In this document: piece by piece, positions 1-64,000 of the stretch
Layout: each line of letters opens with the position of its first letter
Numbering within the stretch: position 1 is the first letter of the stretch
Assembly: GCA_027624135.1 (NCBI GenBank)
Contig: JAQBXL010000001.1
Location: forward strand, 4,950-68,949
DNA length: 64,000 nucleotides
Origin: Chloroflexota bacterium
GTDB lineage: Bacteria > Chloroflexota > Dehalococcoidia > Lucifugimonadales > UBA3495
Direction of reading: 5' to 3'
Notes under the pieces: model-generated
What the model saw: the letters and a program-made list of their open reading frames with translations, nothing else
What the model was told of the DNA's origin: nothing
Database searches by the model: none
Program-made: the position numbers and the translations under genes

Positions 1-234
1 CAGGTCGATGGCGCCGACGCCGGCTAGCATGTTCTTGATGAACCTTTCATGGCCCGGCACGTCCACGATGCTGACTTCCCGGCCGCTGGGCAGCGTCATC
101 CAGGCGAACCCCAAGTCAATCGTCATCTGCCGCGCCTTCTCTTCCGGGAAGCGGTCTGGGTCGATGCCGGTCAGGGCCTGAACCAGGGTGGACTTGCCAT
201 GGTCCACGTGGCCAGCGGTGCCTATAACGTACAT
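1..234 (-). CDS. selB: selenocysteine-specific translation elongation factor SelB, first 78 codons (gene runs off the left edge)
   Basis: Reverse complement from ATG at 234 reads [78 protein letters not shown]. It has GTPase G1 (GHVDHGKS) and G3 (DVPGHE) motifs and the TIDLGFA context typical of a SelB N-terminus. GAGG lies about 11 nt upstream. It is absent from the ORF track because no stop falls in the window. Confidence 0.85.
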
Positions 235-305
235 GGAGATCGGCCTCTAACGGGATTGGGTAAAGGATAGCACCCGCAAATAATCTCTGAAATTACCAAT
301 CCTAT

Positions 306-905
306 TCAAAGAGACCTATGAATGTACTCTAAACCTTGAGCAAAATGTGGAATCATTAGACACCCTAGGCTCCCAAGCTGTGACTCGATATCCGGAATGA
401 GAAAATCTCTTGAGTTACGATTAAGGAAACATTTGTCGTCCGTCAACGCGTTATCCAAATGATTGACTACTGCCGTATAAACCAGGGAATCTTGTGGCGA
501 TAAGTCGAGGCTGTTTTGATAGCCTATCGCTGATCGAAGTGTCGCCCCTTCTATCGGCAATACTTCGGCACACCCCAGAATCCGACTAAGCGTCGAGTCC
601 AGTCTGGCTTTTTCATCTTGGCCGCTTGATATGAGAAGTGAGACGATCTCCTGAGATTGCTCGACTATTTGGGAGTATGGCTGGGAACGGGACAATTGCC
701 TGAGCTCAGCGGCTAATTGATTGTTGAGCTCGACTCGATGCCTGGACCGCCTTAAAATAACTTCATACGGCTCAGAAATACTGACTGCTGGTACATACAG
801 ACCGATTTTCCCGGTTTCGGCGAGTTCTAGAATCGAATCACACGACGCTGATTCTTCTTGAGCAAATGCAATTTCAAGAACGAAATTAGATTCGACGTAT
901 ACAAT
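306..905 (-). CDS. PIN-like nuclease domain protein; frame is open 306-956 but has no ATG/GTG/TTG before the conserved N-terminus
   Basis: The track ORF 306-695 continues upstream in frame as ...GSDSIVYVESNFVLEIAFAQEESASCDSILELAETGKIGLYVPAVSISEPY.... This is a PIN-type start (hydrophobic-x-V-[DE]-[ST]-N-F). A later ...CFLNRNSRDF... segment is also present. The only in-frame candidate start near the domain start is ATT (905-903). Possibly decayed. Confidence 0.5.
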   Translation of the reverse strand: MVYVESNFVLEIAFAQEESASCDSILELAETGKIGLYVPAVSISEPYEVILRRSRHRVELNNQLAAELRQLSRSQPYSQIVEQSQEIVSLLISSGQDEKARLDSTLSRILGCAEVLPIEGATLRSAIGYQNSLDLSPQDSLVYTAVVNHLDNALTDDKCFLNRNSRDFLIPDIESQLGSLGCLMIPHFAQGLEYIHRSL

Positions 906-1347
906 CGAATCACTGCCTGGACCTGGACGGCTCCACCTCTGATGGTGGCGTATAAATCAGATTCAATCATCCAATCAAACTCAGGATATTCGTCTTTCGA
1001 AATTTCGGAGTTAATGATATCCCCCAGCCATGTCGACAGCAATAATTCCAAACTAGAGCCGCTAAGCTCAGAAAGCGAATCTTTGTCAAGATATCGAGAT
1101 AATATTTTTTTTGACGGAATCTTGTAATCGAACTCGTCAGAGTCGCCTGAATGACGCGGCTTCCACAAGTAAAAAAATCAGGTAGCGCCAGAAGGAAGTA
1201 CGCTGTAGAAGGAATCCAACCGTGAATCACTAAATTTCTATGTAAAGTTGATGCCCATTCATCGGTGACATCAAATCGTGCCTTGACTTCCACAATCAAT
1301 GCCACATTGTCGTCCGGCGATTTAACTACTAAATCAGCTACAGCCAT
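827..1347 (-). pseudogene. PD-(D/E)XK (HsdR_N-like) nuclease-fold protein split by a -1 frame break at a T7 run
   Basis: ORF 967-1347 starts MAVADLVVKSPDDNVALIVEVKAR (a D...EVK nuclease motif) then ...AYFLLALPDFF. The sensible sequence continues in ORF 827-1168 as (FFY)LWKPRHSGDSDEFDYKIPSKKILSRYLDK.... The junction is the homopolymer at 1171-1177 (A7 on plus, T7 on the coding strand). Confidence 0.5.
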
Positions 1348-1454
1348 CCTTTCGCCTCACTATTATCCGTCACCTTGACTCTAACCTAACCCAATAATGC
1401 CCGCAAGCTGAATACTCTTCGTGAGTTCACCGTGCGATTGCGCGCGGAAGCTTC

Positions 1455-2678
1455 TTACTCCAAGAACCGGGTGAACGCTTGGTTGGCTACCAGGTAGGCC
1501 GACTCGGTCAGCTTCAGGCAGGTGCCGTCCAGTTCCAGAAGCCCTAGTTGGATGCAGTCTTTGATGGGGGTTTGGAACTTCTTGGCTAGGTCGATGCCGG
1601 TTTGGGCGGAAGCGGCCTTCAAGTCCAGGCCGTCTAGCAGCCGCAGACCCAAGAACATGGTCTCGGAGCAGGCGGTTTCCTGGCTTATGTGTTCCCATCC
1701 GCCCAGGGTCGGGATTCCCTGAAGCACGGGTTCGATCAACTCAGCGACCGGTTTTGCACCCGAATCAGCCCAAGTCGCAGCTTTATTGAGGTAATCACGG
1801 GGGGAAAGGACGGTCCAGAACCGGTAGTCGCCCAACCGGGAATGAGCGCCGGGGCCAACGCCCAGATAAGGGCCGTTCTGCCAATAGATCAGATTGTGGT
1901 CACAGGCCCGGTCCGGAAGCGACCAGTTAGATATCTCATAGTGGTGGTACCCGGCCTCCGCCAGTGACTCGCGGGCGTACTGGTACATGTCGGCGGCCAG
2001 GTCTGGGTCTGGCTCGGGAATCTTCCCTTCCTCCGCCCAGCGGTGCATAGGCGTGCCTTCTTCGATGGTCAGGGCATAAAGGGAGATGTGCTCCGGGGCC
2101 AGGTCGATCAGAGAGTCCAGTGTCTGTCGCCATTGGTCCATCGATTGGTTGGGCAGACCGTACATCAGGTCCAAGTTCACGTTGTCGAACCCGGCTTGGC
2201 GGGCGGTCTGGAATGCCGTTATCGCTTCGGAAGCCTGATGCCGCCGACCCAGCAGATTCAGCAGGTCGTTGTCTAGACTTTGCACCCCGATGCTCAGGCG
2301 ATTGACACCCTGGCCCAGGATGCTGGCGCAGGCAGTTGCGTCCAAATCTCCGGGGTTGGCTTCGATCGTTATCTCAGCGCCGGAGTCCACCTGGAACGAT
2401 GTTTGGATAGATGAGAGGAATTGCTCGATGTAGCCCGGGGGCAGGTAGGACGGGGTGCCGCCCCCGAAGAAGACTGACTTGACCGCAGTATGGGCCAAGG
2501 TCTCCCCCCAACATTTGATCTCCGCCATCAATGCCGGAAGAAAGGGGCCGATGAGGTCTTCGATGCCTTGGTAGGCGTTGAAGTCGCAGTAGGGACACTT
2601 GGTCTTGCAGAAAGGCACGTGGACGTAGAGACCCATGCCAGAGGCCGGAACGATCGGGGGGGCGTTACTCGTCGTCAA
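1455..2678 (-). CDS. hemW: radical SAM heme chaperone HemW (HemN-like family)
   Basis: LYVHVPFCKTKCPYCDF (CxxxCxxC), GGGTPS and the HemN C-terminal domain. TTG start at 2678 overlaps the upstream gene end; an alternative ATG lies at 2636. Confidence 0.9.
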   Translation of the reverse strand: MTTSNAPPIVPASGMGLYVHVPFCKTKCPYCDFNAYQGIEDLIGPFLPALMAEIKCWGETLAHTAVKSVFFGGGTPSYLPPGYIEQFLSSIQTSFQVDSGAEITIEANPGDLDATACASILGQGVNRLSIGVQSLDNDLLNLLGRRHQASEAITAFQTARQAGFDNVNLDLMYGLPNQSMDQWRQTLDSLIDLAPEHISLYALTIEEGTPMHRWAEEGKIPEPDPDLAADMYQYARESLAEAGYHHYEISNWSLPDRACDHNLIYWQNGPYLGVGPGAHSRLGDYRFWTVLSPRDYLNKAATWADSGAKPVAELIEPVLQGIPTLGGWEHISQETACSETMFLGLRLLDGLDLKAASAQTGIDLAKKFQTPIKDCIQLGLLELDGTCLKLTESAYLVANQAFTRFLE

Positions 2679-3042
2679 TCAGCCTGCTTGTGCCATCGAC
2701 CACTTTGTCGGGGTCTTTGTCTTCGGGCCGGTCCGACGGCGGGATTCGGTCCATGTGTTCATCCACGATGGCAGGTGGCGCCAACTTGGTCAGAAATAGC
2801 AATGCCAAGCCCATGATGATAAGATCGTCAAACCGTCCGATGCCGTATGGGACTCCCCAGTCTTTTATGAGGTCGAAGGGCAAGACGATGTAGATGACGG
2901 CTAGGGGAACCAGCGCCCGCAGAAAGATGGAAACACGCTTGTCGAAGGTCAGACGCCAAACCAAGCGCCCGAACTTGAAGATCCTGGGGCCTAGACGGGG
3001 GGCTAGGAAGAATAGAAGCGGAAATGCAAGTCTACTAAACAT
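2665..3042 (-). CDS. DUF1232/YkvA-family small membrane protein
   Basis: 125 aa with two hydrophobic segments and IYIVLPFDLIKDWGVPYGIGRFDDL, typical of DUF1232. Confidence 0.7.
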   Translation of the reverse strand: MFSRLAFPLLFFLAPRLGPRIFKFGRLVWRLTFDKRVSIFLRALVPLAVIYIVLPFDLIKDWGVPYGIGRFDDLIIMGLALLFLTKLAPPAIVDEHMDRIPPSDRPEDKDPDKVVDGTSRLIDDE

Positions 3043-3198
3043 GGTGACACTCGAATTCGGTGAATCCTTCCTTGTAAATTATAGGCTAAGGTATGTTAAC
3101 TTGGAACCATTGGATACTACGTTGAGAATGGCACATCCGGCTCTATAGCTTGTGCGTATAGTTAGTCGGCGCCAGTATGTGTAGATGGAGGGGTGAAC

Positions 3199-4599
3199 AT
3201 GCCCAAGGCAAAGCGTCCCCAGACCATTGGAGCTCTCCGCAAAAGCAATTACGAAGTTCTTCCCGTGCGCGAGGAAATGCGCAAGAACCTGATTGCTAAG
3301 ATTCGAGCCGAGGAAATCGTCTTCCCAGGTATTGTCGGATTTGAAAATACCGTCATTCCCCAGATTGAAAATGCCATCCTGGCCGGGCAGGACATCATCC
3401 TGTTGGGCGAACGGGGCCAGGCCAAATCCCGCATCATTCGGAGCATGACCAACCTGTTGGATGAGGCAATACCCAAGATCGCCGAGTGCGAGATCAACGA
3501 CGACCCCTACAAGCCCATCTGCCGAGTTTGCCGCGACAAAGTGGCGGAGTTGGGCGATAAGACGCCGCTGGAATGGATAACCCGGGAAGAACGTTACTCC
3601 GAAAAGCTGGCCACTCCCGATATCTCGATCGCCGACCTCATCGGCGAGATTGACCCCATCAAAGTCGCCGAGGGTCACTATCTGTCCGACGAATTGGCGA
3701 TCCACTACGGACTGGTGCCTCGCACCAACCGTGGCATCTTTTGCATCAACGAGTTGCCCGACTTGGCCGAGCGGATTCAGGTCGGGTTGTTCAACTTGAT
3801 GGAAGAACGAGACGTGCAGATCAAGGGCTACCGCGTGCAGTTGCCCTTGGACGTTTTTGTAGTGTCAACGGCGAACCCCGAAGACTACACCAACCGAGGC
3901 CGCATCGTGACTCCGCTCAAGGACCGGTACGGCTCCCAGATACACACCCACTATCCCCTGAATCCCAAAGATGAGATCGTCATCATGGAACAGGAGCGAG
4001 CTAGATTTCCCGAAGAAGAAAAGATGGTTATCCCCGACTACATGAAGGAGATCGTAGCGGAGATCACCACCCAAGCCCGCCTGAGCAGCGAGATCAACCA
4101 ACGCTCCGGAGTCAGCGTCCGGGTGTCCATCGCCAACTTCGAGACCATGCTTGGCAATGCCGTTCGCCGGGCCATCCGAAGCGGCGAAGAATGGACTTGC
4201 CCCAGAGTCAGCGATCTGTCTTTCATCGTCGCGTCGTTTGCTGGGAAGATCGAGCTTGAGACCTTCGAAGAAGGCCGCGAGTCGCGGGTGACCGACGATC
4301 TGACCCGGCGCGCTGTGTTGCGGATCTTCAGTGGTTACTTTGACGTAGATGAACTGGAGCCGGTGGTAACCGCTTTCGACATGGGGAACCGGGCCGAGAC
4401 CGGCAGCGACCTGTCTGCCGCCGGATACCCGGACCTGGTCAAGAAGATCGACGGCCTGGCCCCGGCGGTCAAGAAACTGACCACGGACAACCGGCCCGAG
4501 GTCATCGCATCGGCGGTGGAATTCATCTTGGAAGGCTTACACCTGAGCCGAAAGCTGAACTGCGACCGCTCCGGCGAGGCCGCAGTCTACAGGCGGTAG
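3199..4599 (+). CDS. AAA+ ATPase, Mg-chelatase ChlI/BchI-like
   Basis: Walker A LLGERGQAKS, Walker B GIFCINELPD, and the VVSTANPEDYTNRGRIVTPLKDRYG sensor region. GGAGGGG lies 5 nt before ATG 3199 (the track starts at GTG 3193). Confidence 0.75.
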   Translation: MPKAKRPQTIGALRKSNYEVLPVREEMRKNLIAKIRAEEIVFPGIVGFENTVIPQIENAILAGQDIILLGERGQAKSRIIRSMTNLLDEAIPKIAECEINDDPYKPICRVCRDKVAELGDKTPLEWITREERYSEKLATPDISIADLIGEIDPIKVAEGHYLSDELAIHYGLVPRTNRGIFCINELPDLAERIQVGLFNLMEERDVQIKGYRVQLPLDVFVVSTANPEDYTNRGRIVTPLKDRYGSQIHTHYPLNPKDEIVIMEQERARFPEEEKMVIPDYMKEIVAEITTQARLSSEINQRSGVSVRVSIANFETMLGNAVRRAIRSGEEWTCPRVSDLSFIVASFAGKIELETFEEGRESRVTDDLTRRAVLRIFSGYFDVDELEPVVTAFDMGNRAETGSDLSAAGYPDLVKKIDGLAPAVKKLTTDNRPEVIASAVEFILEGLHLSRKLNCDRSGEAAVYRR

Positions 4600-4684
4600 T
4601 TCCCGGTCTGCCCAAGCGCATTTCCTAATTAAGAACCACCTGACGGTTCTGCCTTGTCTCCCTCGGCGTCACCAGCGTATAATT

Positions 4685-4698
4685 AGAACATTAGTTCC
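4685..4698. promoter_or_regulatory. LexA-type (Cheo) SOS box AGAACATTAGTTCC overlapping a TATAAT -10 box (4678-4683)
   Basis: GAAC(4686-4689)-ATTA-GTTC(4694-4697), 40 nt upstream of ATG 4737. A nearly identical 14-mer occurs again at 54313-54326. Confidence 0.55.
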
Positions 4699-4736
4699 GT
4701 TAATGCTAATTATACCTGGCACCATAGGGAGGGCCC

Positions 4737-5642
4737 ATGGCAGGCGCTGACGTACAAGAGATTCACTGCAAGACTCTGCTCAATAAGATTGATGTCCCCC
4801 GGTTCCCGTTCCGGTGGACACTGAATCCGTACCGGGGTTGCCGCCATGCCTGCACCTATTGCTATGCCCGGCCGACCCACGAGTTCTGGGGTTTGGACTC
4901 GGGCCGGGACTTTGAGACCAGGGTCTTCGCCAAGATAAACGCTCCCGAAGTGCTCCGGAAAGAACTGCAACGCCCCAGTTGGCGGCGGGAGTCGATCGCC
5001 ATTGGCACCGCTTCAGACCCCTACGAACCGGCGGAAGCCGAATACGAGATAACCAGGCGCATCCTCCACGTGCTGCGCGATTTCCAGAACCCTGCGTCCA
5101 TCACCACCAAGGGTGTCTTGGTGCGCCGCGACGCCGACATCTTGGCGGAACTGAGCCAGGTTGCCGATGTTCACGTCAACTTCAGCATCGGGACCATAAA
5201 CGAGAAGGTGTGGCGCCTGATGGAGCCGGGGACTCCACGCCCGGAAGCTCGGCTGGAGACCATGCAGTTCTTGGTGGAGAGCGGCGTCTCCGCAGGGGTG
5301 ATGATGGCCCCGTTGCTGCCCGGCATCACCGACGACGAAGCGAATATCCAAGCGGTGGTCGAAGCAGCCCACATTCACAAGGCTCAGTACCTGGGGGCCA
5401 ATGTGTTGTTCTTGAAGCCGGGCTCAAAAGAGTGGTTCATGCCCATGCTGCGGGAAGCCTATCCCCACCTGACGCCCGGCTACAACCGCCTATACCGTAA
5501 GACCTACGCGCCGGGAGAGTACACCAAGAGCGTTCTAGATACCGTGGACCGGGTTCGGCGGCAATGGAACCTGCCAGACCGGGCAACGGTTCAAGCGAAT
5601 ATGCAGCAACGAGGCCAGTTGGCGTTGGCTTTCACTGCCTAG
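4737..5642 (+). CDS. radical SAM protein, SplB-like (DNA repair photolyase, COG1533-type) family
   Basis: NPYRGCRHACTYCYA radical SAM cluster motif, ASDPYEP, and family-typical length of 301 aa. RBS GGGAGGG. Confidence 0.8.
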   Translation: MAGADVQEIHCKTLLNKIDVPRFPFRWTLNPYRGCRHACTYCYARPTHEFWGLDSGRDFETRVFAKINAPEVLRKELQRPSWRRESIAIGTASDPYEPAEAEYEITRRILHVLRDFQNPASITTKGVLVRRDADILAELSQVADVHVNFSIGTINEKVWRLMEPGTPRPEARLETMQFLVESGVSAGVMMAPLLPGITDDEANIQAVVEAAHIHKAQYLGANVLFLKPGSKEWFMPMLREAYPHLTPGYNRLYRKTYAPGEYTKSVLDTVDRVRRQWNLPDRATVQANMQQRGQLALAFTA

Positions 5643-5662
5643 TTGCGGGTCTGGCGCCGGAT

Positions 5663-6328
5663 CTAGTAGCGGGAGACGTTGATCTCAACGAGTTTGCCCG
5701 ACACCATGAAGATCACGCGCTCGGCGATGTTGGTGGCACGGTCGGCGATACGTTCCAGGTCGTGGGCGACCCAGAGCAGGTAGGTTGCGCGCTGAATCGT
5801 TTCCGGGTCTTGGATCATGAACAACAGGAGTTCCCGGTAGACCTGGTCATAAAGATCGTCAACCTCGTCATCTGCTTGACAAACCGCGTTGGCTTTCATG
5901 ATGTCCCGATGCAGCAGCGCGTCGATGCTGTCGTTCAGCATGGCAGTGGCCTTTTCGGCCATACGCGGGATATCGATCAGTGGCTTAAGGGTCGGTGCGT
6001 CGCCCATGGAAAGACTGATCTTGGAGATTCCCTCGGCGTAGTCACCCATCCGCTCTAGTTCCACCACTATGTGCAGTAGCGCTATGATGACCCGCAGGTC
6101 ACCAGCCATGGGCTGTTGGGTGGCGATCAAGTCGACACAGCGGTCTTCGATCTCGAATCGTTTCTGATCGATATAGTCGTCATCATTGACGACCTCTTGA
6201 GAGGCGACCAAATCCCGGCGTTTCAGGGCGTCAACCGCGCGGTTGATGGACTTACCCACGATCTGGGCAAGGGTTTGCACTTCCAATTGAAGTTGATTTA
6301 ATCGTAGGTCGAAATCTTCTCTGGGCAT
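5663..6328 (-). CDS. phoU: phosphate signalling/transport regulator PhoU
   Basis: 221 aa, two PhoU repeats (ELERMGDYAEGI and DLERIADRATNIAE). Confidence 0.9.
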   Translation of the reverse strand: MPREDFDLRLNQLQLEVQTLAQIVGKSINRAVDALKRRDLVASQEVVNDDDYIDQKRFEIEDRCVDLIATQQPMAGDLRVIIALLHIVVELERMGDYAEGISKISLSMGDAPTLKPLIDIPRMAEKATAMLNDSIDALLHRDIMKANAVCQADDEVDDLYDQVYRELLLFMIQDPETIQRATYLLWVAHDLERIADRATNIAERVIFMVSGKLVEINVSRY

Positions 6329-6357
6329 GGTGCTCCTCCGGTGCTGGAGGTTCTAAC

Positions 6358-6822
6358 CTAAACCTTCTTCCAAAAAGGCTCTCGTTTTCGCTGTTCGTCC
6401 AGAAGGGACACATCCAGCAACTCTGGCTGCGAACCCGGCGGCGCCAATCTTGGCAAAGAGTATCCGATCAGTTCGAAAACCTCGGGATTAGTGTAATAAC
6501 CATTATAGGTCTGAAGAACCAACTGGTCGAAGAACACGGGGTTGGCGGTTTCGACCGACCTCAATAGTTCATCTTTGGCGGTGTTGGAAAGGGCTTCAAA
6601 CTCTCCGGCTGAACTCTGTCCGGCTGCCACCCCGATCTGCGCCAGTCCATCGTTAAAAATACGGGTCAATCCAGGCGTGGTGGCCGCGGCTTCTTCGATG
6701 GATGCGGCTATTCCCAGGTTTCCAGCGCCGGGCAGTTTGTCCTTAGCGGGAATGATGCGGTTGATCACAGCAGTCAGCAACGAGCGTTGACCCGGCGAAA
6801 AAACCTGCTTATTGTCGCTCAT
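6358..6822 (-). CDS. gluconate 2-dehydrogenase subunit 3-like protein (small subunit type of GMC oxidoreductases)
   Basis: Motifs LLTAVINRIIP, FFDQLVLQTYNGYYTNPEV. No twin-arginine signal and no adjacent GMC flavoprotein. Confidence 0.6.
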   Translation of the reverse strand: MSDNKQVFSPGQRSLLTAVINRIIPAKDKLPGAGNLGIAASIEEAAATTPGLTRIFNDGLAQIGVAAGQSSAGEFEALSNTAKDELLRSVETANPVFFDQLVLQTYNGYYTNPEVFELIGYSLPRLAPPGSQPELLDVSLLDEQRKREPFWKKV

Positions 6823-7095
6823 GTTGGGTTCCTAATGGGAACGGATGACACGCCGTTGATGCGGCAGAAAGGGCGCGTCAGGGTTTGACAAGGATACTCT
6901 CCCGGTTTGAGCATAGTCAATTTCAGGCGTCGCTTGCCCTGTTTAGATACGGTTGAAGGACTAGGGGCGCTGGAGTTAAGATGTACGCGTAAACGAGTTC
7001 GCATTAACCAGAAACGCCAGAAACGTATTAATTTCGATAATAGTCTACGGCCTACCCGGTTCTTCGCCTGGGAACGGCTTTTGACCGGATAATCA

Positions 7096-8400
7096 ATGGT
7101 CCGATATAACCCTTTCTTTTGGTTGCTAAAGGCAGCAATCTATCTTGGCGAACGTTGGTTCCAGATGAACGGAGGCGTGATCCAGTCAGTCTCTGACGGT
7201 CGCCGCGACCAGCGATACTGGCTAGCAACCCGCTACTTCAGTTGGCGCAAGTTCTGGAACTTTATTCGAGTGGAACTTCAGCTCCGGTTCGCCCGGAGAA
7301 TCATCTGGGGGTCCGCCTATGAATGGGAGATTGACACAACCAACATCTGCCAACTGAAATGCCCGCTCTGTCATACCGGCAAGGGGACCATCCACCGTGA
7401 TCAGGGCGTGATGGACTTTGACCTCTTCAAGAGCACGGTCGACCAGATCAAGAACTCGTGCATGTGGCTTACGCTCTATAGCTGGGGCGAGCCCTTCTTG
7501 AACCGGCGCATCCACGAATATATCGAATACGCCCACAAGCAGAAGCTCGCGACAATCATAAGCTCGAATCTGAACAAGCCGCTTACCCCTGAGATCGCCG
7601 AGCAGGTAATCCGGTCGGGACTTGACGTCATGATCGTCTCCCTGGATGGGGTGAGTCAGGAAGTCTATGAGGTCTACCGTGTCGGTGGACATCTAGACCG
7701 GGTGCTCGCTAATCTGCGGCTTCTGGATGCGAAAAAACGGGAGTTGGGCTCGAAGACCCCTTATATCGAGTGGCAATTCATCGTCATGCGCCAGAATGAG
7801 CACCAGATCGAAGAGGCCCGAAGCTTGGCCGTAAGCCTGGGAGTTGACTCGCTGGTCCTCAAGAAAGTGGACTTTCCCCACGGCGAGAACGATCCTGATG
7901 AGGCCGAAAAGTGGCTGCCGCGTCAGCACCCCGAGTACCTGCGCGCCGATCCGTTCTACAAGCCCTATCAGGAGGACGGTGGGGTGTGCTGGAGATTGTG
8001 GCGTACCGCGGTGATCAACTGGGACGGCGGATTTGCGCCGTGCTGCTACCTTACGGACAAGACCCAGGATTTCGGCGACGTTGGTGTATCATCTGTAAAG
8101 TCTATCTGGAACGGAGAGGATTACACCGCCGCCCGGGGGTTGTTCAAGAAAGACTTCGTTCCCCAAAAATGGGTTGGGTGCCTGGACTGCAGCGTTTATT
8201 TGGGAAGCAGCGCCGCCCGCAGTCGTGGTCCGGTGTACCTCCACCCCGAACCGCTTCTGCTTCGGGTTAACGGATTTAAGTCAGCCAACAGCAATGGCGT
8301 GAAGCACGACGATGAAATCCCACAGATCGAAATGGCGTCCGTCTCGCCATTAAAACAAGAGGAATCCCTGGACGAGGCGAAATCAGAAGAGCCAGTTTAG
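7096..8400 (+). CDS. radical SAM/SPASM domain protein
   Basis: IDTTNICQLKCPLCHTG (Cx3Cx2C), SWGEPFLN, SLDG. C-terminal auxiliary-cluster region CWRLWRTAVINWDGGFAPCCY...CLDC. Has an ~80 aa aromatic/basic N-terminal extension. Confidence 0.85.
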   Translation: MVRYNPFFWLLKAAIYLGERWFQMNGGVIQSVSDGRRDQRYWLATRYFSWRKFWNFIRVELQLRFARRIIWGSAYEWEIDTTNICQLKCPLCHTGKGTIHRDQGVMDFDLFKSTVDQIKNSCMWLTLYSWGEPFLNRRIHEYIEYAHKQKLATIISSNLNKPLTPEIAEQVIRSGLDVMIVSLDGVSQEVYEVYRVGGHLDRVLANLRLLDAKKRELGSKTPYIEWQFIVMRQNEHQIEEARSLAVSLGVDSLVLKKVDFPHGENDPDEAEKWLPRQHPEYLRADPFYKPYQEDGGVCWRLWRTAVINWDGGFAPCCYLTDKTQDFGDVGVSSVKSIWNGEDYTAARGLFKKDFVPQKWVGCLDCSVYLGSSAARSRGPVYLHPEPLLLRVNGFKSANSNGVKHDDEIPQIEMASVSPLKQEESLDEAKSEEPV

Positions 8401-8412
8401 CGTTAGACCGCA

Positions 8413-8475
8413 ATGAAACTGGAAATCCAAGACATAATCTGTCAAAATTGTCTTATAGATTGTTCAGGATGTTGA
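8413..8475 (+). other. candidate micro-ORF MKLEIQDIICQNCLIDCSGC (20 aa, 4 Cys) 13 nt after the radical SAM/SPASM stop
   Basis: ATG 8413, TGA 8473. AT-rich with no clear SD. The stop sits in the 5' arm of the hairpin GGATGTT...AACATCC (8467-8499). Could instead be TGT-periodic operator DNA. Confidence 0.25.
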
Positions 8476-8582
8476 ACCTTCGACACCGCTTGAACATCCA
8501 ATGTAAATGAATCACGTTTGGTACGTGGTGTTGATGAGCCACCGGATCTGAACGCTAGCAATCATCGTGAAAGAGCCTGACG

Positions 8583-9404
8583 ATGGCCACTATTAGAAAT
8601 ACGCTGTCTGGATTACCCCAGTCCCGATTCATTTTCCCTTATGTAGGGGAGATAGGGCTCCTTGTGGGCAGCTATTTCGCCTATATGCATACCCGCGCCC
8701 TGGTCTTCTCAGATTTCCAAGGGACGGCTCTGGCCAACGCCGCACGGGTCATAGAGTTTGAAAAAAACTGGGGATTCTTCTGGGAACCGGGTTGGCAATC
8801 CTGGGCCATAAACAGCGCAAAGTCGTTGGTGATCTTCTTCAACTGGGCCTATATTGTCACTTTCTGGCCCATCATACTCACCAGCGCAGTGATTCTGTAC
8901 TTCACCAACCGCAACCGGTACAAGTATTACCGGAACGTCGTCCTTCTCAGCTTCGTGATCGCGCTGTTGGGTTTCATGCTCTTCCCTCTGGCCCCGCCAA
9001 GGATGATCGCCGAGCACTTCGTAGACACGATCAAGGCATTCGGGCCTTCGGGATATGCCAGCCGTGAGTTTACCAATTACTACAATGCTTACGCCGCCAT
9101 GCCCAGCCTGCACTTTAGCTGGACGGTGCTGTTCGGCATCATGTTCCTGCGGTCGCATAATAAACTGATCAAGGTCTTTGGTGTCATCTACCCGGCCATG
9201 ACCCTATTCGCAATCACCATCACCGGTAATCACTACATCATGGATGCCGTCGGCGGCGGACTGCTGATTCTAGCCTCGTTCCTGACCATGGAACTGGGGT
9301 TCCGCCGACGTTTCTTCCTGCCGGTCATCCTATCCAAAGCACACAACGCGTTCAGGCGGACAGATACTAAACCGGTCGGCGGGGAGCCATTAACAGCCGA
9401 TTGA
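8583..9404 (+). CDS. PAP2_3-type (IPC/sphingomyelin-synthase-like) integral membrane phosphotransferase/phosphatase, paralog 1
   Basis: Multi-TM protein. [14 protein letters not shown] and ITGNHYIMDAVGG (PAP2 C2/C3-like SxH and HxxxD motifs). Confidence 0.75.
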   Translation: MATIRNTLSGLPQSRFIFPYVGEIGLLVGSYFAYMHTRALVFSDFQGTALANAARVIEFEKNWGFFWEPGWQSWAINSAKSLVIFFNWAYIVTFWPIILTSAVILYFTNRNRYKYYRNVVLLSFVIALLGFMLFPLAPPRMIAEHFVDTIKAFGPSGYASREFTNYYNAYAAMPSLHFSWTVLFGIMFLRSHNKLIKVFGVIYPAMTLFAITITGNHYIMDAVGGGLLILASFLTMELGFRRRFFLPVILSKAHNAFRRTDTKPVGGEPLTAD

Positions 9405-9492
9405 CCGGGTCTGGGAGTGAGGTTGCCGAGCGCTGGACTGTTGCGCCCACCTGTGAACCGTTTCTGACCCACCAAACCGACCTGTTGCCGCG

Positions 9493-10236
9493 GTGATTAC
9501 CGCAGTCCGAAACAGGCGCGCCGCGATCAGCGAAATAGCCCTCTACATCGGCGCGTATCTTGTCTATCTGATCACCAATGGCCTGGTCTATTCTGACACT
9601 CTGTCCAAGGGACTATCCAACGGCGACAAGATTGTCTCCCTGCAAGAAAGAATCGGTTTTCTCTGGGAGCCAGGCTGGCAGTCCTGGGCTGTGGAGAACG
9701 TCAAAGCCCTGGTAATCATGATGAACTGGGTGTACATCGTCACCTACTGGCCGGTGATCATGGTGGTTGCGGCCATCTTGTTCATCAAGGATCGGCCTAG
9801 ATACAATTTCTACCGCACGGTTCTATTTATCGATCTGGCCGGAGCGCTGCTGACCTTCATGCTCTTCCCGGTAGCCTCACCATTCGCCATTCCAAGCGTC
9901 GATCTTCTGAACACCATTCAGGAATTCGGACCCAAGTTCTACGGCAGTGAGGACATGGCCGCTCTCTACAACATCTCCGCTGCAATGCCAAGTTTGCATT
10001 TCAGTTGGACCGTGATCTTGGGAGTGCTGTTCTGGAACACATTCAGGGGCTGGATACGGGCGCTAGGCCTGCTTTACCCGGTCCTCACCTTCTTCGCCAT
10101 CGTGCTTACCGGTAACCATTTCATTGTGGACGCTTTAGCCGGTGGAGCCTTGGCGGCCTTGGCTTTTGGCCTCGCGTGGTTGATCTGGATAAAGTTGAAG
10201 CTGACTGGTGAAAGACTCGCGCCGCAGGTTATTTGA
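9493..10236 (+). CDS. PAP2_3-type integral membrane protein, paralog 2
   Basis: Colinear with 8583-9404 (WEPGWQSWA, NWxYIVTxWP, [26 protein letters not shown]). GTG start. Confidence 0.75.
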
Positions 10237-11242
10237 ACCCAATTACCATCGAATCCGGTCCTACTAGGTGTTCAACGTAGGTATCTTTGAATCCAATGTC
10301 GGTCATCCAGCCCTGGCAGTCCGCTCCGGTGTAGTCGAACCCGCCCCTTGTCTCGATCAACATGTTGAGGCTCATTAGCAGGCCGAACGCGTTTTTGGAG
10401 CGGTCATCGTCGATAAGTGTTTCATAAATTATTACCGCTCCCCCTGGGTTCAAGGCTTCGTAGGCCTTCTGCAACAACATCCGCTTGGTGTCCAGGTCCC
10501 AGTCGTGGAGGATGTGGCCCATTGTGATGACGTCGGTCTGGGGCATCGGGTCGTCAAAGAAACTTCCGGGCGCAAAAGACAACCGATCCGTGAGACCCAT
10601 TTCCGTGACGTATGATTCAAAGATTTCTCTGGCCACTGGCAGGTCGTATCCAGAACCGGTTAGGTGTCCGTTGGCCAAGGCGATCTGAACCGCCAATCCC
10701 CCCTGAGCTGTTCCCACATCAACGAACGACTTATATCTGTCCCAAGGGAATTTGTTCGCGATTGTGATATTCGCCCCCATGCTGAGACTAGTCATGCTGT
10801 GTAAAAACACTTTTAGGGTCTCGGGGTTGCCGTAGATCGCATCGAACAGGTCGCCGCCAGTCTTTGCTTCATTCTGCGGCTCCCCGGTCTTTAACCCTTC
10901 TGTGAGATTGCCCCAGAACGGATAGAGACGGGAATTTGCCATCTCGAGCCATCCGCCAACGTAAGAAGTTTTATTTTTGTCGAGAAAGGCCTCTGTGTCC
11001 CTGGTGTTCCCATACTTGCCATCTTCACGATCAAGCATGCCCAAGGCCACCAAGGCGTCCAGGAAATCTCTAGCGCTCCTCCGGTGAAGGTCCAGGGTTC
11101 TGGACAGGGATTCCTCAGTTTGGGGGCCATTGGCCGCTAATTCGGTAAATAACCCCAATTCAGTGGCGGCTAGGAGGGTCTTGGCACCCCAAAAGGCAAA
11201 GCCAAGTTCCATGATTGGGCCGGGCGTCGGGTGGTCTGACAT
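10229..11242 (-). CDS. class I SAM-dependent O-methyltransferase (family 2, dimerisation domain plus MTase)
   Basis: N-terminal winged-helix dimerisation region ([14 protein letters not shown]), SAM motif VDVGTAQGG, and HILHDW. Confidence 0.85.
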
Positions 11243-11252
11243 AAGATTTACC

Positions 11253-12602
11253 TCACTTCTCGTTGGTGTTGCTACGATCTTTTCCCCACTCGGGGTGCCG
11301 GAAGGTTGGCAGGTTGAACCGGTCGATGGGCCGCTCTGCGGCTATTAGTGGCTCAGAATCAGGTTCTTCGGCAACGGGTGGCCGGTACGCGCGTCCCAGC
11401 GTGCGGTTGGGGCTGAACGAACTCAGATTCTGGGCCAGCGATTCCAGGCTGTTCAGATTGTGCACCGGCAGAAAGTCGTCAACATAAGGCAGCGCCGCCT
11501 TCATCCCCTGGGTTAGAGGCTGGTAGGTGGGGGAGCCAAGCAGGGGGTTCAGCCAGATGAGCCGGTGGCAGCTGCGCTGCAACCTGGAAGTCTCCTGAGC
11601 CAACAATTCAGGGTCGCCCCGGTCCCAGCCGTCGGAGATTATCAAGACCACGGTCTGGCCCTTCAGCACCCGCCGCAGCCATTGGTAGTTGAAGGTCTTT
11701 ATCGCCTCGCCTATGCGCGTGCCGCCAGCCCAATCGGGCACCGATCTTGAGACTTCATCGATCGATTGGTCGATGCTGCGGTATCTCAGGTTCCGGGTGA
11801 TGCGGGTTAGACGGGTGGCAAACAGGAAGGCCTCCAGTTGTTGGTTGCCGCCCGCGCCTGCGATTGTGTGGATGAACTGTAGGAGCATCCGGGTGTAGCG
11901 CTCCATGGAACCACTCACGTCGCAGATGAGCACCAGTGAGCGAGGCTTGTCCTTGGGAGACCGGAAGGACAGATCTATAAATTCGCCGCCGTGTTTCAGG
12001 CTCCGCCGCATGGTTCGGCGCAGGTCAAGTTGCCCAGACTGGCCCGGAGCCAACCGCCGGGTGCGGCGCCGACCTAGGTCCCATTCCAAGTTGGCCATCA
12101 TCAGCCGTGCTTCGGCCATCTCCAGGGAAGTGAACTCGGAGAAATCTTTTTGGCGGAACACTTCCACTGCGCTGTAGGTGCGGCTCAGGTCTACGTTCTG
12201 GACCGATTCATCGTTCGGGTCGCCTTCGATTGATCCGGCGCCCTCGGGTTCATCATCCCGGCCGGTCCCTATCTGGGGCTTGCGAAATCGTCGTTGCTCT
12301 CCCATGGAACGCAGGTCCATGGTGGTGGTGCGGTCGGAAGGTTTGCGCCAGAACACTTGGAATGCTTCATCGAAGATGGGCAGGTCCTGTTTGCGGTGGA
12401 CCAATATGCTGCGGGCGGCCTGGAAGAATTCCCCGCGCCGTCCGATGGACACGTGTTCGGTGGCACGAACCAGATCCAGCATATTGCCCGATCCAACTTC
12501 CAGCCCCACGCGGCGTAGCATCTCGCCGAAGAGCGTCAGGCTATGGAGTATATGGCCATCTGGGCCGGCATCGTTGGGAATGATCGGAATCGGGCCTGGC
12601 AT
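11253..12602 (-). CDS. VWA domain protein, CoxE-like
   Basis: MIDAS DxSxS in [10 protein letters not shown], and the CoxE-type C-terminal half (LIWLNPLLG). Confidence 0.8.
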
Positions 12603-12604
12603 CT

Positions 12605-13558
12605 CTATCCGCGGCGGCGGCCTCCCCGGCGGGGTCCTCGGTTCTTGGAGCGCTCCAACATGGCCCGGACTGGCTCACCCTTCACGGACTCGATATCGTC
12701 CTGGTACTTGAGCATCAGGCCCAATGTATCATCGATCACCGAGGGGTCCAGTTCTGTTTGGTTCAACACCAAGAGAGCGGACAACCAGTCGAGGGTTTCC
12801 GAGATGCCGGGAATCTTGAATAGCTCGGTCTCCCGCATCTCCTGGATGAACGCGGTTACTTGCTCGGCCAGCTTCCTTGGGGCGTCCGGTATCCTTGCGG
12901 AGATTATCTGGAGCTCTTTCTGGTAGTCGGGGTAATCGACCCAGTGGTAGAGGCAGCGGCGCTTCAGTGCGTCATGTATCTCCCTAGTACGGTTGGAGGT
13001 GATGATGACGATGGGCGGGTGGACTGCCTTAAAAGTGCCCAACTCCGGGATGGTTATCTGGTAGTCACTAAGAAGCTCCAGTAGGAACCCCTCGAATTCC
13101 TCATCGGCACGGTCAAGCTCGTCGATCAGGAGCACCGGCGGTCGCTCCTGAGCTTCATCGATGGCCTGAAGGAGCGGCCGCTTGATCAGGAAATTCTCGC
13201 TGAAAAGGTCGGCGCTGGCAGAATCCCGGTCAACGTCGCCTGCCGCCTCCATGAGACGGATCTCCAGCACCTGACGGGCGTGGTTCCACTCGTAGACCGC
13301 CTGATTGACGTCCAAGCCCTCGTAACACTGCAAACGAATCAACTTGGTGCCCAGCCCAGCGGCTAAGGCACGGGCAATCTCAGTCTTGCCAACCCCGGCC
13401 TCCCCTTCCAGAAACAAGGGGCGTTGCAGTTTCATCGCCAGGAATATCGGAACAGCTAACGCCCGGTCGGTGATGTAGACCTGGTCGCGCAGCAGGTTCT
13501 GGACGTCTTCTATGGACTCTGGGGCTTTGTACTCAGCAGTGGTCAATATGGTCATCAT
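12605..13558 (-). CDS. MoxR/CoxD-like AAA+ ATPase
   Basis: Walker A GEAGVGKT, Walker B LLIDELDRA, ITSNRT. Its stop lies 2 nt from the VWA start. Confidence 0.9.
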   Translation of the reverse strand: MMTILTTAEYKAPESIEDVQNLLRDQVYITDRALAVPIFLAMKLQRPLFLEGEAGVGKTEIARALAAGLGTKLIRLQCYEGLDVNQAVYEWNHARQVLEIRLMEAAGDVDRDSASADLFSENFLIKRPLLQAIDEAQERPPVLLIDELDRADEEFEGFLLELLSDYQITIPELGTFKAVHPPIVIITSNRTREIHDALKRRCLYHWVDYPDYQKELQIISARIPDAPRKLAEQVTAFIQEMRETELFKIPGISETLDWLSALLVLNQTELDPSVIDDTLGLMLKYQDDIESVKGEPVRAMLERSKNRGPRRGGRRRG

Positions 13559-13660
13559 CCCGAGAGAATAGCGGCCTAGTCAGACACGGAAATCATTGTA
13601 TCCCAAAGCCGATTGGCGCACCACCGGGCTGTTCCTGTGCCGGGTTTACCTGTGCCGGGT

Positions 13661-14299
13661 TTAATCAAGAGGGGGAACGAATATGGACTGAAAGAACCGA
13701 CGCACCAAATGGCCCAGCCGAGTCCAATGGTCGTTGAGCGCTGCCAACTCTTCTGGGGTCAGTTGATTGTACATCTTGCCGTAGATGGGAAAGGCCCAAA
13801 CTGTGAATACCCAGAATTCAGGGACCGGTTCTGACCCCTTTATGCTAGCTATCTCGCCGTTAGCTCCCACAAGCTCCCAAGAAGCCAATATTCGGCCTTT
13901 ATAGGCGATTGCCACCGCCTCGGCCCAGGAAGCGTTTCTATCTGCTCCGGTGAACGGCGCCATCAATTCCAGCAGCCGGTCCACGCGCTGCGAGTCGTCA
14001 ATCTCCGGCCCGGCAAACCGGCGGGTATGGCGGCTTTCCCAGGCAGGACCCAACGCTGGAATCACGAGGCCGCCGTCCGAGGCGATGGCCAGCATTGAAC
14101 CGGCCTTGGACCACTCGATGGCTTTCTCCTGGGCGATAGCCTCATGAGTCTCGCCATCTTCATCGGTAGATGCATCAACGCCAAGTTCGGCAGGGGTAAC
14201 GGGGCTTAAGGGAAGACCTTGCAGCAGTGACCGGAACGCGTGCTGCTTGTCTACGTTTCCGGTTGCCAGCAGGATCGGCATGTCCTCGGGCATAGCCAT
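13661..14299 (-). CDS. divergent Ham1/RdgB-like (non-canonical NTP pyrophosphatase fold) protein
   Basis: N-terminal ILLATGNVDKQHAF resembles the ATGNxGKxxE motif. The remainder is poorly conserved. Confidence 0.5.
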   Translation of the reverse strand: MAMPEDMPILLATGNVDKQHAFRSLLQGLPLSPVTPAELGVDASTDEDGETHEAIAQEKAIEWSKAGSMLAIASDGGLVIPALGPAWESRHTRRFAGPEIDDSQRVDRLLELMAPFTGADRNASWAEAVAIAYKGRILASWELVGANGEIASIKGSEPVPEFWVFTVWAFPIYGKMYNQLTPEELAALNDHWTRLGHLVRRFFQSIFVPPLD

Positions 14300-14311
14300 T
14301 GTCGAAGCGGG

Positions 14312-14986
14312 CTAAAGGATCCGGGCAACGGCCCTGGTCGCTGCGCCGTCTCCGCCCTTGAGCTTCAGCGGCAGAGCCCAAAGCTCAAACTCCTTGCCCA
14401 CCAACTGGTCCAGGTTGATCAAGTTCTCGATGAGGGGGATGTTCTGTCCAAGCAGTAGCCGGTGCACGGGGAAGTCCTTGATGGTGGACAGGGGAGTATC
14501 GGGATGTTTGTCGATTGGAAAGTCCACAGCCACTGCGTTGGCCCCGCAGTCGGCCAGAAACCCGGCGCCTTCGGTGCTGAGGTAAGGGCCGTGGCCATAG
14601 AAGCGCGGTCCACCGGACTCGGCCTCAGCCCAGCCAGTGAACAGAACCACTATCTTGCCCTTGACCGACTCAGGACTGGCCCCGGCATCTTCGAGTTCCG
14701 ACATAGTTAACGGTTCTTGGCCTTTTGCCACAGAACGGAGGTCCAGCAGCAACGCAGGCCCTGCGTACTTTTCCAGAGGCATATTCTCGATGGTGGCCGC
14801 GCCGTCCACAAAGTGGTAGGGAGCGTCCACATGGGTGCCAATATGGGTGGGCAAACACAATTTCTGGTTGGAGCGTGCATGCGTGGCGTGAGTCTGAATA
14901 GCCGATGTGTCCACGCCCACCAATCCAGGCACAAGACTGATCCGGTCACTACCCAAAGTAAGGGTCAGGTCGATGAGTTCAGACAT
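14312..14986 (-). CDS. cyclase-family protein (kynurenine formamidase-like)
   Basis: HIGTHVDAPYHF metal motif. ATG 14986 is preferred over the track start at 15028. Confidence 0.8.
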   Translation of the reverse strand: MSELIDLTLTLGSDRISLVPGLVGVDTSAIQTHATHARSNQKLCLPTHIGTHVDAPYHFVDGAATIENMPLEKYAGPALLLDLRSVAKGQEPLTMSELEDAGASPESVKGKIVVLFTGWAEAESGGPRFYGHGPYLSTEGAGFLADCGANAVAVDFPIDKHPDTPLSTIKDFPVHRLLLGQNIPLIENLINLDQLVGKEFELWALPLKLKGGDGAATRAVARIL

Positions 14987-15033
14987 TACGTCACCCTTTG
15001 GATAATATGGAGCGCACGGAAAAGCCACCCTGG

Positions 15034-16419
15034 CTAGTCGCCGGCTGCTTGTTCCAGCAGGGCAGCCCTGACCGCCTGATTCGCCAACCGAGGCGTCGTT
15101 CGGGCTTCAGCAGGCAGAGCGCTCTCCCAGTCGGGGATCAGGACACGGGCGCCGGACTCCATGCTATAGATCACCAATACACCGGCAAAGCTGAAGAACA
15201 TGGACATGACCAGGGCCGGATTGAACGAGCCGGTGGCGTAGATCGCCAGCCCGCCCAATACTGTGGCAGTGGCATGCCCTGAGAGAGCACCCATCATCTC
15301 AAATCCGTAGAGAGTCGCGAGGGGCCCAGCGCCGAAGTACTGACGGTTGACCACCAGGTAGGCTGACATCTCGCCCCCGAATCCCAAACCGAACAGAGCA
15401 GCGAACAGGTAGAAGGCCCAGGCGTCTTGCGCCCAGAACAATACAAGAACCGTTATCCCCTGCACAAATAATGCCGTCATCATGATGGGCTTAGCGCCCA
15501 TTCGTTCGGCTAAGATCGGCGCCATGAATCGGCCGAGAATGCTGAAGACCGAGATCAGCGCCAGGATGAACGAGGCTGCGCCCAGGCTGACCCCCTGTTC
15601 GATGGCTAATGGGATGGAATAGATCAAAACTATGCCGTGTCCGGCGCATCCCAGCCCATGAATGGTCGGCAGGTTCCAAAAAGCCCTGGTCCGGCGCATG
15701 GCCTTGTTGAAGACTTTGAGTCGCAGCCGTTCGATCTCTTTGCTCCGAATCACCTCTGGCGGGTCATCCGTTCGCGCACCGAACGCTGTAGCCCCGGCAT
15801 CAGCTGGTTTGGACCGGTAAAAGAGCGTCAAAAAGACCAGGGTTCCGCCGCCGGCCAGACCGATGATCGTGAAGGTGGACTGCCAACCCACCGCTTCTAA
15901 AAGACCGGCAATGGAAGGCGCAACCGCCGCCGCTCCGATCCCGCCCGACGCCCATAGTAACCCTGTGGCCAGGCCCAACCGCTGCTTAAACCAACCATTG
16001 ACCGAAGCCAACAGGGGCACCATCGCCAGAGATTGGGTTATGGACAGCAGCACGCCGAAGTAGAGGAAGAACTGCCACAGATGGGTAACGGTACCAATCA
16101 GGATCATGGCGGCCGCGTATAGTACTCCGCAAGCCAACATCAAGGGGCGGGCGCCGTAGCGATCGCCAAGCATTCCGGTGATCGGGGCTACCAATGCTCC
16201 GCAAAGGTAGTAGGTGGCTAACGCCGCGCCGATGAGGCCCATGTTCCAGCCGAAACCACCGTCAGGGTCGTTTAGCGGCGCGACCATAATTCCGGCCGCC
16301 ATGCTGATCGATTGGCCTACTATCTGGGCAATGGCGAGAATCGCTAAAATGACCCACGCTCTATGAAATCCTTTTGGCGCGCGAATGGTACCCGGGGTCT
16401 CATTTGTGGTGGAAGCCAT
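15034..16419 (-). CDS. MFS transporter
   Basis: 461 aa, about 12 hydrophobic segments, GMLGDRYGARP loop motif. Confidence 0.85.
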   Translation of the reverse strand: MASTTNETPGTIRAPKGFHRAWVILAILAIAQIVGQSISMAAGIMVAPLNDPDGGFGWNMGLIGAALATYYLCGALVAPITGMLGDRYGARPLMLACGVLYAAAMILIGTVTHLWQFFLYFGVLLSITQSLAMVPLLASVNGWFKQRLGLATGLLWASGGIGAAAVAPSIAGLLEAVGWQSTFTIIGLAGGGTLVFLTLFYRSKPADAGATAFGARTDDPPEVIRSKEIERLRLKVFNKAMRRTRAFWNLPTIHGLGCAGHGIVLIYSIPLAIEQGVSLGAASFILALISVFSILGRFMAPILAERMGAKPIMMTALFVQGITVLVLFWAQDAWAFYLFAALFGLGFGGEMSAYLVVNRQYFGAGPLATLYGFEMMGALSGHATATVLGGLAIYATGSFNPALVMSMFFSFAGVLVIYSMESGARVLIPDWESALPAEARTTPRLANQAVRAALLEQAAGD

Positions 16420-16544
16420 CTATCTACCTTATCGAGTAAAACCCGCGTCCGAGACGGACTCGGGATCTCAAGAGAAATCGGACAAATCATTCGTCCGATC
16501 CTCATTCATACTATAATTGTCTTTTAGAAGTTCCGAATCTCCCG

Positions 16545-16838
16545 CTAATGCAATGGGCAGGCGCTCAAGAACGCCTGGCCCCACCAAGTGTCGCTAGCCA
16601 AGCTCTGCTCGTCCAGGCGGGCGATTTGAAATGACTCTCCATTACCAGTTTGTTGGTTGTTCTGGAGGTTGCTGCCACTGATGCTCGGCGTAGTGCCGGG
16701 CAGACCAAATGCCAATGTGCGCTGATTACCGACATCGGCCGACACAGCCCAAGCCCCAAAGAATATTATCAAGGCAAAGACCACGACAAGCACGCCAACG
16801 AACATCAGCGGCACTGGCAAACGTCTTGAAGCGATCAA
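16545..16838 (-). CDS. small single-pass membrane protein, unknown function
   Basis: N-terminal TM helix (LMFVGVLVVVFALIIFFGAWAV) and a Q/N/G/S-rich tail. Co-directional with and 47 nt downstream of the SUOX-like gene. Confidence 0.4.
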   Translation of the reverse strand: MIASRRLPVPLMFVGVLVVVFALIIFFGAWAVSADVGNQRTLAFGLPGTTPSISGSNLQNNQQTGNGESFQIARLDEQSLASDTWWGQAFLSACPLH

Positions 16839-16885
16839 TCTTGCACCCTTAGTTGCTTTAGTTGCTTTCCCAGATGCATCTGGGT

Positions 16886-17995
16886 TTAGGCCTGGACCTC
16901 AACGTCGAATGGGAAGACCATGTTATTGCCGTAGCCCCGGCCGTCCCAGGGGTTGGGAAACTCCATCGGCTGGGTAGTTCCATCTGAGTTGGTGGCGCGG
17001 CTCATGATGGTGTATTTCCCTTCTGCGGGCGGGTTCCAGTGGTGCTCCCACCGGTTCCAGGAGTAACCGATGCGCGGATGCAGTGTGTCCACCGGACTCC
17101 AGGTCTTTCCGCCGTCGGTGCTGATTTCGACTTTCTCGATATTCTGTTCACCGGACCAAGCCGCTCCGGCCAGTGTGTACCCGCTGGCGGGGATGAACTC
17201 ACCGGGGACCGGGTTTGTGATGATGGATTTGACCTGCAATTTATCGTAATAACGGTACGGCGTCGGGTTTCCGGGCTCGTTCATGGTCATGTACCGATCG
17301 GTCATGTAGAACCCTTCGAACTTGTGATCCAGCAAGTGGATGCCCACCAGCCATTTGACCGAGTTCATGCCATACCAGCCCGAGACCAAAAGACGCAGGG
17401 GATAACCGTGGTCCTTAGGCAGAGGCTCGCCGTTCATCTCATAGGCCAAGATCGTGTCTTCGTGGAGCGCCTTGGCCATGGGCAAGCTGCGCTCGTAAGT
17501 AACTTCGGCCGGGTCGCCCACGACTTCATCCGGACCGTGGTCGGCGCCCTCAAACATCACTTCGACCGCCGAGTCCTTGACTCCAGCAAGTTCCAAAACG
17601 TCCTTCAGCGAGACTCCGGCCCACTCGGCGTTGCCCATGATGCCGTGGCCCTTGATCTGCTCCATGACCGAACTGATGCGGAGGGCCTTGGTGTAATACT
17701 CGGGCACTGGGCTGTTGCCGCAGCACTCAAATGTTACCTGGAAACGCTTCTGAGGCAATTTCTTCAGGTCTTCGAACGACAGAGAGATGGTCCGCTCCAC
17801 TTCGCCATCAATCTTCAATTCGAAGGTGTTGATATCGATCTGGGGGCTGTCCTTCCAGTGATTCCGGATGTAGAACAGGTCGTTGGGAACGATGTTATCT
17901 TGCAATCCCTGCGGGGGCACAGCCCAGGTACGAAGACCCGCGTTCGTGGGTATGATCTGTGGTTCCGCTTTGGTGCCGATCTGTGGCAGGGCCAT
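16886..17995 (-). CDS. sulfite-oxidase-fold molybdopterin oxidoreductase (SUOX family), no signal peptide
   Basis: Moco-binding Cys context FQVTFECCGNS, HGYPLRLLVSGWYGMNSVKW, and a dimerisation Ig-like C-terminus. Confidence 0.85.
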   Translation of the reverse strand: MALPQIGTKAEPQIIPTNAGLRTWAVPPQGLQDNIVPNDLFYIRNHWKDSPQIDINTFELKIDGEVERTISLSFEDLKKLPQKRFQVTFECCGNSPVPEYYTKALRISSVMEQIKGHGIMGNAEWAGVSLKDVLELAGVKDSAVEVMFEGADHGPDEVVGDPAEVTYERSLPMAKALHEDTILAYEMNGEPLPKDHGYPLRLLVSGWYGMNSVKWLVGIHLLDHKFEGFYMTDRYMTMNEPGNPTPYRYYDKLQVKSIITNPVPGEFIPASGYTLAGAAWSGEQNIEKVEISTDGGKTWSPVDTLHPRIGYSWNRWEHHWNPPAEGKYTIMSRATNSDGTTQPMEFPNPWDGRGYGNNMVFPFDVEVQA

Positions 17996-18058
17996 TCTGA
18001 ATCCTCCTCAAGACGTTCCGGCGATTTGCCGGGTAATTTTTCAACGAATCTTTTTCGA

Positions 18059-18409
18059 CTATTCCAGGTGGTCAGTCTCTAGGTCCGCCGACGGATATGT
18101 GATTAGCAGCAGCGCCGGGGTCCAGAGATGATGTATCAACTTGTGGGGCACGCCCGGCGGGGCGATCAAAGTGGTGCCCGGCCGGACTGTCCGAACTTCG
18201 TCACCCAATATGACCTGGATGGCACCGGACAGAACCTGGATGGAAACGTCAACCGGATGGGTGTGCATGCGCCCTTCCCAGCCTGGTGAAATCTCCACTT
18301 CCTTCACGGTCAATGATACCGCACCTTGGTCTTTAGATACCAGATAGCGCTCGCGCACCCGCTCCATGACCGGCGCCAAGCGGACGTCTGAATGATCGAT
18401 TATCGGCAT
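18059..18409 (-). CDS. cupin domain protein
   Basis: 116 aa, GWEGRMHTHP...PPGVPH cupin motifs. Confidence 0.7.
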   Translation of the reverse strand: MPIIDHSDVRLAPVMERVRERYLVSKDQGAVSLTVKEVEISPGWEGRMHTHPVDVSIQVLSGAIQVILGDEVRTVRPGTTLIAPPGVPHKLIHHLWTPALLLITYPSADLETDHLE

Positions 18410-18507
18410 TGGTTATCTCCTGGTTTCATATGACAGGATTCCGCGAACTGAGTTGATCTGGCTACTCAACAGTTACCGGGTACCCTTTGATTCAATATGA
18501 CACTCGG

Positions 18508-19704
18508 CTATTCGACGGTTACCGGGTACCCGACTATGGCGCTGAAATTCTTGCGCATGTTGTTGTAACGTGGCTCCCTGGACTGGACTCGGCCCACGTC
18601 ATCGGTTGCCCGAGACATGATGTTATAGTTCCCCGGCTTGGCCGCATCCCACTGATAGGACCAGCGGACCCACATGAACTGGTCGTGTCTGGGCGCTTCG
18701 ATGTGGGCAGAATTCCAGGTGTCGCCGCCGTCAGTGCTGACATCGACCTCTGAGATGGCCCCAGCGCCACTCCAGGCGTAACCCCGGATCATGTGAACAC
18801 CCTTGGTCATCTTCTCGGTGTCATCGTTGGGCTGGGTCACGATCGCCTTGACACCGATGGTGGTGATCAGTTCTTTGTTTGGGTCGTCAACCGAGTTGCC
18901 GTAGTAGTAGAACTCGTACTGATACCAGCAGGGGGGATTGTGGTCCAAGACCTCTAGATCAGTGATCCACTTTACGGACCAGTTTCCAGACCAGCCAGGC
19001 ACCAGCAGACGAACGGGCGCGCCATGCAGGTGCTCCAGGAGTTGCCCGTTCTGCGCATAGGCCAGGATCGTGTCTGGATGGAGGGCCTTCTGGATCGGCA
19101 GGCCCTTGTCGTAGTAGAAGGGCTTGGTGCCTTCGGCGGCTGTGGCAGGGACTCCATCGTCATTGCCAACGGCCCGCACGTAAAGAGATTTATCGTCTAA
19201 GCCGACAGCATGTAAGACAGCGGCCAGAGGGACTCCGGTCCATTCGCTGGCGCTGAGGATCATGCATTCTTGAGTGCGGGAAGGCTTGGGGCCTTCTTCC
19301 TTGAAATACTCGAAGAAGGTGGCATCGCTGCCGGAGCATTCCATGACCGTGCGGACACTGCGTCCGGGGAAGCGGCGGAGTTGGTCGAAGTTCAGCGTGA
19401 GTTCGTTCTTAACCTGGCCGTAGACCTTCAACCCCCATTTGTCCGTCGGCACTACCGGGGGGACTGCAAAGTGCTGGACGGTGTAATGCAGGTCAGTGGG
19501 AGTGATCAGGCCCTCTAGGTCCATCACAGGTGTGCGGATGCGGACCGTGCGGCCCTCGTCATCCATGAGCGTAACCGGGTTCAAGTCTTTCGTGGGCCAG
19601 CCATGCCAATTACCCGTCTTGTTGGCGTTGGCGGGGTCCGAGCCTATCGCCTCGTCCATTCTCAGAAAGTCGGGGATCACGCTGTCTTGTCGCGTCGTTG
19701 CCAT
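18508..19704 (-). CDS. sulfite-oxidase-fold molybdopterin oxidoreductase (SUOX family), paralog 2
   Basis: VMECSGSD, HGAPVRLLVPGWSGNWSVKW. No signal peptide visible. Confidence 0.85.
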   Translation of the reverse strand: MATTRQDSVIPDFLRMDEAIGSDPANANKTGNWHGWPTKDLNPVTLMDDEGRTVRIRTPVMDLEGLITPTDLHYTVQHFAVPPVVPTDKWGLKVYGQVKNELTLNFDQLRRFPGRSVRTVMECSGSDATFFEYFKEEGPKPSRTQECMILSASEWTGVPLAAVLHAVGLDDKSLYVRAVGNDDGVPATAAEGTKPFYYDKGLPIQKALHPDTILAYAQNGQLLEHLHGAPVRLLVPGWSGNWSVKWITDLEVLDHNPPCWYQYEFYYYGNSVDDPNKELITTIGVKAIVTQPNDDTEKMTKGVHMIRGYAWSGAGAISEVDVSTDGGDTWNSAHIEAPRHDQFMWVRWSYQWDAAKPGNYNIMSRATDDVGRVQSREPRYNNMRKNFSAIVGYPVTVE

Positions 19705-19764
19705 CGAGTCCCTCCTATTTTCCTTCAGTCTTGAGTTGTTGGGCTTGAATCTTAGGCGCTAATA

Positions 19765-21342
19765 TTAACCGGTAGCGTATTTCGCACCCAGGTCGGTTTC
19801 CCACCTAAGATAATTCATCATTTCGGCGTAGCTGCGGTCTACTCCCAGATAGTTGATGTCTGAAGGAGGCCGCACGATTCCAGTCAGCCCTTCCTCTACA
19901 GGCAAGCCAGCCTGTTTCCAAGCAGCCATGCCGCCGTCAAGGGCCGCGACATTGGTGTAGCCCATTCCTTGCAGGGTGGCAGATGCCAATATGGCGCCGC
20001 CGCCCCGGCCACAGGTTACGACGATGGCAGCACTCTTAGAAGGAACTGCAGCTTCAATCTCAAGCTCCAACCAACTTCGGGAGATCCACTTTGCGCCTGG
20101 GGTGTGGCCCTGGGAGAAGTCCTGGCTCGTGTCCACGAAAAGGACTAGGTCAGGCTTGCTGGAGTTCAAGTCTTGAGGTGAAACCTTCTTAACCGAAGCC
20201 TCAGCCTCCGCCATCCCGGGTATGGCCAGATCCGGGAATGTAATCTCTGGCATTTGACCGGAGGCCTGCCAGGCAGGAACTCCACCATCCACAGCAAAGA
20301 CATTTTCGTGACCCATCTGCCGGTACAAGGAGGCAGTGATCGTAGCCCTGGCTTTACCGTCGCAGCAGAAAACGTAGGTGGCATTCTTCACCACAGCCAC
20401 ATCGTCGGAGCGTTGCACTGCCTGGCCGCCAGGGAAAGAACGGAAACCGGGGATATGCATCGCATTGAATTCTTCTACGGTGCGCACATCGATCAGGTAG
20501 ACCGATTCTTGGTCCCGTTTGGCCATCACTTTCTGCAATTCAGGCACGTCTAGATACCGGACGCCGTCCTCTGTGGCCAAGCGTGCGGCGTATTCCTCGG
20601 CTGCAGAACGTCCCTCTTCAGAGATCTGGGGAAGCGTGAGCCGGTCGCCGCCGAACTCCAGTTCATATCCGGCCAACAACCACCCTGAGGTGCCGTTCTT
20701 GAGACCCACGGCCTTGACGCCCATGCGTTGGAGAACCCGCGTTCCCATGATGCTGCGAGTGCGTCCGGCGCAGTTGATGACGACCGTGGTGTCGTCGTCC
20801 AACTCTTTGGTGATGTCGGTGATTCTGAGGGCAAGTTCACCGCCGGGCATGCTGCGCCCGCCAGGGATGCACATGCGCTGGTATTCCTCTGGGGTACGGG
20901 TATCCAGGATGACGAGCTTTTCGCCGTTCTCGATCCGCTGGTGCAGGTCGTCGGCCGTGATCTCAGGTACGTGGTGGACCACCTCCTGCATCTCTCCGAA
21001 CTCCTTGCTGGGCACGTTTACACCCCATTCGGTAGGCAGATCGTTGCTGGCCCAGCGGTTGGTCCCGCCCTGCAACACAGAAACGTTGGTGTAGCCCAGA
21101 TTCTTCAGGGTCTCTCCCGCCAATGCGGCGCGGCGTCCGTCGTCGTCGCAAACGACCACCTGGGTTCCTTTGAACGGAACTGATTCTTCGATGATGAACT
21201 CGATCCGGCGGCGCGGGATGAGGGCGGCGCCCGGTATATGGGTGGCGTTGTACTCGCCCGACTCCCGAACATCGATCAAAGCGAAGGGAGACTTCCCATC
21301 GAGCAGGTTCTTCAAGTCCTGGGTTGAAATGGTCTTGGCCAT
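19765..21342 (-). CDS. four-domain rhodanese-like sulfurtransferase
   Basis: Four rhodanese repeats, each with a catalytic-loop Cys: VCDDDGRR, NCAGRTRS, CCDGKARA, TCGRGGGA. Confidence 0.85.
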   Translation of the reverse strand: MAKTISTQDLKNLLDGKSPFALIDVRESGEYNATHIPGAALIPRRRIEFIIEESVPFKGTQVVVCDDDGRRAALAGETLKNLGYTNVSVLQGGTNRWASNDLPTEWGVNVPSKEFGEMQEVVHHVPEITADDLHQRIENGEKLVILDTRTPEEYQRMCIPGGRSMPGGELALRITDITKELDDDTTVVINCAGRTRSIMGTRVLQRMGVKAVGLKNGTSGWLLAGYELEFGGDRLTLPQISEEGRSAAEEYAARLATEDGVRYLDVPELQKVMAKRDQESVYLIDVRTVEEFNAMHIPGFRSFPGGQAVQRSDDVAVVKNATYVFCCDGKARATITASLYRQMGHENVFAVDGGVPAWQASGQMPEITFPDLAIPGMAEAEASVKKVSPQDLNSSKPDLVLFVDTSQDFSQGHTPGAKWISRSWLELEIEAAVPSKSAAIVVTCGRGGGAILASATLQGMGYTNVAALDGGMAAWKQAGLPVEEGLTGIVRPPSDINYLGVDRSYAEMMNYLRWETDLGAKYATG

Positions 21343-21407
21343 CGATCTTTTCTCCTCAGCCTCGGCTATGTGTCCGGCTCCGATCCACGGGTATCGGCGA
21401 GCCTACT

Positions 21408-21995
21408 CTAACAGTTGTCCCACTTGGTTGTGCGGAAATTTGTGATCTTTCCAGTCTCCAAGTTATAGCTGCTGCGTTGCAAGCCTCGAAGGTCGGAACC
21501 GTACACATGAATCTCCACAGTTGGCCGGTCAGTGTGGTTGTCCATCTGATGAATCTCGTCCGTATCGGGGACCAGCAAAGTGATCTCGCCGGGCTTGAAG
21601 CTCGCGGCCCGGTCTTTCTCCAGCTTGGCGTAGCCATCCACGTCTCGGTCATCAACTCGGCGGTATCTGGTTTCTGTGAGGGTATTGTCCAAGATGCCGA
21701 TCATGCCCCAGGTCCGGTGGTCATGGGGGCCAAGGTGCTCACCAGCGCCCCAAACTACTGCGGTGACTTGAAGGCCGCTCTCGCCCTGATAGAGCAGACG
21801 TGATGCGTGATCGGGGCGGGGGCCAACGCCCAGCGGAACTCGGAATTCCATGGGAATAGAGTCGGGATTGCTGACCAACCGCTCAAGCCAATCTGAGCCT
21901 TGGTCGAAGATCTTCTGGTTGTCGGGTTGGCTCTTGAGCAGTGACTCCATATCCTGGGTGAAATCTTCCAAGGAATACTTGACTGTGGTCATCAT
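21408..21995 (-). CDS. cysteine dioxygenase type I-like cupin (thiol dioxygenase, e.g. cysteine or 3-mercaptopropionate)
   Basis: 195 aa. GPHDH metal motif followed by WGMIGIL and EIHQM, matching the CDO-type cupin layout. Confidence 0.7.
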   Translation of the reverse strand: MMTTVKYSLEDFTQDMESLLKSQPDNQKIFDQGSDWLERLVSNPDSIPMEFRVPLGVGPRPDHASRLLYQGESGLQVTAVVWGAGEHLGPHDHRTWGMIGILDNTLTETRYRRVDDRDVDGYAKLEKDRAASFKPGEITLLVPDTDEIHQMDNHTDRPTVEIHVYGSDLRGLQRSSYNLETGKITNFRTTKWDNC

Positions 21996-22240
21996 GCTCC
22001 TTAATTGGAGGGCGAAACCGGCGGTCTAATCACTTTGCGTCGAGACGCCCTGCGGAACTCGATACTATGACAGCAAGATTATGATTGCCCGGTGAAGTCA
22101 ACGTCAACCGTGCGCCTTTTATGCGGAGTATCAAGAAAATGATAGTATGGAACTACTAAGGGCCAAAAGCAGGGGTGGTCCTTAGTGCCCAGTGATTTCG
22201 AAGCAATCCCGAGATCGACCCTAGTAGGCTGAGGTGTCCA

Positions 22241-23182
22241 TTGGATATCCGTGAACTGATCAGTTTTTACCATACTGCCCGCCTGAGCAGCGTGTCCCAG
22301 GCGGCGCGTTTCCTAGAATTGGGACAACCAACTGTGACCGCCCACTTGCAGCGGTTGGAGTTGGACGTTGGCTCGGACCTGTTTGACCGCAACAGGCGCC
22401 CAATCAAGCTCACAGCTCAGGGCAGCAAGCTGTTCGAGTTGGCCCGGCCCTTGGTGTCGTCCATGGAGCGCGGCCTTGAGTCTCTGAACAACCAGATGAC
22501 CGACCCAGACCAACAGGGTTCATTCAGCATCGGATCGTACCCCGACCTCGCCTTGCACTATCTGCCTCCAGTACTCCAAGGATACCGGTCTCGTTATCCC
22601 GAAGCCGCCATCAAAGTGCTGACCAACCCATACCAGGTACTGATGCGATCGCTTGAAGCTGGTGATGTGGACATGGCCGTGGTCCATACTCCCGAAGAGC
22701 AAGTTAAGGACGTCTCATTCGTGCATCTCTTTGACGCCCCGTTCAATCTCTTGGCGCCAATCGGCCATCCGATTCTTGATAGTCCGAGTCTGAGTCTTGA
22801 GACAATCGCTGAATGGCCGTTGATACTTCTAAGCCAGCATAGTTACACCCGCCGTAGATTTGAATTGGCAATGAGCGAGAGGGGATTGCAGTGCCAGGTG
22901 GGGTTGGAGATGGACAACAGCGAGTTGGTGAGGAAGTACGTAGAGATTGGCATGGGCATCGCCGTGACGACCACCGACTTCTCCGGGCCGAACCACCAGG
23001 ATAGTTCAAGATTAAGGGTTCTGGACCTCAGTCATCTTCTCCCGCCGGTTCAGATCGGCCTAGCCGTCAAAACAAGGCGTGACCTGTCTGCTGCCGCTTG
23101 GGAATTTATCGCTGACCTGAAAGCCGCAGCCGTGGGCGCCGAGCCACTGCCCACCCGGCTCAGCCGCGTTGGCAATCCCTGA
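22241..23182 (+). CDS. LysR-family transcriptional regulator
   Basis: N-terminal HTH (FYHTARLSSVSQAARFLELGQPTVTAHLQRLE) plus a substrate-binding domain. Divergent from the dioxygenase gene. Confidence 0.9.
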   Translation: MDIRELISFYHTARLSSVSQAARFLELGQPTVTAHLQRLELDVGSDLFDRNRRPIKLTAQGSKLFELARPLVSSMERGLESLNNQMTDPDQQGSFSIGSYPDLALHYLPPVLQGYRSRYPEAAIKVLTNPYQVLMRSLEAGDVDMAVVHTPEEQVKDVSFVHLFDAPFNLLAPIGHPILDSPSLSLETIAEWPLILLSQHSYTRRRFELAMSERGLQCQVGLEMDNSELVRKYVEIGMGIAVTTTDFSGPNHQDSSRLRVLDLSHLLPPVQIGLAVKTRRDLSAAAWEFIADLKAAAVGAEPLPTRLSRVGNP

Positions 23183-23262
23183 TTGCGTCGTCGCATACTC
23201 AGAGTGATAAGATTGGCCGGTGGCGCACCGCACCAGAATCAGCCCTATTAAATGAGGTCTAT

Positions 23263-23526
23263 TTGGAAGACCATAAATTCGTGGACCAGATTCGGGACAA
23301 GATTGAACGCATGACCGGACGCGAGGTTGAACTCCGCGTTGACCAAGACGATGCCGGCCAGATCGGCGTCGAATTGGGCGGCGATATCCCAGTAGTCATC
23401 CTGGGCAACCACATCATGCAGTATTCCGGCTTCGCCCGAATGGGCATCGAATACGCCGTAGCCTGCATCCGCGAAGAACGAGCTATCGACCCCGTCGAGT
23501 TCCACGTCCTTCTGGCCCGCAATTAG
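23263..23526 (+). CDS. hypothetical protein
   Basis: 87 aa with a more protein-like composition than the overlapping minus ORF 23248-23637. TTG start. No recognisable domain. Confidence 0.4.
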   Translation: MEDHKFVDQIRDKIERMTGREVELRVDQDDAGQIGVELGGDIPVVILGNHIMQYSGFARMGIEYAVACIREERAIDPVEFHVLLARN

Positions 23527-23543
23527 GTCTTCGTGAGCCAGTC

Positions 23544-23972
23544 GTGAATCAAGAAGAGGAAGAGCAAGGACCATCGATTCCGAGACCGTGGTACTACCGG
23601 TCGGAATACATGCTCCCCATGCTGGTCTTTTGGCCATCCGGTGCCATCTTGGTCCTGCGCTCTCCCTGGAACAACAACACCATGCTTGGGGGATTGGCCT
23701 GGGCGGTGATGATCATCGGCGCGGTGATGGCCTTAAGATGGATCCAGGCGGGATCGTACCAGCCGCTCGCGACATTCTACGTCCCGGGAATCCTGCTAAC
23801 CCTAGTCACACAGGTGCAATGGGCGGCGTACCGCAAACTAATGGAAACGGATGATCCGGGCGCCGAGTCCGAATTAGCCGAGTTAGATGACGACGAGTCC
23901 CAGGACAGGCCTCCACGTCCTTCTGCCCGCAGACGGCGAAAAAATCCGCGGACGGGCCGTTCTAAAGGCTGA
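23544..23972 (+). CDS. hypothetical membrane protein with basic C-terminal tail
   Basis: Three hydrophobic segments and an acidic then R/K-rich tail. GTG start 18 nt after the preceding ORF. Confidence 0.5.
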   Translation: MNQEEEEQGPSIPRPWYYRSEYMLPMLVFWPSGAILVLRSPWNNNTMLGGLAWAVMIIGAVMALRWIQAGSYQPLATFYVPGILLTLVTQVQWAAYRKLMETDDPGAESELAELDDDESQDRPPRPSARRRRKNPRTGRSKG

Positions 23973-24348
23973 CCACTGCCCGGGCTTTAGCCACGATCTC
24001 ACCGTCGTGAGATTCCACGGCGACCTGGCACTCCACCATCCTCTTCTCCCCCAGGTCTGATTTGCCAACCACCTGGCCACAGACGCTCACCGTGTCCCCT
24101 GGGAGGAAATCAATCAAGATCTCCGTTTCGATCGATGTGCCTTCATTGTGCACGTTGTCCGGCGGAAAGGCCTTCAGCAGTAACTCTTTCACGTAGCCAG
24201 TCAACTTCTCGGTGCTGACTGGGTCCTCTCTGGGAGCTTCGACTCCTTCTCGCGTGGGAAGGCGAAACTCGAACTTAACCAGGATCGGCAGATCGTCGCC
24301 TGCCGAGATGTTGTCAAATTCGACCGTCTGGGCCCAAAGGGTGGCCAT
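23962..24348 (-). CDS. MaoC-like/hotdog-fold dehydratase domain protein
   Basis: 128 aa. C-terminal GDTVSVCGQVVGK...ECQVAVESHDGEIVAKARAVV is typical of a hotdog central helix and sheet. Confidence 0.65.
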   Translation of the reverse strand: MATLWAQTVEFDNISAGDDLPILVKFEFRLPTREGVEAPREDPVSTEKLTGYVKELLLKAFPPDNVHNEGTSIETEILIDFLPGDTVSVCGQVVGKSDLGEKRMVECQVAVESHDGEIVAKARAVVSL

Positions 24349-24500
24349 CTGGATTTACTCCCGGATAATCATCAAGCCTGGGCAGTCCAACCGCGCAGGC
24401 TTCGCTAAAGCCTATGATACACTTTTGACGGAGCCTGTAATTGAGCCTGAGATCGAGCCTAGACAAGGCCGTGTTGGCGATACTGGGGAGGAAGATATCC

Positions 24501-25214
24501 ATGGGGGAAAACGAAGAGCCGTTCCGAAGAGGGATGGTGATTATGGCCCATCCGGACGATGCCGAGTGGAGCTGTTCCGGAACCGTGGCCAAGTGGTGCG
24601 CAGATGGCTGGGAAGTTGTCTACCTGCTTTGCACCGACGGCAGCAAAGGTAGTTCAGACCCTGAAATAACCAGCGAAATGCTGATAAAGATAAGAGAGAA
24701 AGAGCAGAGGGACGCCGGAAAAGTGCTGGGGTTGAAGGATGTGGTTTTCCTCGGTTACCCCGATGCGTATCTGGAACCCACGCTAGACCTCCGACGGGAC
24801 ATCGCGCGGGAGATTCGGCGCTACAAGCCGGACGTGGTCATCGTTGGCAGCCCGTCCCGGGATACAAACTCGGGCCATTACCTGGGACACCCAGACCATT
24901 TCGCGGCGGGAGAAGCTGCATTATCGGCAGTTTTCCCCACCGCCCGCGACCGATTGACATTCCCCGAGTTGCTCGACGAGGGGTTCGAGCCCCATAAAGT
25001 CCGAGAAGTCTGGGTGGCGGGCGGCGGCGATAATTCGGATCAGTTTGTTGACGTGGAAGACCATATGGACACGGCGGTCAAGGCGCTGAAGGCCCATGTC
25101 TCCCAGGTTGACCAGGAGCATGCCGGAGAATGGTTCCGCCAAGGCCGGATCAACACCGGCAAGAAAGTGGGCATGGCCTACGCCGAGGGATTCAAGCGCA
25201 TCTCATTGGGATAG
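24501..25214 (+). CDS. PIG-L/LmbE-family deacetylase
   Basis: VIMAHPDDAE motif and HPDH. GGGAGGA RBS before ATG 24501 (the track ORF starts earlier, at 24441). Confidence 0.85.
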   Translation: MGENEEPFRRGMVIMAHPDDAEWSCSGTVAKWCADGWEVVYLLCTDGSKGSSDPEITSEMLIKIREKEQRDAGKVLGLKDVVFLGYPDAYLEPTLDLRRDIAREIRRYKPDVVIVGSPSRDTNSGHYLGHPDHFAAGEAALSAVFPTARDRLTFPELLDEGFEPHKVREVWVAGGGDNSDQFVDVEDHMDTAVKALKAHVSQVDQEHAGEWFRQGRINTGKKVGMAYAEGFKRISLG

Positions 25215-25300
25215 ATGGGGCTACCGGTCGGTTGTCCGCATTAAGAGAGTGTAGGGTCTCGTAATGAAACCCCGCACTCTCTCCGCCCGGCCGAAGGGGC

Positions 25301-26104
25301 CTAGCGAGGTTTGTGGGCTACTACTTTGTATCCGGCGGTGTTGGTCGGGGGCCGCTCTGGATGTTTATCCATGTAGTCCACCGCTTCGCTGGTGAACTTG
25401 ATATTGATGAACCCGGCGCGGACCAGACGGTCGCGGTACACATCCACGTATTCCGCGCCCGCCGTGCAGGAGACCCAGTCCTCGGGTGAAGACACGCTGG
25501 GGCCTTGGGGCGTGAGCGCCATCACATCTGAAAGGTGTATGCGGCCGCCGGGCGAAAGCACCCGGAAGCTCTCCGTGAATACTGCGTCCTTGTCCGGGGA
25601 CAAACACACCACGCAGTTGGAGATGATCACATCGACACTGGTGTCGGGTATGGGCATCTTCTCCATCTCGCCTTGCACGAACTCCACGTTCTCGATGCCC
25701 AGCTTGGCCTTATTGGCGCGAGCCAGTTCCAGCATGGCCGGAGTCATATCCAAGCCGGTTACATGTCCGGTGTCGCCAACCTGTTGGGAGGCCAGAAAGC
25801 AGTCTATGCCTCCACCTGAACCCAGGTCCAAGACCCGTTCTCCAGGCTGCAAGCCCGCCAATGCCGTGGGGTTGCCACAGCCAGCGGAGGCGGCGATGGA
25901 CTCCATGGGCAGGCCAGCCAGTTGGCCCTCGTTATAAAGGAGCATGGCGTGGTCCAAATCTTCAACACCGCAACAGGCGCCGTCGGTAGAACAGCCACAC
26001 CCGTCCGATTCATTTTCGACGGGCGTCAGGTTTATGACCCGCTCTGCCCTGGCGCCGTACCGCTCCTTGACTAACTCTTTTATCTTTTCTTGATCAGTGG
26101 CCAT
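25301..26104 (-). CDS. arsM: arsenite S-adenosylmethionine methyltransferase ArsM
   Basis: SAM motif VLDLGSGGGID. Conserved Cys contexts (CGCS..ACCG, AGCGNP, SNCVVCLSPDK). GGAGGA lies before ATG 26104. Confidence 0.85.
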   Translation of the reverse strand: MATDQEKIKELVKERYGARAERVINLTPVENESDGCGCSTDGACCGVEDLDHAMLLYNEGQLAGLPMESIAASAGCGNPTALAGLQPGERVLDLGSGGGIDCFLASQQVGDTGHVTGLDMTPAMLELARANKAKLGIENVEFVQGEMEKMPIPDTSVDVIISNCVVCLSPDKDAVFTESFRVLSPGGRIHLSDVMALTPQGPSVSSPEDWVSCTAGAEYVDVYRDRLVRAGFINIKFTSEAVDYMDKHPERPPTNTAGYKVVAHKPR

Positions 26105-26177
26105 TTCCTTTTCCTCCAATTATGTATCTGATCGCCGGTTCCTCGCCGATTCCTCGATGCTTCCGGTTGCCGGATAT

Positions 26178-26582
26178 CTACTTGCTTTTGGGCAGCGCTT
26201 GTTCGATGCAGTCTTCGACGGTGGGAAGCATCCGCTGCCAGACTCGGGCGGCGGCGCGAAATGCTTCTTCGCCTGATTCTGTCAGCCAGCACACGCGGCG
26301 TTGACGTCCCTGATGCTCCTCCATGCGGCAGTCCACATAACCGCCATCTTGCAGTTCTTTCATGGTGGAGTAGACCATCGCCTCGGTGGGTTCGCAGCAG
26401 CCTTGGCACGCTTCTTTGATCGCCTGGTTGATTCCGTATCCGTGGACCGGACCCTTGGCCAGTTGGGCCAGGAGTAGGAACCGGCATAGACTGCGCTTCA
26501 CCAGGTTCTCCCAGTATGCTTCGGTCTGCATGGCCGTGGACTTGGTTTCCAGTTTGGCGGTTTCTAGCTTGATGGAGGTCAT
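26178..26582 (-). CDS. PadR-family transcriptional regulator, unusually Cys-rich
   Basis: LLLAQLAKGPVHGYGI...MKELQDGGYV...WLTESGEEA is the PadR winged-helix layout. Seven Cys, including CQGCC in the recognition-helix region. Confidence 0.85.
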   Translation of the reverse strand: MTSIKLETAKLETKSTAMQTEAYWENLVKRSLCRFLLLAQLAKGPVHGYGINQAIKEACQGCCEPTEAMVYSTMKELQDGGYVDCRMEEHQGRQRRVCWLTESGEEAFRAAARVWQRMLPTVEDCIEQALPKSK

Positions 26583-26630
26583 TGTGCTGTCGTTTGCCTC
26601 TAGTGGTTTCTCGAGATCTTGCCGGCGACT

Positions 26631-26690
26631 TAAGTACTAAACCAGGAATACTAATCCCACTTGAATACTATAGCTTGTTAAGTATAGTAG
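26631..26690. promoter_or_regulatory. candidate operator: repeated (A/G)(A/T)TACTA half-sites between padR and the enolase-family gene
   Basis: AAGTACTA 26632-26639, GAATACTA 26646-26653, GAATACTA 26663-26670. Inverted repeat TACTATA(26666-26672)-N10-TATAGTA(26683-26689). Confidence 0.35.
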
Positions 26691-26801
26691 GCTGTCCAGC
26701 CCGCCTTGTCAACACTTTCCTTCGCACCGGCAAATCTGAAGCTAGATTGTGTTAAAATCAGGCCGCCCGGTAATCAGGAAGGCCTTTCAGGAACGATTGA
26801 C

Positions 26802-27905
26802 ATGAAGATCACCAAGTCCCAGATACAGATGCAGCACGCTCCAGCCGACGAAGCGCTGGTGGACGTCCAACCCAAGTCGGGTGGCATGCGGGCCTTCATC
26901 ACGGTCAAGATGATGACCGATGAAGGTATCGAAGGTATCGGCCTGACCTTCGCTCCGGGTTTGGGCCTGAGCCCACTGGCCCCCGCGTTAAAGTCTACAG
27001 TGGACGCGCTCTGCGCCCTTATCGAAGGCGAAGACCCGATGGATATCGAGGCGGTGATGCATGGGTTGCGTCAGAAGACCGGCGGCTCCGGCCCCGGAGG
27101 GCTACTAACCCTGGCGATGGCCGCGGTAGACATGGCTCTGTGGGATATCAAAGGCAAGGCGCTCAACCAGTCGGTGTGCTCTCTATTGGGCGGCTTCCGC
27201 AAGCGGGTGCCGACCTACGCCAGCGGGGCTTTGATGCGCCCCATGAATCTGGAACAGTTGGCCGAGATCGGCCCGGCGCTGGTGGAGAAAGGGTTCCGGC
27301 AGATGAAATCGCAGATGGGCGCCGAGGACACACCGGCCAAAGAGGTCATGCGCATGCGGACCCTGCGGGAGGCCGTGGGCGAAGACATCGACATAATGTG
27401 CGACATCAACCAGCTTTGGGACGTTAACCAGGCCACCACCATCGGCAAGCGAGTGGAGGAGTACAACCTTTTCTGGCTGGAAGACGTGGTGGCCCACGAC
27501 GACTACCAGGGTATGGCCCGGGTGGCGGACGCCCTGACCACTCCCATTGCGGCAGGCGAGTACGTCTACGGCATCAACCCTTTCCGGCAGCTCATCGAGA
27601 ACCGGTCGATAGACATCGTGATGATCGACCTGCTGCGGGTCGGCGGCATCACAGAATGGCGAAAAGTCGCCGGCATGGCCGAGGCGTTCAACCTACCGGT
27701 GGTCAGCCACCTGGTGCCGGAGATTCACATCCAACTGATGGGCGCGATCCCCAACGGCCTGACCGTGGAGTACATGCCCTGGACCCTGAAGCTGTTCGAG
27801 GAAACGCCCAAATTCGTCGACGGCTGCCTGGAAGTGCCGGACAAACCGGGACTGGGCCTGGCCTTTAGCGAAGACGCTCTGAAACAGTACGCGGTCTCAA
27901 TCTGA
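26802..27905 (+). CDS. enolase-superfamily enzyme (mandelate racemase/muconate lactonizing enzyme family)
   Basis: MALWDIKGK, KSQMG, DINQLW, FWLEDV, AAGE metal/acid-base motifs. ATG 26802 (MKITK...) is preferred. Confidence 0.85.
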   Translation: MKITKSQIQMQHAPADEALVDVQPKSGGMRAFITVKMMTDEGIEGIGLTFAPGLGLSPLAPALKSTVDALCALIEGEDPMDIEAVMHGLRQKTGGSGPGGLLTLAMAAVDMALWDIKGKALNQSVCSLLGGFRKRVPTYASGALMRPMNLEQLAEIGPALVEKGFRQMKSQMGAEDTPAKEVMRMRTLREAVGEDIDIMCDINQLWDVNQATTIGKRVEEYNLFWLEDVVAHDDYQGMARVADALTTPIAAGEYVYGINPFRQLIENRSIDIVMIDLLRVGGITEWRKVAGMAEAFNLPVVSHLVPEIHIQLMGAIPNGLTVEYMPWTLKLFEETPKFVDGCLEVPDKPGLGLAFSEDALKQYAVSI

Positions 27906-27933
27906 AAGCGATAAACTCACAGAGGTGAATACC

Positions 27934-28245
27934 ATGGTCTCACAGATACGCACATACACGATCAACAAGGGCATGATGGACTCTTGGTTGGAGCTTTTCG
28001 ACAAGGAGATTCGGCCCGTCCACGAAAGCCTGGGGATCCCCATAGTGGCCACATGGGTCAACGCCGACCGTACCGACTTTATCTGGGTGCGAAGTTTTGA
28101 TAGCATCGAAGACATTCCGGCCATGGAGAAGGCCTACTTCGCTTCACCGGGTCGCAAGGCCCTCGGCGACAAACCCACCAGCCACATCGCCAGGATGGAC
28201 GTTCGGGTGATTGAAGAAGTTCTGGGCGGCGTAGCTGTCAGTTAA
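27934..28245 (+). CDS. NIPSNAP-family protein
   Basis: IRTYTINKGMMDSWLELF...ATWVNADRTDFIWVRSF. AGAGGTG RBS. Confidence 0.75.
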   Translation: MVSQIRTYTINKGMMDSWLELFDKEIRPVHESLGIPIVATWVNADRTDFIWVRSFDSIEDIPAMEKAYFASPGRKALGDKPTSHIARMDVRVIEEVLGGVAVS

Positions 28246-28285
28246 CAGCAATCCAAATTAGTTCGAGGCAAACGAGGAGAGAATC

Positions 28286-28585
28286 ATGGACCAGATGCGT
28301 AGCTACACGATCAACAAAGGAATGATGGACTCATGGGTGAAACTGTTCGAGACCGGGATCAAGCCGGCCCACGCAGCAATGGGCATCCCAGTCGTGGCCA
28401 CCTGGGTCAACGCCGACCGAAACCAGTTCATCTGGGTCCGCCGGTTCAATAACGAGAACGACATTCCCGCCCAAGAACTGGCGTTCCGCAATTCGCCGGG
28501 CTTCCAGGGGCTTGGCAGCAAGCCGGGTGAGCACATTGCCAAGATGGATGTTCAGAGCTTGGAGCAAGGCGCCTTCGCCGCTTAA
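28286..28585 (+). CDS. NIPSNAP-family protein (paralog)
   Basis: MRSYTINKGMMDSWVKLF...ATWVNADRNQFIWVRRF. Clear paralog of 27934-28245. Confidence 0.75.
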   Translation: MDQMRSYTINKGMMDSWVKLFETGIKPAHAAMGIPVVATWVNADRNQFIWVRRFNNENDIPAQELAFRNSPGFQGLGSKPGEHIAKMDVQSLEQGAFAA

Positions 28586-28650
28586 CAGCCAATCATTTTT
28601 TGAAGTCAGCGGCCAGCATCGCGATTTGCTGGCCGCTGACCGCCGCTGCC

Positions 28651-29109
28651 TTACGCCGCTTCTTTACGCATGAGGACGTGGACTATGTCCGCTTCCAGGA
28701 AGGTTTCCCCGCGCTCGACGTAGCCGTGAGCAGCGTAGAAATCCTTGACGTATACCTGTGCGTTGAGCACGTAAGTGTCAACGCCCTGAGTTTTCGCTTC
28801 GTCTTCCAGGAACTGGAGTATTCGGCCTCCGATCCCCTTGCGCCGCCATTCGGTGTCCACTGCCATGCGGCCGATTCGGGCTGCGCTGTCCTCGTCGCCG
28901 TAGAACACCCTGCCGGTGGCGACCACCTGCCTTAGCCCCTGTTCTTGATTTTCGATTACGGCAATGGCGTGGGTGGCGGTGAAGTCGAACTCGTCCAGTT
29001 CCTCTTCGGCGGGCACCTGCTGCTCGCCGACGAACACTCGAAAGCGCACATCCATGGCCGCTTCCATCTCCTCCTCGGTTTCCACCAGCTTGATGGTTAG
29101 TTCTTCCAC
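28651..29109 (-). CDS. GNAT-family N-acetyltransferase
   Basis: RMAVDTEWRRKGIGGRILQFLEDEA (acetyl-CoA binding motif A). Confidence 0.8.
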   Translation of the reverse strand: MEELTIKLVETEEEMEAAMDVRFRVFVGEQQVPAEEELDEFDFTATHAIAVIENQEQGLRQVVATGRVFYGDEDSAARIGRMAVDTEWRRKGIGGRILQFLEDEAKTQGVDTYVLNAQVYVKDFYAAHGYVERGETFLEADIVHVLMRKEAA

Positions 29110-29158
29110 GTTTTCCTCTCTATTCTGTGCCTGCCTCCGTTTCCCGTCGCCCCTCCAG

Positions 29159-29559
29159 GGTTACCGTCATTCCAGCGAAAGCTGGAATCCAGTGGTCGGT
29201 ACGCATTCTGTATTTCGGTTTGGACGCGGCCTTCCTGGGTTCCGGCCTTCGCCGGAATGACGAAGAGAGCCTGGTCCACTGCCGTTGGGAGATACGGCGA
29301 GAAAGTACGGAAAGCTGCCCGGTCCCATCCCCATAATAAAACAAAGCCCCTTAGATAAGGTTACCGTCATTCCAGCGAAAACTGGAATCCAGTGGTCGGT
29401 GCGCATTCTGTATTTCGGTTTCGGCGCGGCCTTCCTGGGTTTCGGCCTTCGCCGGAATGACGAAGAGAGCCTGGTCCACTGCCGTTGGGAAATACGGCGA
29501 GGAAGTATGGAAAGCTGCCAGGTCCCATCCCCATAATAAAACAAAGCCCCCTGGATAAG
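29159..29559. repeat. two tandem copies of a 200-bp structured element (GTCATTCCAGCG...CGCCGGAATGAC type)
   Basis: Copy 1 is 29159-29358 and copy 2 is 29359-29559, differing at only scattered positions. Each has a local hairpin TTCCAGC-GAAA-GCTGGAA and long-range inverted ends GTCATTCC.../...GGAATGAC. Confidence 0.9.
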
Positions 29560-29616
29560 GAGGCTTTGTCCGTAGAGCCATAGTAGAGAATCCGAAAGCC
29601 CGGCTGAGCCGACCGG

Positions 29617-30711
29617 CTAGTAGACTATTACGCCTCGGCCTACCTCGCCCTTGTCCATATCTGCGTAGGCTTCGTTGATCTGGTCCAGCGAATACTGGCG
29701 AACCACCAGGTCGTCCAGGTTCAGCTTGCCGGCCAGGTACATGTCCACCAGCTTCGGCATCTCGACGCTGGAGTGGGTCGATCCATAGTAGGTTCCGCGC
29801 ATGGTCTTTTCATTCCGGACCATGTCCACAGCGTTGATCGCGGCCTCCGATCCCACCGGGGCGATGCCAACGATGGTCACGACGCCACTCTTGCCGGCCA
29901 TGTCGTAGGCGGCCTTCACCGTGTCGGCCGAGCCGAAGACCTCGAAGGTGAAGTCTGCGCCCTTGCCGCCAGTTAGCGCTCTAACCTGGGCGACCGGGTC
30001 AGTGTCCGATGCGTTCACGGTGTGGGTGGCGCCGAACTTCAAGGCGAATTCTAGCTGACTCTCGCGGATGTCCACGGCGATGATCTTGCTGGCGTTGACC
30101 AGGGCCGCGCCCATGATCACGTTCAAGCCGACGCCGCCGCAGCCGATGACGGCCACGGTGCTGCCGGGCGTCACGTGGGCGCTTTCGGTGACCGCGCCGA
30201 CCCCGGTGGGCACGCAGCAGCCGATGAGGGCGGCTTTGTCCATGCCGATGGGAGTGCTGATGGGCACGCAGCCGGTCTCGGGGACGACGGCGTACTCGGC
30301 GAAGCAGGCGGTCTTGCCCATATGGTGGATGCGCAGGTCACCCTTGTGGAGGCGGGTGGTGCCGTCATACATGAAGGGGCCGGTGGCGGCGTGGTTGTCG
30401 CAGAGGTGCGACTTGCCGGTGATGCAACTCTTGCAGCGCCCACATGCAGGCACGAACGAAAGGATGACCTGTTGTCCGGGTCGGACCGACGTTACGCCGG
30501 GGCCGACCTTCTCGACGGTGCCTGCGCCTTCGTGTCCTAGGACGACGGGAAGGGCGATGGGGGCGTCGCCGTGCATGAAGTGGCGGTCGCTGCGGCAGAT
30601 GCCGGCTGCGCCGACCTTCACGAGGACTTCCCAAGCTTTGGGATCGTCCAGCTCTAGGTCTTCGATGACCAACGGGGTCCTGGGTTCATACAATACGGCG
30701 GCTTTAACCAT
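29617..30711 (-). CDS. zinc-dependent alcohol dehydrogenase (MDR family)
   Basis: GICRSDRH, GHEGAG, structural-zinc CGRCKSCITGKSHLC, GCGGVG Rossmann motif. Confidence 0.9.
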   Translation of the reverse strand: MVKAAVLYEPRTPLVIEDLELDDPKAWEVLVKVGAAGICRSDRHFMHGDAPIALPVVLGHEGAGTVEKVGPGVTSVRPGQQVILSFVPACGRCKSCITGKSHLCDNHAATGPFMYDGTTRLHKGDLRIHHMGKTACFAEYAVVPETGCVPISTPIGMDKAALIGCCVPTGVGAVTESAHVTPGSTVAVIGCGGVGLNVIMGAALVNASKIIAVDIRESQLEFALKFGATHTVNASDTDPVAQVRALTGGKGADFTFEVFGSADTVKAAYDMAGKSGVVTIVGIAPVGSEAAINAVDMVRNEKTMRGTYYGSTHSSVEMPKLVDMYLAGKLNLDDLVVRQYSLDQINEAYADMDKGEVGRGVIVY

Positions 30712-30826
30712 CGGAAAGCGCCTCCTTCAGCGTCTAAGAATTCTAGTCTCAAGAGCGTGGGTATCATCGCGGAAGGGCGGGGGGTGTGTCAAATGGGGGG
30801 TGGGTAAAATTGCTTCCCTGACGCAC

Positions 30827-31231
30827 CTATGGGGTAGATAACCAATTCCCACGGTAATTATACGAATTAGTCAGACGACCTTTCGGTCTGATAAATCGCG
30901 CGAATGGACGTGGGACGGTGGCATCGAGCAATTCAAGTGCTTTCCAGCGATTTAGAAGCGTTCGAAGCTGGTTAACCGTATTCTCTTCGCCCGTAGTTAG
31001 GAAGACAATGCCAACTTTATAGGCAAGAATTGCCTGTTATTCACGAGGGACAGTAAGCATTTTCTTGTTGTGACTGAAAACAAGCCAACCATTCCTGCCC
31101 GCCACCTCGAGCCACTCAACGTCGGACTTTCCACCCAGACCAAGTTTGTAAAGACCGAGCGCGTTGAGTCCTACGTCACTCAGTGCGTGGGGGATGCCTG
31201 CTCCAACATCCTCATCGCACAGTAGAATCAA
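30827..31231 (-). pseudogene. DUF5615-type PIN-like toxin interrupted by an in-frame TAA
   Basis: MILLCDEDVGAGIPHAL...SDVEWLEVAGRNGWLVFSHNKKMLTVPRE, then TAA at 31037-31039. The same frame continues QAILAYKVGIVFLTTGEENTVNQLRTLLNRWKALE... to TAG at 30827. TTG start overlaps the antitoxin stop (TTGA). Confidence 0.65.
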
Positions 31232-31905
31232 GCAGCGATGCGCTCCGCGTACCGCACGGCTTCTTCGATCACAGCAGGTTCTAATTCAAAGTCGTTGGCG
31301 ATAAATTCCATTCGCTGACCAGATTTGAATCGCTTGTGAATTACCTGAATAGTGACGCCTCTGCCTACAATCGTCGGCACTCCTGAACTGATCCGTGGAT
31401 CAACTACGATGGGCAAAGATTTCCCTGCGGGATACCATTGAGCGGCCAAACCCAGTTCGTACTGTATTTGATTCATGACTCCCGCTATGAGTCCAGGCAT
31501 CGTCCATTGCGTCGGCTCGTCCATAGACTGAAAACTTTGATCTGGCGCATCTTCATGCATTCGCCGCACAATGTGGCCACCGATGGCCTCAAGGTTTTGT
31601 TGGGCAAAGGGATATTCCAAACCGAACATTGCACGAGCGTTAGAATGAGCCCTTTGTACGCGCTCATAAGAGATACGCTCTGCTTTCCGGAAGTTGGCTG
31701 CGACGATAATCTCGATGAGCTGAAGGAACGACACCATCGGCATTTGTGGCTCAGTAAACAGTGGACGCTGACGATCCCTGCCTAATAGCCAATTTCGTAC
31801 AGTGCTGACGGAAACATGCGCAAGATGTGCGGCTTCCGCAAACGTATACAAGGGGCCTGTCCGCCAGTCGTTAATTTGGTTCTCGAAAGGTCTTACTAGA
31901 GTCAT
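31228..31905 (-). CDS. DUF433-domain antitoxin-like protein with N-terminal HTH
   Basis: N-terminal YTFAEAAHLAHVSVSTVRNWL (MerR-like HTH). C-terminal VVDPRISSGVPTIVGRGVTIQVI...FELEPAVIEEAVRYA (DUF433). Confidence 0.75.
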   Translation of the reverse strand: MTLVRPFENQINDWRTGPLYTFAEAAHLAHVSVSTVRNWLLGRDRQRPLFTEPQMPMVSFLQLIEIIVAANFRKAERISYERVQRAHSNARAMFGLEYPFAQQNLEAIGGHIVRRMHEDAPDQSFQSMDEPTQWTMPGLIAGVMNQIQYELGLAAQWYPAGKSLPIVVDPRISSGVPTIVGRGVTIQVIHKRFKSGQRMEFIANDFELEPAVIEEAVRYAERIAA

Positions 31906-32559
31906 GAAACCTGACCTCCACCGTACTAGAATCTAGACGTACTTATTCTGATTCTGGATGGAGCCAAAAGCCGTGAATAAGCGATACTAATGTCGCTAAA
32001 TGCGCGAAGATTTGGTGTCAAAAAGCACCAGGATACTAGCATATCCTCGCGTCCTCTGTCCTTCGAGGATGCTTCCGAGACTTTGGCGGATTGACCGAAG
32101 GGCGATGACACCCAACCCGATATGGCCGCCAATGCGACCATACGCCCCTTAGGTCTGCCTCCAAAACGCCGAAACCCTCTCAGCATCGAAAATTTTCCGA
32201 CGATTGAACCAAAGCTCCAATTCGTCAAGAGAGCGGGGAAGACGGTAACCACCCGGATGGTGGAACCTCCCTAATTTCTCTGTCTCTAGAATACGCCAAT
32301 TCACTAACTAACGTCTGCGTTCGAACGTCACCGCCGACGATATTAACGTTGCCGCCGAGGGCGAGGTCGTAGTCTCATGCCAACCGCAATTTCTCCAACG
32401 GGGCGAAGCCGAGAAACCGCGTTTTCTAACCCACGTCACCCTCGAACTCATCGGCTATTTGGGCGTCGGCAGCGATTACGTCGCAAGCAGTGACGACTCC
32501 CTCACAGAGATAAGTATGGCACGCAAATAGAGCAGGCCCAGTTTCACGGTTCTGCAAAC

Positions 32560-32793
32560 TTACTCCTTCCCCAAATCCGCAGCGTCTAACACCTGGAAGC
32601 CGATGGTTACTTTTACTTGGTACCAGGCTACGCCGCCGTCTTTGATGTTGCCGCGTATCTCTTTGACCTCGAACCAGTCCAGGTTGCGGATGGTCTCGTT
32701 GGCCTTGGCAATGGCGCCTTCGATGGCTTGCTGCACCCCCTGGGATGATGATCCGACGAGTTCTATAACCTTATAGGTGTGCTCAGTGGTCAT
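32560..32793 (-). CDS. dodecin-family flavin-binding protein
   Basis: MTTEHTYKVIELVGSSSQGVQQAIEGAIAKANETIRNLDWFEVKEIRG. GGAGGA RBS before ATG 32793. Confidence 0.85.
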   Translation of the reverse strand: MTTEHTYKVIELVGSSSQGVQQAIEGAIAKANETIRNLDWFEVKEIRGNIKDGGVAWYQVKVTIGFQVLDAADLGKE

Positions 32794-32995
32794 GGTGATC
32801 CTCCTACAGTCGATTCCCAGTACCTGTGGAAAGCCTGGCCCGGCGCAAGGGTCTGGCGCAAGGGTAGTGTATCTAAGCAACCACTCCGAAGAAAAGGGGC
32901 CGGTTCAACATAGACTACGCCGCCGCCACCGGTAACCGTAGAGTCCCTTGGCACTTTCCTGCGGGACCATTCGGCATCTGCCCTTGCCGGACAGC

Positions 32996-34066
32996 TTACC
33001 CCGCCCGCAATACCTCTTCCGTACAGACCCGCGTCACCCAGCCGGACATCCAGGCTGAGTGACGGCCTCCTCCGCCGGCTACTATCACCACTATGTCGTC
33101 GGGGGAGGCGCAGATGGGCACCAGGGTGTCGGGGTTGGTCTGGTCGATCCAGTTGGGCCAGACTCGGTTGCCGTAGTGGGCCAGGTCTTTCAGTTGGTGG
33201 ATGGGCATGCGGGCGTTGGCGTAGATGTACTCTCGGACGTCGGCCTTCGACAGGCCGGACTTGGCAACCTCGGCGGCGTGCTCCGGGCAGAGCACCAGCA
33301 CGATCTGGGACCGGGTGCCCAGGTGGTAGTAACCAGGGATGCCGATGCCCCGCATGTTGCCCGTGATGGTGCGTAGGACCTCGATGCCGGTGCCTACGGT
33401 GCTCTCCATGACGTTGTAGACGCCCAGGATGGCGGCGATGGTCACCGTGCTGGCCGCTGCATCGTAACCCAGCTCGACATGCCGAGGCTCCCAGGGGCTA
33501 AGGCCCTCGTTCTCGCTGAAACAGAAGCTGTACCGGAAGGGCGAGGACAGCGTGGCCTTGTCCATGTCGCCGGGAATCAGTCCGCCCAGGTTCCGGATGG
33601 CCAGCCGCAGCGCCCGTCCGATGGCGGCGTTGGCCCGGAAGCCCGGCCCGAAGCAGGCCGCGTCGCCGTTGATGTTCAGTTCCTTGGCGATGGGTCCGTT
33701 GACGATCAGCACCTGGCCTGCGCCGCCAGTGGTGACCGCGTTGCCCGCCAGGTTGAACTCGTCCCGTAGCGCCGCCTTCATGGCCGCTATCACCACGGGG
33801 AAATGCTCGGGCAGACACCCAGCCATCACTGCGTTCACCGCCAGCTTCTCCAAAGTCACGATGGAGTTGCCGGGCTGGATGCGGCCCAGGGAGTCCTGCG
33901 GTTCGCCACCGTAGCCGGAGAGCATCTCGCGAACCAAGGGTTCGGTGGGCGCAACCACGGGGAGGCCGTCGGTCCAGCCTTGCTCCCAGCAGTAGTCCTG
34001 GATGGCGCGGGCAGAGTCTGGGATCTGGACGCGGCTGGACTGGAGGGAACCGGAGGCATCGGGCAT
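32996..34066 (-). CDS. conserved hypothetical protein (family not recognised)
   Basis: 356 aa, protein-like composition with coding-like codon usage. WTDGLPVVAPTEPLV and NAVTTGGAGQV segments; no domain I can name. Confidence 0.6.
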   Translation of the reverse strand: MPDASGSLQSSRVQIPDSARAIQDYCWEQGWTDGLPVVAPTEPLVREMLSGYGGEPQDSLGRIQPGNSIVTLEKLAVNAVMAGCLPEHFPVVIAAMKAALRDEFNLAGNAVTTGGAGQVLIVNGPIAKELNINGDAACFGPGFRANAAIGRALRLAIRNLGGLIPGDMDKATLSSPFRYSFCFSENEGLSPWEPRHVELGYDAAASTVTIAAILGVYNVMESTVGTGIEVLRTITGNMRGIGIPGYYHLGTRSQIVLVLCPEHAAEVAKSGLSKADVREYIYANARMPIHQLKDLAHYGNRVWPNWIDQTNPDTLVPICASPDDIVVIVAGGGGRHSAWMSGWVTRVCTEEVLRAG

Positions 34067-34089
34067 TATCTGAGATTACCCCCGTTTGA

Positions 34090-36372
34090 TTAACTTATCT
34101 TCTCGAGGGGCGCGAAGCTTAGCAGCAACCTCTTCTGGCCCACGCCGCCCTCGAACTCGATGGTTACTTCGGTGTCGGCGGCTGTTACGTCGCAGGCGGT
34201 GACCACTCCCTCGCCGAATGACGCGTGGCGGACCGAGTCGCCCACCTGCAACTTGGGGCGCGACGCCGTGGGTTGGTTCCGATTGATTATCGGAGTGGGG
34301 GCCTGCCAGTCGGACCAAGAAGAACGTCGGGCAGAACGTTGCGAAGAAAGTTGGGAAGCCGAGTTGTCGTCTGAGCGGCGATTGGCGCGTTCACCGATGC
34401 CGCTGTTGGCCGAGCCGCTGCCCGAAGCGATCAGTTCGGTTGGGATGTCGCGAAGGAACCGGGAGGCTGGTCCGGCCTGGGTGTTGCCCATCAGCGACCG
34501 GCGGAAGGCGCGGGTCAGGTACAAACGTTTCTCCGCCCTGGTCATACCCACGTAGCACAGCCGCCGCTCCTCTTCAAGCTGGTCCTCGGAATCCATCGAC
34601 CGGCTGTGGGGCAGCAGGCCCTCTTCCATACCCACCATGAAAACCACCGGGAACTCCAGTCCCTTGGCCTGGTGCAACGTGATCAGAGTTATCGAGTCGT
34701 CGTCATCTTCGTAGTTGTCCACGTCGGCGACCAACGACAGCCGTTCCAGCAGAGTGGCCAGGCCGTCGGGCGGCGTTTCCGCGTTGAACTCCTGGGCCGT
34801 GTTGCGCAGTTCCAGGATATTCTCCAACCGCTCCTGGGGCTGGTCATCGCTGCCCTGGATGAAGCTGCGGAAGCCGGTTTCCTCGAGCACGAGGTCAACC
34901 AGGTCCACCACCGGCGCCTGTTTGCTCAGTTCAATCAGCTTCTCCATCGTCACGGCGAAGTCAGCGATGGACGTGGCGGCGCGGGCGGTGATGGAGACCG
35001 GGCAAGGCTCACCGGCCAGTCGCGCTGCGGCAATGTCTTGCATGGCGGCGAACATTCCCTGGTTTTGCCGCTGGGCATGGTCGGCTAGTTGCTGCATGGA
35101 CTTGGCCCCGATGCCCCGGGGCGGCACGTTAATCACCCGGCCCAGGTTCACATCGTCGTTGGGGTTGTAGACCATGTGCAGGTAGGCCATCAGGTCCTTG
35201 ACCTCGCGCCGCTTGTAGAAGCGGATGCCGCCTACCAGCCGGTACTTGGTCCCCCGGTGCAGGCAGGCTTCCTCCAGCGCGCGCGACTGGGCGTTGACCC
35301 GGTACATGATGGCGCAGTCGCCGGCCTTGAATCCCTGTTCCCGGACCAGGCGGCTGGCCTCGCCGATAACGAAGTTGGCTTCGTCGCCCTCGTCATAAGC
35401 CTCGCGAACCTCGATCAACTCGCCCTTGGAGTTGTCGGTGAACAGGTCCTTCTGGATGCGCTGGCCGTTGATCGAGATCAGGCTCTTGGCGGCGTCCAGT
35501 ATCGTCGCGGTGGACCGGTAGTTCTGGTCCAGAGTGATGGTCTTGGACGCGGGGTAATCTCTCTGGAAGCTGAGGATATTGCGGATGTCAGCGGCGCGCC
35601 AGGAATAGATCGACTGGTCGGGGTCGCCCACCACACAGATGTTCTGGTGGCTCTCGCCCAACAGCCGAGCGAGACTGTACTGGGCCACGTTGGTGTCCTG
35701 GAACTCGTCCACCATGATGTACTGGTAACGATCCTGGTATTTCTTCTGGATCTCGGGGAACCCCTTAAGCAGTTGCACCGACTTCATCAGCAGGTCGTCG
35801 AAATCCACGGCGTTGTTGCGTGTCAGCAGTTCTTCGTAGTGATGGTAGACCCTGGCGCAGCACTCCTCAAAATAACTGTCGGCGTTCTTGGCAAACGTCT
35901 GCGAGTCCCACATCTGGCTCTTGGCCTTGGAGATCGTGCTCAGCACGGCGCGGGGCGGGTTACGCTTGGGGTCCAAGTCTGCGATTTCCATGGACTGCTT
36001 GATCAAACTTGCCTGGTCGTCTGCGTCGTAGATCGAGTAATTGGAGGCCAGCCCCAGATGTTCGCCGTCCCAGCGCAGCAGCTTGGCGCAGAAGGCGTGG
36101 AAAGTGCCCACGGTCAGTGAGTCGCTGCGAGAGCCCACCAGCCGGTCCAACCGTTCGCGCATCTCTCTGGCGGCCTTGTTGGTGAAGGTCATGGCCAGGA
36201 TGTTGTAGGGGCTGATGCCGTACTCGCGGACTAGGTAGGCGATGCGGTGGGTGATGACCCGGGTTTTGCCGCTGCCCGGTCCGGCGACGATGAGCAGAGG
36301 GCCATCGACGGTCTCGACGGCTTCCTTCTGCGCGGGATTAAGTCCTTCCAGTAGTGAGGTGCCTGTAGTCAT
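34090..36372 (-). CDS. pcrA: ATP-dependent DNA helicase PcrA/UvrD
   Basis: AGPGSGKT, MTFTNKAA, VDEFQDTN, QNYRS, TLHQAKGLEF, VGMTRA helicase motifs. ATG 36372 is preferred (a TATAAT sits inside the longer track ORF). Confidence 0.9.
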   Translation of the reverse strand: MTTGTSLLEGLNPAQKEAVETVDGPLLIVAGPGSGKTRVITHRIAYLVREYGISPYNILAMTFTNKAAREMRERLDRLVGSRSDSLTVGTFHAFCAKLLRWDGEHLGLASNYSIYDADDQASLIKQSMEIADLDPKRNPPRAVLSTISKAKSQMWDSQTFAKNADSYFEECCARVYHHYEELLTRNNAVDFDDLLMKSVQLLKGFPEIQKKYQDRYQYIMVDEFQDTNVAQYSLARLLGESHQNICVVGDPDQSIYSWRAADIRNILSFQRDYPASKTITLDQNYRSTATILDAAKSLISINGQRIQKDLFTDNSKGELIEVREAYDEGDEANFVIGEASRLVREQGFKAGDCAIMYRVNAQSRALEEACLHRGTKYRLVGGIRFYKRREVKDLMAYLHMVYNPNDDVNLGRVINVPPRGIGAKSMQQLADHAQRQNQGMFAAMQDIAAARLAGEPCPVSITARAATSIADFAVTMEKLIELSKQAPVVDLVDLVLEETGFRSFIQGSDDQPQERLENILELRNTAQEFNAETPPDGLATLLERLSLVADVDNYEDDDDSITLITLHQAKGLEFPVVFMVGMEEGLLPHSRSMDSEDQLEEERRLCYVGMTRAEKRLYLTRAFRRSLMGNTQAGPASRFLRDIPTELIASGSGSANSGIGERANRRSDDNSASQLSSQRSARRSSWSDWQAPTPIINRNQPTASRPKLQVGDSVRHASFGEGVVTACDVTAADTEVTIEFEGGVGQKRLLLSFAPLEKIS

Positions 36373-36419
36373 GAGCCGATTATAGCATGACATAAGGCTG
36401 AACTAGCCTCAAAAACAGG

Positions 36420-36599
36420 CTATTTCAGGGCAGCGGTGATCTCTTCTAGGTTGGAGATGGTACAGCGGAAGGGCAAGGCAGTGGCTAGGTATGCGTGGTG
36501 GGCTTCCTGGTTCACCGAGGCGCAGCAGCCGCCAACCGCGACGGGGTCATAACCAAGGTCGCAGGCCTGCCGGGCAGTGCCTTCAACCACGAAGCGCGA
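36420..36599 (-). pseudogene. C-terminal remnant of an isochorismatase-family (cysteine hydrolase) gene
   Basis: Frame reads (stop)SRFVVEGTARQACDLGYDPVAVGGCCASVNQEAHHAYLATALPFRCTISNLEEITAALK(stop). This matches the family C-terminus (..A.DLGY.V.....C.S......H...L). There is no start and no N-terminal half. Confidence 0.55.
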
Positions 36600-36803
36600 T
36601 CATACCTGACCTCTGGTGGGCCATCGACCCTGGGTTGCAGCCTTTTAGACGCTATTAGAGCTCCAAATAGCCGGACATTGAAGGTGGTGATATAATTTCC
36701 TTCGCTTGGACCTCAGTGGTCCCAGCGAGCCTGTGCGATCGTCATTGAGTGAAGGTGATTGTCCCCGCGATGTTGCCTGTAATCACTCTCCGGCGCTCCC
36801 AGT

Positions 36804-36871
36804 CTTGCGTTCCCTTGCGTTCCCTTGCGTTCCCTTGCGTTCCTTGGTAAACAAACTCGGGTAAACAAACT
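36804..36871. repeat. two sets of short direct repeats upstream of the aminotransferase gene
   Basis: CTTGCGTTCC x4 (36804-36843) followed by GGTAAACAAACT-cg-GGTAAACAAACT (36846-36871). Confidence 0.8.
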
Positions 36872-36940
36872 TGTGACATCCCATTGGCCGCCTCTGATCG
36901 GGTGACTTTTAGGCGGCCAGCAGATAGGACGAAAGAACCG

Positions 36941-38050
36941 ATGCAACGAATGACTCCCCAGAACCTGCGGACCCCGGGACCCACCCCGATTCCCGGCAAC
37001 ATCGTCGAGGCCATGACCAACCCGATGATCAATCACCGGGGGCCGGAGTTCCATGATCTGATCACCAAGACCACCGGGCAATTGAAGCAGGTGTTCATGA
37101 CCAAGAACGACCTCTTCATCCTGACAGCGTCAGGCACCGGGTCTCTCGAGGCTTCAATCGTTAATACTCTGTCGCCCGGAGATCGGGTCATCGCCGCCAC
37201 CGCGGGAGCGTTCGGCGACCGGTTCGTGGACATGGTCGAGGCCTACGGAGCAGATGTAAAGCGAATTGATTTCGAGTGGGGCGGTCCCATCGACCCCGAC
37301 GACATCCGTAAAGCGTTGCAGGCTGAACCGAACATCAAAGCGGTGCTGGTCACCCACAACGAAACATCCACGGGTGTGACCCACCCGTTGGAAGAGATCG
37401 CCAAGGTTGTGAAAGGCGAGTTCGACAAGTTGCTGCTGGTTGACGCTGTGTCCAGCTTGGGCTGCATCCCTTTGCCGGTTGACGCCTGGGACTGCGACAT
37501 GGTGGGCACCGCCTCTCAAAAAGGGTTCATGATTCCGCCGGGACTGTCTTTCATCAGCGTCAGCGAACGCGGCTGGGAAGCCCAGCAGACGGCCAAGATG
37601 CCCCGGTTTTACTTCGATCTGTCCATGGCCAAACACTATCTGGAGACCGGACAGACTCCGTTCACACCCAACCTGTCGGCCATGTACGGGCTCAGTCTGG
37701 CGTTGGACATTCTTCTCGAAGAAGGGATGGAGAACGTGTTCGGGCGCCACGCCACCATCGCCAAGTTCACTCGTGACGGCGCTCGAGCGCTTGGTCTGGA
37801 GCTGCTGGTTGGAGACGAGGCATACGCATCGAACACGGTGACCGCCATCAAGATGCCCGTAGGCGTCGACCAAAAGACCTTTATGGGCAAGATGCGAACC
37901 GAGCACAACGTGGTGCTGGCGGGCGGACAGGGGAGGATGAGCGCCGACATCTTCCGGATCGGCCACCTAGGCGCAGTCGAAAAATCGGACATCACCGAGG
38001 TCATGGACGCGCTGGCCAAAGTGCTGCCCGAAGTGGGTTTTAATCCGTAG
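36941..38050 (+). CDS. class V aminotransferase (serine-pyruvate/alanine-glyoxylate type)
   Basis: TPGPTPIP, NHRGPEF, ASGTGSLEA, THNETSTG, and SQKG (PLP lysine). Confidence 0.85.
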   Translation: MQRMTPQNLRTPGPTPIPGNIVEAMTNPMINHRGPEFHDLITKTTGQLKQVFMTKNDLFILTASGTGSLEASIVNTLSPGDRVIAATAGAFGDRFVDMVEAYGADVKRIDFEWGGPIDPDDIRKALQAEPNIKAVLVTHNETSTGVTHPLEEIAKVVKGEFDKLLLVDAVSSLGCIPLPVDAWDCDMVGTASQKGFMIPPGLSFISVSERGWEAQQTAKMPRFYFDLSMAKHYLETGQTPFTPNLSAMYGLSLALDILLEEGMENVFGRHATIAKFTRDGARALGLELLVGDEAYASNTVTAIKMPVGVDQKTFMGKMRTEHNVVLAGGQGRMSADIFRIGHLGAVEKSDITEVMDALAKVLPEVGFNP

Positions 38051-38182
38051 GAATGCCATAGGAATAACCCCGTCCCGATGGGATAATCGAACTAACGAAT
38101 GGTGTCCGCCGGAGTGATTCCGTCGTGTTCTCGCCGTTGCTTCGGCGTTATTTTTCCGGGCCTTTTTCCGGAGGTGCCCAAG

Positions 38183-38659
38183 ATGGCGATCTCTCAACTC
38201 GAACAGGCTATGGCGACGCTTCGGCTAGGCCTGGCCGAGATGCGCAACAAAGAAGAGCTACTGGACGCCCAGATATACCAGTTCCAGACCCAACTTCGCC
38301 GGTTACCCCGTCAGGTCGTCTACGGACAAACGTCACTGGACGCGTCGCTGGCCGCAATGGGTGAAATCGAGGAACGGCTCGAAGACGCCGTTGCCAACCG
38401 GCGAAGGCTGTTGGAGATCATCAAGACGGCCTCCCAAGAGCTGGAAGCCCTGCAACTACTGAAGCTTGTTGACGATGCCCGCTCTCAGCTGGCAACCCTC
38501 AAAAGAACCACCCCCACAGATGAGGAAGAAGCCCAACTGGAGACCCGGCGGCTGGAAGAGTTCATCGCCGCCAGCAGCCGTCAGGCCGAGCAAGCAATCA
38601 CCGACCGCTTTCGTGAAAGGACAGGCGATCGAAGCAACGTGGATCGGCCGGACGGTTAA
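38183..38659 (+). CDS. hypothetical coiled-coil protein
   Basis: GGAGG RBS before ATG 38183. Heptad-like, E/L/R/Q-rich 158 aa. Confidence 0.5.
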   Translation: MAISQLEQAMATLRLGLAEMRNKEELLDAQIYQFQTQLRRLPRQVVYGQTSLDASLAAMGEIEERLEDAVANRRRLLEIIKTASQELEALQLLKLVDDARSQLATLKRTTPTDEEEAQLETRRLEEFIAASSRQAEQAITDRFRERTGDRSNVDRPDG

Positions 38660-38665
38660 ACCCTG

Positions 38666-39949
38666 CTAAATCTCCCCATCTATCCGGTTGATTACTAAAC
38701 CAGTTGGCAGCTTGGGGAAGAAGAAAGTGGACTTGCGTGGTAGGCGCTGTCCGCCGCCCACAATGCTCTCGAAGGCGTCCAGCGGGAAAGGCTTGAGCAG
38801 GAAGGCCATCTGCAATCCGCCATCCGTGGCCCGCGCGACCGCCTCTACGTGGTCGTGGATGAAACCCAAGTGATTCAGAGTCGCGTCTCCCAGTTCGGGC
38901 CGCAACACCTGCTCCTCTAACACCCACGCCTCGGATGCCGATAGCGCTCCCCAATCCGGGCCAACGGCCGAGTCTTTCAGTGTCAGTAGCTTAGCGCCAC
39001 CACTGTCCACAGACGCAAGCAACCTCCGATCCGCTCCCAGCCGAGTCACCTGTTCTACCAGAGCATCCGCGTCCCCTGAGACTGGCTCCGAATCGAACAA
39101 CTCTTCCAGCTTGGCTTTGATGTTGGCTAATTTGTCTTCCGGAACGCCATTCAGTGTCCGGTGATAGCCAAGCACCACCAGACCGGGATCGTCGAAGGCG
39201 ATCAACGTCATCATCACAAAGTTGTGAGCCAGGTTAGCCGCCTTGGCTCCGGAGTCTTCGGCGTGGCGGTCCAACTGGTATTGCCTGGCCGCTTCGTAGC
39301 GGTGGTGCCCGTCGGCTAGGTAGATGGGGCGGCCGGTGAAAAATTCGTTTATCCGACTCTGCACAGCCGAATCCGATATGCGCCATAAGGCTGTAGCGCT
39401 TCCAGAATCATCTTTAGCGTCTATCTCGGGCGACGCGCTCATCACCTGCTTGAATATCCTGTCCAACACACCTTCCGCGTCTCGGTACAGAGACATGATG
39501 GGACTGATGTTGGCCGACAGCGACTCCATCAACAGGACCCGGTCCCGGATGGCCGGAGCCTCCGTGAACTCGTGGGGTAGCACCTGCCGTGTTTGATAAT
39601 CCTCCAGACCCACCGAGGCGATTAGTCCCAGACGCACCATGTTCTTGCCACCCAGTTCGAAGCTGTGCCTCATCAGGTAGTAACACGGCTCCTGGTCCTG
39701 CCGCAGCACCTCTTCCTTCATCCAGCGGTCGAACAAACCAGAAGTAGCGGCATATTGTTCTTTGACAGAGACGTTCCAGTCCAGTCCTTCGCCAGCCTCC
39801 AGGTGGATTATGTTGTATTGGTTCTGGCGTTTTAGGGCTTCTTGATTCTCCGCGGTGATCATGTCGTAAGGAGGACATAGCACCGATGCTATGTCGCCCA
39901 CCGCGTCCGGGTTGTACCGCCACCCTCTGAAGGGACTGACCACTGTCAT
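38666..39949 (-). CDS. DUF1015-domain protein
   Basis: N-terminal VSPFRGWRYN...VLCPPYDMI and internal ADGHHRYEAA, as in DUF1015. Confidence 0.8.
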   Translation of the reverse strand: MTVVSPFRGWRYNPDAVGDIASVLCPPYDMITAENQEALKRQNQYNIIHLEAGEGLDWNVSVKEQYAATSGLFDRWMKEEVLRQDQEPCYYLMRHSFELGGKNMVRLGLIASVGLEDYQTRQVLPHEFTEAPAIRDRVLLMESLSANISPIMSLYRDAEGVLDRIFKQVMSASPEIDAKDDSGSATALWRISDSAVQSRINEFFTGRPIYLADGHHRYEAARQYQLDRHAEDSGAKAANLAHNFVMMTLIAFDDPGLVVLGYHRTLNGVPEDKLANIKAKLEELFDSEPVSGDADALVEQVTRLGADRRLLASVDSGGAKLLTLKDSAVGPDWGALSASEAWVLEEQVLRPELGDATLNHLGFIHDHVEAVARATDGGLQMAFLLKPFPLDAFESIVGGGQRLPRKSTFFFPKLPTGLVINRIDGEI

Positions 39950-40146
39950 TGTTGTGCACCTGCTCGAAACAATTACGTCTGATTCTCAAGCACGATTATA
40001 GGTGAACCCCCAAGGCCAGTCCACGGGCGGATGGGAGGCCGTGCCCGGTGTTGTCGGCCCGTGTTGGGCGCTATTAGCTTATGATATACTCGTGGTCGCT
40101 CAGGCACGAGTACGTAAGAGACATCACACCAACAGGAAGGTAGCCC

Positions 40147-41367
40147 ATGGCCGGCCCAATCACCCATGTAGACGGCGGCACCATCACCAACGCCAAAGGC
40201 TTTAGCGCCGGAGGCACCTACGTGGGCATCAAGACCTACTCAGAAGACAAGATGGACATGGGAATTCTCCTGTCCGAGACGCCATGCGCCGTCGCCGGAG
40301 TGTTCACCAAAAGCAGCTTGGTTTCACCGTCGGTGACTGTGAACCGAGAAACTATAGCTGCGGGCGGGTCAGTTAGGGGCTTGGTGGTTAATTCGGGCAT
40401 CGCCAACGCCGGAGTCGGCGAGCAGGGCTACATCGACGCCAAGGAGATGGGCGCGGTAGCCGCCGCTCGACTGGGCGTGAAGCCTGAAGAGGTATTGGTT
40501 TTCAGCACCGGCGTTATCGGCGTGGAACTGCCCATGTCGCTCATCAAGCAGGGCGTTGATCAAATTCAGCTTTCAGAGAGCGGTGGCAACAAATTGGCCC
40601 GGGCCATGATGACCACCGACACTCGAACCAAAGAAGCCGCCGTCACCGTCAACGTAGGCGGAGGCGCTATAAATATCTGCGGCGTGGCCAAGGGCTCGGG
40701 GATGATTCACCCGAACATGGCGACCATGCTCTGCTTCGTGGCAACCGACGCTGCGGTGACTCAGAATTTCCTGCGGAGCATCCTGCCTGACATAGCCGAC
40801 GCCACCCTGAATATGTTGACTATCGACGGCGATACCAGCACCAACGACAGCCTGGTGGTATTGGCCAACGCCTCCGCTGGCAATAATCCCATCGCCAATG
40901 GGAGCGCCGACGCCGAAATTTTCAAAGAAGCCTTGACCGAAGTCCTGATCCAGTTGACCCGTCAGTTGGCCCAAGACGGAGAAGGCGCTTCCCGACTATT
41001 GGTGGCCAAGGTCAGTGGCGCCAGAAACACCAGCGACGCTCGGCTGGCGGCCAAAACCATCGCGTCGTCCCTGTTGGTCAAGTCGGCGTTGTACGGGGCC
41101 GACCCCAATTGGGGCCGCTTGATAATGGCGCTGGGCCGAAGCGGAGCCGAGACTATCGAGTCTAAGATCAATCTGTACATCAACGGCGTTTGCATCATGG
41201 AATCCGGCAAGCCGGTGCCGTTCCACCGGGACGCCGTGGTCGCGCTGATGCGCACCGATGAAGTTACATTTGGGGTTAACTTGAACCTCTCGGACGGCCA
41301 GGCCACCGCTTGGGGCTGTGACCTTACCGAAGAGTACGTGGTCATCAACAGTGCCTACACTACCTAG
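40147..41367 (+). CDS. argJ: bifunctional ornithine acetyltransferase/N-acetylglutamate synthase ArgJ
   Basis: KGSGMIHPNMATML autoprocessing site, TDTSTND-like region, C-terminal INSAYTT. Confidence 0.9.
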   Translation: MAGPITHVDGGTITNAKGFSAGGTYVGIKTYSEDKMDMGILLSETPCAVAGVFTKSSLVSPSVTVNRETIAAGGSVRGLVVNSGIANAGVGEQGYIDAKEMGAVAAARLGVKPEEVLVFSTGVIGVELPMSLIKQGVDQIQLSESGGNKLARAMMTTDTRTKEAAVTVNVGGGAINICGVAKGSGMIHPNMATMLCFVATDAAVTQNFLRSILPDIADATLNMLTIDGDTSTNDSLVVLANASAGNNPIANGSADAEIFKEALTEVLIQLTRQLAQDGEGASRLLVAKVSGARNTSDARLAAKTIASSLLVKSALYGADPNWGRLIMALGRSGAETIESKINLYINGVCIMESGKPVPFHRDAVVALMRTDEVTFGVNLNLSDGQATAWGCDLTEEYVVINSAYTT

Positions 41368-41590
41368 CCTTGCCGCTCTCTCAGCTACCCGTAGGCAGCG
41401 TCCGCTTCCCGAGTAAATCATTGGGAGTGGAACGGCGTACCCAACGGCAGTCCGATCGCACATCGATCGCACATCCAGGCAGCTTTCATGGTCCTCAACG
41501 GAGCCCATCTCCTGGGTTCTCCACTGGGGGGTCTCCACCGGCAGCCGAATCCACTTCCCAAAACCCTAATCTTGGTTTGAGTTTTATCAT

Positions 41591-42448
41591 TTGGAGGAAA
41601 GTGTGCCGGGCCAGCCGGAACGTCCACCTAGACGCCCAATCGTCGTAAAGATCGGTGGCAGCACCCTGGGAAGTCACGATACCAGCCTACGGGATCTGGT
41701 ACAGCTGCAGGAAGAAGGGCAGGAAGTGGTGGTGGTCCACGGCGGCGGAAACGTGATCTCCCAATGGATGCAGCGTCAAGGTTTGGCGCCCCGATTCGTG
41801 GGCGGCCTGCGGGTAACCGACGCGCCCAGTCTAGATATAGTGGTGGCCGTCCTCACCGGGCTGATCAACAAGGAACTGGTCTCTCAGATTTACGAGTTGG
41901 GCGGACGGGCCATCGGGCTAAGCGGCATCGACGGCTGCATGGTCGAAGCCAAGATTGGAAATCCGGAATTGGGATTTGTGGGCGAAGTGACCCACATCAA
42001 TAGCGAACCGATCAGCGCCCTGTTGTACAATGGGTACATACCAATAATCGCCCCCCTTGGCGTTCATATTCGCGACGGCTCTGAAAACGCCGGCAGTCCG
42101 CTTAACATAAATGGCGACACCGTTGCTGGAGAACTGGCCTACGCCATGGAGGCTGAGCAGTTGATCTTTCTCACCGATGTTGCGGGCGTCATGGACGGCG
42201 GTGGCCGCGTCATGCGGCGGCTGGACCGGCGGCGGGCCAACATACTCTTCAATTCAGGCGTGATTCAAGGGGGCATGATTCCCAAGTTGTCCGCCTGTCT
42301 GCGAGCACTTGAGCGATCTCCAGTGACCAACATCATCGATGGGCGGCAGCCCAACGCGCTGCTGGAATGCGTCCGGGGCAATTCGTCCGGCACTACCATC
42401 GTCGGGGGCTCGGGTGTCGGGGGCCGGGAAAACCCGCGCAGACCTTGA
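41591..42448 (+). CDS. argB: acetylglutamate kinase ArgB
   Basis: VVKIGGS, VVVHGGG, NINGDT. GTG 41603 after GGAGGA is an alternative start. Confidence 0.9.
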   Translation: MEESVPGQPERPPRRPIVVKIGGSTLGSHDTSLRDLVQLQEEGQEVVVVHGGGNVISQWMQRQGLAPRFVGGLRVTDAPSLDIVVAVLTGLINKELVSQIYELGGRAIGLSGIDGCMVEAKIGNPELGFVGEVTHINSEPISALLYNGYIPIIAPLGVHIRDGSENAGSPLNINGDTVAGELAYAMEAEQLIFLTDVAGVMDGGGRVMRRLDRRRANILFNSGVIQGGMIPKLSACLRALERSPVTNIIDGRQPNALLECVRGNSSGTTIVGGSGVGGRENPRRP

Positions 42449-42493
42449 TTCAGGGCCAGTGCATTCAACCCTTGACTACTCTATGAATAATCT

Positions 42494-45223
42494 ATGAGCT
42501 ATGAGCTAACAAAGGACGACGACCAGCCGGAAGGCCCCGCCCTACCGGGAATTTCCGCTATCAACCTGCGGCGGATCCGCAACGGTTGCATCATCGCCGT
42601 CAGCCTTCTGTTCGCCTTTCTGATCTTGTGGTGGCTGCGGACGATTTACACCGATTGGCTGTGGTTCGGTGAGTTGGGTCATCGGGATACCTTCACCAAG
42701 ATTCTAGTCATGAAGCTCTGGCTGTTCGTTGGCGGAACGACTGTGACCGCGGCCGCTCTGCTCGTCAACTTCTACCTTACCTACCGGTTCTCCAAGGGGC
42801 CTTCCACCCTTCCCGTGACCGATGATTCGATGCGGCTGCTGCGCGGGCTCTTGATCGCGGCGACCGTCATCACCGTTCTGACCGCTGCGCCCCTCTTCGG
42901 ATCAGCAGCATCGGGCCGTTGGGAGATCTTCCTCCTGTTCTTGAATAAGGTTTCTTTCGGTATCTCCGACGCCGAATTCGGGCGGGACATTTCCTTCTTC
43001 GTGGTCACCCTACGCATGCTCCAGTTCATACAGGGGTGGGTCATGGGGATCCTGATCACCTGTGTTGTGATGTCGCTGTTGCTGTATGCAAGCATCTACG
43101 GACTAAGGGGACTGAATTTCATACTTGCGCCACGGATGCTGAAGCACATGTCGATCCTGGGCGGTCTCTTGATGCTGAGCATCGCTGCCGGACACATGCT
43201 GGGCATCTACGGACTGGTCATGTCAACCGGAGGACTCGTCGCCGGAGCCGGGTACGCTGACATCCACGCCCGAGTGCCGGTGCTCTGGCTGATGACTGGC
43301 ATCGCAACCTTGGCCGCAGGCGCTTTCTTCATCAGCAACTACTTCGGCGGTTTCAGGCTGATGGTGGGCTCGTTCAGCCTTTGGGTCATACTGGCGCTGG
43401 TGGCCAATCTAGCGTTCCCCGCCCTGTTCCAACGCTTCCAGGTAGCGCCCAACGAATTCGAACAGGAAGAAGTCTACATCTCCCGAAACATCGAGGCTAC
43501 CCGGGCCGCCTACCAACTGGACCAGGTGGAGCAGATCGCGCTCCCAGGCGTGGCCAACCTGGACGCGAAGGTGGTGGCCGATAATCTGCCTGTCATCGAA
43601 AATATCCGGCTGTGGGACGTGGAGCCGCTACTAGACGCCTACAACCAGATCCAATTCATGGAGCTTTATTACAACTTCGTCAACATGGACTCAGACCGCT
43701 ACATGGTTGATGGGCAGCTGCGGCAGGTTCTTCTTGCCGCCCGCGAGTTGGACCCAGACAACCTGCCCACCGACGCCAGCAACTGGGTGAACCGCAGGCT
43801 CCAATACACTCATGGGTACGGCCTCGCCATGAGTCCGGCCACTGGCTTCACCCCCGAAGAGGGACGCCCTGAGTTCTTCATCCAAGACATACCCATCCGC
43901 AGCGAATTCCCTATCCAACAGCCTGAGTTGTATTACGGGGAATCACCAGCTCCATTCGCCGTGGTCAACAGTTCCGCCCCAGAGATCGACCCGTCTGGCA
44001 GCGAGCACCACTATGACGGGGAAGGAGGGGTAGCTCTCGGTTCAACGTTCCGGAGACTGGCGTACGCCTGGCAGTTTGCCGACATAAACATATTGCTCAG
44101 CGACCAGATCAGGTCCGACTCACGGATACAATACCGGCGGCAGGTGAGCCAGCGGTTGCGTACGCTAGCGCCATTCTTGACCATGGACGACGATCCTTAT
44201 CCGGTTGTCGACGAAGCAGGCAAACTGTGGTGGTTCCAGGACGCCTTCACCACTACCGACCGTTATCCATATTCAACTCCCTCGGCCAATGGCTTCAACT
44301 ACATACGGAACAGTGTGAAAGCGGTGGTGGACGCCTATACGGGTGAGGTATCCATCTATGTCATAGATCCCAACGACCCGCTACTGAAGATGTACCGCAG
44401 CGCCTTCCCCGGTCTGTTCCTGGAATTCGCCCAGATGTCCGCCGATCTCCAGGCCCATATCCGCTATCCCAACGGCTTGTTCTCAGCCCAGGCAGACATG
44501 TACCTGCGATATCACGTCACCGATACCCAGGTTTTCTTCAACCAGGCAGACCAATGGGGCATACCCCAGGACAACCGCTTTGGCAATCGGGGAGTCGAGG
44601 TCCATCCCTCATACCTGATCTTGCAGATGCCCGGCGGCGACAGTGCAGAGTTTGTGTTAATGTTGCCCTTCAGCCCCGCCGGAGAGAAGAAAAACCTGGT
44701 TGGTTGGCTAACGGCTCGAAACGACGGGGCCAACTACGGCAGGCTCAACGCTTTCACGGTGCCCAGGGACCTCCAGGTCCACGGGCCCAGTCAGGTGGAG
44801 GCACGGATCGAGAATGACCCTGCCATATCTCAGCAATTCACCCTGTGGGGAGGGGAAGGAACCGGCTCACGGATCGTCCGGGGGCAATTACTGGTCATAC
44901 CGGTGGGCGATGCGATAATTTATGTTGAGCCTTTGTACCTCCAGTCGGAGTCTTTGGCGTTCCCGGAGCTAAAGAAGGTGATTCTGGCCGACGGCAGCAA
45001 TGTCGTCATAGCAGATAGCGTCCGCGAAGGCTTGAACTTGCTTCTGGAGGGTGGGGCGACCCCTGACGTGACGGAACCCGGCGGTGGGGAGGGCCAGACA
45101 ACTCCGAGTTTGGAAGAACTGCAAAAACTTGAAGACGCGGTTGCCGGGCTTGATGAAGTCTTGAAGGAACTTCAAGAAGCTTTGAAAAACCTACGAGAAT
45201 CAGTGGAAGGAGACCCGCAATGA
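42494..45223 (+). CDS. UPF0182-family large membrane protein
   Basis: 909 aa with about 7 N-terminal TM segments and a large soluble region containing IRLWD, YTHGYG and the LLVIPVGD..IYVEPLYLQ family signatures. Confidence 0.85.
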   Translation: MSYELTKDDDQPEGPALPGISAINLRRIRNGCIIAVSLLFAFLILWWLRTIYTDWLWFGELGHRDTFTKILVMKLWLFVGGTTVTAAALLVNFYLTYRFSKGPSTLPVTDDSMRLLRGLLIAATVITVLTAAPLFGSAASGRWEIFLLFLNKVSFGISDAEFGRDISFFVVTLRMLQFIQGWVMGILITCVVMSLLLYASIYGLRGLNFILAPRMLKHMSILGGLLMLSIAAGHMLGIYGLVMSTGGLVAGAGYADIHARVPVLWLMTGIATLAAGAFFISNYFGGFRLMVGSFSLWVILALVANLAFPALFQRFQVAPNEFEQEEVYISRNIEATRAAYQLDQVEQIALPGVANLDAKVVADNLPVIENIRLWDVEPLLDAYNQIQFMELYYNFVNMDSDRYMVDGQLRQVLLAARELDPDNLPTDASNWVNRRLQYTHGYGLAMSPATGFTPEEGRPEFFIQDIPIRSEFPIQQPELYYGESPAPFAVVNSSAPEIDPSGSEHHYDGEGGVALGSTFRRLAYAWQFADINILLSDQIRSDSRIQYRRQVSQRLRTLAPFLTMDDDPYPVVDEAGKLWWFQDAFTTTDRYPYSTPSANGFNYIRNSVKAVVDAYTGEVSIYVIDPNDPLLKMYRSAFPGLFLEFAQMSADLQAHIRYPNGLFSAQADMYLRYHVTDTQVFFNQADQWGIPQDNRFGNRGVEVHPSYLILQMPGGDSAEFVLMLPFSPAGEKKNLVGWLTARNDGANYGRLNAFTVPRDLQVHGPSQVEARIENDPAISQQFTLWGGEGTGSRIVRGQLLVIPVGDAIIYVEPLYLQSESLAFPELKKVILADGSNVVIADSVREGLNLLLEGGATPDVTEPGGGEGQTTPSLEELQKLEDAVAGLDEVLKELQEALKNLRESVEGDPQ

Positions 45224-46410
45224 CCAAGAGCAGCGATTGGATCGACGTAGAGAAGAAGTATTACGCCCAGACGGTGCGCCGCCAACCGGTGGTGCTGGTC
45301 AAGGGCGAAGGCACCCGTGCCTGGGACGCCGACGGCAAAGAGTATCTAGACTTCGTGGCCGGCTGGGCCGTGAATCAGCTGGGCCATTGCCACCCCGCCG
45401 TGACCAAGGCGATCGCCGATCAAGCTGCGACTTTGGTACAGGTCTCCAACCAATTCTATAGCGTGCCCCAACTGCAATTGGCTGAGATTCTCATTGAGAA
45501 CAGCGCACTGGACCGGGTTTTCTTTGGCAACAGCGGGGCCGAGGCCAATGAAGGCGCCATGAAACTGGCGCGCCGCTACGGCAAGCTCAACCGCGACGGC
45601 GCTTTCGAGATCATCACCGCGCTGAATTCGTTCCACGGCCGCACGATGGGGACATTGGCGGCAACCGGTCAACCCCACTACCAGGAAAACTTCACTCCCC
45701 TGCTGCCCGGTTTCGTCCACGTCGACTACAACGATGTCGAAGCCATCATGGAAGCCACCAACGACAAGACGGCGGCAGTCATGATTGAACCGATCCAGGG
45801 AGAGGCCGGAGTGGTCATCCCCGCCCCTGACTACCTGCAGCGCGTCAGGGATTGGTGCGACAAACAGGGCATCCTGTTGATTCTGGACGAGGTGCAGACC
45901 GGCATGGGCCGGTTGGGCAGTCTGTTCGGATACCAGGAATACGGGATCGAGCCCGACGTAATGACCCTGGCCAAGGGATTGGGCTACGGCGTGCCCATCG
46001 GCGCGTTCCTGTCCAAAGAACATTGCATGGCCTTGGTGCCCGGCGATCACGGTTCGACCTTCGGCGGCAACATGCTCACGACCGCCGCCGCTTACGCCGG
46101 AACCAAATTCCTCATCGAAAACGACATCCCGGCCAAGACGAAGGAGATGGAGCCGTACCTGCTGGGCCGGCTGAACGACCTGAAGGGACGATTCTCTTTC
46201 ATCTCCGAGGTTCGCGGCAAGGGCCTGCTGGCCGCCATGGATTTCGAGAACGAGATATCTGGCCAGGTGCTGACCGCGGCCAATGAGGCTGGAATCCTGC
46301 TGAACGCACCCAGGCCCACGACAATCCGCTTCATGCCGCCTCTGACCATCACCAAGGAAGAGATCGACGAGGGATTGGAGCGCCTGGGCAACGCCCTGGC
46401 AACGATCTAA
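45220..46410 (+). CDS. argD: acetylornithine aminotransferase ArgD
   Basis: NSGAEANEGA, DEVQTG, TLAKGLG (PLP lysine), GSTFGGN. Its ATG overlaps the UPF0182 stop (ATGA). Confidence 0.9.
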   Translation: MTKSSDWIDVEKKYYAQTVRRQPVVLVKGEGTRAWDADGKEYLDFVAGWAVNQLGHCHPAVTKAIADQAATLVQVSNQFYSVPQLQLAEILIENSALDRVFFGNSGAEANEGAMKLARRYGKLNRDGAFEIITALNSFHGRTMGTLAATGQPHYQENFTPLLPGFVHVDYNDVEAIMEATNDKTAAVMIEPIQGEAGVVIPAPDYLQRVRDWCDKQGILLILDEVQTGMGRLGSLFGYQEYGIEPDVMTLAKGLGYGVPIGAFLSKEHCMALVPGDHGSTFGGNMLTTAAAYAGTKFLIENDIPAKTKEMEPYLLGRLNDLKGRFSFISEVRGKGLLAAMDFENEISGQVLTAANEAGILLNAPRPTTIRFMPPLTITKEEIDEGLERLGNALATI

Positions 46411-46461
46411 TAGAGAACACCGTCGGTGAACTGGATTGAAGTTAGACTAACGAGTACGATT

Positions 46462-46541
46462 TCACCCCCACTCTAACTCTCCCCCTTGATGGGGAGAGGA
46501 CAAGTCCCTTCCTCCGTCCGGGGGAAGGTTAGGATGGGGGC
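46462..46541. repeat. nested-palindrome intergenic element (family with 47805-47929)
   Basis: Starts with the 21-mer TCACCCCCACTCTAACTCTCC, contains hairpins CTCTCCCC/GGGGAGAG and CCTTCC/GGAAGG, and ends ATGGGGG, which is complementary to the 5' CCCCCA. Confidence 0.7.
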
Positions 46542-46573
46542 TAGCGGTATCCGGGGAGCAACGTAACTAAACA

Positions 46574-47764
46574 ATGGCAAAACCAAAGATAGTGCTGGCC
46601 TACAGCGGGGGACTGGACACCACCGTGGCGGTGCCCTGGCTGCAGGAGAAGTACGACGCAGACATAATCACCCTGACCATCGACCTGGGCATGGTGGACC
46701 TGGAGTCCATCCGCCAGAGGGCGCTCAGCATCGGCGCTTTGGAAGCCCTGACCGTCGATGGCAAGGACACCCTGGTCAACGAGTTCCTATTCCCATCGTT
46801 GCAGGCAGGAACGATCTACGAAGGGCAGTATCCGCTGGCAACAGCCTTGGGTCGCCCACTGATCGCCCGTTACCTAGTCGAAGCAGCGCGGGAACACGCC
46901 GCCTATGCCATCGCCCACGGCTGCACCGGCAAGGGCAACGACCAGGTCAGGTTGGAGGTTGGCATCGCCGCCTTGGGACCGAACATCGATGTCATCGCGC
47001 CGATACGCGACTGGGGCATGAGCCGCGACGACGAGATCGAATACGGCCTGGCTCGAAACCTGCCCATCAACGCCAACCGCAGCCGGTTCTCCACAGACGA
47101 GAACCTGTGGGGCCGCAGCGTGGAAGCCGGAGAACTGGAAGACCCCTGGCTGGAGCCCCCAGAGGACGCCTACGATTGGACCAGTTCATGGTCTGACACG
47201 CCTGACAAACCGTCTTACGTCGAGATTCATTTCGAATGTGGCGTGCCCAAGGCGGTGGATGGCGAATCCATGACCGGCATCGACTTGATAAACCACCTGA
47301 ACACCCTGGCGGGAAGAAACGGCGTCGGGCGCATCGACCACGTGGAGAACCGGCTGGTGGGCATCAAGTCGCGAGAGATATACGAATGCCCCGCGGCCAC
47401 GTTGCTGCACACGGCCCACAGTTCCTTGGAAGCCATGACGCTAACCAAGGATCAAGCGCGCACCAAGGCCCGCATCGCCCAGGAATACGCCGATGTCATC
47501 TACAACGGTCTCTGGTTCACCGCCCACCGGAAGGACCTGGACGCGTACGTGCAAAGCACCCAGCGGTTCGTAACCGGCGACGTCCGAGTACGGATGCACA
47601 AAGGGACCTGCACCGTAGTTGGGCGTCAAGCGCCCAAGGCTCTATACAACTACGGCTTGGCGACCTACGACCGAACGGACGAGTTCGACCACAGTTCGGC
47701 CGAAGGGTTTATCAAAATATATGGACTTTCCGTGCGCACCGAGAACCAGGTCCAGTCGGACTGA
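46574..47764 (+). CDS. argG: argininosuccinate synthase ArgG
   Basis: AYSGGLDTT, HGCTGKGNDQVR, and an overall 396 aa type-I ArgG layout. Confidence 0.95.
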   Translation: MAKPKIVLAYSGGLDTTVAVPWLQEKYDADIITLTIDLGMVDLESIRQRALSIGALEALTVDGKDTLVNEFLFPSLQAGTIYEGQYPLATALGRPLIARYLVEAAREHAAYAIAHGCTGKGNDQVRLEVGIAALGPNIDVIAPIRDWGMSRDDEIEYGLARNLPINANRSRFSTDENLWGRSVEAGELEDPWLEPPEDAYDWTSSWSDTPDKPSYVEIHFECGVPKAVDGESMTGIDLINHLNTLAGRNGVGRIDHVENRLVGIKSREIYECPAATLLHTAHSSLEAMTLTKDQARTKARIAQEYADVIYNGLWFTAHRKDLDAYVQSTQRFVTGDVRVRMHKGTCTVVGRQAPKALYNYGLATYDRTDEFDHSSAEGFIKIYGLSVRTENQVQSD

Positions 47765-47804
47765 GCGGCAGGGCCAGAGTCTGGGTAAAACTGACGCGAA
47801 CATC

Positions 47805-47929
47805 TCACCCCCACTCTAACTCTCCTCCTTCCGCGGAAGGAGAAGGAGGAGAGGACCTAGCCTTCCCCCTCAAGGGGGAAGGCTAGGTCCGACTTTGTCG
47901 AGACTCTCGACAAAGTCGGAGATGGGGGG
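47805..47929. repeat. nested-palindrome intergenic element with three consecutive perfect hairpins
   Basis: Same 21-mer at 47805-47825. Hairpins at 47825-47842 (CTCCTTCC-GC-GGAAGGAG), 47856-47887 (14-bp stem, TCAA loop) and 47889-47919 (14-bp stem, ACT loop). Closes with GATGGGGGG. Confidence 0.75.
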
Positions 47930-47961
47930 CATTGCCTGGAGTAACGATGCCTGGAGATTCC

Positions 47962-49128
<1,167 letters not shown>

Positions 49129-49164
49129 TCAACACTTCCTCGCAAACAAGAACTGGAGGGGGAA

Positions 49165-49551
49165 ATGCCAGAGATAAAAGTGGTCCATCCAGAGGGCCTG
49201 GAAGTTGAGATTCAATCTGGGGCTATGACCCGGTTAGCCGGTGTTTCAGAGAAGCTCACCGGTTCCACCGGCATCCACCTGGCGATTGCAACCATACCGC
49301 CCCACTGCGCCTCTAGCCCCCACTACCACGTTAATTGCGAGTCGGCCATCTACGTGGTCAAGGGCAGAGGACGCTTCGTGATCGGGGACAACCTGGAAAC
49401 CGAACTGGCCATCGGTCCTGGCGATTTCATCTACGTTCCAGCGGAGGCAGTCCACCAACCCATCAACGACGACTCCGAGGACATGCAGATTATCGTCGCC
49501 CGCAATACCCCGGTGGAGATCGTAGTCGAGGTAAAACCGACCAAGACATAG
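49165..49551 (+). CDS. cupin domain protein
   Basis: 128 aa, HYHVNCESAIYVVKGRG...PAEAVHQP cupin motifs. Confidence 0.7.
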   Translation: MPEIKVVHPEGLEVEIQSGAMTRLAGVSEKLTGSTGIHLAIATIPPHCASSPHYHVNCESAIYVVKGRGRFVIGDNLETELAIGPGDFIYVPAEAVHQPINDDSEDMQIIVARNTPVEIVVEVKPTKT

Positions 49552-49567
49552 ATCGCTGGCGAGGACA

Positions 49568-49957
49568 AGATCCACCGTTCCTGAACTGCACACCCTCCCG
49601 CCCATGATAATCACACTCTCTCCCGCTCAGGGTGTCCTTCCGCGGAAGGATGTCGAACCACGGTCTCTCGGAAGTCTGGATCCTTCGACGGGCTCAGGAT
49701 GAGCGGGGCCGGAGTGATGTTCTAGGGCTGATTGCTCCCCCTACCCACGCCACACAAAATCCACCGTTCCTGAATTGCACTCTCTCCCGCTCATGGTGTC
49801 CTTCCGCGGAAGGATGTCGAACCACGGTTGCTCGGAAGTCTGGGTCCTTCGACGAGCTCAGGATGAGCGGGTTCGGTGTGGGGGCATAGGGATCGATCAC
49901 CGGTAAATACGGGAACCTAGGGGCACGGCTGCGCCGTGCCCCTACCCACGCCACAGG
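49568..49957. repeat. two copies of a composite intergenic element (ATCCACCGTTCCTGAA, TCCTTCCGCGGAAGGA palindrome, CCTTCGACGxGCTCAGGATGAGCGG, CCCCTACCCACGCCACA)
   Basis: Modules recur at 49570-49591/49759-49780, 49614-49706/49781-49870 and 49737-49753/49940-49956. The 16-nt perfect palindrome is at 49635-49650 and 49799-49814. Confidence 0.75.
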
Positions 49958-50025
49958 CGATGGGCTATACTAGCGGCTCTAAAATTACTCAGCTTAGGCA
50001 CGAACAAATCCCCCGGAGGAACGAC

Positions 50026-51162
50026 ATGGACCTGGGCCTAACCGAGATACAGCAGATGCTGAAGACCAGCGCCCAGGAATTTCTGTCCCGCGAGTGCCCT
50101 CTAACCCTCGTACGAGAGATGGAGGAGGATGAACACGGATATACCGATGGCCTGTGGCGGCAGATGGTTGGCCTGGGCTGGACCGGCGTGGCCTTTCCCG
50201 AACAATACGGCGGCACCGGCGGCAATTTCGCCGACTTGGGCGTGCTCCTTGAAGAGATAGGCCGTTCCTTGGCCCCCAGTCCTTTCTTCGCTACTGTGGT
50301 GCTCGGCGGCCTAACCGTCTTGGACGCCGGCTCGGATTCCCAGAAAGGCGACCTGCTCAGCGGCATCTGCGCCGGGACGATGACCATGACCTTGGCGGTC
50401 AACGAGGCCAGCGCTTGCTACGAGCCTTGGGGCATAGAGGCCACCGCTGCAAAGAACGGCGGCAACTTTGAGATCACCGGCACTAAATTATTCGTGCCCT
50501 CAGCCCAGGCCGCCCAGGTGATTCTTGTGGCTGCCCGGACTTCGACAAACGCAGACCCGGCCCAGGGCGTCACCCTGTTCGCCGTGCCTGCGGGCGCAGC
50601 CGGTGTGCTAGTCACCCGGATGCGGTCAATGGGCAACGAACTGGTGTTTGAGGTCAGCTTAGACCATGTTAGCGTGCCTGAAAGCTCGGTGATCGGCCAG
50701 GTTGACCAAGGATGGCCCATCGTCGAGCGGGCCATCCTGCGGGCCACCGCAGCCCAGTGTATCGAGATGCTGGGCGGGGCGCAGGCTGTTTTGGACATGA
50801 CCGTCGAATACGCCAAGGGCCGCACCCAATTTGGACGGGCCATCGGCAGCTTCCAAGCAGTGCAGCATCAGTGCGCGCGGATGGCCACGGATGTTGAAGG
50901 CTCAAAGAACATCGCCTACCAGGCCGTGTGGCGGCTATCAGAGGGACTCCCCGCTCAAAGGGAAGTCGCTATGGCTAAAGCGTGGATCGGCCCCGCATTT
51001 CGCCGCGTATGCGGTACTGCCCACCAGTGTCACGGAGCCATCGGCTTTACCAAGGAGCATGACCTGCAGTTGTACACCCGCCGGGCCAAGGTCCACGAGT
51101 TGACCTACGGCGACGCCAATATCCATAAAGAAACGGCCCTGCGCCACATCGACGACGAGTAA
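50026..51162 (+). CDS. acyl-CoA dehydrogenase family protein
   Basis: GGAGGA RBS before ATG 50026. The ACAD three-domain layout is visible (LGWTGVAFPEQYGG, FGRAIGSFQAVQH). Confidence 0.85.
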   Translation: MDLGLTEIQQMLKTSAQEFLSRECPLTLVREMEEDEHGYTDGLWRQMVGLGWTGVAFPEQYGGTGGNFADLGVLLEEIGRSLAPSPFFATVVLGGLTVLDAGSDSQKGDLLSGICAGTMTMTLAVNEASACYEPWGIEATAAKNGGNFEITGTKLFVPSAQAAQVILVAARTSTNADPAQGVTLFAVPAGAAGVLVTRMRSMGNELVFEVSLDHVSVPESSVIGQVDQGWPIVERAILRATAAQCIEMLGGAQAVLDMTVEYAKGRTQFGRAIGSFQAVQHQCARMATDVEGSKNIAYQAVWRLSEGLPAQREVAMAKAWIGPAFRRVCGTAHQCHGAIGFTKEHDLQLYTRRAKVHELTYGDANIHKETALRHIDDE

Positions 51163-51228
51163 CCATGTCGTCTAGTTCCCAATCATCACCCAATCACCAG
51201 CCAAACATGCCACGGAGGCACGCACCCC

Positions 51229-51579
51229 ATGACAACAACCACTGAATGCATTTTCTGCACCATGGCCAGAGACCCGATGCATGTCGCTCCGGTCTACCGA
51301 GACGACCGGGTCTTTGCCGTTAAAGACATCAACCCCAAAGCTCCGGTGCACATGTTGATCATTCCCAACATGCACATCGCATCGCTGGCCTACGTCGGCC
51401 CCGGACAGGTGCCGATCATGGGTCACATGTTCGTAGTGGCCGAAGAGATTGCCCGGCGTGAGGGCGTCGCCCTCAGCGGCTACCGGTTGGTTCTGAACCA
51501 GGGCGAGGACTCGGGACAAGAGATACTCCACCCGCACATGCATCTCCTGGGCGGCAAACAATTAGGAGCCATGGGCTAA
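51229..51579 (+). CDS. HIT-family (histidine triad) protein
   Basis: CIFC near the N-terminus and HPHMHLLGG (HxHxHxx motif). Confidence 0.85.
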   Translation: MTTTTECIFCTMARDPMHVAPVYRDDRVFAVKDINPKAPVHMLIIPNMHIASLAYVGPGQVPIMGHMFVVAEEIARREGVALSGYRLVLNQGEDSGQEILHPHMHLLGGKQLGAMG

Positions 51580-51602
51580 GGCCCATTCCTGGCGTTTCTT
51601 CT

Positions 51603-52190
51603 ATGCCCGATATGCCCGAGCTGCTCCAACGCCTTCAGAGTCAACTGGAATCCCTGCCAGACGGCCTGCAAGCCCACATCTACCGCGTGCGTGACGTCGC
51701 CCTGGAACTGGCGGGCCGACATAACATCGACCTTCAGCGCGCCGAGCTTGGGGCTCTGGCCCACGATATCTGCCGGGCGGTCCCAGGTGATGACCTGCTG
51801 AGGATGTCATCAGAGTTCGGCGTGGACGTGAGCGAAGTGGAACAGGACTTCCCTCTGCTGCTCCACGGTCCGGTGGGCGCTGAATTGCTCCGCAGGGAAG
51901 AAGGCCTCACCGATCACGACCTCTATGAGGCAGTACGCTGGCACTCCACCGCCCACGCCTCTTTGGATCCCCTCGGCAAGCTGATATTTCTGGCCGACAA
52001 GTTGGACCCGCAGAAGGCGGCCGTATATTCCTACCAGGCCAAGCTGCGGGATCTGGCTCTAGAAAGTTTGGACCTGGCGCTGCTGGAGTTCCTATCAAGG
52101 GAGATGGCGACCCGCATCGAGAGGGGCGAAACGGTGCATCCGGCCAGCCTGGAGGCCCGCAACAGCCTGATCTTGAAGCTTCGAGGCTAG
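51603..52190 (+). CDS. yqeK: HD-domain phosphohydrolase, YqeK-like (bis(5'-nucleosyl)-tetraphosphatase type)
   Basis: HIYRV...LAHDICR (HD motif), HGPVGA, WHSTA, FLADKLDP. Confidence 0.75.
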   Translation: MPDMPELLQRLQSQLESLPDGLQAHIYRVRDVALELAGRHNIDLQRAELGALAHDICRAVPGDDLLRMSSEFGVDVSEVEQDFPLLLHGPVGAELLRREEGLTDHDLYEAVRWHSTAHASLDPLGKLIFLADKLDPQKAAVYSYQAKLRDLALESLDLALLEFLSREMATRIERGETVHPASLEARNSLILKLRG

Positions 52191-52324
52191 CTTCGGGGCT
52201 AGCTTCGGGGGACTTGAACCTCATCTGGACATGACGCATCATATTACCGTGATGAATCTTTTGTTGAGCATGACCGATTGGTTTGCTATGCTCGATAGGA
52301 TCAACCGGCTACAGAGGTAACCAG

Positions 52325-52645
52325 ATGCAGATAAATCTGACACCAGAAGCCATAGAACATATCCAGAGCAAGGGTGGCCAGGCGGCCATCGATCTGGTCA
52401 ATTTCTCGTCTTGAGGCGGCAGTTCCACTGAGGTATCGGTCGATACCCGAATCTCCCGCCGTAACACTACCCCGTACACCAAGATCAAGCAGGACGGCGT
52501 CGAACTGTTCATCCTGCCCGACCTGGCGCGGCACCTCACTGCAATCAACGTGGATAGTAAGAGATTCCTGTTCTTCCGCAACCTTAAAGCGGAATTGGAG
52601 ATGGAAAACGGGTTAGTGCTGGGACGTCGTGCCTCCTGGGCTTAA
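52325..52645 (+). CDS. candidate IscA/HesB-fold selenoprotein 1 (in-frame TGA 52412-52414 read as Sec)
   Basis: AGAGGT lies 7 nt before ATG 52325. Reads MQINLTPEAIEHIQSKGGQAAIDLVNFSS-U-GGSSTEVSVDT...FLFFRNLKAELE. Hairpin GGTATC-GGTC-GATACC at 52432-52447. Paralogous to the next ORF, with the TGA in the same column. Confidence 0.6.
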
Positions 52646-53072
52646 CATCCAGAAACTGAGGTTTGGCCAGCCGGTCACAGCAACCGGAGCCGCTGGACGG
52701 CCGACCGACGTAGCAGTTTCGTTCACAGCCGAGGCCTTGGAGTACGTCCAGAAACAAGGCGGACTGGCGATTATAGAGTTGCGCTGTCTGGATCATTGAG
52801 CTGGCTCCGCTGCCGAGATCTCGGTCAGCACGTATCTTGGGCCTCGCAATCCATCCCTGTTTCGCGAGATTCCAGCGGAAGGCGTCCGAGTACTTGTTGA
52901 GGGCACCCTTGCTCCGTATCTGAGGCGTGTCCGTATCCGCTCCAATAAATTTCTGTGGTTCCGTTATCTGAAGGTAGAAGCTCTCCTCAGCAACGGCCAA
53001 ATAATGGGCGGCAAAGTTCCCCCATCTCTGCAGTCGGTGCGCGACCAACCCTGGCCGTGGCGGCCCCGGTGA
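52629..53072 (+). CDS. candidate IscA/HesB-fold selenoprotein 2 (in-frame TGA 52797-52799 read as Sec)
   Basis: From GTG 52629: ...VSFTAEALEYVQKQGGLAIIELRCLDH-U-AGSAAEISVST...FLWFRYLKVEAL.... Hairpin GCTGCCGA-GATC-TCGGtCAGC at 52809-52829. The start is uncertain (it may be fused to the previous ORF). Confidence 0.55.
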
Positions 53073-53095
53073 TTCTCTCTGGAACAAGATGATAA

Positions 53096-53266
53096 GCAAG
53101 CCTCCGGCGCTGCCGGTTAGCTGAGCACGAAGCGGAGAGGCCGATGCTTGGTCTCGGTGTTCGCGAGCCAGCCGTGCTCCGCTCCCAATGGCCAGGCATG
53201 GAGGGAGACATAACGACCAAGTCGCTACCCCACTTCGCCGAAAAGGTCATGCCCAAGTTCGCTTAA
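53096..53266 (+). pseudogene. C-terminal remnant of an LLM-class (luciferase-like) oxidoreductase gene
   Basis: Open frame ...LGVREPAVLRSQWPGMEGDITTKSLPHFAEKVMPKFA(stop) resembles LLM C-termini (..SLELFAxEVMPxF). No N-terminal TIM-barrel portion. Confidence 0.45.
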
Positions 53267-53349
53267 CGTCTCTGGACCTAGACACCCCAGCCAACGAAAA
53301 TAACCAGCGCACAGGCCATCCGATATGAAAACGCCGCTGCGCGGCCCGC

Positions 53350-54177
53350 CTAGCGGGCGTGGTACTTTGGCGGGCGCTTTTCCACGAACGACTGGCTGGC
53401 CTCTTTGAAATCCTCAGTCAGGTGCAGCTTCAGCGGCAGCATCTGCATGTCGGCTTCGGCTCCGGTCTGGACCCACTGACGCCGCGTCAACTTCACCGCC
53501 GCGCGGGTCGCCAGGGGCGGCGACTTCAGGACCTTCTCCGCCAGTTCCTCCGCGGCGCTCAGGTGCTCTCCCGCTGGAACCAGCCGGTTGATCAGCCCCA
53601 ACCGGTATAACTCGGCGGCGGTGACGTGCTCCCCGGTTATCACCATCTCGCTGGCTATCTTGGAGGGCATGAAGGCGTTAACCTTGGCCCAGATCCTACC
53701 CCCTGGCAGCCCTCTTCTGGTCTCGGTGATGCCGAACCTGGCATCCTCTGAGGCGACAATCATGTCGGATTCGGCGGCAATGACTATGCCCGCGCCCAGA
53801 GCGTACCCGTGGACAGCGGCGATGACGGGTTTCCAGTTGATGGCGCGGCCCATGTAACCCTCGGGGTTGGGGCCCCGCTCCCTACGGGCGCTCTGCTCCG
53901 GCGTCATGGCCACGAACCGCTGTTTGATGTCCGCCCCCGCGCAGAAACTTCGCCCCGCGCCGTGAACGATGGCCACCCAGGCTTCATCGTCCAGGTCGAA
54001 CTGCAGCAGCGCCGAGTGCAGGTCTTCTTCGAACTGGTCGTTTACCGCATTCAGCGCCTGGGGCCGGTTGAACATGATGTAGGCGGTCTTTCCCAACCGT
54101 TTGTAGATCATCGTCTCGTACTCGGTGATCACCTGGGGTTCATCAGGCTGGGATTGTTTGGTGTCTGCTTCGGGCAC
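53350..54177 (-). CDS. enoyl-CoA hydratase/isomerase (crotonase) family protein
   Basis: FNRPQALNA, GAGRSFCAGADI, AAVHGYALGAG oxyanion-hole motifs. Confidence 0.9.
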   Translation of the reverse strand: MPEADTKQSQPDEPQVITEYETMIYKRLGKTAYIMFNRPQALNAVNDQFEEDLHSALLQFDLDDEAWVAIVHGAGRSFCAGADIKQRFVAMTPEQSARRERGPNPEGYMGRAINWKPVIAAVHGYALGAGIVIAAESDMIVASEDARFGITETRRGLPGGRIWAKVNAFMPSKIASEMVITGEHVTAAELYRLGLINRLVPAGEHLSAAEELAEKVLKSPPLATRAAVKLTRRQWVQTGAEADMQMLPLKLHLTEDFKEASQSFVEKRPPKYHAR

Positions 54178-54247
54178 TGCTACCTCCGGGATCTATGCGT
54201 AGTGTTCTGATGTTAGGCGTAACTTACACGCGAGATTGACTAAAGTA

Positions 54248-54325
54248 GAAAATTTGTTCTGAAAAGTATTGACATGTTCCGAACGGGCGTTCTAAACTAA
54301 TCAAGCAATATTAGAACATTAGTTT
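54248..54325. promoter_or_regulatory. promoter with three LexA-type (GAAC-N4-GTTC-like) boxes
   Basis: GAAAATTTGTTC 54248-54259. TTGACA 54269-54274. CGAACGGGCGTTCT with core 54281-54292, between -35 and -10. TAAACT 54293-54298. GAACATTAGTTT 54314-54325. Confidence 0.55.
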
Positions 54326-54337
54326 CGGAGTATGGAA

Positions 54338-54673
54338 ATGACCACCTTTGATTGGCCCATCACCTCTAGTCCCGTTCTCGACGCCGTGCCCGAATTTTAC
54401 CACTACGAAGACACGGGTTGTGAGGTCTCCGACTCCTGCCTCAATTGCCCGCTGCCCCAGTGCAAATACGACGACCCGGCCTGGTTCCAGCGCAATCGGC
54501 GATTGGCCCGCGACTTCAAGATCTGGTCGGCCATGCAGCATGACGACCTGACAGTCGAGGAGGCTGCGGAGCGGTTCTCGGTCACTGTTCGCACCATCTT
54601 CCGGATCATGCGCCGCTGCCGAGACGCCGCCATGATCGACCAGGAAGAGCTGGCGGTCTTCGCCGCGGATTAG
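54338..54673 (+). CDS. small Cys4 plus helix-turn-helix protein, putative SOS-controlled regulator
   Basis: CEVSDSCLNCPLPQC (C-x5-C-x2-C-x4-C) followed by LTVEEAAERFSVTVRTIFRIMRR (HTH). GGAG lies 7 nt before ATG 54338 (the track start is 54332). Confidence 0.6.
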   Translation: MTTFDWPITSSPVLDAVPEFYHYEDTGCEVSDSCLNCPLPQCKYDDPAWFQRNRRLARDFKIWSAMQHDDLTVEEAAERFSVTVRTIFRIMRRCRDAAMIDQEELAVFAAD

Positions 54674-54705
54674 GGATGAGGAGTGAACACTTTACAGCAT
54701 CCACA

Positions 54706-54735
54706 CCGTCATTCCGGCGGACGCCGGAATGACGG
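54706..54735. repeat. REP-like perfect palindrome CCGTCATTCCGGCG-ga-CGCCGGAATGACGG
   Basis: 14-bp arms, with the same GTCATTCC/GGAATGAC core as the 200-bp tandem element at 29159-29559. Lies between convergent genes. Confidence 0.7.
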
Positions 54736-54803
54736 TTAAGCCTGAAGCACGGTTGGATGGAGCTTGAATTGAACTCCCCGCAACAATCAAAAACCCGCAA
54801 ACT

Positions 54804-54833
54804 AAAAAGGGTCCGCTTGAGGCGGGCCCTTTG
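54804..54833. terminator. bidirectional intrinsic terminator
   Basis: AAAAA-GGGTCCGC-ttgag-GCGGGCCC-TTT. On the minus strand the stem is followed by TTTTT, 27 nt after the acyl-CoA dehydrogenase stop. Confidence 0.6.
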
Positions 54834-54859
54834 CAGATGCTGAAGTGAATGCGGGAATA

Positions 54860-56035
54860 TTAGCCGCGAGGCAGGCCCAAGCCGCGTCCGGCAATGATGT
54901 TGCGTTGGATCTCCGACGTCCCGGCGGCAATGGTGCCGGCAAAGGCGTTCATCCAGTGTTCCTGGACCCGGCCTTTGAGCGGCGCCCACTTCTCCTGCCG
55001 GTTCAACGTCCCGAACATGCCCAAGATGTCCAGAGAAGCCTCGGTCACCCGCTGCACTGTCTCGCTGCCAAATACCTTGCTCATGGACGCTTCTTTGGTG
55101 GGTATAAGGTCTTGAGACTGCATGTAGGCCACGTTGTAGGCCATCAACCGGGCCACTTCGCAGTCTATGTACCGGTCGGCCATCAACGTGCGCACCCAGG
55201 GAATCTCCATGATGGGCTGCCCGTTGCGCTTGGTCTCAGTGGCAAACTCACGCGTGTCGTCAAGTAATCTGCGCGCCGAGGCGGAGTAGTCGATGCCGGA
55301 GCGCTCGAAGTCCAAGAGGGTTACCGCCACGTACCAGCCTCGGTCCTCTTCACCGACCACGTTGGCCCTGGGCACTCGGACGTTGTCGAAGGTCACTTGG
55401 TTGAACTCATGTCCGCCCGCCATGTTGATGATCGGGCGAACCGACACCCCTGGGGTTTTCATGTCCACCAGAACAAAGCTGATGCCCCGGTGCTTTGGCG
55501 CATCTGGGTCAGTGCGGGTCAGCAACATGATCCAATCGGCGCGGTGGGCCATGGTGGTCCATACCTTGGCGCCGTTGATCACCAGGTCGTCGCCGTCCCG
55601 AATCGCACGGGTACTGAGGGAGGCCAGGTCGGAGCCCGACTCAGGCTCGCTATAGCCCTGACACCACTGCACTTCGCCTTTGGCCACAGGCGTCAGGTGG
55701 GTCTTCTTCTGCTCCTCGGTACCGTGAATCATCAGAGTCGGACCCAACATTCGGACGCCGAAGATGTCCCGTCCGGGCGCGCGCATGTAGGCGATCTCTT
55801 CGTTGTAGATAGCCGACTTCACCGGGGAGGCGTTCTGGCCGCCGTACTCCTCCGGCCAGTGCATGGTGAGCCAGCCTTTCTCCGCCATCTTTTGACGAAT
55901 GACCTGGTTCAAGTCCCAGTCGTCTTCTTCGGGGTAGCGACCGGCGCCCTCCCAGGTATCGGGAAGCTCGGCCTTCATGAATGCCCTCAGTTCTCCCCGA
56001 AACGCTTCGTCCTCGGCAGTGAACTTGAACTCCAC
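54860..56035 (-). CDS. acyl-CoA dehydrogenase
   Basis: WPEEYGG, CQGYSEPESGSD, TLLDFER, and C-terminal IAAGTSEIQRNIIA. Confidence 0.9.
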   Translation of the reverse strand: MEFKFTAEDEAFRGELRAFMKAELPDTWEGAGRYPEEDDWDLNQVIRQKMAEKGWLTMHWPEEYGGQNASPVKSAIYNEEIAYMRAPGRDIFGVRMLGPTLMIHGTEEQKKTHLTPVAKGEVQWCQGYSEPESGSDLASLSTRAIRDGDDLVINGAKVWTTMAHRADWIMLLTRTDPDAPKHRGISFVLVDMKTPGVSVRPIINMAGGHEFNQVTFDNVRVPRANVVGEEDRGWYVAVTLLDFERSGIDYSASARRLLDDTREFATETKRNGQPIMEIPWVRTLMADRYIDCEVARLMAYNVAYMQSQDLIPTKEASMSKVFGSETVQRVTEASLDILGMFGTLNRQEKWAPLKGRVQEHWMNAFAGTIAAGTSEIQRNIIAGRGLGLPRG

Positions 56036-56087
56036 GGCGTATCTCCTACAGGGGCCCTCTAGGGGTCTTAACTTTGGTTAGCGCGGC

Positions 56088-56324
56088 CTACCTGCCCACT
56101 GCGACACAGGTGACGGTTCGCACCACACCGGGAACGGTATGAATATGGCCAGTAACCAGATCGCCAACCACCGCCATGTCGTCTCCGGATACCACAGCAA
56201 TGATGTCGTAGGGACCCGTAACCACGTCCACTGTGGTGATGCCGTTAAGGCTGCCCAGGGTGTTGGCTACTTCGCGTGTTTTCCCAACTGCTGTCTCGAT
56301 CAATAGATATGCTTTGGTCGCCAT
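56088..56324 (-). CDS. stand-alone Lrp/AsnC ligand-binding (RAM) domain protein
   Basis: 78 aa: KAYLLIETAVGKTREVANTLGSLNGITTVDVVTGPYDIIAVV. Confidence 0.75.
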   Translation of the reverse strand: MATKAYLLIETAVGKTREVANTLGSLNGITTVDVVTGPYDIIAVVSGDDMAVVGDLVTGHIHTVPGVVRTVTCVAVGR

Positions 56325-56438
56325 GATTCCCCCTTCCCCAGTCTCGCCGGGTGTAGGAAGTCATTCTACGGCTCGGCTTCTCGCGGTGTCAATTTGGCGC
56401 GGCCGTGCCCGGCGGCTGCCCATCTGCGGCTATAATGG

Positions 56439-57185
56439 ATGCCTATGTCTTCTGAAAGAATGGAACTCTTGGCGGCGGGCGCGGCACAACTTGGACTTTC
56501 ACTGTCCGACGGCCAGCTGGACCAGTTCGAGACCTACTTCCACGAGCTAACCGACTGGAACAAACGGGCCAATCTGACGGCCATCACCAGTTACGAAGAT
56601 GTGCAGGTCAAGCACTTCCTAGACTCGTTGACCGTGTGCTTAACAGCGCGCGAGGTTCTCGAAAGGTCAGCGACCGTGCCGACGCGGGTGATCGATGTGG
56701 GTGCCGGGGCGGGGCTGCCGGGCCTAGCCCTGAAACTGGCTTTTCCTAAGATAGAACTTGCCCTGGTGGAATCGGTGGCCAAGAAGACCGCGTTCCTGAA
56801 TCACATCGTGGCTCACCTTGGCTTGGAGGGAGTTTCCGTCCACACCGGCCGCGCCGAAGACCTGGCCCGTGACAAGGACCTGAGGGATGCCTTTGACCTG
56901 GTGGTGGTGCGGGCCTTGGCCAAGCTGCCGCTGCTGTTGGAGTTCTCATTGCCTTTCTGCAAGACCGGCGGCAGGTTGATCGCTTTGAAGCACGGCGGCG
57001 ACTGGACAGAACAGGAATCGGCTGCCAATGCCCTCGCGGAGCTGGGGGGGCATATAGAAAGAGTGTCCACGGTGGTGATCGAGGGGCTGACCGATGACCG
57101 GGTGGTCATCTCAATCGCAAAAACCAAGCCAACCCCAGCGCGCTATCCCCGAACGGTCGGGATCCCGGGCAAGCGACCGCTGTAA
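56439..57185 (+). CDS. rsmG: 16S rRNA (guanine527-N7)-methyltransferase RsmG
   Basis: WNKRANLTAI, KHFLDSL, DVGAGAGLPGL, VESVAKKTAFL, RAEDL. Confidence 0.9.
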   Translation: MPMSSERMELLAAGAAQLGLSLSDGQLDQFETYFHELTDWNKRANLTAITSYEDVQVKHFLDSLTVCLTAREVLERSATVPTRVIDVGAGAGLPGLALKLAFPKIELALVESVAKKTAFLNHIVAHLGLEGVSVHTGRAEDLARDKDLRDAFDLVVVRALAKLPLLLEFSLPFCKTGGRLIALKHGGDWTEQESAANALAELGGHIERVSTVVIEGLTDDRVVISIAKTKPTPARYPRTVGIPGKRPL

Positions 57186-57211
57186 CTGCAAGTGGAGCGA
57201 TAGTTGGGCAT

Positions 57212-57245
57212 AAAAAAGAGGCCTCCGGATATCGGAGGCCCCTTT
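57212..57245. terminator. bidirectional intrinsic terminator between rsmG and the protease gene
   Basis: AAAAAA-GA-GGCCTCCG(57220-57227)-GATAT-CGGAGGCC(57233-57240)-CCTTTCG. On the minus strand the stem is followed by TCTTTTTT. Confidence 0.7.
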
Positions 57246-57265
57246 CGTTAGCGTTGTTGGTGAGT

Positions 57266-58022
57266 TTAGTTGGCCCAGAATACGTGGGTCAATTCCTTGC
57301 TGCCGTTGCCCAAGTCCAGCTCGAACATGTTGGGGCGGCCTTCTCCGTCGGAGCCTATGGCTTTGCCCCATTCACTGTTTCGCCGTCCAGGAGGGCCACC
57401 GCCTTCAGGGGGGCCACTGCCACCAGTGTCTCCGGTATCAAAATGTGAGTAAATTTCCTTTAATAGTTCATAGTCGTGGTCATTTGGATACTGGTTTATC
57501 TCAGGTTTGCTCGTATAGTCTATGCAGGAGCCAAGATTGGCATTGCCAAGGTCCTCATCTTGGTGCCCAAGACCGAATTCGTGACCGATCTCTTGGCACA
57601 TCACCAAATTCCGCCACTCAGTTGTGTTGTATGTCGGGTCATCAAAATAGGTATCGTTTAACTTCACATATCCCTTGGTGATATGTCCGCCCGAGACCGA
57701 GATTCCAGCAAGGCCGAGCCAACCGTTGGCGCCGTATGCGCCACTGCAGACGTCTACTTGGCCGTCTGTTGGCTTGCACGTCTTAACATTGGTACTCCCC
57801 GAAACCTTAGTAAGTTTAAGCACCGATGACACATTCCAAACTGTGATGGCCGTGTTTAAATGTTCATCCCATGAACCGGAAACGTTGTCCGCTATATTAA
57901 GTTGCAATAGATTATCTGAACGCTCCCAGTGGTAAGCTGGGTTACCCTAGGAGTGGCTCGCGCTTGCTACGAGCGGCAGCGGCTAGTGCTATCAGCACTA
58001 TTGGGATTCGAATCTTTTTCAT
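57266..58022 (-). pseudogene. secreted metzincin-like zinc metalloprotease with its signal peptide in a different frame (+1 break at 57942-57947)
   Basis: AGAGGT then ATG 58022 gives MKKIRIPIVLIALAAAARSKREPLLG(TAA). The catalytic-domain frame opens at 57946 (GNPAYHWERS...). The motif reads QEIGHEFGLGH, where metzincins have HExxHxxGxxH. Confidence 0.6.
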
Positions 58023-58252
58023 ACTTTTACCTCTAATCTAATGACGTCGACCCTGAATTTTCAGCCGGTTTATGACTTTCAATATAATCTGTTACAGCCA
58101 TTATTGATCATCCGGCCATGCTGATTCAAGGGCGCTGCCCGGATTCCTGCAACCCCAACCAGGATTGCAGGGTAATCCCTGCCCGTATATGATTTACGAG
58201 GCCTGCCGTGGCAGGCATGCAGAGGACACAACTTTATCTCAGAGTGTGCATT

Positions 58253-59194
58253 ATGTCAACGATGGTCACCGGCGGCACCGGCTTCATCGGCAACAGGATC
58301 ATCCGCAAGCTATTGGACCGGGGCGAAGAGGTCGTCTGTTTCGACCTGGCGCCGCCCAGAGCCAACTTGGAGCCCTATCTAGACCGGATTAAGATGTACC
58401 GGGGCGACGTTACCCAGATGCCCCACCTGCTTGAGGCCATCAATACCAACCAGGTGCACAAGATCATCCACATGGCGGCCCTGCTGCCCCCGGACACCGA
58501 GGACCGGCACCATTACGCCATGCAGGTCAACATCGGCGGCACCAACAACGTCTTCGAAGCGGCCCGTTGGACCGGCGTCGAGCGGGTGGTCTATGCAAGC
58601 TCCATCGCTGTCTACGGCGTGCAGGACACATTCGGAAACCGCCCAATAAATGAAGACGATCTGAACGACCCGATCAACGTCTACGGCATGACCAAGTCGG
58701 TCAACGATTTCTCGGCAAAACGTTACATCGACCGGCACGGCCTGGATCTGGTCGGCGTGCGCATCTGCACGGTGTTCGGCCACGGAAGGGTGACCGGTAT
58801 GACTGGCATGATCGGCGGACTATTGATGTCGCTTCCGGCCATTGGGAAGCCCGTGAGCATGCCCTTCCACCAGGACGAACCATCTCCCATGATCCACGCT
58901 GAGGACGCCGCGGAGATATTTGTCCGGGCCGCCCTTGCCGAGAAGCTGAACCACCGGGTCTATATCAGTGGGGGCAGCATGTGCACCATCAAAGAGATGG
59001 CCGACCTGGTGCGCGACATAATCCCCGACGCGCAGATCAGCACCGGGGACCAACTGGTGCCCCATGTGTATAACGTGGACAATAGCCGCATGCTGGCCGA
59101 CATCGGCTACGAGATCGCGCCCCTGCGGCAGCGCATACTGGAACATATCAACGATGCCCGCGCCGAGGCCGGCATGGATGCCCTCAGCGGCTAG
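58253..59194 (+). CDS. NAD-dependent epimerase/dehydratase (extended SDR)
   Basis: VTGGTGFIG at the N-terminus from ATG 58253. YGMTK (YxxxK). Confidence 0.85.
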   Translation: MSTMVTGGTGFIGNRIIRKLLDRGEEVVCFDLAPPRANLEPYLDRIKMYRGDVTQMPHLLEAINTNQVHKIIHMAALLPPDTEDRHHYAMQVNIGGTNNVFEAARWTGVERVVYASSIAVYGVQDTFGNRPINEDDLNDPINVYGMTKSVNDFSAKRYIDRHGLDLVGVRICTVFGHGRVTGMTGMIGGLLMSLPAIGKPVSMPFHQDEPSPMIHAEDAAEIFVRAALAEKLNHRVYISGGSMCTIKEMADLVRDIIPDAQISTGDQLVPHVYNVDNSRMLADIGYEIAPLRQRILEHINDARAEAGMDALSG

Positions 59195-59299
59195 TATTCG
59201 CTCCATCCAAGCTGACTTGTTTGGGTTATAATTGACTGTGATTCAGTCGCCGGCTGCCGACGAGACTAAAGGCGTGCCGAGAGAGACCAGAGAGATAAA

Positions 59300-60229
59300 A
59301 TGAGTATCGCCATCGGTTATATGCCAGGAGCCTACGGAGAGGGAGGCGAAGACCACAGCTACCTTAGGAAATTGGTGGAGGTCGGTGACAAACACGGATA
59401 CGACTCCCTGTGGCTCAGCGACCGCATCGTTGGCGAGAAATTCAGCCTGGAACCGATGATGGCCTGCTCCATGGTCACTGCGTTTTCAGACCGCCTGAAG
59501 GTTGGCACCAGTGTGCTGGCCATGCCCCTCCGCAACCCTGTGGTGCTAGCCAAGCAGATCGCGACTCTGGATTACCTTTCCCAGGGTCGGTTCTTCCCTG
59601 CGGTCGGATTGGGCCAAGAAGAACCCGAAGAGTACGAGGCTTGCGGGGTTAGCAAAGAACGGCGCGGCCCCCGGACTGACGAGGCGATCGAGCTGATGCG
59701 CCGATTGTGGCAGGAAGAAGATGTCACCCACGAAGGTGAGTTCTTTAATTGTCATAACGTGACGGTTACGCCCAAGCCTTTCTTGCAGCCATCGACCCCG
59801 GTCTGGATCGGAGGAAGGTCCCCCGCCGCCGCACGCCGCGTTGGGCGTGTCGGAGACGGTTGGTTGGTCTCCAGCGCCACGCCCGAGGAAGTGAAAGAAG
59901 GATGTAGCATCCTTTTCGAAACAGCCAACGAGTACAACCGTGAGATAGAGGATGACCACGTTGGTGTCTTGATGGGCTACTACGTCTCTGCCGACGTTGC
60001 GGAAGGCACTGAGAAAGCCGAACGGTTCATCACCCGCGCCCGCCCCGACGCTCATTTCACTGAGTTCACCGCCGTCGGTCCAGTGGAAAAGGTGGCGGAA
60101 TACATCCAGAATTACATCGATGCCGGCGGCTCCAAGTTCGTCATGCGTCCGATGTGCTCCGCTGACGAGAGCATGGAGCAACTGGATATCCTCGGCGAAG
60201 AATTGCTGCCCCAGTTCCACAAGAAGTAG
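59300..60229 (+). CDS. LLM-class flavin/F420-dependent oxidoreductase
   Basis: YDSLWLSDR, LDYLSQGRF..AVGLG, PVWIGG, and C-terminal ELLPQF. Confidence 0.85.
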   Translation: MSIAIGYMPGAYGEGGEDHSYLRKLVEVGDKHGYDSLWLSDRIVGEKFSLEPMMACSMVTAFSDRLKVGTSVLAMPLRNPVVLAKQIATLDYLSQGRFFPAVGLGQEEPEEYEACGVSKERRGPRTDEAIELMRRLWQEEDVTHEGEFFNCHNVTVTPKPFLQPSTPVWIGGRSPAAARRVGRVGDGWLVSSATPEEVKEGCSILFETANEYNREIEDDHVGVLMGYYVSADVAEGTEKAERFITRARPDAHFTEFTAVGPVEKVAEYIQNYIDAGGSKFVMRPMCSADESMEQLDILGEELLPQFHKK

Positions 60230-60309
60230 AACTATCTAACAGGCAATTTGGGTCGTCTTATTCCCATAACTCCGTGGTTCTTGGCATTGAGTTATGAATT
60301 AGCGGCGCT

Positions 60310-60696
60310 ATGAAATTCTCCAAGCTTTACGCCATTGCCGCTCTCTCTGGAATAATCGGGGCCGTAGCGGGGGCGTTCGGGGGCGGGATAATTGCCGCCT
60401 CTCGCTGTGACGGAGGACTGGAATGTTTGGGCATAGCATTCTTGGGCGTGGGATTAGGGGCAATATTGGTGGAATCATGCGCCCTGTCTTTGTCGGCACA
60501 TATCGGGAATCAAGGCCGCGGCAATCTACTGTTGACCTTCGTGCCAACGGTGATTCTGGCTGTGCCCATACCAATCCTGCTATTGCCCGGCTTCACCGCT
60601 GTATTAGCGATACCTCTGTTCCTGTTCCAGACGTGGGTCTGCGTGAAGGTACAGCTCGCGACTACTGGCAAAAGAAGGGTGCGCCGAAAGACTTAA
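60310..60696 (+). CDS. hypothetical membrane protein
   Basis: 128 aa, four hydrophobic G/A/L-rich segments, basic C-terminus. No recognisable family. Confidence 0.45.
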   Translation: MKFSKLYAIAALSGIIGAVAGAFGGGIIAASRCDGGLECLGIAFLGVGLGAILVESCALSLSAHIGNQGRGNLLLTFVPTVILAVPIPILLLPGFTAVLAIPLFLFQTWVCVKVQLATTGKRRVRRKT

Positions 60697-60705
60697 GATG
60701 TCCCC

Positions 60706-62436
60706 TTAGGGCCGGCCGGGGGAGCGTCGCCGAGGTTTTCCGGGCTGGGCCGGCCAGGAGCGGTTCGACGGAGCGCCTGCCTTTGGAGACCTGGCTATTC
60801 CGTCAGGGGAGCCATTCCGCGACGTTTTTCCCAATAGTTGCCCCGCGCGCTGCCCCTCCGAAGAGCCAGTCTTCGTTGTCCTGCCCAGAAGCTGACCAGC
60901 TCGTCGCCCCTGCCCTGGACCGGTCTGAGGCTCCCTACCCAAGAGCGACCCTGAGCGCCTCGGTTTCGGGGAGCCTGTTCCGGACGTTGCGCTTGATGGC
61001 TGGTCCGTGCGCCGCCCACCTGAAGAACCCGCTTCGGGTGTTCTACCCACCGGCTGCTCTGCGCGTCGGCCACCTGAAGAACCCGCTTCGGGTGTTCTAC
61101 CCACCGGCTGCTCTGAACGTCGTCCATCTGAAGAACCTGCTCGGGAGATGCTGCTGGCCAGTTGATTCGCGCGTTGGCCATTATTCGAAGAGCCATTGCC
61201 ACGATACTTGGACTGACCGTTCCCGGGCCTGCTATTGCCACCATTCTGCCGTTGCCCGCCACCGCGCTGTCCGGGACGACCTTCTGGGAACTGCTCTTCC
61301 GGCATGAAATTATTACCATAGTCGAAACCGGGCAGGCGACGCCGCTCAATCTTCGCACCCAGATCCTTTTCAATCTCCCGGACCATCGAACTGTCTTCTG
61401 CGCAGGCAAGGGTGAATGCCTCGCCGCTCTGTTCGGCCCGGCCTGTGCGCCCGATACGGTGGGTATAGGTATCGGAAGTGTTGGGGAAATCGAAATTGAT
61501 CACGTGGGATATCTCTGGGACGTCGATGCCATGGGCGGCGATGTCAGTGGCCACCAGGATGTCGAACTTGCCGGCGCGGAAGCCGTCCATCGCCCGTTGG
61601 CGGGCGCTTTGAGACATGTTTCCCTGAAGCGCGTCCACCCGGAAAGATTTCTTGGCCAACTCCAAAGCCAGGCTTCGAGCCCGGTGCTTGGTGCGGGTAA
61701 AGATCAGGGCCCGGCCCGTGGGGGTTTGTTGCAGCAGGGCCAGCAACAAGTCCTTCTTAAATTTATCCGGAACCGGGTAAAGGGAGTGTGACACGGTCTT
61801 GGCCGGGGCGATGGCTCCGATCTGGACCATCTCGGGGTCCTTCAGTATACTGACCGCCAAAGACCGGATCTCGGTGGGCATGGTAGCCGAGAAGAAAAGC
61901 GTTTGCCTCTTCTCTGGGACACGGGCCAAGATACGGCGAACGTCGGGCAGGAAGCCCATGTCGCACATGGTATCGGCTTCGTCCAGGACCAACACCTCAA
62001 CGCCCGACAGGTCGATATCCTTCTGATCGACGTGGTCCAGCAACCGGCCGGGACAGGCGATCACCACCTGAGCCCCACGGCGCACACCGGCTAATTGCGG
62101 GCCTTTGGAAACGCCACCGTAGATAGAGATGCTCTTTATGCGGAGGTGTTTGCCTAGATCGTTAAAGGTCTGGTGAATCTGTTCGGCCAACTCGCGGGTC
62201 GGGGCAAGCACCAAACATCGAACGCCTTTCTTGGGCGGTGTGGAAGCCAGATGATGCAGGATGGGGAGAGCAAAAGCAGCGGTTTTGCCGGTGCCGGTCT
62301 GGGCCAATCCCATAACGTCTCGCCCTGCCATGGCGACGGGGATTGCTTGCTGCTGGATGGGGGTGGGCTGGGTGAATCCGACGGATTCGACCCCAGCTAA
62401 GACCTGGGGATGCAGGGAAAATTGTTGGAAACTCAC
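60706..62436 (-). CDS. DEAD-box ATP-dependent RNA helicase with long R/G/S/P-rich repetitive C-terminal tail
   Basis: Q-motif, AQTGTGKT, PTRELA, DEAD, SAT, HRIGRTGR. About 190 aa low-complexity tail. Confidence 0.9.
   Translation of the reverse strand: MSFQQFSLHPQVLAGVESVGFTQPTPIQQQAIPVAMAGRDVMGLAQTGTGKTAAFALPILHHLASTPPKKGVRCLVLAPTRELAEQIHQTFNDLGKHLRIKSISIYGGVSKGPQLAGVRRGAQVVIACPGRLLDHVDQKDIDLSGVEVLVLDEADTMCDMGFLPDVRRILARVPEKRQTLFFSATMPTEIRSLAVSILKDPEMVQIGAIAPAKTVSHSLYPVPDKFKKDLLLALLQQTPTGRALIFTRTKHRARSLALELAKKSFRVDALQGNMSQSARQRAMDGFRAGKFDILVATDIAAHGIDVPEISHVINFDFPNTSDTYTHRIGRTGRAEQSGEAFTLACAEDSSMVREIEKDLGAKIERRRLPGFDYGNNFMPEEQFPEGRPGQRGGGQRQNGGNSRPGNGQSKYRGNGSSNNGQRANQLASSISRAGSSDGRRSEQPVGRTPEAGSSGGRRAEQPVGRTPEAGSSGGRRTDQPSSATSGTGSPKPRRSGSLLGREPQTGPGQGRRAGQLLGRTTKTGSSEGQRAGQLLGKTSRNGSPDGIARSPKAGAPSNRSWPAQPGKPRRRSPGRP
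61036..61165. repeat. intragenic 54-bp tandem repeat (about 2.4 copies) in the helicase tail
   Basis: CCACCTGAAGAACCCGCTTCGGGTGTTCTACCCACCGGCTGCTCTG at 61036 and 61090, with a degenerate third copy. Encodes RR(S/A)EQPVGRTPEAGSSGG units. Confidence 0.8.
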
Positions 62437-62699
62437 AGAGAGGGTCTACTCCTTGACTGCGTTACCGAGCCAAGTCACACTCTCAGTCCCATGGTTACGC
62501 TCAATCTTGTCTTACGGCGATGCCGCAGATAATTGCTGTAACCAGTATAGCAGTTTATCCGGCGTTCTGGCATGCCTTATCATCCCAAGGCTCGGCTGAT
62601 GCGGCTGATATTGAAGATTGCCCTGGCTTTGAGTGCCCAATTTGGCTGATTGAGTGTTAATATCTACTTCGGCAACATAACTCCCTCGGAGGCAAGGCA

Positions 62700-63731
62700 T
62701 TGGCATACTACGTCTACGTTTCCATCCAGGAAGAAGACCGGATCGCAATCTTCGCCATGACCCCTAAGACCGGCAAGTTGAAGCATCAAGGGGATGTGGA
62801 GCTAAAAGGACGCCCTGCTCCTTTGGCGATGGATCCAAATGGTAATTACCTTTTCGCTGGCCGCCGCAAAGCAGATGAATACGGAATGTCCAGCTTCAGG
62901 GTCGACCGCAAGAGCGGTGGGCTCACCCCGATTGGCGAGATTCCGCTCAAGGGTGACCCGGTTCACATGTCCACCGATAAGACCGGCAAGTTCTTGTTGT
63001 CGGCCTACTACTACCAGAAGGCCGTCGCGGTCCACAGCATCGGCGATGACGGCGCAATCGCTGACCCACCTGTGGTCTGGCGGGAGACTGACTTCGGCGC
63101 CCATTACATCCAGAGCGACCGAGCCAACAGGTACGCCTTCGTTCCGCATATCGCGAACGGATCACTGAAGGGCGCAAATGCAATCTTCCAGTTCCGGTTT
63201 GACGCCGTTTCCGGGTCACTCACGCCGCTTTCTCCGTCCCGGACCAACCCCCGGGAACTGGAAGGCCCCCGTCATATGTGTTTCCACCCCAGCAAAGACA
63301 TCGTCTATTCGTCCAATGAACAGGGCAACAGCGTAACCGTCTACGCCTACGATTCCGACAAGGGCAACCTTCATCCGATTCAAACAGTGTCCACGTTGCC
63401 CGAGGGTTACAACGGCAAGAATTCCTGTTCTCAGATCCAGATCACGCCGGACGGGAAATATCTCTACGCGCCCAACCGGGGTCACAATAGCATCGCCTGC
63501 TTCAAGGTGAACCCGAACAACGGCCAGATAGCGCCCATCGGCCACGCGCCCACAGAAGCGATCCCAAGGGCCTTTAGCATCGACCCTCAGGGTAGTTTCC
63601 TCTATGCCGCAGGGTTGGAGACGGGAAAGTTGGCCTCCTACCGAATCAACCAGGACAATGGGGAGTTGGAACCGATGGAGGTCTACGACGTGGGCAAAGG
63701 CCCAATGTGGGTCTTGATCGCCGATCTGTAG
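62700..63731 (+). CDS. lactonase-family 7-bladed beta-propeller protein (6-phosphogluconolactonase-like)
   Basis: YVYVS...IAIF, P..L..DP.G.YL repeats, and CFHPS/YAPNRGHNSIA blades. GGAGG lies 8 nt before the TTG start. Confidence 0.8.
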   Translation: MAYYVYVSIQEEDRIAIFAMTPKTGKLKHQGDVELKGRPAPLAMDPNGNYLFAGRRKADEYGMSSFRVDRKSGGLTPIGEIPLKGDPVHMSTDKTGKFLLSAYYYQKAVAVHSIGDDGAIADPPVVWRETDFGAHYIQSDRANRYAFVPHIANGSLKGANAIFQFRFDAVSGSLTPLSPSRTNPRELEGPRHMCFHPSKDIVYSSNEQGNSVTVYAYDSDKGNLHPIQTVSTLPEGYNGKNSCSQIQITPDGKYLYAPNRGHNSIACFKVNPNNGQIAPIGHAPTEAIPRAFSIDPQGSFLYAAGLETGKLASYRINQDNGELEPMEVYDVGKGPMWVLIADL

Positions 63732-63762
63732 CGCAGCTTATGGCAGAAATAGTGTCCGGGCC

Positions 63763-64000
63763 TTAGTGGGCCAGCCAGAGACGCAGTACACCATCGTCGC
63801 GTCCAACACCTAGTGTCAGGCCTCCATTGGAGTCTGCTGACGCTGCCAAGTTGGTGACAGCCTTTCCGCCTACTTCTGTCTGCCAGGCCGGCTCAATGCC
63901 ATCGGGGGTGCGGCGCAGGGCCGTAACTTCAGTGAAACGCTGATTGAAGACCACCAGCTCCGGCTGGCCGTCGCCGTCCAAGTCTCCTGCCAGACCCATG
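63763..64000 (-). CDS. FG-GAP/VCBS-repeat protein, C-terminal part (gene probably runs off the right edge)
   Basis: GDLDGDGQPELVV (FG-GAP calcium-binding-like motif) and GVGRDDGVLRLW. The ATG at 63999 may be internal. Confidence 0.55.
   Translation of the reverse strand, partial: MGLAGDLDGDGQPELVVFNQRFTEVTALRRTPDGIEPAWQTEVGGKAVTNLAASADSNGGLTLGVGRDDGVLRLWLAH

Follow-up and report, generated by a model that had tools for sequence, protein, structure and literature searches.

We found two tandem genes on the plus strand of the window (the whole stretch of 64,000 nucleotides that was analysed, from a marine SAR202 genome of the Chloroflexota), and both have a UGA codon within the reading frame. 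We think it quite likely that both genes belong to the CC/Se family and encode selenoproteins, with UGA decoded as selenocysteine (Sec), and that the proteins would have an IscA-like fold and serve as ligands or carriers.

ORF1 (52325-52645) has 106 codons, from ATG 52325 to TAA 52643-52645. Its in-frame UGA, the proposed Sec codon, is codon 30 (52412-52414), and the protein around this position reads DLVNFSS-U-GGSSTEVSVDTR. ORF2 (52629-53072) has 147 codons, from GTG 52629 to a terminal TGA at 53070-53072. Its proposed Sec codon is codon 57 (52797-52799), in a C-x-x-x-U context (CLDH-U-AGSAAEISVSTYLGPR). Upon re-reading the sequence, we recovered the same positions for both ORFs, both TGAs, and both hairpins as in the original prediction. 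A Shine-Dalgarno-like AGAGGT (52313-52318, plus strand) lies 6 nt 5' of ORF1's ATG, and either this motif or a near variant (GAGGT or AAAGGT) is retained in most of 17 orthologous loci. In the frame of ORF2 there is a stop at 52614-52616, and the sole canonical start codon that follows it is GTG 52629, which overlaps the final 17 nt of ORF1. Translation of ORF2 would begin at this GTG, and because of the overlap, translational coupling with ORF1 is likely. At its N-terminus, ORF2 also carries a linker of 27 residues, and its tail (GGKVPPSLxSVRDQPWPWRPR) is conserved; among the intact copies of ORF2, the length of the linker differs by multiples of 3. We rejected a +1 frameshift that would fuse ORF1 to ORF2 at GCU-UAA-C, because Ala-tRNA would not be able to re-pair on CUU and because a conserved GTG start is available.

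Upstream of ORF1, on the same strand, NCBIfam matches identify a HIT-family gene (51229-51579) followed by one for a YqeK-type HD hydrolase (51603-52190). The gene order HIT-YqeK-ORF1 is common to all 19 of the loci compared and to L028. (Labels that begin with L are ours, for loci and contigs.) These conserved neighbours may form one operon with ORF1. A scan for promoters and terminators across 51100-53400 found nothing exceeding chance. A crude and non-exhaustive scan of the gaps in a greedy ORF map gave no convincing case of another TGA-interrupted gene.

Several pieces of evidence make it very probable that ORF1 is a genuine selenoprotein gene. First, 25 other loci, from marine Dehalococcoidia/SAR202 genomes and metagenomes, have TGA in the Sec column, and the frame is open across it. 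(By group, the TGA is conserved in 16 of 16 GTDB species loci, in L001-L003, in six divergent metagenomic members at seven loci, and in L031.) The TGA and both of its flanks are conserved down to an amino-acid identity of about 35%. The lone homologous locus without TGA in this column is L030, which has GGA (glycine). Second, across 13 close orthologs of ORF1, the variable columns number 43, 24, and 86 at the first, second, and third codon positions (11/5/25 before the TGA and 32/19/61 after it), so variation at third positions dominates on either side of the TGA. Third, nine Cys-type members (seven GCG-type and two CC-type) have cysteine at the same residue number, 30, and they align to U30 with no gaps upstream. 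That is, homologs do have Sec or Cys in this column, as would be expected from the original prediction.

If the TGAs were genuine stops, then this region would contain pseudogenes or unrelated short ORFs, or else the real genes would be the minus-strand ORFs at 52309-52581 and 52584-53099. It is true that standard gene callers yield only fragments (in public data, 29-amino-acid N-terminal pieces and C-terminal pieces of 48-87 amino acids), and the minus-strand ORFs are the longest stop-free ones here. But we consider this explanation extremely improbable, given the conservation of the TGA and its flanks and the equal codon-position bias on both sides. Also, about 45 codons follow the window's TGA before another in-frame ATG, GTG, or TTG is reached, and this is well beyond the near-invariant EVSVDT motif. 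As for the minus-strand ORFs, which had been judged unconvincing from the start, Pfam has no family that matches them at E ≤ 0.01, and stop codons interrupt them in most orthologs.

ORF1 and ORF2 had been proposed to be paralogs, with the two TGAs in the same alignment column. BLASTP of the two translations agrees on both points. The alignment is gapless and covers 100 residues, with 36% identity and 61% positives (E = 8e-25), which is longer than the alignment of about 77 residues that had been counted by hand. At the nucleotide level, these 100 codons are just 48% identical (47%, 63%, and 35% at the three codon positions), so the similarity is at the protein level, as had also been claimed.

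We then examined the sequence downstream of ORF1's UGA. A SECIS-type hairpin (GGUAUC-GGUC-GAUACC, 52432-52447, plus strand) begins 20 nt after the UGA and is encoded by the EVSVDT codons. Compared to shuffled sequences, the folding energy of a single sequence does not stand out for either gene (z = -1.7 for ORF1 and -0.7 for ORF2), so our support for the hairpin comes from comparative data. The hairpin is present in 23 of 23 sequences (ORF1 and the 22 other loci that were checked). In these sequences, the GGUC loop is invariant, and its distance from the U of the UGA is 23 or 26 nt (26 in ORF1). Across 14 distinct sequences, every stem position is paired, and there are two compensatory pairs (six sequences have G-C in place of A-U, and one has A-U in place of U-A). 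In L029, pairing is maintained despite changes in the amino acids (S to T and D to V). Among 13 orthologs, synonymous variation is lacking in all six hairpin codons, as compared to 7 of the 46 codons outside the hairpin (p = 8e-5, Fisher test). The only ortholog with a changed loop (GGUC to GGUA) is L030, the same locus that has GGA instead of TGA. A possible lower stem, in which 52415-52419 pairs with 52456-52460 (plus strand), is 87.5% paired, with one compensatory change. The ORF1 hairpin that was originally proposed is thus conserved in related genomes, with a covarying stem. The EVSVDT motif seems to be maintained mainly through the SECIS hairpin that its codons form. Rfam reported no SECIS and no other family in the window at gathering thresholds, and in 52250-53150 it had no match to the hairpins at E ≤ 10.

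We also looked nearby for other components of the machinery that decodes UGA as Sec. The N-terminal 78 codons of selB are at the left end of the window (1-234, minus strand), where the gene runs off the window; TIGR00475 (E = 2.4e-34) is by far the best GTPase match for this ORF. An independent contig (L020) overlaps the left end of the window, and we made the leftward extension through an identical HemW protein. L020 encodes a full-length SelB of 621 amino acids that includes the SelB winged-helix domains (PF09106, PF09107, and PF25461), and so the selB gene that had been recognized from its fragment in the window is indeed present. SelB is not known to have any role besides Sec insertion. 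ARAGORN found no tRNA-Sec in the window or in L020. NCBIfam models found neither selA nor selD among the 10 ORFs near selB, and there was no selA, selD, or tRNA-Sec within the 10 kb to the left of the window on the overlapping contig. (ARAGORN did report a 95-nt "tRNA-Thr" at 20091-20185, but this is probably a false call; it lies within an ORF for a 525-amino-acid multi-rhodanese protein on the opposite strand.) TGA terminates 8 of the 33 long ORFs in the window, which implies that TGA is not reassigned genome-wide.

Could these UGAs be read through without Sec, by near-cognate decoding as tryptophan, cysteine, or glycine, or by local suppression of the stop codon? Our failure to find selA, selD, or tRNA-Sec in the window would fit with this, as would the glycine codon of L030. 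Nevertheless, we view this as highly unlikely. SelB is encoded on the contig, the hairpin covaries and has an fdhF-type GGUC loop at the distance expected for a SECIS, and 8 of 33 long ORFs end normally at TGA. In the TGA-less members, the column is filled by cysteine, which is the usual evolutionary counterpart of Sec. Furthermore, NCBI curates the family as a selenoprotein family (PMC13188914).

The support for ORF2 is weaker on several counts. Its candidate SECIS hairpin (GCTGCCGA-GATC-TCGG(t)CAGC, 52809-52829, plus strand) has an outer stem with a bulged U around a core, CCGA-GAUC-UCGG (52813-52824, plus strand), whose loop starts 20 nt after the U. The 4-bp core stem is invariant in all of the non-degraded ORF2 orthologs. 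Among ORF2 orthologs, the outer stem is not conserved and covariation was not seen. The loop is GAUC in the window, L011, and L013, and GGUC in L004, L005, and L007; that is, the second base of the loop is A in the window, versus G in fdhF and in three ORF2 orthologs. The ORF2 lineage may have escaped the EVSVDT constraint by rebuilding the hairpin 6 nt upstream.

ORF2 also has a patchy distribution. Five genomes have an intact copy that includes the TGA (the window, L004, L005, L013, and L030), and the four copies besides the window's retain the CxxxU context and the C-terminal tail. Frameshifts disrupt ORF2 in L007 and L011, L006 has a remnant that is full of stops, and the gene is missing from L008, L009, L010, L012, L014, and L018. 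Given that ORF2 is lost or broken in these nine related genomes, that its score against the family's NCBIfam model is below the cutoff (see below), that its loop is GAUC instead of the GGUC that is invariant in ORF1-type genes and in fdhF, and that its hairpin does not covary, ORF1 might be a working selenoprotein gene and the window's ORF2 a duplicate in decay, decoded poorly or not at all. We think that this is unlikely: the window's copy is intact from GTG to stop, as are the copies in four other genomes. Among the intact copies, the variable columns number 30, 17, and 82 at the three codon positions, which is a pattern of purifying selection. And a divergent ORF2-type gene, in L029, retains the TGA and a good GGUC hairpin.

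Sequence matches place ORF1 and ORF2 in a family that is already curated, the "CC/Se motif family (seleno)protein" (NF041239 or PF28096). ORF1 matches NF041239 with 42.0 bits (E = 7.6e-11), which is above the curated cutoff of 40, and residues 1-90 of ORF1 align to positions 1-89 of the model's 91. An ortholog from SAR202, L001, scores 46.8 bits. ORF2 is under the cutoff (35.1 bits, E = 1e-8) and is tied to the family through its similarity to ORF1 (BLASTP, E = 8e-25). PF28096 matches are precomputed for homologs of the window's proteins. The original prediction was that these are IscA/HesB-fold selenoproteins, perhaps from the HesB-like family. The fold is borne out by the predicted structure (see below), but membership in the HesB-like family is not: neither ORF1 nor ORF2 has any hit to TIGR01911, even at E ≤ 10. 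(A core member of the CC/Se family, P0179, weakly touches TIGR01911, with E = 0.013.) The window's proteins also lack the paired-cysteine motif (CC or CxxU), as ORF1 has no cysteine within 4 residues of the Sec and ORF2 has CxxxU.

A review from 2026, which is the only paper that we found on the CC/Se family, already lists it as a predicted selenoprotein family, with the motif CxxU (Table 1 of PMC13188914). So, the family and its status as a selenoprotein are already curated, and this locus does not open a new category. The passage on BSepDB in PMC13326102 records Dehalococcoidia MAGs with 46-49 selenoproteins. Neither the review (PMC13188914) nor that passage mentions a tandem Sec/Sec pair or the family's occurrence in SAR202.

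What might these proteins do? We used AlphaFold2 (AF2) to model an ortholog of ORF1, P0001, which is 70% identical to the window's protein and was given tryptophan at the Sec position. The model has pLDDT = 86.3 and pTM = 0.75. Foldseek's best matches in the PDB are SufA (2D2A) and IscA (1X0G, 1R94, and 1S98), with TM scores of 0.50-0.58. The first 11 matches also include HI1723, AQ_1857, DsrR, and 2P2E (a putative protein of Fe-S biosynthesis), and only the match at rank 8 (9a4q) is not annotated as an IscA-like or Fe-S protein. Similarly, hhalign places the U30 column on Cys35 of IscA. Thus we predict that ORF1 and ORF2 fold like the A-type Fe-S carriers (IscA/SufA/HesB), with Sec in place of the first conserved cysteine, as had been proposed from the sequence. 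The Pfam model for this fold, PF01521, matches ORF1 below its gathering score (18.1 bits and E = 0.0033, versus 26.3 bits) and does not match ORF2; another protein, P0134, is also below the threshold, and the family member P0179 is just above it (26.8 versus 26.3 bits). Within the cysteine triad of IscA (Cys35, Cys99, and Cys101 in the E. coli numbering), only the first position is occupied, by Sec. The C-terminal CxC is missing from both of the window's proteins. The Cys-type relatives and one Sec-type relative, L026, keep a single C-terminal cysteine.

Taken together, these data are consistent with the following model. Translation of ORF1 would start at ATG 52325, and the hairpin GGUAUC-GGUC-GAUACC would recruit SelB and Sec-tRNA at UGA 52412. 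Sec would be inserted as residue 30, and translation would continue to TAA 52643 to give a protein of 106 amino acids. In ORF2, UGA 52797 would be decoded in the same way, via that gene's own and differently placed hairpin (CCGA-GAUC-UCGG), to give a protein of 147 amino acids. Each protein would have a single Sec at the tip of the β2-β3 hairpin, at the position of IscA's Cys35. A partner cysteine is not conserved: there is none near the Sec in ORF1, and relatives have one at -4, -3, or +3 or nowhere. Therefore, we predict, by analogy to proteins with this fold, that Sec is most likely a surface ligand or nucleophile that binds or relays a metal, an Fe-S species, or a chalcogen, and that an intramolecular redox couple of the CxxU type is less likely. 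The Sec site probably spans the interface of a homodimer or heterodimer.

A related alternative is that the genes and their decoding are as we propose, but that the proteins work as thiol/selenol oxidoreductases, with a Cys-Sec (selenenylsulfide) couple. According to the review, selenoproteins that are uncharacterised are mostly presumed to be redox proteins (PMC13188914), and its CxxU motif for this family would fit. Also, L028 has CxxU, L022 has UxxC, and there is a cysteine at -4 in ORF2 and in several ORF1-type relatives (CLDHU, CISNU, and CFSSU). We consider an oxidoreductase unlikely, though, since the position of the partner varies, and the window's ORF1 (NFSSU) lacks it, as do most of the close orthologs of ORF1, which have serine at -4. 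The predicted fold is that of an A-type carrier and is not thioredoxin-like, and the Cys-type members, along with L026, pair residue 30 with a C-terminal cysteine, as in IscA.

Returning to the ligand or carrier role, a more specific version of it is that the window's proteins belong to a distinct SAR202 branch of the CC/Se family whose one invariant reactive residue is Sec, and that a dimer (of the tandem pair, or of ORF1 alone where a genome lacks ORF2) brings two selenols face to face on an A-type scaffold. We think that this version is unlikely. If it is true, then the facing selenols could form a bis-selenolate site or a diselenide switch that binds or transfers a metal, an Fe-S fragment, or selenium, and this would be a selenium-ligated relative of IscA that is apparently widespread in marine SAR202.

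Whatever their function, public annotation systematically splits or loses these genes. Within a collection of 5.8 billion proteins, nearly all of the members are fragments of 29 amino acids or of 48-87 amino acids, or have tryptophan at the UGA. This implies that SAR202 proteomes and counts of selenoproteins are incomplete. The genes can be recovered with a simple rule: a TGA that is followed by a hairpin with a GGUC loop, downstream of hit-yqeK. Our results add a well-supported selenoprotein, at a conserved genomic position, to SAR202, which is a major lineage of the deep ocean. They also supply pairs of Sec-type and Cys-type proteins, and a predicted assignment to the A-type Fe-S carrier fold, for an uncharacterised family. 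Finally, they offer an apparent natural example of a SECIS element that shapes a protein motif and that was replaced in a paralog.

We compared these genes to known systems. The SECIS of fdhF from E. coli is, like the hairpins of ORF1 and ORF2, a stem-loop within the coding sequence and directly 3' of the UGA. It has the same GGUC tetraloop as ORF1, and its loop starts 21 nt after the U, which is similar to the spacing in ORF1 (26 nt, or 23 in some relatives) and in ORF2 (20 nt), but the stem sequences are unrelated to those of ORF1 or ORF2. A bulged U is absent from the upper stem of ORF1, and in ORF2 it is on the 3' side.

Members of the CC/Se family (NF041239 "Moor_selen_rel" and PF28096 "CC_Se_fam") are single-domain proteins of about 90-106 amino acids with Sec or Cys at residue 30, after a conserved GG(x)5D strand, and in these respects the window's proteins are similar. 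However, the core members carry a CC pair (GCCGG), whereas ORF1 has NFSS-U-GG and ORF2 has CLDH-U-AG (CxxxU). ORF2 further differs by its extra N- and C-terminal segments and its score under the cutoff. The HesB-like family (TIGR01911) also comprises small proteins with a single Sec that are related to the HesB/IscA fold, but its motif is UxGP, instead of the U-G-G-S in ORF1 or the U-A-G-S in ORF2.

Compared to the A-type carriers IscA, SufA, and ErpA, the window's proteins share the predicted fold and have Sec at the position of IscA's Cys35, in the turn of a β-hairpin, but they keep just one potential ligand per chain, the Sec. Another known protein for comparison is DsrR, an IscA-like protein from the dsr cluster of Allochromatium vinosum (PDB:2K4Z). 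Besides matching the predicted fold, DsrR is the only sequence hit in the PDB for a profile of the family, although this hit is marginal (E = 0.09, with residues 1-77 aligned to 21-98). DsrR differs in its dsr gene context and in having alanine where the window's proteins have Sec. Like the window's proteins, DsrR has the IscA fold without the canonical cysteine triad.

We found two tandem paralogous genes on the plus strand, each with one in-frame TGA, and on balance we consider it quite likely that they are two selenoprotein genes of the CC/Se family. ORF1 runs from ATG 52325 (with AGAGGT 6 nt upstream) to TAA 52643-52645, and its sole in-frame TGA is at 52412-52414. ORF2 runs from GTG 52629 to TGA 53070-53072, and its sole in-frame TGA is at 52797-52799. 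(Past the stop at 52614-52616, the ORF2 frame offers no canonical start other than GTG 52629.) These ORFs, their TGAs, and their hairpins all lie where the original prediction had placed them. It had also proposed that the genes are paralogs with aligned TGAs. With the TGAs entered as Cys, BLASTP confirms this: the products give a gap-free alignment of 100 residues (36% identity, 61% positives, E = 8e-25), and both TGAs fall in one alignment column. Across the same 100 codons, nucleotide identity is 48% (47/63/35% by codon position). By these comparisons, the pair is an old duplication that has been conserved at the protein level. The region could instead encode the two long minus-strand ORFs that overlap it. 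These are not consistently open, because the minus-strand frames hit stop codons in the orthologs, and neither ORF matches a Pfam family at E ≤ 0.01, so we rejected them as genes.

The ORF1 frame is conserved across its TGA. First, when 5.8 billion predicted proteins were searched by word index, ORF1 proved to have 63 relatives there, nearly all of which are C-terminal fragments of 59-87 amino acids that begin right after the TGA. Another relative (P0063) is an N-terminal fragment whose end coincides exactly with the TGA. Since the relatives are nearly all post-TGA or pre-TGA fragments, gene callers are systematically cutting this gene. One relative, P0001, is full length with a tryptophan at the Sec site, and its DNA has a TGA there. 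P0065 is probably also full length only because a TGA was translated as Trp (we checked the DNA for P0001 alone). (Public entries for the subfamily are nearly all 29-amino-acid N-terminal or 48-87-amino-acid C-terminal ORFs, and GenBank names the fragments "hypothetical protein, partial.")

Second, with one genome per GTDB species, the TGA is in the same column and both flanks are kept in 16/16 loci, all of them from marine Dehalococcoidia/SAR202 MAGs. The TGA and its flanks are likewise conserved in SAR202 Io17-Chloro-G9 and two related contigs (L001-L003), and in seven loci with six divergent members (within L022-L029), down to about 35% identity. Third, among 13 close orthologs, the counts of variable columns at the three codon positions are 11/5/25 before the TGA and 32/19/61 after it. 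This is the pattern of one reading frame, under purifying selection on both sides of the TGA. Of the window's 33 long ORFs, 8 are terminated by TGA, which has therefore not been reassigned genome-wide.

The ORF1 hairpin (GGUAUC-GGUC-GAUACC) lies within codons for E-V-S-V-D-T. Folding energies do not beat shuffled sequence (z = -1.7 for this hairpin and -0.7 for that of ORF2), so significance must rest on comparison. The ORF1-type hairpin is present in 23/23 sequences examined, with an invariant GGUC loop. The distance from the U of UGA to the start of the loop is 26 nt, or 23 nt in two of the sequences. Across 14 distinct sequences, every stem position is paired, and the pairs covary: the fourth pair changes from A-U to G-C in six sequences. 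In the divergent locus L029, two adjacent pairs are altered together (GGUGAC/GUCACC) and the residues change from S to T and from D to V, so RNA pairing was kept at the expense of the protein motif. Synonymous variation is missing as well. The 13 close orthologs, whose nucleotide identity averages 83% pairwise, share all six hairpin codons exactly, as compared to just 7/46 of the other degenerate codons whose amino acid is invariant (Fisher p = 8e-5). In a lower stem (52415-52419 with 52456-52460), pairing reaches 87.5% and there is one compensatory change, G-C to C-G. Rfam has no SECIS family that matches either hairpin. Judging from these alignments, the ORF1 hairpin behaves like a SECIS.

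The sole ORF1 ortholog without the TGA (L030, 203-523, protein P0002) has GGA (Gly) at codon 30 and has gained cysteines at -4 and -2 (CACVG). It is also the only one with an altered loop: a synonymous change from GTC to GTA turns GGUC into GGUA. The tandem ORF2 on the same contig retains its TGA. This would be a natural control, in which loss of the TGA coincides with a change in the loop, but the contig's coverage is low (1.4x), so it is suggestive only. Overall, it is very likely that ORF1 is a Sec-decoded selenoprotein gene.

Sec decoding of the window's ORF2 is likely, with less certainty than for ORF1. Intact ORF2 orthologs with the TGA, a C-x-x-x-U context, and the tail GGKVPPSLxSVRDQPWPWRPR are found in L004, L005, L013, and L030, and the divergent ORF2-type gene in L029 also has a TGA. 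Frameshifts interrupt ORF2 in L007 and L011, L006 has a remnant of it that contains an extra stop, and six other species lack it, so the gene is dispensable and is repeatedly being lost. Variation by codon position in the intact copies is 30/17/82. The ORF2 hairpin has a different position, with the core CCGA-G[A/G]UC-UCGG 6 nt further upstream than in ORF1 and a distance of 20 nt from the U to the start of the loop. All copies that are not degraded share this core, which is disrupted in the L006 remnant; the loop reads GGUC in L004, L005, and L007, whereas L011, L013, and the window have GAUC. Conservation does not extend to the outer stem with its bulged U. Because L029 still has the ORF1-type hairpin, we infer that the hairpin was rebuilt within the ORF2 lineage. 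Among intact copies, the 27-residue linker from GTG 52629 to the conserved domain shows length differences in multiples of 3 and retains the motif N[IV]Q[KR]LR[FY]G, which suggests that it is translated. The ORF2 start overlaps the final 17 nt of ORF1, which suggests that its translation is coupled to that of ORF1. (The C-terminal tail, at 53010-53069 in the window, is strongly conserved and Pro/Trp-rich. It is missing from ORF1-type proteins and recognisable in the L029 copy as GGPVPHSIGAIGNQPWIWRAS.)

The original prediction also identified selB at the edge of the window, and 234..1 on the minus strand does encode the N-terminus of SelB (TIGR00475, E = 2e-34). The full gene (621 amino acids, with SelB-specific winged-helix domains) is on an independent metagenomic contig with an identical HemW neighbour. 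We found no tRNA-Sec, selA, or selD in the window or in that overlapping contig. Sec use in the Dehalococcoidia is established in the literature, as BSepDB lists MAGs from this class with 46-49 selenoproteins (PMC13326102). ARAGORN calls a 95-nt "tRNA-Thr (cgt)" at 20091-20185 (+), whose length is tRNA-Sec-like and whose anticodon is not UCA. This is probably a false positive, as it lies inside an opposite-strand gene (19765-21342; 525 amino acids, with several rhodanese domains and MoeB/rhodanese-type matches). Between selB and hemW is a 1.2-kb island of low G+C (235-1454, or 11225-12444 of L020; 43-50% vs. 58% for the window). Its minus-strand ORFs (306-695, 827-1168, and 967-1347) have no Pfam match, 306-695, the one scanned against NCBIfam, has no match there, and no gene is called on the matching public contig. 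The island may represent either a small insertion or the remains of a gene.

As for the family, NF041239 (CC/Se motif family (seleno)protein; cutoff 40 bits) scores 42.0 bits for ORF1, 35.1 bits for ORF2, and 46.8 bits for the L001 ortholog, and PF28096 (CC_Se_fam) is precomputed on database homologs. A 2026 review describes CC/Se as a predicted selenoprotein family with the motif CxxU (PMC13188914). Membership in the HesB-like selenoprotein family had been floated, and we set this aside: TIGR01911 matches neither ORF. When 1.84 billion cluster representatives were searched exhaustively with HMMER, only 71 relatives came up at E ≤ 0.001, and post-TGA fragments made up most of these. Full-length members that lack the TGA are of two kinds, ..VGCGK.. 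with a single Cys near the C-terminus and a CC type (..GCCGG..). In both kinds the first Cys falls at residue 30, matching U30 in number, and no gap precedes it in the alignment. In the column where the original prediction proposed to look for Sec or Cys among homologs, these members have Cys30 and the Sec-type loci have a TGA. The SAR202 branch has no conserved partner Cys: it is at -4 in ORF2, L001, L007, L019, and L027, at -3 in L028, and at +3 in L022, and it is absent from the window's ORF1 and most of its orthologs. In one sub-branch, residue 30 is accompanied by a lone Cys roughly 4 residues before the C-terminus. (Sub-branch proteins P0134, P0136, P0143, P0154, P0156, P0157, and P0163 carry Cys at position 30, and the window's two proteins lack the C-terminal Cys.) L026 (1396-1710), which is Sec-type, combines U30 with the C-terminal Cys. 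Curation of the family, and of its standing as a selenoprotein family, predates this analysis. The SAR202 subfamily features, the tandem pair, and the rebuilt SECIS add details of modest interest.

Closely related SAR202 loci share the gene order ACAD - HIT - YqeK(HD) - ORF1 - [ORF2 and/or a variable insert] - enoyl-CoA hydratase (-) - a 113-amino-acid Cys-rich/HTH protein - ACAD (-), and the core HIT - YqeK - ORF1 is kept in 19/19 loci compared and in L028. This neighbourhood consists of housekeeping or fatty-acid-type genes and offers no clue to function. The N-terminus of the 113-amino-acid protein (54332-54673, +) is rich in Cys (YHYEDTGCEVSxSCLNCPLPxCKYDD), its C-terminus carries an HTH (weak matches to ISL3-HTH, Mor, and sigma-70 region 4), and the protein is downstream of the selenoprotein gene in every long-enough SAR202 locus (62-96% identity). 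Amid otherwise preserved synteny, the slot separating ORF1/ORF2 from the enoyl-CoA hydratase gene ranges in size from about 0.3 to 2.4 kb (window 53073-53349; L008 4319-6681; L012 2735-5118; L005 4749-6089), so it looks like an insertion/deletion hot spot.

We also compared the proteins and the hairpin to known systems. An AlphaFold2 model of P0001 (70% identical to ORF1; alignment of 22 rows) has pLDDT 86.3 and pTM 0.75, with a beta-hairpin over residues 19-40 and its turn at residue 30. Against the PDB, Foldseek's best matches are SufA and IscA chains (TM 0.40-0.58 over the first 11, which also include HI1723, AQ_1857, DsrR, 2P2E, and, at rank 8, the unrelated 9a4q). The family profile matches one PDB sequence, DsrR (E = 0.09). 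For PF01521, ORF1 and P0134 are sub-threshold and P0179 is just over (26.8 vs. 26.3 bits); P0179 also weakly matches TIGR01911 (E = 0.013). Against E. coli IscA, hhalign aligns U30 with Cys35 of the turn ..TSG-C-SG.. (E = 0.009, slightly biased by treating U as C). The proposed IscA/HesB fold is thus borne out at the level of prediction, and the C-terminal CxC of IscA is absent from both proteins, as had been claimed. The sub-branch with residue 30 and a C-terminal Cys recalls Cys35 and the C-terminal Cys of IscA.

SelB acting at the two hairpins would insert Sec, and the exposed selenol could act on a metal, an Fe-S species, or a chalcogen as ligand or nucleophile, probably across a dimer interface, instead of forming half of a fixed CxxU redox pair. 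We offer any specific biochemical role only tentatively. The hairpin of ORF1 resembles the SECIS of E. coli fdhF, for which we used a 42-mer that agrees with fdhF at 100% identity in the E. coli genomes listed (it matches 5,419/5,426 genomes in all). Both fold with a GGUC apical loop, which is 21 nt after the U in fdhF and 26 nt (23 nt in two sequences) in ORF1.

Follow-up and report, generated by a model that had tools for sequence, protein, structure and literature searches.

The interval 54248-54330 is most probably a LexA-repressed, sigma-70-type promoter of a domesticated phage-type, damage-induced second-tier regulator, and we put the probability of this reading at about 0.8. The product of the gene behind it is a 111-aa protein with four clustered cysteines (Cys4) and a helix-turn-helix. 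In marine SAR202 (Dehalococcoidia) bacteria, this Cys4-HTH gene ranks as a strong candidate for a so far unrecognised SOS gene under tight control. All positions refer to the window, i.e. the whole 64-kb stretch of DNA that was analysed.

Operator boxes at the promoter and in orthologues

The original prediction had placed three LexA-type boxes, a -35 and a -10 hexamer upstream of the small gene. All of these promoter and box elements were found:

54248..54259, no strand: putative operator O1 GAAAATTTGTTC, one mismatch to GAAC-N4-GTTC; at about -57 to -46 with respect to the predicted transcription start, 5' of the -35 hexamer, in the interval common to the divergent crotonase gene
54269..54274, + strand: -35 hexamer TTGACA (promoter scan)
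54281..54292, no strand: putative operator O2 GAACGGGCGTTC, extended CCGAACGGGCGTTCTA, an exact GAAC-N4-GTTC; at about -24 to -13
54293..54298, + strand: -10 hexamer TAAACT (promoter scan), with a predicted transcription start near 54305
54313-54326: 14-mer AGAACATTAGTTTC, which contains O3
54314..54325, no strand: putative operator O3 GAACATTAGTTT, extended ATTAGAACATTAGTTTCG, one mismatch; at about +10 to +21 in the 5' leader, abutting the Shine-Dalgarno sequence
54327..54330, + strand: Shine-Dalgarno sequence GGAG, 7 nt before the ATG at 54338 and kept in orthologues

The promoter scan gave a single sigma-70-like site in 54150-54900, namely TTGACA-18-TAAACT with 10/12 matches. The spacer between the -35 and -10 hexamers of this predicted promoter is filled by O2, whose right arm in its extended form, GTTCT, reaches into the -10 hexamer by one base. 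The spacing of O1, O2 and O3 is 33 bp from centre to centre. This is about three helical turns, so the three boxes would lie on one face of the DNA. An Rfam search of 54100-54900 found no RNA family.

Exact GAAC-N4-GTTC sites occurred seven times in the window with 1.15 expected, and none of 100 shuffles reached seven. Only those at 4686 and 54281 were both strong-scoring and intergenic; the rest were coding or low-scoring. As operators, the exact sites at 9291, 20653, 20733 and 28475 were rejected (coding sequence or low scores). The box at 7150 was rejected as a strong operator, with 7.2 bits and a position that may lie inside an open reading frame (ORF).

Short palindromes could also cluster by chance in an AT-rich intergenic region. 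Single one-mismatch sites are indeed common (36 sites with at most one mismatch in the window vs 25 expected), and most of the exact sites in the window (five of seven) are unlikely to be operators. However, the background rate of sites with at most one mismatch leads to an estimate of only ~0.01 triple-site clusters (within 78 bp) per 64 kb. Moreover, position, spacing and arms are kept in ~75 species while the spacers drift. A chance origin of the three boxes is refuted by this comparison of orthologues and is regarded as extremely improbable.

Boxes of ≥8 bits were counted in the 220 bp upstream of the gene in 78 usable orthologous SAR202/Dehalococcoidia loci. They are conserved there: 73 of the 78 loci had at least two boxes (background: 0.026 per 220 bp). 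The stacking of three boxes, as originally proposed, holds for the window, where all three are present, but box O1 varies among the orthologues. At least three boxes, with the upstream box as the third, were found in 46 of the 78 loci. In close relatives, O1 has the form TAGAAAATnTGTTC and lies 33 bp upstream of O2; in more distant relatives, it is TTAGAACAnnnGTnC at 44 bp or is absent.

The recurring layout is TTGACA, six bases, AGAAC-N4-GTTCTA fused to the -10 hexamer and, ~33 bp later, AGAACAnnnGTTT abutting the ribosome-binding site. Among the 73 loci with at least two boxes, 70 had TTGAC at a distance of exactly 6 nt upstream of the O2 GAAC. Nearly all orthologues carry an exact or one-mismatch box at the O2 position with a varying N4 spacer, and the -10 hexamer region reads GTTCTATACT, GTTCTAAACT or GTTCTATAAT. 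O3 appears as ATTAGAACAnnnGTTT(t)GGAG, 30-36 bp (mode 33) downstream of O2. The arm positions are 83-98% conserved, while at the two central spacer positions the commonest base reaches at most 34%; the consensus across the family is tAGAAC-R-N-N-Y-GTTCTa. The constancy of the arms and the drift of the spacers across ~75 species support the view that the boxes act as functional operators.

Three AT-rich lineages (L046, L073 and L078) have kept the Cys4-HTH gene without boxes. A second lineage, a chromosomal subfamily that is 39% identical and comes from Chloroflexota with 70-73% GC, has one exact GAACAGATGTTC box, which is the top-scoring site of its locus.

LexA and other candidate binders

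The boxes are of the Cheo type, and the motif together with its occurrence at a radical SAM gene (see below) makes LexA the best candidate binder by a wide margin. The Cheo box consensus is CGAACRNRYGTTYC. O2 is an exact Cheo palindrome, O1 and O3 have one mismatch each and the consensus of the orthologues matches CGAACRNRYGTTYC, which bears out the earlier assignment to the Cheo or Gram-positive type of LexA motif. The predicted operators overlap or adjoin the predicted core promoter, a layout common to at least 70 orthologous loci. Fernandez de Henestrosa et al. reportedly found in 2002 (J Bacteriol) that Dehalococcoides LexA bound GAAC-N4-GTTC. The SOS box of B. subtilis has the sequence GAACN4GTTC, and in Clostridioides difficile the form seen in O3, GAAC-N4-GTTT, is validated as a LexA operator and bound by LexA (PMC4234289). 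The D. mccartyi LexA (WP_012882749.1) is listed as characterised via CollecTF (PMC8565304 Table S2).

With approximate E. coli and B. subtilis queries, tblastn found no lexA or recA in the window or in ~180 loci, and no uvrA, uvrB, dinB or ruvB in the window or the SAR202 loci. A position-weight scan for further regulon members in ~2.3 Mb of flanking DNA returned very few strong sites outside the Cys4-HTH and radical SAM promoters and no SOS genes downstream, so that no broad regulon emerged. These additional sites either sit inside genes or lie in front of DUF1501, a type ISP restriction enzyme, a HAD hydrolase, ArgJ or an integrase. In the Chloroflexota-like contigs L168 and L180, the motif heads other operons in the layout TTGAC-N5-AGAAC-N4-GTTCTA. 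These operons contain a family member, and an autoregulator would give the same pattern. A literature search on LexA in SAR202, Dehalococcoidia or Chloroflexota found nothing relevant.

The motif also precedes a radical SAM gene near the start of the window:

4685..4698, no strand: second putative operator AGAACATTAGTTCC, abutting TATAAT, 38 nt upstream of the radical SAM gene
4737..5642, + strand: radical SAM gene of the Rv2578c/PA0069 family (NCBIfam rSAM_Rv2578c, E=2.7e-94, below the equivalog cut-off)

The 14-mers at 4685-4698 and 54313-54326 are one base apart, in line with the kinship of the two boxes noted beforehand, and the 15-mer ATTAGAACATTAGTT is common to both sites. Nearly all of ~50 close orthologues of the radical SAM gene, from SAR202-like metagenomic loci, had a box at a distance of 39-68 nt upstream. 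Distant homologues (41-45% identity) had an AT-rich CTGT-N8-ACAG within 300 nt upstream in 10 of 22 cases, with a background of 0.026 per 270 bp. CTGT-N8-ACAG is the E. coli-type LexA box. Since the radical SAM family switches to this motif in other lineages, it seems to follow LexA rather than the Cys4-HTH protein. In P. aeruginosa, PA0069 belongs to a set of 15 SOS genes. Rv2578c is a ChIP-seq LexA target in M. tuberculosis (PMC3381160).

Instead of LexA, the Cys4-HTH protein itself or another palindrome-binding regulator might bind the boxes. In a variant of this explanation, the protein would be the master of a small GAAC-N4-GTTC regulon including the radical SAM gene; the switch of that gene family to CTGT-N8-ACAG elsewhere speaks against this. 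The distribution of the motif is in line with autoregulation: among 188 sites of ≥14 bits in 1.45 Mb, 181 (~96%) were in promoters of the Cys4-HTH gene (177, plus four in L043 and L076, where the anchor failed). However, the box is missing from the promoters of ten members from mobile elements or viruses and, in most cases, from the whole of their loci. No lexA promoter was among the loci compared, and the box-bearing promoter of L168 and L180 drives an operon that ends with a family member. Yet the motif is the experimental LexA operator of Gram-positive bacteria and reportedly that of Dehalococcoides as well. The helix-turn-helix is of the sigma-region-4 or resolvase type, not of the winged-helix dimer type known to read the palindrome. 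Overall, autoregulation or control by another regulator than LexA is considered quite unlikely.

Under LexA control, LexA dimers would sit on the operators in undamaged cells. O2 would exclude RNA polymerase, O3 would block escape and O1 would probably add cooperative stability, so that the occupancy of several operators would keep the gene very tightly off. Upon DNA damage, RecA-stimulated self-cleavage of LexA would free the promoter. As LexA would first have to leave several sites, the release would probably come late in the response. B. subtilis LexA recognises the same box, which allows the promoter to be assayed in this model host.

The 111-aa product and its origin

The gene and its surroundings comprise the following features:

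54338..54673, + strand: coding sequence of the 111-aa Cys4 and helix-turn-helix protein, monocistronic; ATG at 54338, stop codon at 54671-54673
54419..54463, + strand: predicted metal-binding knuckle C28-x5-C34-x2-C37-x4-C42 GCEVSDSCLNCPLPQC, residues 28-42
54545..54631, + strand: helix-turn-helix codons, residues ~70-98, LTVEEAAERFSVTVRTIFRIMRRCR (weak Pfam helix-turn-helix matches and structure model)
54706..54735, no strand: perfect palindrome with 14-bp arms, CCGTCATTCCGGCG GA CGCCGGAATGACGG, 33 nt after the stop codon

The true start is the ATG at 54338; the ATG at 54332 follows the Shine-Dalgarno sequence at a distance of just one base. The small ORF has hundreds of homologues. The first protein search gave 374, of which those listed were 66-95% identical, and the closest database homologues (81-95% identical) were mostly 111 aa long. 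Nucleotide differences were mostly at third codon positions (e.g. 2/1/15 and 12/9/40 by codon position). By these sequence comparisons, the ORF is a real gene under purifying selection. The palindrome behind it is likely a transcript-end hairpin or a REP-like element; its half-site recurs at 29166-29461 and near 1144 (seven matches vs 0.58 expected).

The protein was correctly described as a Cys4 cluster, C-x5-C-x2-C-x4-C at residues 28-42, followed by a C-terminal helix-turn-helix. G27, C28, C34, C37, C42 and R85 were invariant in 65 sequences down to 35% identity, while C94 in the helix-turn-helix was conserved only in the SAR202 subfamily. AlphaFold2 reached a mean pLDDT of 88.4 with a diverse alignment (62.6 with close homologues only), with values >90 for about residues 21-100, the Cys4 region included. 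The helices of the model are at 73-79 and 84-110. According to the model, the fold would run from a compact Cys4 metal site (zinc or iron-sulfur) over a long basic helix to a sigma-region-4-like helix-turn-helix.

The claim that the product belongs to no known SOS gene family was confirmed insofar as Pfam, NCBIfam, PDB and fold searches gave no family assignment. Foldseek matched only helix-turn-helix domains of sigma region 4 (SigW, SigE, SigD, SigC), the DosR/LuxR type and DeoR/SorC. The local probability was up to 0.97, but E was ≥0.38 and the query TM-score was 0.3-0.45. Fold searches against PDB and BFVD found generic helix-turn-helix domains only, and the PDB sequence search found only weak helix-turn-helix matches. 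The Pfam family Sigma70_r4 scored 16.6 bits vs a cut-off of 24.1.

The wider family comprises >2,300 sequence clusters, mostly in phage or mobile-element contexts and mainly in early, replication or packaging modules. Neighbours of distant members were an O-like protein and an IstB-like loader (L164), an integrase and a D5 primase (L165), RecT and ThyX (L167), or RusA and ParB (L178); in L168 and L180, distant members are near a large terminase and a portal. Family members were also found in IMG/VR viral contigs by a degenerate DNA pattern search. A protein search with the distant member P0254 gave two matches only, and looking up the clusters of ten distant members yielded neither names nor taxonomy. 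That the family is largely phage- or mobile-element-borne shifts the view of where the gene most likely came from.

In SAR202, the gene is a single chromosomal copy with host metabolic genes within 200 bp on both flanks. Its neighbours recur, with the acyl-CoA dehydrogenase family in 72 and crotonase in 55 of ~79 loci, and this synteny is kept across species sharing only 60-95% identity. Hence, the SAR202 gene looks like a domesticated phage-type regulator that would be under direct LexA control. A decaying prophage remnant, i.e. a leftover lytic-switch or late regulator of a phage without host function, would also explain the predominantly phage- or mobile-element-borne family. Its boxes would then reflect the former use of host LexA by the phage, and phage-like operons with LexA-type boxes do exist in related contigs. 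This explanation is improbable: the gene stands alone between host metabolic genes, and a remnant would not persist with strong purifying selection, a promoter architecture kept base for base and the same neighbours in species that are 60-95% identical.

As a domesticated regulator, the Cys4-HTH protein may be a second-tier damage-induced factor; roles as a secondary regulator or checkpoint factor are speculation. More specifically, a phage-derived, metal-sensing (possibly iron-sulfur, redox-responsive) protein could have been fixed as the most tightly LexA-repressed SOS gene of SAR202/Chloroflexota and act as a late second-tier switch. We regard this extended scenario as tentative and, on balance, doubtful. 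If true, the switch might turn on host or phage-derived genes, e.g. for growth arrest or defective-phage/packaging operons (compare L168 and L180). Its target could instead be LexA itself, as with GIL01 gp7. In either case, a bacterial clade that ranks among the most abundant of the deep ocean would have a family of SOS transcription factors not described before.

Little is known of SOS regulons beyond the model phyla, and SAR202 is hard to culture. The analysis yields a precise operator model for the clade and evidence for a Gram-positive-type LexA motif there. Moreover, it yields a conserved, unannotated family (>2,300 clusters, no Pfam entry) with chromosomal members under predicted direct damage control. 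The gene may be a case of a phage-type regulator captured by the SOS network of its host. With 111 aa, the protein is small enough for metal analysis and in vitro mapping of DNA targets.

Comparison with known systems

The Cheo-box LexA operators of Gram-positive bacteria and Dehalococcoides have the same core palindrome and the same purine/pyrimidine preference in the outer spacer, and they overlap the core promoter, as here. The lexA, recA and ruvC operators of C. difficile have the GTTT variant arm that is found in O3 (PMC4234289). Several boxes per promoter are also present in multi-box LexA promoters like B. subtilis lexA/yneA and M. tuberculosis lexA/Rv2719c; the latter region has four potential boxes (PMC3381160). 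In contrast to known Cheo-box promoters, the one described here controls neither lexA nor a repair gene nor the gene of a known division inhibitor. The flanks read tAGAAC...GTTCTa vs CGAAC...GTTCG in the known operators. Another difference is the fusion of the right O2 arm to the -10 hexamer, in a TTGACA-N6-GAAC layout that is fixed across the whole class; LexA binding is predicted here.

Known LexA-linked phage switch proteins are Tum of coliphage 186, the Gifsy antirepressors and GIL01 gp7 with its promoter P1. Such LexA-controlled switches (PMC4551915, PMC3121763) follow the same logic of a small phage-type protein that is directly tied, in its expression or its action, to host LexA boxes. 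The sequences show no similarity to the protein described here. In contrast to these switches, the gene is a fixed chromosomal gene of a host clade and does not belong to a prophage; neither a prophage nor a partner repressor was identified here.

The best-scoring library matches were HTH_Tnp_ISL3 (Pfam, E=1.6e-4) and an IS256 Zn-binding variant (NCBIfam, E=7e-4), which is why some records are annotated as 'transposase family protein'. The likeness is to the N-terminal zinc finger and helix-turn-helix of these transposases, with 21.5 vs 27.4 bits for ISL3 and 18.9 vs 150 bits for the IS256 variant. An ISL3 transposase fragment was rejected, given the score below the cut-off, the missing DDE domain and the length of only 111 aa; NCBIfam transpos_ISL3 reached 15.4 vs 180. 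Unlike ISL3/IS256 transposases, the gene has no DDE catalytic domain and no inverted repeats and is a single copy in conserved synteny.

The helix-turn-helix is weakly similar to Mu Mor and C (Pfam Mor, E=1e-3; PHROG 'late transcriptional activator', E=4e-4 to 7e-3). The Mor match (19.3 bits vs a cut-off of 24.9) covers the helix-turn-helix only, and PDB entry 1rr7 gave E=0.12. Mor/C-type regulators are of similar size, and relatives of the protein are likewise placed at the replication/packaging boundary or in a cro-like position. The Cys4 knuckle sets the protein apart from Mor/C and from sigma-region-4-like phage regulators; all scores are below the cut-offs, and an activator role is hypothetical.

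The originally suggested resemblance to Wbl-type sites is not one of homology. WhiB homology was rejected, as no Whib (PF02467) was among the 15 Pfam matches at E≤10 and the cysteine spacing differs. The WhiB cysteine pattern is C-xn-C-x2-C-x5-C, compared with C-x5-C-x2-C-x4-C within 15 residues here, and the C-terminus is a full helix-turn-helix here vs an AT-hook-like tail in WhiB. Nevertheless, both are proteins of ~100 aa with four cysteines and a C-terminal part that contacts or would contact DNA. Like this family, the WhiB-like proteins of Actinobacteria occur in both host chromosomes and phages of the same phylum. Each of the two families also has one LexA-bound member: whiB2 is a direct LexA target in M. 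tuberculosis (PMC3381160), and the gene described here is predicted to be one.

Operator boxes in the window

All promoter elements of the original prediction were found at their coordinates upstream of the Cys4-HTH gene, which encodes a four-cysteine plus helix-turn-helix protein. The three candidate LexA operators are referred to as O1, O2 and O3.

Table. Promoter region of the Cys4-HTH gene (window positions)
54248-54259: O1 box, GAAAATTTGTTC, about -57 to -46
54269-54274: -35 hexamer, TTGACA
54281-54292: O2 box, GAACGGGCGTTC, about -24 to -13
54293-54298: -10 hexamer, TAAACT
54313-54326: O3 box, AGAACATTAGTTTC, about +10 to +21, adjoining the ribosome-binding site
54327-54330: GGAG, then start codon ATG at 54338
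54338-54673 (+): Cys4-HTH gene

In a consensus scan, TTGACA-18-TAAACT was the single promoter-like site in 54150-54900, and it is a predicted promoter. Exact GAAC-N4-GTTC sites numbered 7 in the window versus 1.15 expected, and 7 were reached in 0 of 100 shuffles. With up to one mismatch, there were 36 sites versus 25 expected; from this rate, three-site clusters within 78 bp were estimated at ~0.01 per 64 kb. A chance cluster is excluded.

Only two of the seven exact sites, 4686 and 54281, behaved as strong intergenic operators. The boxes at 4685-4698 and 54313-54326, predicted to be nearly identical, indeed differ at a single base, and the 15-mer ATTAGAACATTAGTT is common to both sites.

Two further elements were seen. 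An exact GAACGTTGGTTC (7150-7161) lies just 5' of where a radical SAM/SPASM maturase-like gene (7096-8400) may start in frame (ATG 7165, GTG 7177 after GGAGG). As it reached only 7.2 bits against the clade operator matrix, it may be a chance or weak site. The inverted repeat AGAACC-N7-GGTTCT (4632-4650; GAAC/GTTC arms, 9-base spacer) sits between the end of an AAA-type gene (3193-4599) and the LexA-type box at 4685-4698. A terminator hairpin is one possibility, an operator with odd spacing another.

Conservation of the gene and its promoter

The ORF from ATG 54338 encodes 111 aa and had 374 database homologues. Among the matches listed, these were 66-95% identical and 108-133 aa long, and none had a functional name: Dehalococcoidia MAGs annotate them as 'hypothetical' or 'transposase family protein'. 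A one-genome-per-species scan gave 181 matching stretches, the best 80 of which were all from SAR202, Dehalococcoidia or Chloroflexota MAGs. This places the window in a Dehalococcoidia bacterium of SAR202 type. Third codon positions took the overwhelming share of nucleotide differences between orthologues (e.g. 2/1/15 and 12/9/40 by position). Judged by its sequence, this is a genuine gene that has been conserved.

The gene is monocistronic, with a divergent enoyl-CoA hydratase gene and a convergent acyl-CoA dehydrogenase gene; these neighbour families recur in 55-72 of ~79 loci. The hydratase gene (53350-54177, - strand) starts 71 bp from O1, and the divergent orientation is kept in 55 loci. 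Since its promoter must share the O1 interval, LexA at O1 could also influence this gene.

After the stop codon lies a perfect palindrome with 14-bp arms (54706-54735; CCGTCATTCCGGCG GA CGCCGGAATGACGG). Its half-site had 7 matches in the window versus 0.58 expected, with copies at 29166-29177, 29250-29261, 29366-29377, 29450-29461 and 1144-1155. The copies near 29.2-29.5 kb form two more inverted pairs ~200 bp apart. The palindrome looks like a REP-like dispersed element repeated in the source genome.

Conservation of the boxes upstream of orthologues had been proposed as a check, and at least two boxes were present in 73 of the 78 usable loci and at least three in 46 (at least 8 bits, 220 bp upstream; background 0.026 per 220 bp). 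The orthologue layout is TTGACA-N6-GAAC-N4-GTTCTA, with the right arm running into the -10 hexamer (TATACT, TAAACT or TATAAT) and TTGAC exactly 6 nt 5' of the central GAAC in 70 loci. A ATTAGAACAnnnGTTT(t)GGAG box follows 30-36 bp (mode 33) downstream of the central box, and many lineages have a third box 33 or 44 bp 5' of it. The arm positions were 83-98% conserved, while at the two central spacer positions the top base reached at most 34%. Sites scoring 14 bits or more numbered 188 in 1.45 Mb, and 181 of them fell in promoters of this gene. Comparison across loci marks the boxes as a phylogenetic footprint.

Upstream of the gene in three AT-rich lineages (L046, L073, L078), the boxes were not found and the promoter is different. 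These loci are SAR202-type, with orthologues 60-65% identical, and have in common the upstream stretch ...GTATTGATATTTATTGCA...AGACATAAC.GGCATAGTA... SOS control may have been lost or replaced there.

LexA as the candidate binder

No lexA, recA or uvrA gene was present in the window or any fetched locus. The assignment to LexA draws on four lines: the consensus, Dehalococcoides LexA, the radical SAM gene of the window and the metagenomic loci of that gene.

The clade consensus tAGAAC-R-N-N-Y-GTTCTa is a Cheo-type LexA box. Purified Dehalococcoides LexA reportedly binds GAAC-N4-GTTC. D. mccartyi LexA is a characterised reference in Table S2 of PMC8565304. The B. subtilis SOS box is GAACN4GTTC. 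The O3 form, GAAC-N4-GTTT, is the operator at lexA, recA and ruvC in C. difficile, where SPR showed LexA binding to that of recA (PMC4234289).

The second strong site of the window (4685-4698) abuts TATAAT and precedes the radical SAM gene (4737-5642, + strand), which belongs to the Rv2578c/PA0069 family (NCBIfam match, E=2.7e-94). ChIP-seq in M. tuberculosis identified Rv2578c as a LexA target (PMC3381160), and PA0069 is among the 15 genes of the P. aeruginosa SOS set.

We compared 80 metagenomic loci with this gene. TAGAAC-N4-GTTyTA was found 39-68 nt upstream in nearly all of ~50 SAR202-like orthologues (63-96% identity; L126 left out), with a degenerate box in one (L127). Ten of 22 distant homologues from other lineages (41-45% identity; L144, L146, L149-L153, L158, L159, L161) had an AT-rich CTGT-N8-ACAG, the E. 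coli-type LexA operator, within 300 nt upstream (e.g. CTGTATATATAAACAG, CTGTACATATATACAG; background 0.026 per 270 bp). LexA control of this family seems to recur across phyla that differ in their LexA motifs. Because the family tracks the LexA motif of its host, GAAC-N4-GTTC would be the operator of LexA in the SAR202 lineage, and we infer that LexA binds O1-O3.

O2-bound LexA dimers would exclude RNA polymerase, O3 would block escape and O1 would be a third LexA site. The 33-bp spacing places all three on one helix face, which suggests cooperative occupancy. On damage, LexA cleavage would lift repression, probably at a late stage of the response, and the product, a putative domesticated phage-type DNA-binding protein, would then act as a second-tier factor.

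The protein family and its mobile relatives

Helix-turn-helix matches of the protein were all sub-threshold in Pfam, NCBIfam and PHROGs (HTH_Tnp_ISL3 1.6e-4; Mor 1e-3; Sigma70_r4 6e-3; IS256 Zn-binding variant 7e-4; 'late transcriptional activator' 4e-3). A PDB sequence search gave only weak ones (Tn3 resolvase, Mor, SpoIIID). A diverse alignment gave an AlphaFold2 model with pLDDT 88.4, exceeding 90 across about residues 21-100. In it, a Cys4 knuckle rich in loops, a putative site for either zinc or iron-sulfur, is followed by a long basic helix (47-69) and, as predicted for the C-terminus, by a helix-turn-helix (73-79 and 84-110). Foldseek against PDB and BFVD matched the helix-turn-helix part alone (sigma region 4, DeoR/SorC, LuxR/DosR types; E>=0.06). 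The proposed WhiB likeness of the Cys4 cluster did not hold: no Whib match was found, and the cysteine spacing differs.

An exhaustive profile search found 2,337 clusters at E<=1e-3 and 665 at E<=1e-10, and members among the matches listed were all small (55-179 aa). In 65 sequences with identity down to 35%, G27, C28, C34, C37, C42 and R85 were invariant, and the core is D-x-G-C-E-V-x3-C-L-x-C-P-L-P-x-C-K-Y-D-D-P. A fifth cysteine in the recognition helix (C94, RRCR, codon 54617-54619) is invariant in the SAR202 subfamily but missing elsewhere in the family, and it could be a redox-sensitive residue or a further metal-binding one.

In large part the family is carried by phages or mobile elements, and six IMG/VR viral contigs contain distant members.

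Table. Distant family members (about 40-55% identity) in phage or mobile contexts
L164: ahead of genes for an O-like helix-turn-helix protein and an IstB-like loader
L165: in a block with integrase, PAPS reductase and D5-type primase
L167: with integrase, ThyX and RecT
L178/L179: with RusA, AAA_25 helicase and ParB
L163, L166: among small-ORF strings with conjugation or resolvase genes
L168, L180: directly 3' of the large terminase subunit; in L180 also 5' of the portal gene

The L168/L180 terminases matched PHROG terminase families (3e-9) and are 52% identical to each other. On these Chloroflexota-like contigs (65-68% GC), TTGAC-N5-AGAAC-N4-GTTCTAttct promoters head phage-like operons (L168 569-584; L180 993-1008, 3218-3233 and 9647-9662), so the operator belongs to a regulon, not to one promoter alone. 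On both contigs the boxed operon includes the terminase gene and the Cys4-HTH family member, which suggests direct LexA control of packaging-module operons.

None of the phage or mobile-element copies examined had a box at its own start. Reading of the boxes by the Cys4-HTH protein itself (autoregulation) or by another regulator is very unlikely: these box-less copies, the motif identity and the behaviour of the radical SAM family all argue against it. LexA remains the favoured binder. That the gene is a decaying prophage remnant is just as improbable: it sits as a single gene in conserved synteny, is under purifying selection and keeps its promoter base for base.

A second chromosomal subfamily, only 39% identical, occurs in 70-73% GC Chloroflexota with housekeeping genes, among them parAB and greA, as neighbours. 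One exact GAACAGATGTTC box lies just upstream and is the top-scoring site of its locus. In one such locus (L081), an SRAP (SOS response-associated peptidase) gene (12196-12927) is found 2 kb 3' of the boxed gene; no strong box was seen at the SRAP promoter.

The product is probably a regulator. A tentative and rather unlikely reading makes it a late SOS switch of phage origin, possibly redox-sensing, that is fixed across an abundant ocean clade. A literature search for LexA in SAR202, Dehalococcoidia and Chloroflexota turned up no paper describing the gene or its family. We consider the gene a candidate new member of the SOS regulon. The operator type and the multi-site logic of LexA repression are already known; the gene family controlled is unannotated.
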